Positions 1-11,244 are shown, numbered from the stretch's first letter. The stretch: 11,244 bases of DNA from Myxococcales bacterium (GCA_037441385.1 JBBISH010000167.1:1-11244); one strand, 5' to 3'. The notes: generated by a model from the sequence alone, not told the origin. Numbers and translations: made by a program.

Positions 1-1308
1 GCCACCACCTGCAACGATGGCAACACCTGCACGGACGACGCCTGCGACCCCAGCAAGGGCTGCACGTTCACGGCCAACACCCAACAATGCTCGGACGGCA
101 GCGTCTGCACCACCGGCGACACCTGCAAGCAGGGCGCCTGCGTCCCCGGCCCCGGCATCCAGTGCAACGACGGCAACCCGTGCACCGACGACGCCTGCGA
201 CCTGGCCAAGGGCTGCACCTTTACCGACAACAGCAAACCGTGCGACGACCAGAACGGCTGCACCCAGGGCGACGTCTGCTCGGCCGGCAAATGCCAAGCC
301 GGCGCCACCGGTTGCAGCGAGTTCGGCACCTGCCAGCCGCAGAAGGCCGGCATCGCCTGCGTCTGCAACACCTATTACCAAGGCGACGGCTTTACCTGCG
401 ACCCGATCTGCGGCGACAACGTCATCGTCGGCAACGAACAGTGCGAAGACGGCAACACCACCTCGGGCGACGGCTGCAGCGACAAGTGCCAGATCGAGAA
501 GGGCTTCGACTGCTTTGTGGCCGAGCCCAACTACTGCACGCCCACCTGCGGCGACGGCCTGATCGTGGGCAACGAGGGCTGCGACGACGGCGCCACCAAG
601 TCTGGCGACGGCTGCAGCAGCGTGTGCCAGATCGAGCCGGGCTTCGCCTGCTCCAACGACCCGACCCCGACGGTGTGCAAGGACATCGACGAGTGCGCCA
701 CCGGCAAGGTCATTTGCGGCACCAACGCCAGCTGCCAGAACTTCCCGGGCTCGTACAAATGCGTGTGCGACAAGGGCTACGTCGGCGACGGCCAGACCTG
801 CCAGTGCGGCTCGGCCTACACCTTTGACGACGGCAAGCCGTCCGGCTGGACCACGGGCACCTGGAATGGCAACAACTTCTGGGGCATCGCCACCCAGAGC
901 GGCGGCAACGTGCCCTACCTGTTCCAGACGCCCGCCTTCGGCACGCCGAACATCGGCCCGATGGGTACCGAAAACAGCTACTTGCTCAGCCCGATATTCG
1001 ACACGACGGGCGGCAGCACGTTCACGGTCGATACCTGGTTCTCGACCGAGACCGGCAACTACGACCGCAAGTCCATCGAGATCACCTACGATGGCGGTCA
1101 AAGCTGGACCACGCTGATCGCCTACACCGACCCGCTGTGGAACCAAATTGGCTCCTGGCACACGCTGACCTTCAAGGTCCCAGCCAACTCGGGCAGCCTG
1201 CTCACGCAGGTCCGCTTCTCGTACAACACGATCGACGGCTGCTGCGGCCCCGATCCCACCGGCTGGTACATCGACAACTTCCAGCTGCCCACGCCCTGCC
1301 CACTGTAG
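1..1308 (+). CDS. 5'-truncated Cys-rich extracellular protein (CNDGNxCTxDxC repeats, two Myxococcus Cys-rich/DUF4215-type repeats, EGF-like and Ca-binding EGF domains, C-terminal MAM/adhesin-like beta-sandwich)
   Basis: Frame 1 is open from base 1 (ATTCNDGNTCTDDACDPSKGC...) to TAG at 1306-1308, so the ORF-track start at 517 is internal. Motifs: CGDNVIVGNEQCEDGNTTSGDGCSDKCQIE, CGDGLIVGNEGCDDGATKSGDGCSSVCQIE, DIDEC...CQNFPGSYKCVCDKGYVGDGQTC, YLLSPIFD...QVRF...GWYIDNFQL. Strong G/C bias at third codon positions. Confidence 0.93.
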   Translation, partial: ATTCNDGNTCTDDACDPSKGCTFTANTQQCSDGSVCTTGDTCKQGACVPGPGIQCNDGNPCTDDACDLAKGCTFTDNSKPCDDQNGCTQGDVCSAGKCQAGATGCSEFGTCQPQKAGIACVCNTYYQGDGFTCDPICGDNVIVGNEQCEDGNTTSGDGCSDKCQIEKGFDCFVAEPNYCTPTCGDGLIVGNEGCDDGATKSGDGCSSVCQIEPGFACSNDPTPTVCKDIDECATGKVICGTNASCQNFPGSYKCVCDKGYVGDGQTCQCGSAYTFDDGKPSGWTTGTWNGNNFWGIATQSGGNVPYLFQTPAFGTPNIGPMGTENSYLLSPIFDTTGGSTFTVDTWFSTETGNYDRKSIEITYDGGQSWTTLIAYTDPLWNQIGSWHTLTFKVPANSGSLLTQVRFSYNTIDGCCGPDPTGWYIDNFQLPTPCPL

Positions 1309-1362
1309 CCACGCCTCCTGACTCAAGGGCAATTGTCGGCTGGGCAGGGAAAAGGACCTGCA

Positions 1363-2007
1363 ATGCGACGCTGGCACGTCTTGTTGATGCGTTGTGGCAT
1401 GGGCGCGGTTCTGGCCGGGATCTCTGGGTGCGGGAGCAGTGGTGGCGGGCCGGCGCCCAGCTTGATTGGCGCCAGTTGCACCACCGCCGAGCGCGCTGCG
1501 GCCGCGCGCATGTGCTACGGCAAACAAGTTCTTGTGTGCACAGTGGACGGCAGCGCGGCCGACGCGAAGAGTACGGCCACAAGCGGAGGCGGCGGCATGA
1601 CGCCCGGACCACCGCCGACGTGGCAACTCGAAGCGGACTGCGCAAACCAGAGCGAGATCTGCCAAAACGGCGAGTGCATGGCCCAAGGCAGCAACCCGCT
1701 GCAGGGGTATACCTCGGGCACGTGGACGGGCGCGTGCCACGCCACCCAACTGGGCGGCTCGTTCCACTGTTCCATCGCAGGCGACAGCACGCTCGCGGGC
1801 CAGGTCACCGGCCAGCTCACTTCGCAGTCCGGCGGCTCCACGACATTCAGCCTGAGCGGCGCGCTCGCGGGCGATGGCACCGCAACCGCTACCAGCGCCG
1901 GCCCCTGTACGTGGTCAGGGAGTTTCGCTGCCGCGGGCGGCAGGCTGGTCGGCAGCGGCGACTACAGCTGCCCGGATGGCTGCGCCGGCACCTGGAGCAC
2001 GTTCTGA
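1363..2007 (+). CDS. Putative lipoprotein, Cys/Gly-rich, with beta-rich C-terminal domain; function unknown
   Basis: ATG 1363 follows GGGAAAAGGA. The N-terminus MRRWHVLL...AVLAGISGC has a basic start, a hydrophobic stretch and a lipobox-like ISGC followed by a GSSGGG linker. Stop TGA 2005-2007. Start could be a later Met. Confidence 0.78.
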   Translation: MRRWHVLLMRCGMGAVLAGISGCGSSGGGPAPSLIGASCTTAERAAAARMCYGKQVLVCTVDGSAADAKSTATSGGGGMTPGPPPTWQLEADCANQSEICQNGECMAQGSNPLQGYTSGTWTGACHATQLGGSFHCSIAGDSTLAGQVTGQLTSQSGGSTTFSLSGALAGDGTATATSAGPCTWSGSFAAAGGRLVGSGDYSCPDGCAGTWSTF

Positions 2008-2013
2008 TCCGAA

Positions 2014-2067
2014 CCTAGTACACCGAACCTCAAGTCCTTTCAGGGTTGCCGATGCCGGTGTACTAGG
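2014..2067. repeat. Perfect 12-bp inverted repeat with CTAG at both ends (mini-IS/MITE-like remnant or hairpin)
   Basis: CCTAGTACACCG (2014-2025) and its exact reverse complement CGGTGTACTAGG (2056-2067), 30-bp spacer. Confidence 0.7.
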
Positions 2068-2093
2068 CGGCGCTAGCCGCGCGCGGGGGTCGC

Positions 2094-2136
2094 AGGGGGC
2101 GGGGATCCCAGCGTGGGCGGCGCGCCCCCTTTCCTT
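2094..2136 (+). terminator. GC-rich stem-loop followed by a pyrimidine run; possible terminator or REP-like palindrome
   Basis: AGGGGGCG (2094-2101) pairs with CGCCCCCT (2123-2130), inner CCCA/TGGG pair, then TTCCTT. The U-tract is weak. Confidence 0.3.
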
Positions 2137-2702
2137 ACTCAATAGGCCAGTACTGCGAACCATTCGAGAGGCCTAATACCAATTCCGTCCGAATCGGATC
2201 GAAAACTCGGGCAATTCTTCGGGCTCGAACCGGGGTCCCCGCCTGATTCTCGCCAGTTGCAGAACGGGTCAGAAAAGCCGTACAGGCGCGAATCAGGTGG
2301 GGTGCGTATAACCCTGAACGTACTTTGGGTTTGTGGTGCTAGCTTCGGGCCCCACGAATTGACGGCGTTTTTTGAGCCAATTCAGACGGACTCCGCATGA
2401 CGCGCCCACCGGTTGCGTGGATCGCGGGCCGCGGGTCACACGGCTGGCAAGGCGTGCTGGGCGAGGCCGGTGGACCCGTGGGACCACGGGCAGATGCGGC
2501 AGAGGCTGGCGAATGGCGTCGGCATTTTCCCGGCGGCAACCAAAGGTGCGGCCGCCAGGGTGACTCCGTCTCTCTCTGGTGCGCCGCGTTGGGCAGCGCA
2601 ATGGGAGCGGCGTAGTGGCTTGCGCAAGTGCCAGTCGGCTCCACGCACCCAATACGCAGGTCTCGAAAAGAAGTTTCAGAAGAAGAATACTGCATGCGCA
2701 AC

Positions 2703-2743
2703 TTGGAAATATCCAATTGACTCGAATGGATAAGAGGTATACT
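2703..2743 (+). promoter_or_regulatory. Candidate sigma70-type promoter with adjacent inverted repeat
   Basis: TTGACT (2717-2722) and TATACT (2738-2743) in an AT-rich patch. The spacer is only 15 bp. TTGGA-N4-TCCAA (2703-2716) abuts the -35. Confidence 0.35.
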
Positions 2744-2810
2744 GTGGACCTCCGAGACCGGGGCGGCCGGCTTGACAGCACCGGCAAGCGAGGTCGGACG
2801 CCAAACGGCC

Positions 2811-2834
2811 ATATCTATGACTGAGCATAGATAT
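2811..2834. promoter_or_regulatory. Perfect palindromic operator candidate (lux/las-box geometry)
   Basis: ATATCTATG-actgag-CATAGATAT. The inner 20-mer ATCTATGACTGAGCATAGAT fits NNCT-N12-AGNN. It lies ~95 bp upstream of the ATG at 2930. Confidence 0.6.
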
Positions 2835-2929
2835 CTTGCGTAGTCGGACGCGACCAGTGTCGCACAAGAACCTGATTTTCGTTCGTTTCAAAGCATCTGT
2901 TCGCCAAATTCCGGGAAAGGAGAGCACCC

Positions 2930-3673
2930 ATGCAGATTCTCCGACTGACTGAACCCGCGCAACATGCAGAATTCAACGCCGCGTGCCGCCGCCTGATCGG
3001 CAGCGAGTACAGCAGGGACGACCTTGCGCGATGCGAGTGCTATGGCGCGCTCCGCGACGGACGACTCGTCGCCGGCTGGCTGCTCGATCCGGGCGCGCAC
3101 ATGTACCGCTCGCAACTTGCGGCTGCGGACCGAGAACGGGTCGACGCGAAATACGGTGCGGATGCCTGCGTGGGCGTTCACGGATGGTGGATGGATCCGG
3201 AGCTCAAAGGCGCCTTCATTCGGTTCTGGGTCACCACGTCCGTGGTCCGCACCATCCTAGCGTCGAGGCGCCCCTTCATGTTGGCCGGCTCCACCAACGA
3301 GAAGATCTTCGAGATCTACCGCGGTGCCCACCCCTGCGAGTGCTTTACGGCCCGCGTCACCTTCGCGGACGGGGAGAAATCGGTCCGCATCGCGATGGGC
3401 CGCATGCGCAACATGGGCCTGGGCTTCGCCGTGCACACCAGTCGGCGCTGGACGCGCTCGGCGCAGCGCTGGGCCATCGGTCGCCGGGACCGCGCGTCGG
3501 CGTGGATCGGCCACGCTGCAACGACCGTTGCCCACACGCCGATCGGGCGCAGCGCCGTCGCCCTGGGCAGTTCGCAGCCGGTCCATTGGTGGCGCGAAAT
3601 GGCGCATCTGATCCAGCCAGAGGTCGCCCATTCCGGGCACAGCGGTTCGGGCCGGGACGCAGGAGCCGAGTAG
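2930..3673 (+). CDS. Hypothetical protein with probable GNAT/acyltransferase fold
   Basis: RBS GGAAAGGAGAG before ATG 2930; TAG 3671-3673. GNAT-like order of elements: CYGALRDGRLVAGWLL beta-hairpin, VGVHGWWMDPELKG (motif A-like), helix, FMLAGSTNEKIFEIY (motif B-like). Confidence 0.75.
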   Translation: MQILRLTEPAQHAEFNAACRRLIGSEYSRDDLARCECYGALRDGRLVAGWLLDPGAHMYRSQLAAADRERVDAKYGADACVGVHGWWMDPELKGAFIRFWVTTSVVRTILASRRPFMLAGSTNEKIFEIYRGAHPCECFTARVTFADGEKSVRIAMGRMRNMGLGFAVHTSRRWTRSAQRWAIGRRDRASAWIGHAATTVAHTPIGRSAVALGSSQPVHWWREMAHLIQPEVAHSGHSGSGRDAGAE

Positions 3674-3682
3674 CCGCCGCAG

Positions 3683-3938
3683 TCGACCACCAAGTTGGGG
3701 GCCATTTTCTACCCATTGAAATTACGCAATTCTCAACCCCGCGTCAGCGATGCTGGCCCGCAGGGGTGGCGGCGCCAAGCCGGCGACGCCACCGCCGGGA
3801 GCAGAAACCTGCGGTCCCGCCAGCACTCCCTTCGACCGGCGGCCGCAGCGCGACGGGCCGGCGGCGGGGTTCAGAACTTGCCCCCCAACTTGCCAGAACT
3901 TGCCCACTACCTTCTTCCCGCCGGGCCGGGACGCCCAG
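3683..3938. repeat. Dispersed structured repeat, copy A (MITE/REP-like, imperfect terminal inverted repeats)
   Basis: Colinear with 6786-7012, including an identical 40-bp block (3827-3866 = 6924-6963). 3683-3712 is identical to 5409-5438. The left end CAAGTTGGGGGCCATTTTCT (3691-3710) matches the reverse complement of the right end 3873-3892 at 17/20 positions. Confidence 0.88.
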
Positions 3939-4271
3939 GTGGGTGTCACGCCAAACGGCAAGCACTTCAACCCAGGACCCCGTCACCACCCCGACCGCAA
4001 TCACACGATATCCGTCCAGAAGCTCCACGAACTCGCCGACCACCAGCCACGACGCGGGCGGCTCTGAAACCGGCACCCCGTGCACCATCGCCTGACGATT
4101 CGGAGCGTCGTAGTCGATGTTCACTAGCTGGACATCGCGGTAGAAAACCGCCTGCTCCTGCACGTAGCGCTGCCAGCGGATGCCGCAGCGAAGCCCTGCA
4201 AGTGGCGGCCGCCGACGTCCGCCGAACTCAGGCGGAATCCAGAGGCACTTCGTCCCTATCGCGCTCGGCAT
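3744..4271 (-). CDS. Stand-alone EF-Tu domain III-like protein (~99-aa domain; reading frame runs on into repeat copy A)
   Basis: ATG at 4271 is preceded by AAAGAGGGTGAG. LWIPPEFGGRRRPPLAGLRCGIRW...GEFVELLDGYRVIAVGVV parallels EF-Tu C-terminal [24 protein letters not shown]...GLRFAIREGGRTVGAGVV. The first in-frame stop is at 3744-3746, inside the repeat. Confidence 0.68.
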   Translation of the reverse strand: MPSAIGTKCLWIPPEFGGRRRPPLAGLRCGIRWQRYVQEQAVFYRDVQLVNIDYDAPNRQAMVHGVPVSEPPASWLVVGEFVELLDGYRVIAVGVVTGSWVEVLAVWRDTHLGVPARREEGSGQVLASWGASSEPRRRPVALRPPVEGSAGGTAGFCSRRWRRRLGAATPAGQHR

Positions 4272-4285
4272 CTCACCCTCTTTGT

Positions 4286-4711
4286 TCAGCTGCGCGCAGC
4301 GCCCGGTCCCACCTCGAAGGTCAAACAAGCCTGGTGACAGAGCGCCACCCGTTGGTGCACGCCCGGGTCGGGATGGCGGGCGGTGATGGTGTACGCGTAG
4401 CTCGTGTCCGCTGGCCTGCCGCACAAGAAGCACGTACCAGGCTGGGCCGGCGGCGAAGGGGACTCAACCGTGGGCAAGCCAACGTCCTGTGGAATGCCCG
4501 GTTCGGAAGCTCCTTTGCGGGCCATCGCGTGGATCCGAGCGAGGTCGGCATGGAGCGCCGCGAACTCGGCGCGCGAGTATCCCGTGCGGAGCGAACATTC
4601 GCCCTCGTCGAGGACGTTGGGGACCTCGAGCAGGAGTGCGAGAAGCATGTCGAGTTCGGCGTAGCGGACGCGGAGGTGCAGGTCCGATCCACTCCGATTT
4701 TCAAGTTGCAC
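4286..4711 (-). CDS. Hypothetical protein: N-terminal helical immunity-like module, Pro-rich linker, C-terminal CxxC...CHxxC Zn-finger-like module
   Basis: GTG 4711 is preceded by GGAGGG; TGA 4286-4288, 14 bp before the next start. Motifs ELDMLLALLLEVPNVLDEGECSLRTGYSRAEF and CFLCGRP...LCHQACL. Confidence 0.72.
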   Translation of the reverse strand: MQLENRSGSDLHLRVRYAELDMLLALLLEVPNVLDEGECSLRTGYSRAEFAALHADLARIHAMARKGASEPGIPQDVGLPTVESPSPPAQPGTCFLCGRPADTSYAYTITARHPDPGVHQRVALCHQACLTFEVGPGAARS

Positions 4712-4963
4712 GTTCCCTCCATCGCGACGACTTGCCGTCGCGCCCAGCAGTTCTGCAAGTCCTCGTCGGCTCTACTGGCATGGCTGCTCGGCCTCCGGCA
4801 CTCTGGCGCCAGTGAGACGAGCGAAGGCCAATGCTGCCCCTGGTGGCCCTCAGCTGCAATGCGGTTGTTGGCATGGCAGTGGCATGGCAAAGCCACGTGA
4901 GGCAGCAAGTGCCCGAATTAGTGGTGTTGTGCATCAGCGACGAGGCGACCTCGGCCGGGGCTG

Positions 4964-5320
4964 CTACGCTTGGTAGTCCTCGAACTCCCAATGGCCAATA
5001 CGAGCCAGTTTCTTGGCGATTTCCGCCCAATCCCGCCCGCTGCATCGGCCCACCGCCTTCTTGAGCTAGGCGTCCACCTGGGCGTAGTTGTACTCGTTCA
5101 CGATCAGCAGGTGTCTGCCACATTGCGGACCGCCATCCCGAATTCTGGCGGCCAGGCGCTTTGGCGTGATCAACTCCACGTCAAACGACTCCTCGCCAAT
5201 GGTGCCTTGGGGCCCTACAATGACCTGAATAATCAGGGCAAAGTCATCGTCACACGGAGGCCGAAAGTGTTCAAACGTGTCGACATCCGGCGAATGCAGC
5301 CGGCGAATCTCGGCGTTCAA
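4964..5320 (-). pseudogene. Immunity protein 8 (Imm8) family gene interrupted by an in-frame TAG at 5066-5068
   Basis: TTG 5320 follows AAGGAGGG. Reads NAEIRRLHSPDVD...FALIIQVIVGPQGTIGEESFDVELITPKRL...GRHLLIVNEYNY, then after the TAG continues in frame as LKKAVGRCSGRDWAEIAKKLARIGHWEFEDYQA* (stop 4964-4966), the typical Imm8 WEFEDY terminus. Confidence 0.85.
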
Positions 5321-5408
5321 GTCGCCCTCCTTGGCCACTCGGCCCACGGCTGCGTCAGGCACGCAGTCTAGCCCCGGATCGTCCAGGAGGGTACCGGGGC
5401 GGACGCGT

Positions 5409-5587
5409 TCGACCACCAAGTTGGGGGCCATTTTCTACTAGGGCGAAATCGCCCAGATCGACACGGCGCGCCTGAGCCGGGAGCAGCGCGAGCGGCTGCG
5501 GACGTCGCTGGCCACGCTGGAGCAGCAGGTGCAGGAGCTGCGGGCGGTGGTGGGGTAGGTGGGGTTCAGGACTTGCCCCCCAATTTG
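5409..5587. mobile_element. Repeat copy B: both ends of the element bracketing a 38-codon gene 3' fragment
   Basis: 5409-5438 is identical to 3683-3712 (30/30). 5561-5587 GGGGTTCAGGACTTGCCCCCCAATTTG matches 3866-3892 at 25/27. The interior is unrelated to copies A and C. Confidence 0.7.
5442..5558 (+). pseudogene. Orphan 3' gene fragment (helical C-terminus, no start codon)
   Basis: Translates as GEIAQIDTARLSREQRERLRTSLATLEQQVQELRAVVG*. 37 of 38 codons end in G/C. It is preceded in frame by TAG (5439-5441) at the junction with the element's left end. Confidence 0.55.
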
Positions 5588-5769
5588 ACTTTCACGGCGG
5601 GGATGGCGAAGCGGGCCGCGTGTGCATGCAGCCCGTCGATGCCTGTCGGCAAGCAAGCACACAGGTTGCTGCCAGGCCTCAAGCGTCGCCACACGCGGCA
5701 GTGATTCCGGCTTCGAAAAAATAGTCGCAGCCCCGTAGATCGAACTCTGGCCTGATGCGTCCAAGCGGA

Positions 5770-6753
5770 ATGCGCTTTGCCACGCTCGCCTTTCTGCTGT
5801 GCCCGCTGCTGCTTGCCCCGGCCCTGGCGGTCGCGGCGCCGCGGCCCAGCCCCAGCCAGGTAGAGGCCCGCAACGCCGAGTTGGTGCAGGCCATCGCCGC
5901 CCAGCCCGGCGAGCCGGCGTGGCGCTACATCGTCATCCATCACACAGCGTCGGAGCACGACTCACTGCGCGGCATCAGCGCCGGCCACGCCAAGCGCTTC
6001 CGGGATCCGCTGGGCATCCAGTACCACTTCCTGATTGGCAACGGCAACTCTGCGCCGGATGGGGCGATTCAACTCGCGCGCTGGCCGCATCGCCAGTTGT
6101 CGATCCATGTGGTGCACCCCGAGCGCGCCCCGACGGCCATCACCATCTCGCTGCAGGGCAACCTACACGAGCGCGTGCCCTCGCCCGCACAGATGCTGGC
6201 GGTCGAGACCCTGGTGCGCCACCTCATGGCGTTGTACGGCATCGACGCTGACCGGCTGTCGTCCAACACCAACGTCGACGGCACCTTTACCGTATGCCCA
6301 GGCAAGTACTTCCCCTTCGATCGCCTGGTGTGGCGATTGCGGCACAAGCAGAGCGCCAGCCTGCCCGATTGGCAGACGCCCCTGGCCGCCGTGCCCATGG
6401 ATGGACCGTGGCCCGACCTGCCCAGCGCGCGCGAGGCATTGCGATGGGACCGACCTTGCCGCGAGCCGATCCCGCCAGGCCCGCTGGTCGAGTTGAGCGT
6501 GTTGCCAGGGCGCGAGCAGCCGCGCGCGGCGGTGCTGGCGATCGCGGGGGGCCGCGGCTGTACGCCGATCTCGCGGCGCTTTCTGGGTCTGCAGACGCCG
6601 CAGGGCTGGTACCTGCGTGAACTGAACGGCTATCGGGTGTCGCGACTCAAACGCCAGGGCGGCCGTGTGCTGGTCGCCGACGAGCGCGGACCGATGCAAC
6701 GCTGCCGTGTGTCTGTGGATGGGCCGCCGCTGTGTGCGCTGGTGGCGCCGTAG
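5770..6753 (+). CDS. Secreted N-acetylmuramoyl-L-alanine amidase (Amidase_2/PGRP) family protein with C-terminal extension; possibly non-catalytic
   Basis: Signal peptide MRFATLAFLLCPLLLAPALAVA. Motifs WRYIVIHHTAS, GIQYHFLIGNG, ITISLQGN, PSPAQM, TVCPGKYFP. Alternative start ATG 5755; TAG 6751-6753. Confidence 0.88.
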   Translation: MRFATLAFLLCPLLLAPALAVAAPRPSPSQVEARNAELVQAIAAQPGEPAWRYIVIHHTASEHDSLRGISAGHAKRFRDPLGIQYHFLIGNGNSAPDGAIQLARWPHRQLSIHVVHPERAPTAITISLQGNLHERVPSPAQMLAVETLVRHLMALYGIDADRLSSNTNVDGTFTVCPGKYFPFDRLVWRLRHKQSASLPDWQTPLAAVPMDGPWPDLPSAREALRWDRPCREPIPPGPLVELSVLPGREQPRAAVLAIAGGRGCTPISRRFLGLQTPQGWYLRELNGYRVSRLKRQGGRVLVADERGPMQRCRVSVDGPPLCALVAP

Positions 6754-6785
6754 CAGGCCACGGTTGGCTGGCGGACCGGACCGGG

Positions 6786-7012
6786 AAGTTGGGGGGGCAT
6801 TTTCTACCCCTTGAAATTACGACATTCTTGACCCCGCGTCAGCGATGCCGGCCCCGCAGGGGTGGCGGCGCCGGGTCAGGCGTCGCCACCGCCGGGAGCA
6901 CGAGCCCAGGGTCCCGCCGGAGTTCCCTTCGACCGGCGGCCGCAGCGCGACGGGCCGGCGGCGAAGTGCAGCACTTGCCCGCTTCTCAAGTCCGCCGGAC
7001 CGGGACGCCCAG
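6786..7012. repeat. Dispersed structured repeat, copy C
   Basis: Aligns with 3692-3938 along its length. Stems are retained and loops diverged. The right inverted end is degenerate. Confidence 0.88.
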
Positions 7013-7263
7013 AACCTGCTGCCTGACACGCTGCACCCTCGTGTCATGTCGTCGACATAGCTACGGAATGGGCGGAACTTCGGCCGCCGCGCCCGGCCGC
7101 GCTGCCGCCGCCAACCGCTACCTCGCTGGCGGGACCACCCCGGTTTGACTCCAACCGCCGCGCCCCCTACGCTTGCAGAACCAAAGGCGGGCACCGGCGG
7201 CTGGGGAGCGCGGCCGGGCTGCGCGACAGCGGCACGCGTGCCGGCGACGAGGGAGAGTACACG

Positions 7264-9417
7264 ATGAACATTCAGCAAACATGGCGCCACGCGCTGCTCG
7301 GTTTGGCCGCGACGGCGGGCGCGCTAGCCGCAGCCCCGGCCACGGCGGCGATGCCCCTGACCGCAACGATCGAGGGCGTGCTGCAGTCCTCTGGCGGCGG
7401 GCCCGCCGCAGACGGCAACTACGGCGTTACCTTCGCCCTCTACGCCAGCGAAACTGGCGGCACCGCCATCTGGAGCGAGGGACCGGTACAAGTCGTCGCC
7501 AAGGGCGGGCTCTTCACCGCGGTCCTGGGCAGCAAGACGCCGCTCTCGCCCGCGGCGCTCTCGCAGAGCAATGCGTGGTTCGGCGTGCAGGTCGGCAGCG
7601 ACCCCGAGCTGGCGCGGCGGCCGGTGGGCGCAAGCCTGTACGCCCTGCGCGCAGCCGTGGCCGAGGCGCTGGAGTGCTCGGGCTGCATCAAAGCCGGTGC
7701 ACTCGACGCGGCGGTCCTGCAACCCTATGCCAAGTCGAGTGATCTGTCGGCCTACGCCAAGACTGCCGACCTGGGAGTCTACGCCAAGACCGGCGATTTG
7801 GGGGTGTATGCCAAGGTCGCAGATCTGGCGGCCTACGCCAAGGCGACCGATCTGGGCGCCTACGCCAAGCTCACCGACCTGTCCGACTACGTCAAAGCCG
7901 CCTCGCTCGCCAAGGTGGCGGGCACCGGCGACTACGCCGACCTGAAGAACACGCCCGCGCTGGCCAAGGTGGCGACCAGCGGCGACTTCGCCGACCTCAA
8001 GAACGCACCGACCGCCCCAGCGGTGGGCAAGCTGTGCGGCACTGGCCTGTTCCTCAAGGGCTTCAACGGCGACGGCAGCGTCAGCTGCAGCGCAATCGCC
8101 CCGGCCGACCTGCCGCCCGACGGCCTCGCCGCCGTGTCGAACGGCCTCGTCAGCAACCAGTTCGTCGACTCGCAGGCCGGCACGACCGACGTCCCCATCC
8201 CCGACGGTCTGGGCGCCGGCAAGTCCGACTCGCTGACCTTCCCTGACATCGGCCTGGCGCAAAAACTCTGGATTACCATGAGCATCGCCAACTCGGACCT
8301 CTCCGGTGTCAAGGTGGAGCTCTACGCTCCCGGACTGTCGACGCCCTACATCCTCTACGACGGCGGCAAGACCGGCACTGCCCTGACCGCGTCGTTCAAC
8401 GACACGACGGCCATCGTGTCCGGCGACCTGAACAAGGATTGGATCGGCAAGAACATCAAGGGCATCTGGTCCATCACGGTCAAGGACGTCAAGGTCGGCG
8501 GCGGCTCGGGCGGCTTCGACGGCAAATTCAACTGGGTCGTCAACATTCAGACCTTGTCGAGCAAGAAAGTGCAGGTCAAAGGCAACCTCTTGGTCGACGG
8601 CAAGATTTTCGGCACCGGCGTCTGCGGCAACGGCGTGGTCGAAACGGGCGAAGACTGCGACGACGGCAATCTGGTCGACGGCGACGGCTGCTCCAGCCAA
8701 TGCTCCGCCGCCACGGCAGAAAAGACCTGCGCCGCCATCCTGGCCAAGAACGCCGCCGCCAAGTCCGGCGAGTACACCATCGACCTCGACGGCGCCGGCC
8801 CGTGGGCGCCCCGCGAAGTCTTCTGCGACATGAGCACCAGCGGCGGCGGCTGGACCCGCTTCCTGCTCCACCAAGATCCCTTTGGCACCAAGCGCTTGGG
8901 CGTCGACGCCTGGAACGATGCCATCGCGATGGCGGCGGCCGGCGGCATCAAGCAGTGGCTCATCAAGACCTACACCAACCCGGCAGAGAGCAGCGGCAGC
9001 GGCGCCAAGCCGTTCAATGCGTTCATCTTGAACCTAAACGCATCGGCGCAAGGCGTCGGTTTTACGGGCTTTACTCACGCCACCAGCTTGGCCTACGACG
9101 CTCACCGCTGGAGCGGCACCGGCCGCGTCGACAGCGCCACCCTCCTGCCGGGCTCGAACTGCACGGCCTGGAGCAGCAGCTACAACAACGGCACCTTCCT
9201 GTGGGGCGAGCACCGCTGGAGCACCAACTACTCGCTTGGTTTCATGTGGTTCAGCTACTGCGGCGCCCCGGCGGGCTACCACATGCTCATCGTCAACCAC
9301 GACTACGACTACGGCGCCGCGGGCCGCTTCCAGACCCTCATCGGCACCAACAACAACCCCGGCGGGCCCACCGGCTACGACGAGGATGGCGGCACCTACG
9401 AGTTCTTCTTCAAGTAG
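7264..9417 (+). CDS. Large secreted mosaic protein: signal peptide, N-terminal beta domain, tail-fibre-like repeats, proprotein-convertase P-like domain, Myxococcus Cys-rich repeat, fibrinogen-like (FCDM...GGGWT) domain
   Basis: RBS GAGGGAGAG and an Ala-rich signal peptide. Motifs VTFALYASETGGTAIWSE...GLFTAVLG, DLxxYAK repeats, PIPDG...VKVELYAPG...GIWSITVKD, CGNGVVETGEDCDDGNLVDGDGCSSQC, KTCAAIL...SGEYTIDLDG...VFCDMSTSGGGWT. TAG 9415-9417. Confidence 0.93.
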   Translation: MNIQQTWRHALLGLAATAGALAAAPATAAMPLTATIEGVLQSSGGGPAADGNYGVTFALYASETGGTAIWSEGPVQVVAKGGLFTAVLGSKTPLSPAALSQSNAWFGVQVGSDPELARRPVGASLYALRAAVAEALECSGCIKAGALDAAVLQPYAKSSDLSAYAKTADLGVYAKTGDLGVYAKVADLAAYAKATDLGAYAKLTDLSDYVKAASLAKVAGTGDYADLKNTPALAKVATSGDFADLKNAPTAPAVGKLCGTGLFLKGFNGDGSVSCSAIAPADLPPDGLAAVSNGLVSNQFVDSQAGTTDVPIPDGLGAGKSDSLTFPDIGLAQKLWITMSIANSDLSGVKVELYAPGLSTPYILYDGGKTGTALTASFNDTTAIVSGDLNKDWIGKNIKGIWSITVKDVKVGGGSGGFDGKFNWVVNIQTLSSKKVQVKGNLLVDGKIFGTGVCGNGVVETGEDCDDGNLVDGDGCSSQCSAATAEKTCAAILAKNAAAKSGEYTIDLDGAGPWAPREVFCDMSTSGGGWTRFLLHQDPFGTKRLGVDAWNDAIAMAAAGGIKQWLIKTYTNPAESSGSGAKPFNAFILNLNASAQGVGFTGFTHATSLAYDAHRWSGTGRVDSATLLPGSNCTAWSSSYNNGTFLWGEHRWSTNYSLGFMWFSYCGAPAGYHMLIVNHDYDYGAAGRFQTLIGTNNNPGGPTGYDEDGGTYEFFFK
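7714..8010 (+). repeat. Intragenic tandem repeats: 7 x 27 bp (DLxxYAKxx) then 2 x 54 bp (xLAKVAxxGDxADLKNxP)
   Basis: 27-bp units start at 7714, 7741, 7768, 7795, 7822, 7849, 7876; 54-bp units at 7903 and 7957. Units are in frame and degenerate at the DNA level. Confidence 0.88.
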
Positions 9418-9426
9418 CCGCGTATA

Positions 9427-10683
9427 CTACCTTTTGCGCCGTTCCAGCTCGCGCAGAATCGCCAGCGGATCGTCGTCGTCATCGCCAATTTCCAGGACGC
9501 TGGCCGCCTCGCGCACCTTGGGTGGCTCTACCCGCCGCGGCGCAGGCACGGCCGCGGGCTGGCGCACCACTTGCACGGCCTCCTCAGCATCCTCAACGCC
9601 ATACTGCGGCTCTGCGGGCCGAGTGGGGCGGTCCAGCGGCGGCGTCCGCGGCAGCTCGGGCACCGGCTCGGCGTCGCGCTCGCTGGGCACGTAGAAGTCG
9701 CTGCGGCGGTCCAGCCACTCGCGGTAGCGGCCAAAAGTCCAGCAGCCGTCCTGCCCACCGGTCTCCAGCACGGTCTGCAGCTTGCTCCACTGGGCGGCCC
9801 GAATGGCACTGCGCGCCGCGGTAGTGCCAGTCAGAATCTCCAGTTCGGGCACCAGCCGGTCCGTAGCGGTGCGGTACGTCAAGCGCTGACACACCACGGC
9901 GACCAGGGCGTCGGCCAACTGCGCCGCCACGTTGCTCTGCGCCTCCGGCGCGAACGCGTTGACGATGCGGGCCAGCGCCTCGGCCGAGGTCGCCGAATGC
10001 AGCGTGGCAAACACCAGGTGACCGGTCTCGGCCGCCGCCAAAGTCAGGCGCATCGTCTCGGGGTCGCGCATCTCGCCCACCACCAGCACGTCGGGATCCT
10101 GGCGCAGGGCATCCAGCAGGGCCTGCTCGAAGCTGGGCGTATCGCGCCCCACTTCACGCTGGCGGATCAACGACTTGCGCGGCGCAATCGCGTACTCGAT
10201 CGGACTCTCGAGCGCGATGATGTGACGGGTCTCGTTCAAGTTGATCTCTTGGATCAGCGCCGCCAGCGTGGTCGACTTGCCCGAGCCGGTCGCGCCCGAC
10301 ACCAGAACCAACCCGTGCTGGAACTGCACCAGGCGTGCCAAGTCGGGATGAAGATTCAACTTGCGCAGGTTCGCCTGGAAGGCCGTGAGCAGCCGCACCG
10401 CCAGGCCTACGCCGCGGGCCGTGCGGACCACGTTGATACGGCAGCGCACTCCGCCCAGCGTCCGCGACAAGTCGTACGACTGCCGCCGCCGGAAGTCGTT
10501 CCACTGATCGTCGCTCAGCAGTTCGCGAGCCGCCCGCTGCAGCGCCGCCGCCGGCACCGGCTCGCCGACCAGACGCAACTGGCCGCGAACGCGCAGCGCC
10601 ACGGGCAACCCCGGTTCCAGGTGCAGATCGCTCGCACCCGCCGCGATGGCCGGTTGTAGCCACTGGCCAAGGGCCTCTTGCAT
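9427..10683 (-). CDS. pilT: PilT/PilU family type IV pilus retraction ATPase
   Basis: ASDLHL N-domain, Walker A GATGSGKST, ESPIEY (Asp box), QREVGRDT, ALRQDPDVLVVGEMRD (Walker B), AAETGHLVFATLH (His box). RBS GGGAGGA before ATG 10683. Which PilT paralogue it is cannot be decided here. Confidence 0.93.
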   Translation of the reverse strand: MQEALGQWLQPAIAAGASDLHLEPGLPVALRVRGQLRLVGEPVPAAALQRAARELLSDDQWNDFRRRQSYDLSRTLGGVRCRINVVRTARGVGLAVRLLTAFQANLRKLNLHPDLARLVQFQHGLVLVSGATGSGKSTTLAALIQEINLNETRHIIALESPIEYAIAPRKSLIRQREVGRDTPSFEQALLDALRQDPDVLVVGEMRDPETMRLTLAAAETGHLVFATLHSATSAEALARIVNAFAPEAQSNVAAQLADALVAVVCQRLTYRTATDRLVPELEILTGTTAARSAIRAAQWSKLQTVLETGGQDGCWTFGRYREWLDRRSDFYVPSERDAEPVPELPRTPPLDRPTRPAEPQYGVEDAEEAVQVVRQPAAVPAPRRVEPPKVREAASVLEIGDDDDDPLAILRELERRKR

Positions 10684-10852
10684 GGATCGTCCTCCCGCCG
10701 CGCGGCCCCCAACGCCGGTGCAGCACTTGAAGGAGCGGAGTCGCCGGGTTATTCCCGATTTCGCTGAGGCCTGGCTTGGGGGGTGAGCGCAGCACCCGGC
10801 AGTGGCGCGCCAGCCAGAATCGCGGGCGTCGCTGCCGGGTTGCGCAGATTCG

Positions 10853-11244
10853 CTATTGCAGGGTCAGCTTGACGTAGCCGTCGCCGCCGGCCGCGGCAGC
10901 GCCACCGGCCGAACCACCGCCGCCCACCGTTGAGGTCGCCGACAGGGCCGCGGTCGAGAAGCACGCACCGCCGCCGCCGTTGCCGCCCGTGTCGTAGCCC
11001 GAGCCGTTGCCGATGCCGCCCGCGCCGCTGGTGTAGCCCGAACCGCCCGCGCCGCCGCCGCCACCGTCCAAGCCCGGCAAGCTGCCGCCGGCAGAAGGAG
11101 CGGCAAAGGGAAGCAGGGCCGTGTTGCAGCCAGCCGAGGCCGCCTTGCCGCCGTTGTTGCAGCCCGAGCCACCACCGCCGCCGCCGCCCGCGGCAACCAG
11201 CACCGCGTTCGCCGCGCTGGCCGAGCCAAGGAACACGCCCGACA
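10853..11244 (-). CDS. 5'-truncated protein ending in a glycine-rich domain
   Basis: The frame is open from the window end (SGVFLGSASAANAVLVAAGGGGGGG...GGDGYVKLTLQ*) to TAG at 10853-10855. VLVAAGGGGG and the terminal GGDGYVxLT pattern are typical of bacterial/ALK-like Gly-rich domains. Confidence 0.82.
   Translation of the reverse strand, partial: SGVFLGSASAANAVLVAAGGGGGGGSGCNNGGKAASAGCNTALLPFAAPSAGGSLPGLDGGGGGAGGSGYTSGAGGIGNGSGYDTGGNGGGGACFSTAALSATSTVGGGGSAGGAAAAGGDGYVKLTLQ

Follow-up and report, generated by a model that had tools for sequence, protein, structure and literature searches.

The locus lies on a metagenomic contig of a myxobacteria-like bacterium, and the window is this entire contig (11,244 nt). 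It holds a short palindromic DNA repeat in three copies, A, B and C, which separate a few accessory genes. The features are as follows.

2930..3673, + strand: ORF of 247 aa just left of A; its last codons overlap the left 13-nt direct repeat of A
3648..3660, + strand: left direct repeat of A, CGGGCCGGGACGC, 13 nt, a 100% match to the right copy
3683..3938, + strand: repeat unit A, with the 30-mer at 3683-3712, the core CATTTTCTAC at 3703-3712 and a GC-rich hairpin interior
3691-3710 and 3873-3892: left and right inverted repeats of A, 85% complementary over 20 nt
3744..4271, - strand: gene1, stand-alone EF-Tu domain III-like, conserved domain at residues 5-98
3872-3913: 22-nt tandem duplication at the right end of A
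3922-3934: right direct repeat of A, 13 nt
4286..4711, - strand: gene2, orphan ORF of 141 aa, with a GGAGG ribosome-binding site and GTG start, 14 nt upstream of gene1
4964..5320, - strand: Imm8 immunity-family gene, TTG start after AAGGAGG, with a TAG at 5066-5068
5409..5587, + strand: repeat B, with the 30-mer at 5409-5438, the core at 5429-5438 and the right end at 5561-5587
5417-5430 and 5574-5587: inverted repeats of B, 14 nt, 86% complementary, bracketing 143 nt
5442-5558: relic of a gene 3' end inside B, 38 codons with an in-frame TAG before it, GC3 of the relic frame 0.90-0.96
5755..6753, + strand: N-acetylmuramoyl-L-alanine amidase, PGRP-type, 332 aa
6776..7012, + strand: repeat unit C, with the core at 6798-6807 and a degenerate right inverted repeat
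6776-6786 and 6995-7005: direct repeats of C, CCGGACCGGGA, 11 nt, perfect
7264..9417, + strand: secreted protein of 717 aa with 9-aa tandem repeats, a myxobacterial cysteine-rich repeat and a fibrinogen-like GGGWT domain

A sequence-only reading of this DNA had proposed that the sites divide the region into modules, which was borne out, the modules being unrelated, and that they form a cassette array, of which there are only two modules. The genes of the first module had been called tightly spaced; gene2 and gene1, separated by 14 nt, fit this description, and Imm8 and gene2, with 252 nt between them, do not. The Imm8 gene belongs to its family as claimed: its two pieces, one on each side of the stop, cover positions 1-81 and 85-113 of the Pfam PF15586 model (E 6.2e-17 and 1.8e-08). 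It is not intact, however. The TAG splits the frame, no full-length match exists in one open frame, and because of this interruption the gene is a probable pseudogene, as judged from its sequence. It is the sole immunity-family gene here, and GC in its module dips only to 0.57-0.65. The EF-Tu III-like assignment of gene1 was confirmed by fold (predicted model pLDDT 91.2; top Foldseek matches all EF-Tu-containing, E from 4.7e-04, TMq at most 0.69). Its homologues (79 representatives at E<=0.001, nearly all of 74-126 aa) all align within query residues 1-120, leaving the tail uncovered; the ORF continues for 64 further codons inside unit A before its stop. Searches with gene2 gave no family match (best Atlas score 0.79), and among 5.8 billion proteins it matched itself alone.

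The amidase of the second module was correctly recognised (Pfam Amidase_2, E 5.6e-12); it also matches PHROGs endolysin/amidase families at E 6.9e-05 and 0.001, and its hydrophobic N-terminus looks like a signal peptide. Outside the modules, the 717-aa gene has Pfam and NCBIfam matches and tandem 27-nt repeats in its DNA. The ORF left of A (GC3 0.8-0.94) has no Pfam or NCBIfam match; its Atlas feature score of 0.97 to clusters including 'GNAT family N-acetyltransferase' gives us a lead towards a GNAT/FeeM-like acetyltransferase. No toxin domain was present in any ORF scanned, in agreement with the earlier statement that a toxin gene is missing. The label of orphan immunity and defence fared worse, since it depends on the one Imm8 gene with its premature stop: the other genes gave 0 PADLOC matches, save generic P-loop matches of a PilT-like ATPase. 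The enzyme gene that had been placed elsewhere is indeed absent near the sites, and the check proposed for a linked recombinase or transposase found no such domain in 13 chosen and 43 further window ORFs or in 12 ORFs of the related MAG described below.

We then compared the three sites with one another. On the + strand, AAGTTGGGGGSCATTTTCTAC matches 3692-3712 and 5418-5438 without mismatch and 6787-6807 with three mismatches, which are due to an extra G in C. None of 200 shuffles contained three matches; the claims of three related sites in one orientation (+), and of their non-randomness, were therefore upheld by shuffled-sequence tests. The 30-mer said to be common to A and B is 100% identical between them (3683-3712 vs 5409-5438), and its first 9 nt are missing from C. 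The right end, GTTCAGRACTTGCCCCCCAA, occurs in the window only at 3869-3888 and 5564-5583 (0/200 shuffles gave two matches); that of C is degenerate. A and B thus agree over 30/30 nt on the left and 22/23 nt at the right end, with nothing common between. A and C are 85.7% identical across 189 columns, and a further 21-nt block (3918-3938 vs 6992-7012) is 95% identical, so the A/C unit extends to 3938 and 7012, past the ends first given. A is a mosaic, its left matching B (30/30) and its right matching C (86-89%), and the two parts meet at the core, which is invariant and marks the point where homology passes from one copy to another. The units measure 179 to 287 nt (<500 bp), A and C 230 to 287 nt counting direct repeats. 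Indels in the A/C alignment disrupt all reading frames and both units are non-coding; an Rfam 15 covariance-model search of the whole window on both strands gave 0 matches at E<=1. As far as its sequence tells, this repeat is previously undescribed.

Far from being bare sites, A and C are palindromic non-coding units of 210-270 nt with terminal inverted repeats and 11-13-nt flanking direct repeats. They start 10 and 33 nt after stop codons (of ORF 2930-3673 and the amidase ORF, respectively), as correctly noted before. The terminal inverted repeats of the unit are 14-20 nt long (CAAGTTGGGGG(G)CA and its complement), and by the left end lies an AT-rich dyad, ATTTTC-N8-GAAAT, that holds the invariant 10-mer CATTTTCTAC. 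In A, the inverted-repeat match reaches about 30 nt if a 24-nt gap is allowed, and the 14-mers at 3691-3704 and 3879-3892 are 174 nt apart. The direct repeats of A stand about 30 nt off its inverted repeats rather than abutting them. Their score was reached in 1/2000 flank shuffles, and that of the 11-nt repeat of C in 4/2000; B has no flanking direct repeats (1978/2000 shuffles equal or better). The direct repeats of A and C are one near-palindromic sequence, CGGRCCGGGAC, whose four window matches at 0-1 mismatch are exactly the flanks of A and C. Unit A, situated between convergent genes, folds into a single whole-length hairpin (-106.9 kcal/mol; z -4.17 on the + strand with 0/200 shuffles as stable, z -3.93 on the - strand). 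C folds no better than shuffles (z -0.48; 60/200 as stable) and is, by its sequence, an older, decayed copy of A. Nor does B, with the divergent Imm8 operon on one side and the amidase gene on the other, fold better than shuffles; its gene relic has a GvpK match under the Pfam cut-off and no homologues were found for it.

The suggestion to look for the 30-mer in relatives was partly fruitful: 22-36 nt of the left end recur at two loci (L001 and L002) of one MAG, the sole match among the genomes of 185,579 species. This MAG has the exact 21-mer at two places only, 1.4-1.5 kb upstream of homologues of the 717-aa protein and in the same orientation. The L001 homologue has 66.7% identity to that protein across 402 aa and the L002 homologue 42.9% across 517 aa; no other gene is common to the window and the motif-bearing MAG loci. 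Window C, L001 and L002 are the three loci with a family member, and in 3/3 the motif stands upstream of it in the same orientation, at about 0.1 to 1.5 kb, with an opposite-strand gene intervening at both MAG loci. There are six copies in all, three of them in the MAG. CATTTTCTAC is present in 6/6, the left arm is kept in 5/6 and the right arm in 4/6; ATTTTC-N7-9-GA(A/G)(A/T/C) is found in all six, with spacers that differ beyond TAC. Homology breaks just after CATTTTCTAC in B and L001, and L002b begins just before it. In L002 the core stands on both sides of a single 390-aa gene as a perfect 11-nt repeat, and diverged similarity (local alignment z 14) continues the match for about 35 nt; beyond the inserted gene of L001 a second core copy is absent. 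The inserts of the two MAG loci show no relation to one another (E 0.49), and to the right of the site each of the five loci continues into different DNA. A search for an inverted partner of the MAG copies gave 0 further matches with <2 mismatches. The idea that the sites serve recombination or insertion in a cassette system therefore survives in part: the shared core, the mosaic arms and the single-gene flanking in the MAG stand, and recombination itself is only putative.

How does this arrangement relate to known systems? In integrons, cassettes carry hairpin-forming attC units right after their genes; these units vary at the centre and are conserved at the ends, and the enzyme works on them in trans. 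In attC the inverse core RYYYAAC comes first and the core GTTRRRY last. Like integron arrays, the locus has hairpin-forming repeats just after gene ends and unrelated genes between them. Unlike attC, the end order of A, B and C is GTTGGGG...CCCCAAC on either strand, the reverse of RYYYAAC...GTTRRRY. The units also measure 170-250 nt, genes occupy both strands, and intI, attI and a common promoter are all missing; the 13 + 43 ORFs scanned on this contig of only 11 kb contain no integrase domain. REP and REPIN elements are extragenic palindromic doublets forming long hairpins, usually just after genes, with RAYT encoded elsewhere and no flanking duplications. The present repeats share the extragenic hairpin-forming palindromes and, presumably, an enzyme encoded elsewhere, and differ in the flanking direct repeats of A and C and in a copy number that appears low here. 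To the dif consensus there is no sequence resemblance, and the MAG has at least two loci vs the single dif; no GC-skew switch is visible in the 11.2-kb window, which is too short to judge by. That the sites are neither attC nor dif in layout, as stated earlier, is borne out.

Resemblance to modules flanked by recombination sites lies in the architecture: elements that integrate at dif by means of host XerCD (IMEX), and pdif modules (PMC6744903, 10.64898/2026.06.12.731946, 10.1101/2024.04.09.588662), have a ~30-bp dyad site with a central spacer and the enzyme elsewhere, and their successive integration leaves co-oriented site copies between modules. The rAID-1 arrays of Bacteroidales are defined (10.1101/471110) by a 5' XerD-like recombinase gene, at least two co-directional downstream genes, and low GC. 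Our locus is like them in its immunity-family content, repetitive intergenic sequences and locally lower GC, but has no recombinase, its genes are not co-directional and its single Imm gene is broken. Similar in build are MITEs and mobile insertion cassettes such as the Tn3-derived TIMEs (PMC4133298), which are small and non-coding, with terminal inverted repeats, short flanking direct repeats and no transposase, have variants holding the same ends around unrelated DNA, and are reported there to mobilise, in two copies, the intervening DNA. Differences are that the inverted repeats here are not 38-bp Tn3-type ends and that a single fixed sequence of 11-13 nt makes up the flanking repeats, vs 5-6 nt at AT-rich targets. 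Moreover, there is no known parent transposon, and the three copies here are clustered and co-oriented.

The repeats look like traces of mobile or recombining DNA; a gene-capture defence system is not demonstrated, and a dedicated defence cassette system is not supported for this array. We tentatively favour the reading that A, B and C may be copies of a small non-coding, non-autonomous MITE-like or mobile-insertion-cassette repeat. Terminal inverted repeats with flanking 11-13-nt direct repeats are the anatomy of a MITE-like insertion, and further support comes from the small non-coding units, the whole-length hairpin of A, the lack of an Rfam match, the replacement of the interior between kept ends in A and B, and the conservation of the left end in another genome. 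The absence of transposase and recombinase domains from window and MAG ORFs fits mobilisation in trans. An enzyme encoded elsewhere would bind the ends and the dyad, moving or recombining the units, and the direct repeats would be duplications at a preferred target. Same-orientation copies could then recombine with a junction within the shared core, giving A the left arm of B and the right arm of C, and such recombination could have brought unrelated accessory genes between the copies. These genes would be passengers of a decaying variable island and not dedicated cargo of a capture system; signs of decay are the in-frame stop in Imm8, the gene1 ORF stopping inside A and the gene relic in B. 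Several observations argue against a MITE. Three copies within 3.3 kb in one orientation are unusual for dispersed MITEs, and independent insertions do not predict the 9 identical nt, TCGACCACC, that A and B share outside the inverted repeat. The identical direct repeats of A and C require target specificity or att-core duplication, those of A do not abut its inverted repeats, and around B there are none. Both MAG 21-mers stand upstream of the same gene family in one orientation, which random transposition would not lead one to expect, the MAG copies lack an inverted partner, and the homology breaks at CATTTTCTAC in several copies fit a crossover site better than a transposon end.

The left motif would be, improbably, a cis-acting site (operator, activator site or similar) upstream of the 717-aa family, with A and B as local segmental duplicates of that intergenic region that have no role in mobility: the motif precedes a family member in 3/3 loci, its dyad symmetry is typical of a protein-binding site, and 22-36 nt are (near-)identical vs 73% for orthologous coding DNA, which argues for selection on the site. 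However, the variable distance and the intervening opposite-strand genes in the MAG speak against it, A between convergent genes has nothing to regulate, and a promoter scan called no sigma-70-like site at any copy, its one site in 5.4 kb lying elsewhere; terminal inverted repeats, flanking direct repeats and the relic in B stay unexplained. It is very unlikely that A and B are invertible switches, in which a trans-encoded recombinase would flip the roughly 145-175 nt enclosed by 14-nt inverted repeats to control neighbouring surface or secreted protein genes. The near-perfect 14-nt repeats around 143 nt in B, the spaced 14-mers of A, the divergent genes around B and the position of C upstream of a secreted repeat protein would suit this, but no copy contains a promoter-like site, the genes around A are convergent, an inverted partner is missing from C and from both MAG copies, and the interior of B is a coding relic. 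Least probably, the units would be the source of a structured RNA, whether sRNA or REP/BIME-type 3'-UTR stabiliser or terminator. On either strand A is far more stably folded than its shuffles, and like C it begins shortly past a stop codon; yet Rfam has no match, no terminator-like site was called at any copy, the MAG conserves only the unstructured AT-rich left part, and C and B fold like shuffles, so that structure is not maintained between copies.

A close second to the MITE-like reading, and possible although we doubt it, is that the ~30-bp region of left arm, CATTTTCTAC and right half-site GAAAT could be an att-type site of a trans-encoded, probably tyrosine-type recombinase. Modules would have integrated successively, each duplicating the core, as in dif pile-ups or ICE/CIME accretion. 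This is the sequence-only proposal minus its 'defence' label. The 10-mer invariant in all copies, with mosaic arms joined at the core, points this way, as do the single orientation of all sites, the core repeat around one gene in L002, and the differing right-hand DNA with mutually unrelated MAG inserts. The otherwise unrelated right side of B retains GAAAT one nt off the expected spacing (of the 7 GAAAT in the 11,244 nt, 3 are within sites), and the same-sequence direct repeats of A and C fit att-core duplication. Against it, the 11.2-kb window and 17 kb of MAG context (28 kb) contain no recombinase, L001 has no second core copy past its inserted gene, only six sites were observed in total, and the inverted right end of A and B and the 200-nt hairpin are left unexplained. 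Att- or dif-like sites have inverted half-sites about a spacer of 6-8 nt, and recombining partners normally have this overlap region in common, but the putative spacers differ between copies (TACCCATT, TACTAGGGC, TACTGTGC), and two direct-repeat systems, CATTTTCTAC and CGGRCCGGGAC, are unparsimonious. In a bolder form that we consider unlikely, the ~30-bp CATTTTCTAC dyad would be the attachment site of an undescribed gene-accretion system of Myxococcota-like bacteria, with its recombinase elsewhere, anchored upstream of the fibrinogen-like family, its 170-250-nt hairpins attC-like, and single genes or small operons swapped. The cargo of such a system would comprise immunity-like genes, an amidase and lipoproteins.

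Three related sites lie in one orientation in the window, as the sequence-only reading had proposed. Matches to the left motif AAGTTGGGGGSCATTTTCTAC begin at 3692, 5418 and 6787 of the + strand; three or more were reached in 0 of 200 shuffles, and the third copy has three mismatches because of one extra G. The 30-mer described as common to units A and B is indeed identical in both (3683-3712 and 5409-5438), and the right-end motif is limited in the window to 3869-3888 and 5564-5583. The repeat units and the genes around them are:

2930-3673: GNAT/FeeM-like lead, left of A (Atlas score 0.97)
3683-3938, plus strand: repeat unit A
4271-3744, minus strand: gene1, stand-alone EF-Tu domain III-like
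4711-4286, minus strand: gene2, without relatives
5320-4964, minus strand: Imm8 (PF15586), TTG start after AAGGAGG
5409-5587, plus strand: repeat unit B
5755-6753: amidase (Amidase_2, E 5.6e-12)
6776-7012, plus strand: repeat unit C
7264-9417, plus strand: 717-aa protein
9427-10683, minus strand: PilT/PilU-family type IV pilus ATPase (TIGR01420, 324.8 bits vs a cut-off of 319.1)

Across 189 alignment columns, units A and C show 85.7% identity, and past an indel-rich stretch a further 21 nt, ending at 3938 and 7012, show 95%. A carries 20-nt terminal inverted repeats (3691-3710 and 3873-3892, 85% complementary), which extend to ~30 nt if a 24-nt gap is allowed, and it folds along its whole length into one hairpin (z -4.17, a stability equalled by 0 of 200 shuffles; minus strand z -3.93). 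Its right end contains a 22-nt tandem duplication (3872-3913, CAGAACTTGCCC... twice). Also at the right end of A, a related motif, AACTTGCC, repeats at an 11-nt period. C retains the left end and interior, its right end is degenerate, and its fold is no better than that of shuffles (z -0.48). B has the two ends in common with A and nothing else. The same 14-nt inverted repeats (5417-5430 and 5574-5587, 86% complementary) here enclose a different interior of 38 codons (5442-5558; GC3 0.90-0.96) that has no start codon, is preceded by an in-frame TAG and finishes 2 nt short of the right-end motif. This interior is the 3'-end (C-terminal) relic of a gene. A homologue search, with the query read through the stop as X, returned 19 candidates, none at E<=0.1, and the match to Pfam GvpK (E 1.8e-04, 22 bits) was under the 25-bit cut-off.

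A is bracketed by perfect 13-nt direct repeats, CGGGCCGGGACGC (3648-3660 and 3922-3934), with a score reached by 1 of 2000 flank shuffles, and C by perfect 11-nt repeats of nearly A's sequence, CCGGACCGGGA (6776-6786 and 6995-7005; 4 of 2000 shuffles). These four flanks are the only window matches to CGGRCCGGGAC at 0-1 mismatches; at <=2 mismatches, 18 matches were seen vs 19.9 expected, showing no enrichment. Around B there were no flanking repeats, its score being equalled by 1978 of 2000 shuffles.

In a genome scan covering one genome per species (185,579 species), the 21-mer was found at two loci, L001 and L002, of a single 'Deltaproteobacteria bacterium' groundwater MAG. The only gene common to the window and both MAG loci is that of the 717-aa protein, whose homologues are 66.7% identical over 402 aa (L001) and 42.9% identical over 517 aa (L002). 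The motif and the 717-like gene share one orientation at both loci, the motif being 1.4-1.5 kb upstream and separated from that gene by a single opposite-strand gene; the two genes in this position are not related (E 0.49). L002 also holds a second, partial copy (L002b) directly upstream of the 717-like gene (local alignment to A, z 14); with this copy, a 390-aa gene is bracketed by a perfect 11-nt direct repeat of the core. This direct partial copy was the only additional one in L002, and no second core was found in L001. A profile of the six copies, run with nhmmer, recovered these six by construction and nothing more in the window or the MAG loci, and unit A, as a distant blastn query, was unmatched in both the plasmid and the phage collection. 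Between L002b and the 717-like gene, a good sigma-70-like promoter (TTGTGA, 17 nt, TACAAT) was noted by eye on the minus strand at about 1930-1965.

Alignment of all six copies, three from the window and three from the MAG, revealed an invariant core, CATTTTCTAC. Five of the six have the left arm (C)AAGTTGGGGG(G), and four have the right arm CC-N-TTGAAATTACG. Homology stops right after ...CTAC in B and L001, and starts just ahead of the core in L002b. B retains GAAAT one nt off the usual spacing; this pentamer occurs only 7 times in the window, 3 of them within the sites. The opposite-strand gene beside the motif terminates 9-12 nt away from the core in L002 (3261-3263) and L001 (about 10031), and in L002 the last five codons and the stop of this gene lie inside the right arm of the site. 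These MAG genes ending at the motif mirror the gene1 ORF, which runs into unit A.

The gene1 ORF continues 64 codons past the A/C homology boundary, its stop codon being supplied by the interior of unit A, and this tail matched no library protein in the HMMER search. The predicted structure (pLDDT 91.2) gave top Foldseek matches that were all EF-Tu-containing entries (best E 4.7e-04, TMq <=0.69), and the earlier call of an EF-Tu III-like domain was therefore right, by fold. Among the PDB matches are complexes of EF-Tu with CdiA toxin/immunity pairs (5i4q, 7vmc), and gene1 lies in a small operon with the Imm8 gene. A word-index search returned no relatives, and the gene1 family emerged only by full HMMER search, with 79 representatives at E<=0.001, of which 17 reach E<=1e-10. 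Its members are mostly 74-126 aa long, most of those aligned terminate 2-12 residues past an AVGxI motif, and none of 30 aligned members matched a Pfam model. Given the PDB matches to such complexes, a function of gene1 as a decoy or immunity factor against EF-Tu-dependent toxins is conceivable. For gene2, the protein search returned gene2 alone, on one contig of 11,244 nt, which makes the window a complete metagenomic contig; the Atlas search likewise found no relative.

The proposal that the sites delimit a cassette array for defence was not supported as stated. Of the four genes enclosed, one belongs to an immunity family, and the array comprises just two modules, A-B with the three minus-strand genes and B-C with the amidase, which looks like an ordinary secreted cell-wall enzyme. 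The assignment of Imm8 to its family held, but the gene is split by an in-frame TAG at 5066-5068, with PF15586 model positions 1-81 before it and 85-113 after it (Pfam). The only recognisable immunity gene is therefore probably a pseudogene. A recombinase or transposase was found neither in the 13 chosen window ORFs and 43 further ORFs (all frames, 1874-7739) nor among 12 MAG ORFs, and toxin domains were likewise absent from these window ORFs. PADLOC gave 0 matches for 8 of 9 proteins and generic P-loop matches only for the PilT-like ATPase. The window repeats do not have the layout of attC sites. By their description, rAID-1 arrays are defined by a 5' XerD-like recombinase and co-directional low-GC genes, features that the window fails to show (10.1101/471110).

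We tentatively favor a MITE-like mobile repeat, with confidence short of even. A MITE or mobile insertion cassette is defined by terminal inverted repeats, flanking direct repeats, small size, absence of coding capacity, hairpin potential and variants, here B, in which foreign DNA stands between unchanged ends. PMC4133298 shows that TIME elements can carry DNA lying between two copies. An array of att-type recombination sites comes second, not far behind. An att-type site, or a conserved cis-site, fits better with the invariant core at which arms are exchanged, with the resemblance of A to a chimera of the left arm of B and the right arm of C, and with the outside flank that is identical in A and B. 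The same holds for the core duplicated around a single gene in L002, the one orientation of all copies, and the low MAG copy number with strict linkage to one gene family. The present evidence does not separate the MITE-like reading from that of a recombination site used in trans. If MITE-like, the units would be an ordinary though undescribed repeat family, useful mainly for marking a variable island within a myxobacteria-like lineage that is uncultured. A core that serves in trans as a recombination site would represent chromosomal cassette exchange outside the integron and Xer paradigms, within a phylum whose contact-dependent antagonism is well known, and the turnover of accessory surface and immunity genes would become directly testable. 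That the family is undescribed is a conclusion from literature searches alone: the motif strings were absent from full text, and the one paper that matched on miniature inverted repeats and myxobacteria looked irrelevant by its listed title and the start of its abstract.

A regulatory site combined with segmental duplication is improbable; it shares the points that favor a conserved cis-site, and a promoter/terminator scan of 2000-7400 called nothing at the repeats, while sigma-54-like and ECF-like boxes gave no convincing fit in the motif by eye. We regard an invertible switch as very improbable; no inverted partner of the MAG copies was found in L001 or L002. On the idea of a dif site, the GC-skew profile showed no switch, in a window too short to be informative. 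Least credible of all is a structured RNA, for which the hairpin of A might speak; Rfam returned 0 matches for the whole window at E<=1. A small share of the probability is assigned to none of these readings. Tn3-type ends were considered since the ends begin with GGGG, and were rejected: every copy conserves the 5 nt outside the G-run (AAGTT), which are thus not a target duplication. A retron, DGR or group II intron was also rejected, with no reverse transcriptase in the 13 and 43 window ORFs and no Rfam match.

The window has a GC content of 67%, and it encodes proteins with myxobacterial cysteine-rich repeats: in Pfam/NCBIfam scans, the ORF at 1-1308 showed DUF4215 and EGF domains, and the 717-aa ORF showed myxo_disulf_rpt. 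The 717-aa product is a secreted repeat protein with a cysteine-rich repeat, a fibrinogen-like GGGWT domain and, at 7726-7914, tandem 27-nt (9-aa) repeats seen as a series of five 81-nt copies that overlap in steps of 27 nt. It also has a proprotein-convertase-P-like region, as seen in the L002 homologue. Just 10 nt separate the end of the PilT/PilU ATPase gene from the stop codon of the 717-aa gene, and the two form a convergent pair with almost no spacer. Left of the repeats, ~900 nt (2040-2930) have low GC (0.50-0.61) and no codon periodicity, and 11 ORFs wholly or mostly inside gave no Pfam match. This stretch opens, just past a lipoprotein gene, with 39-nt imperfect inverted repeats (2009-2047 and 2310-2348, 77% complementary).
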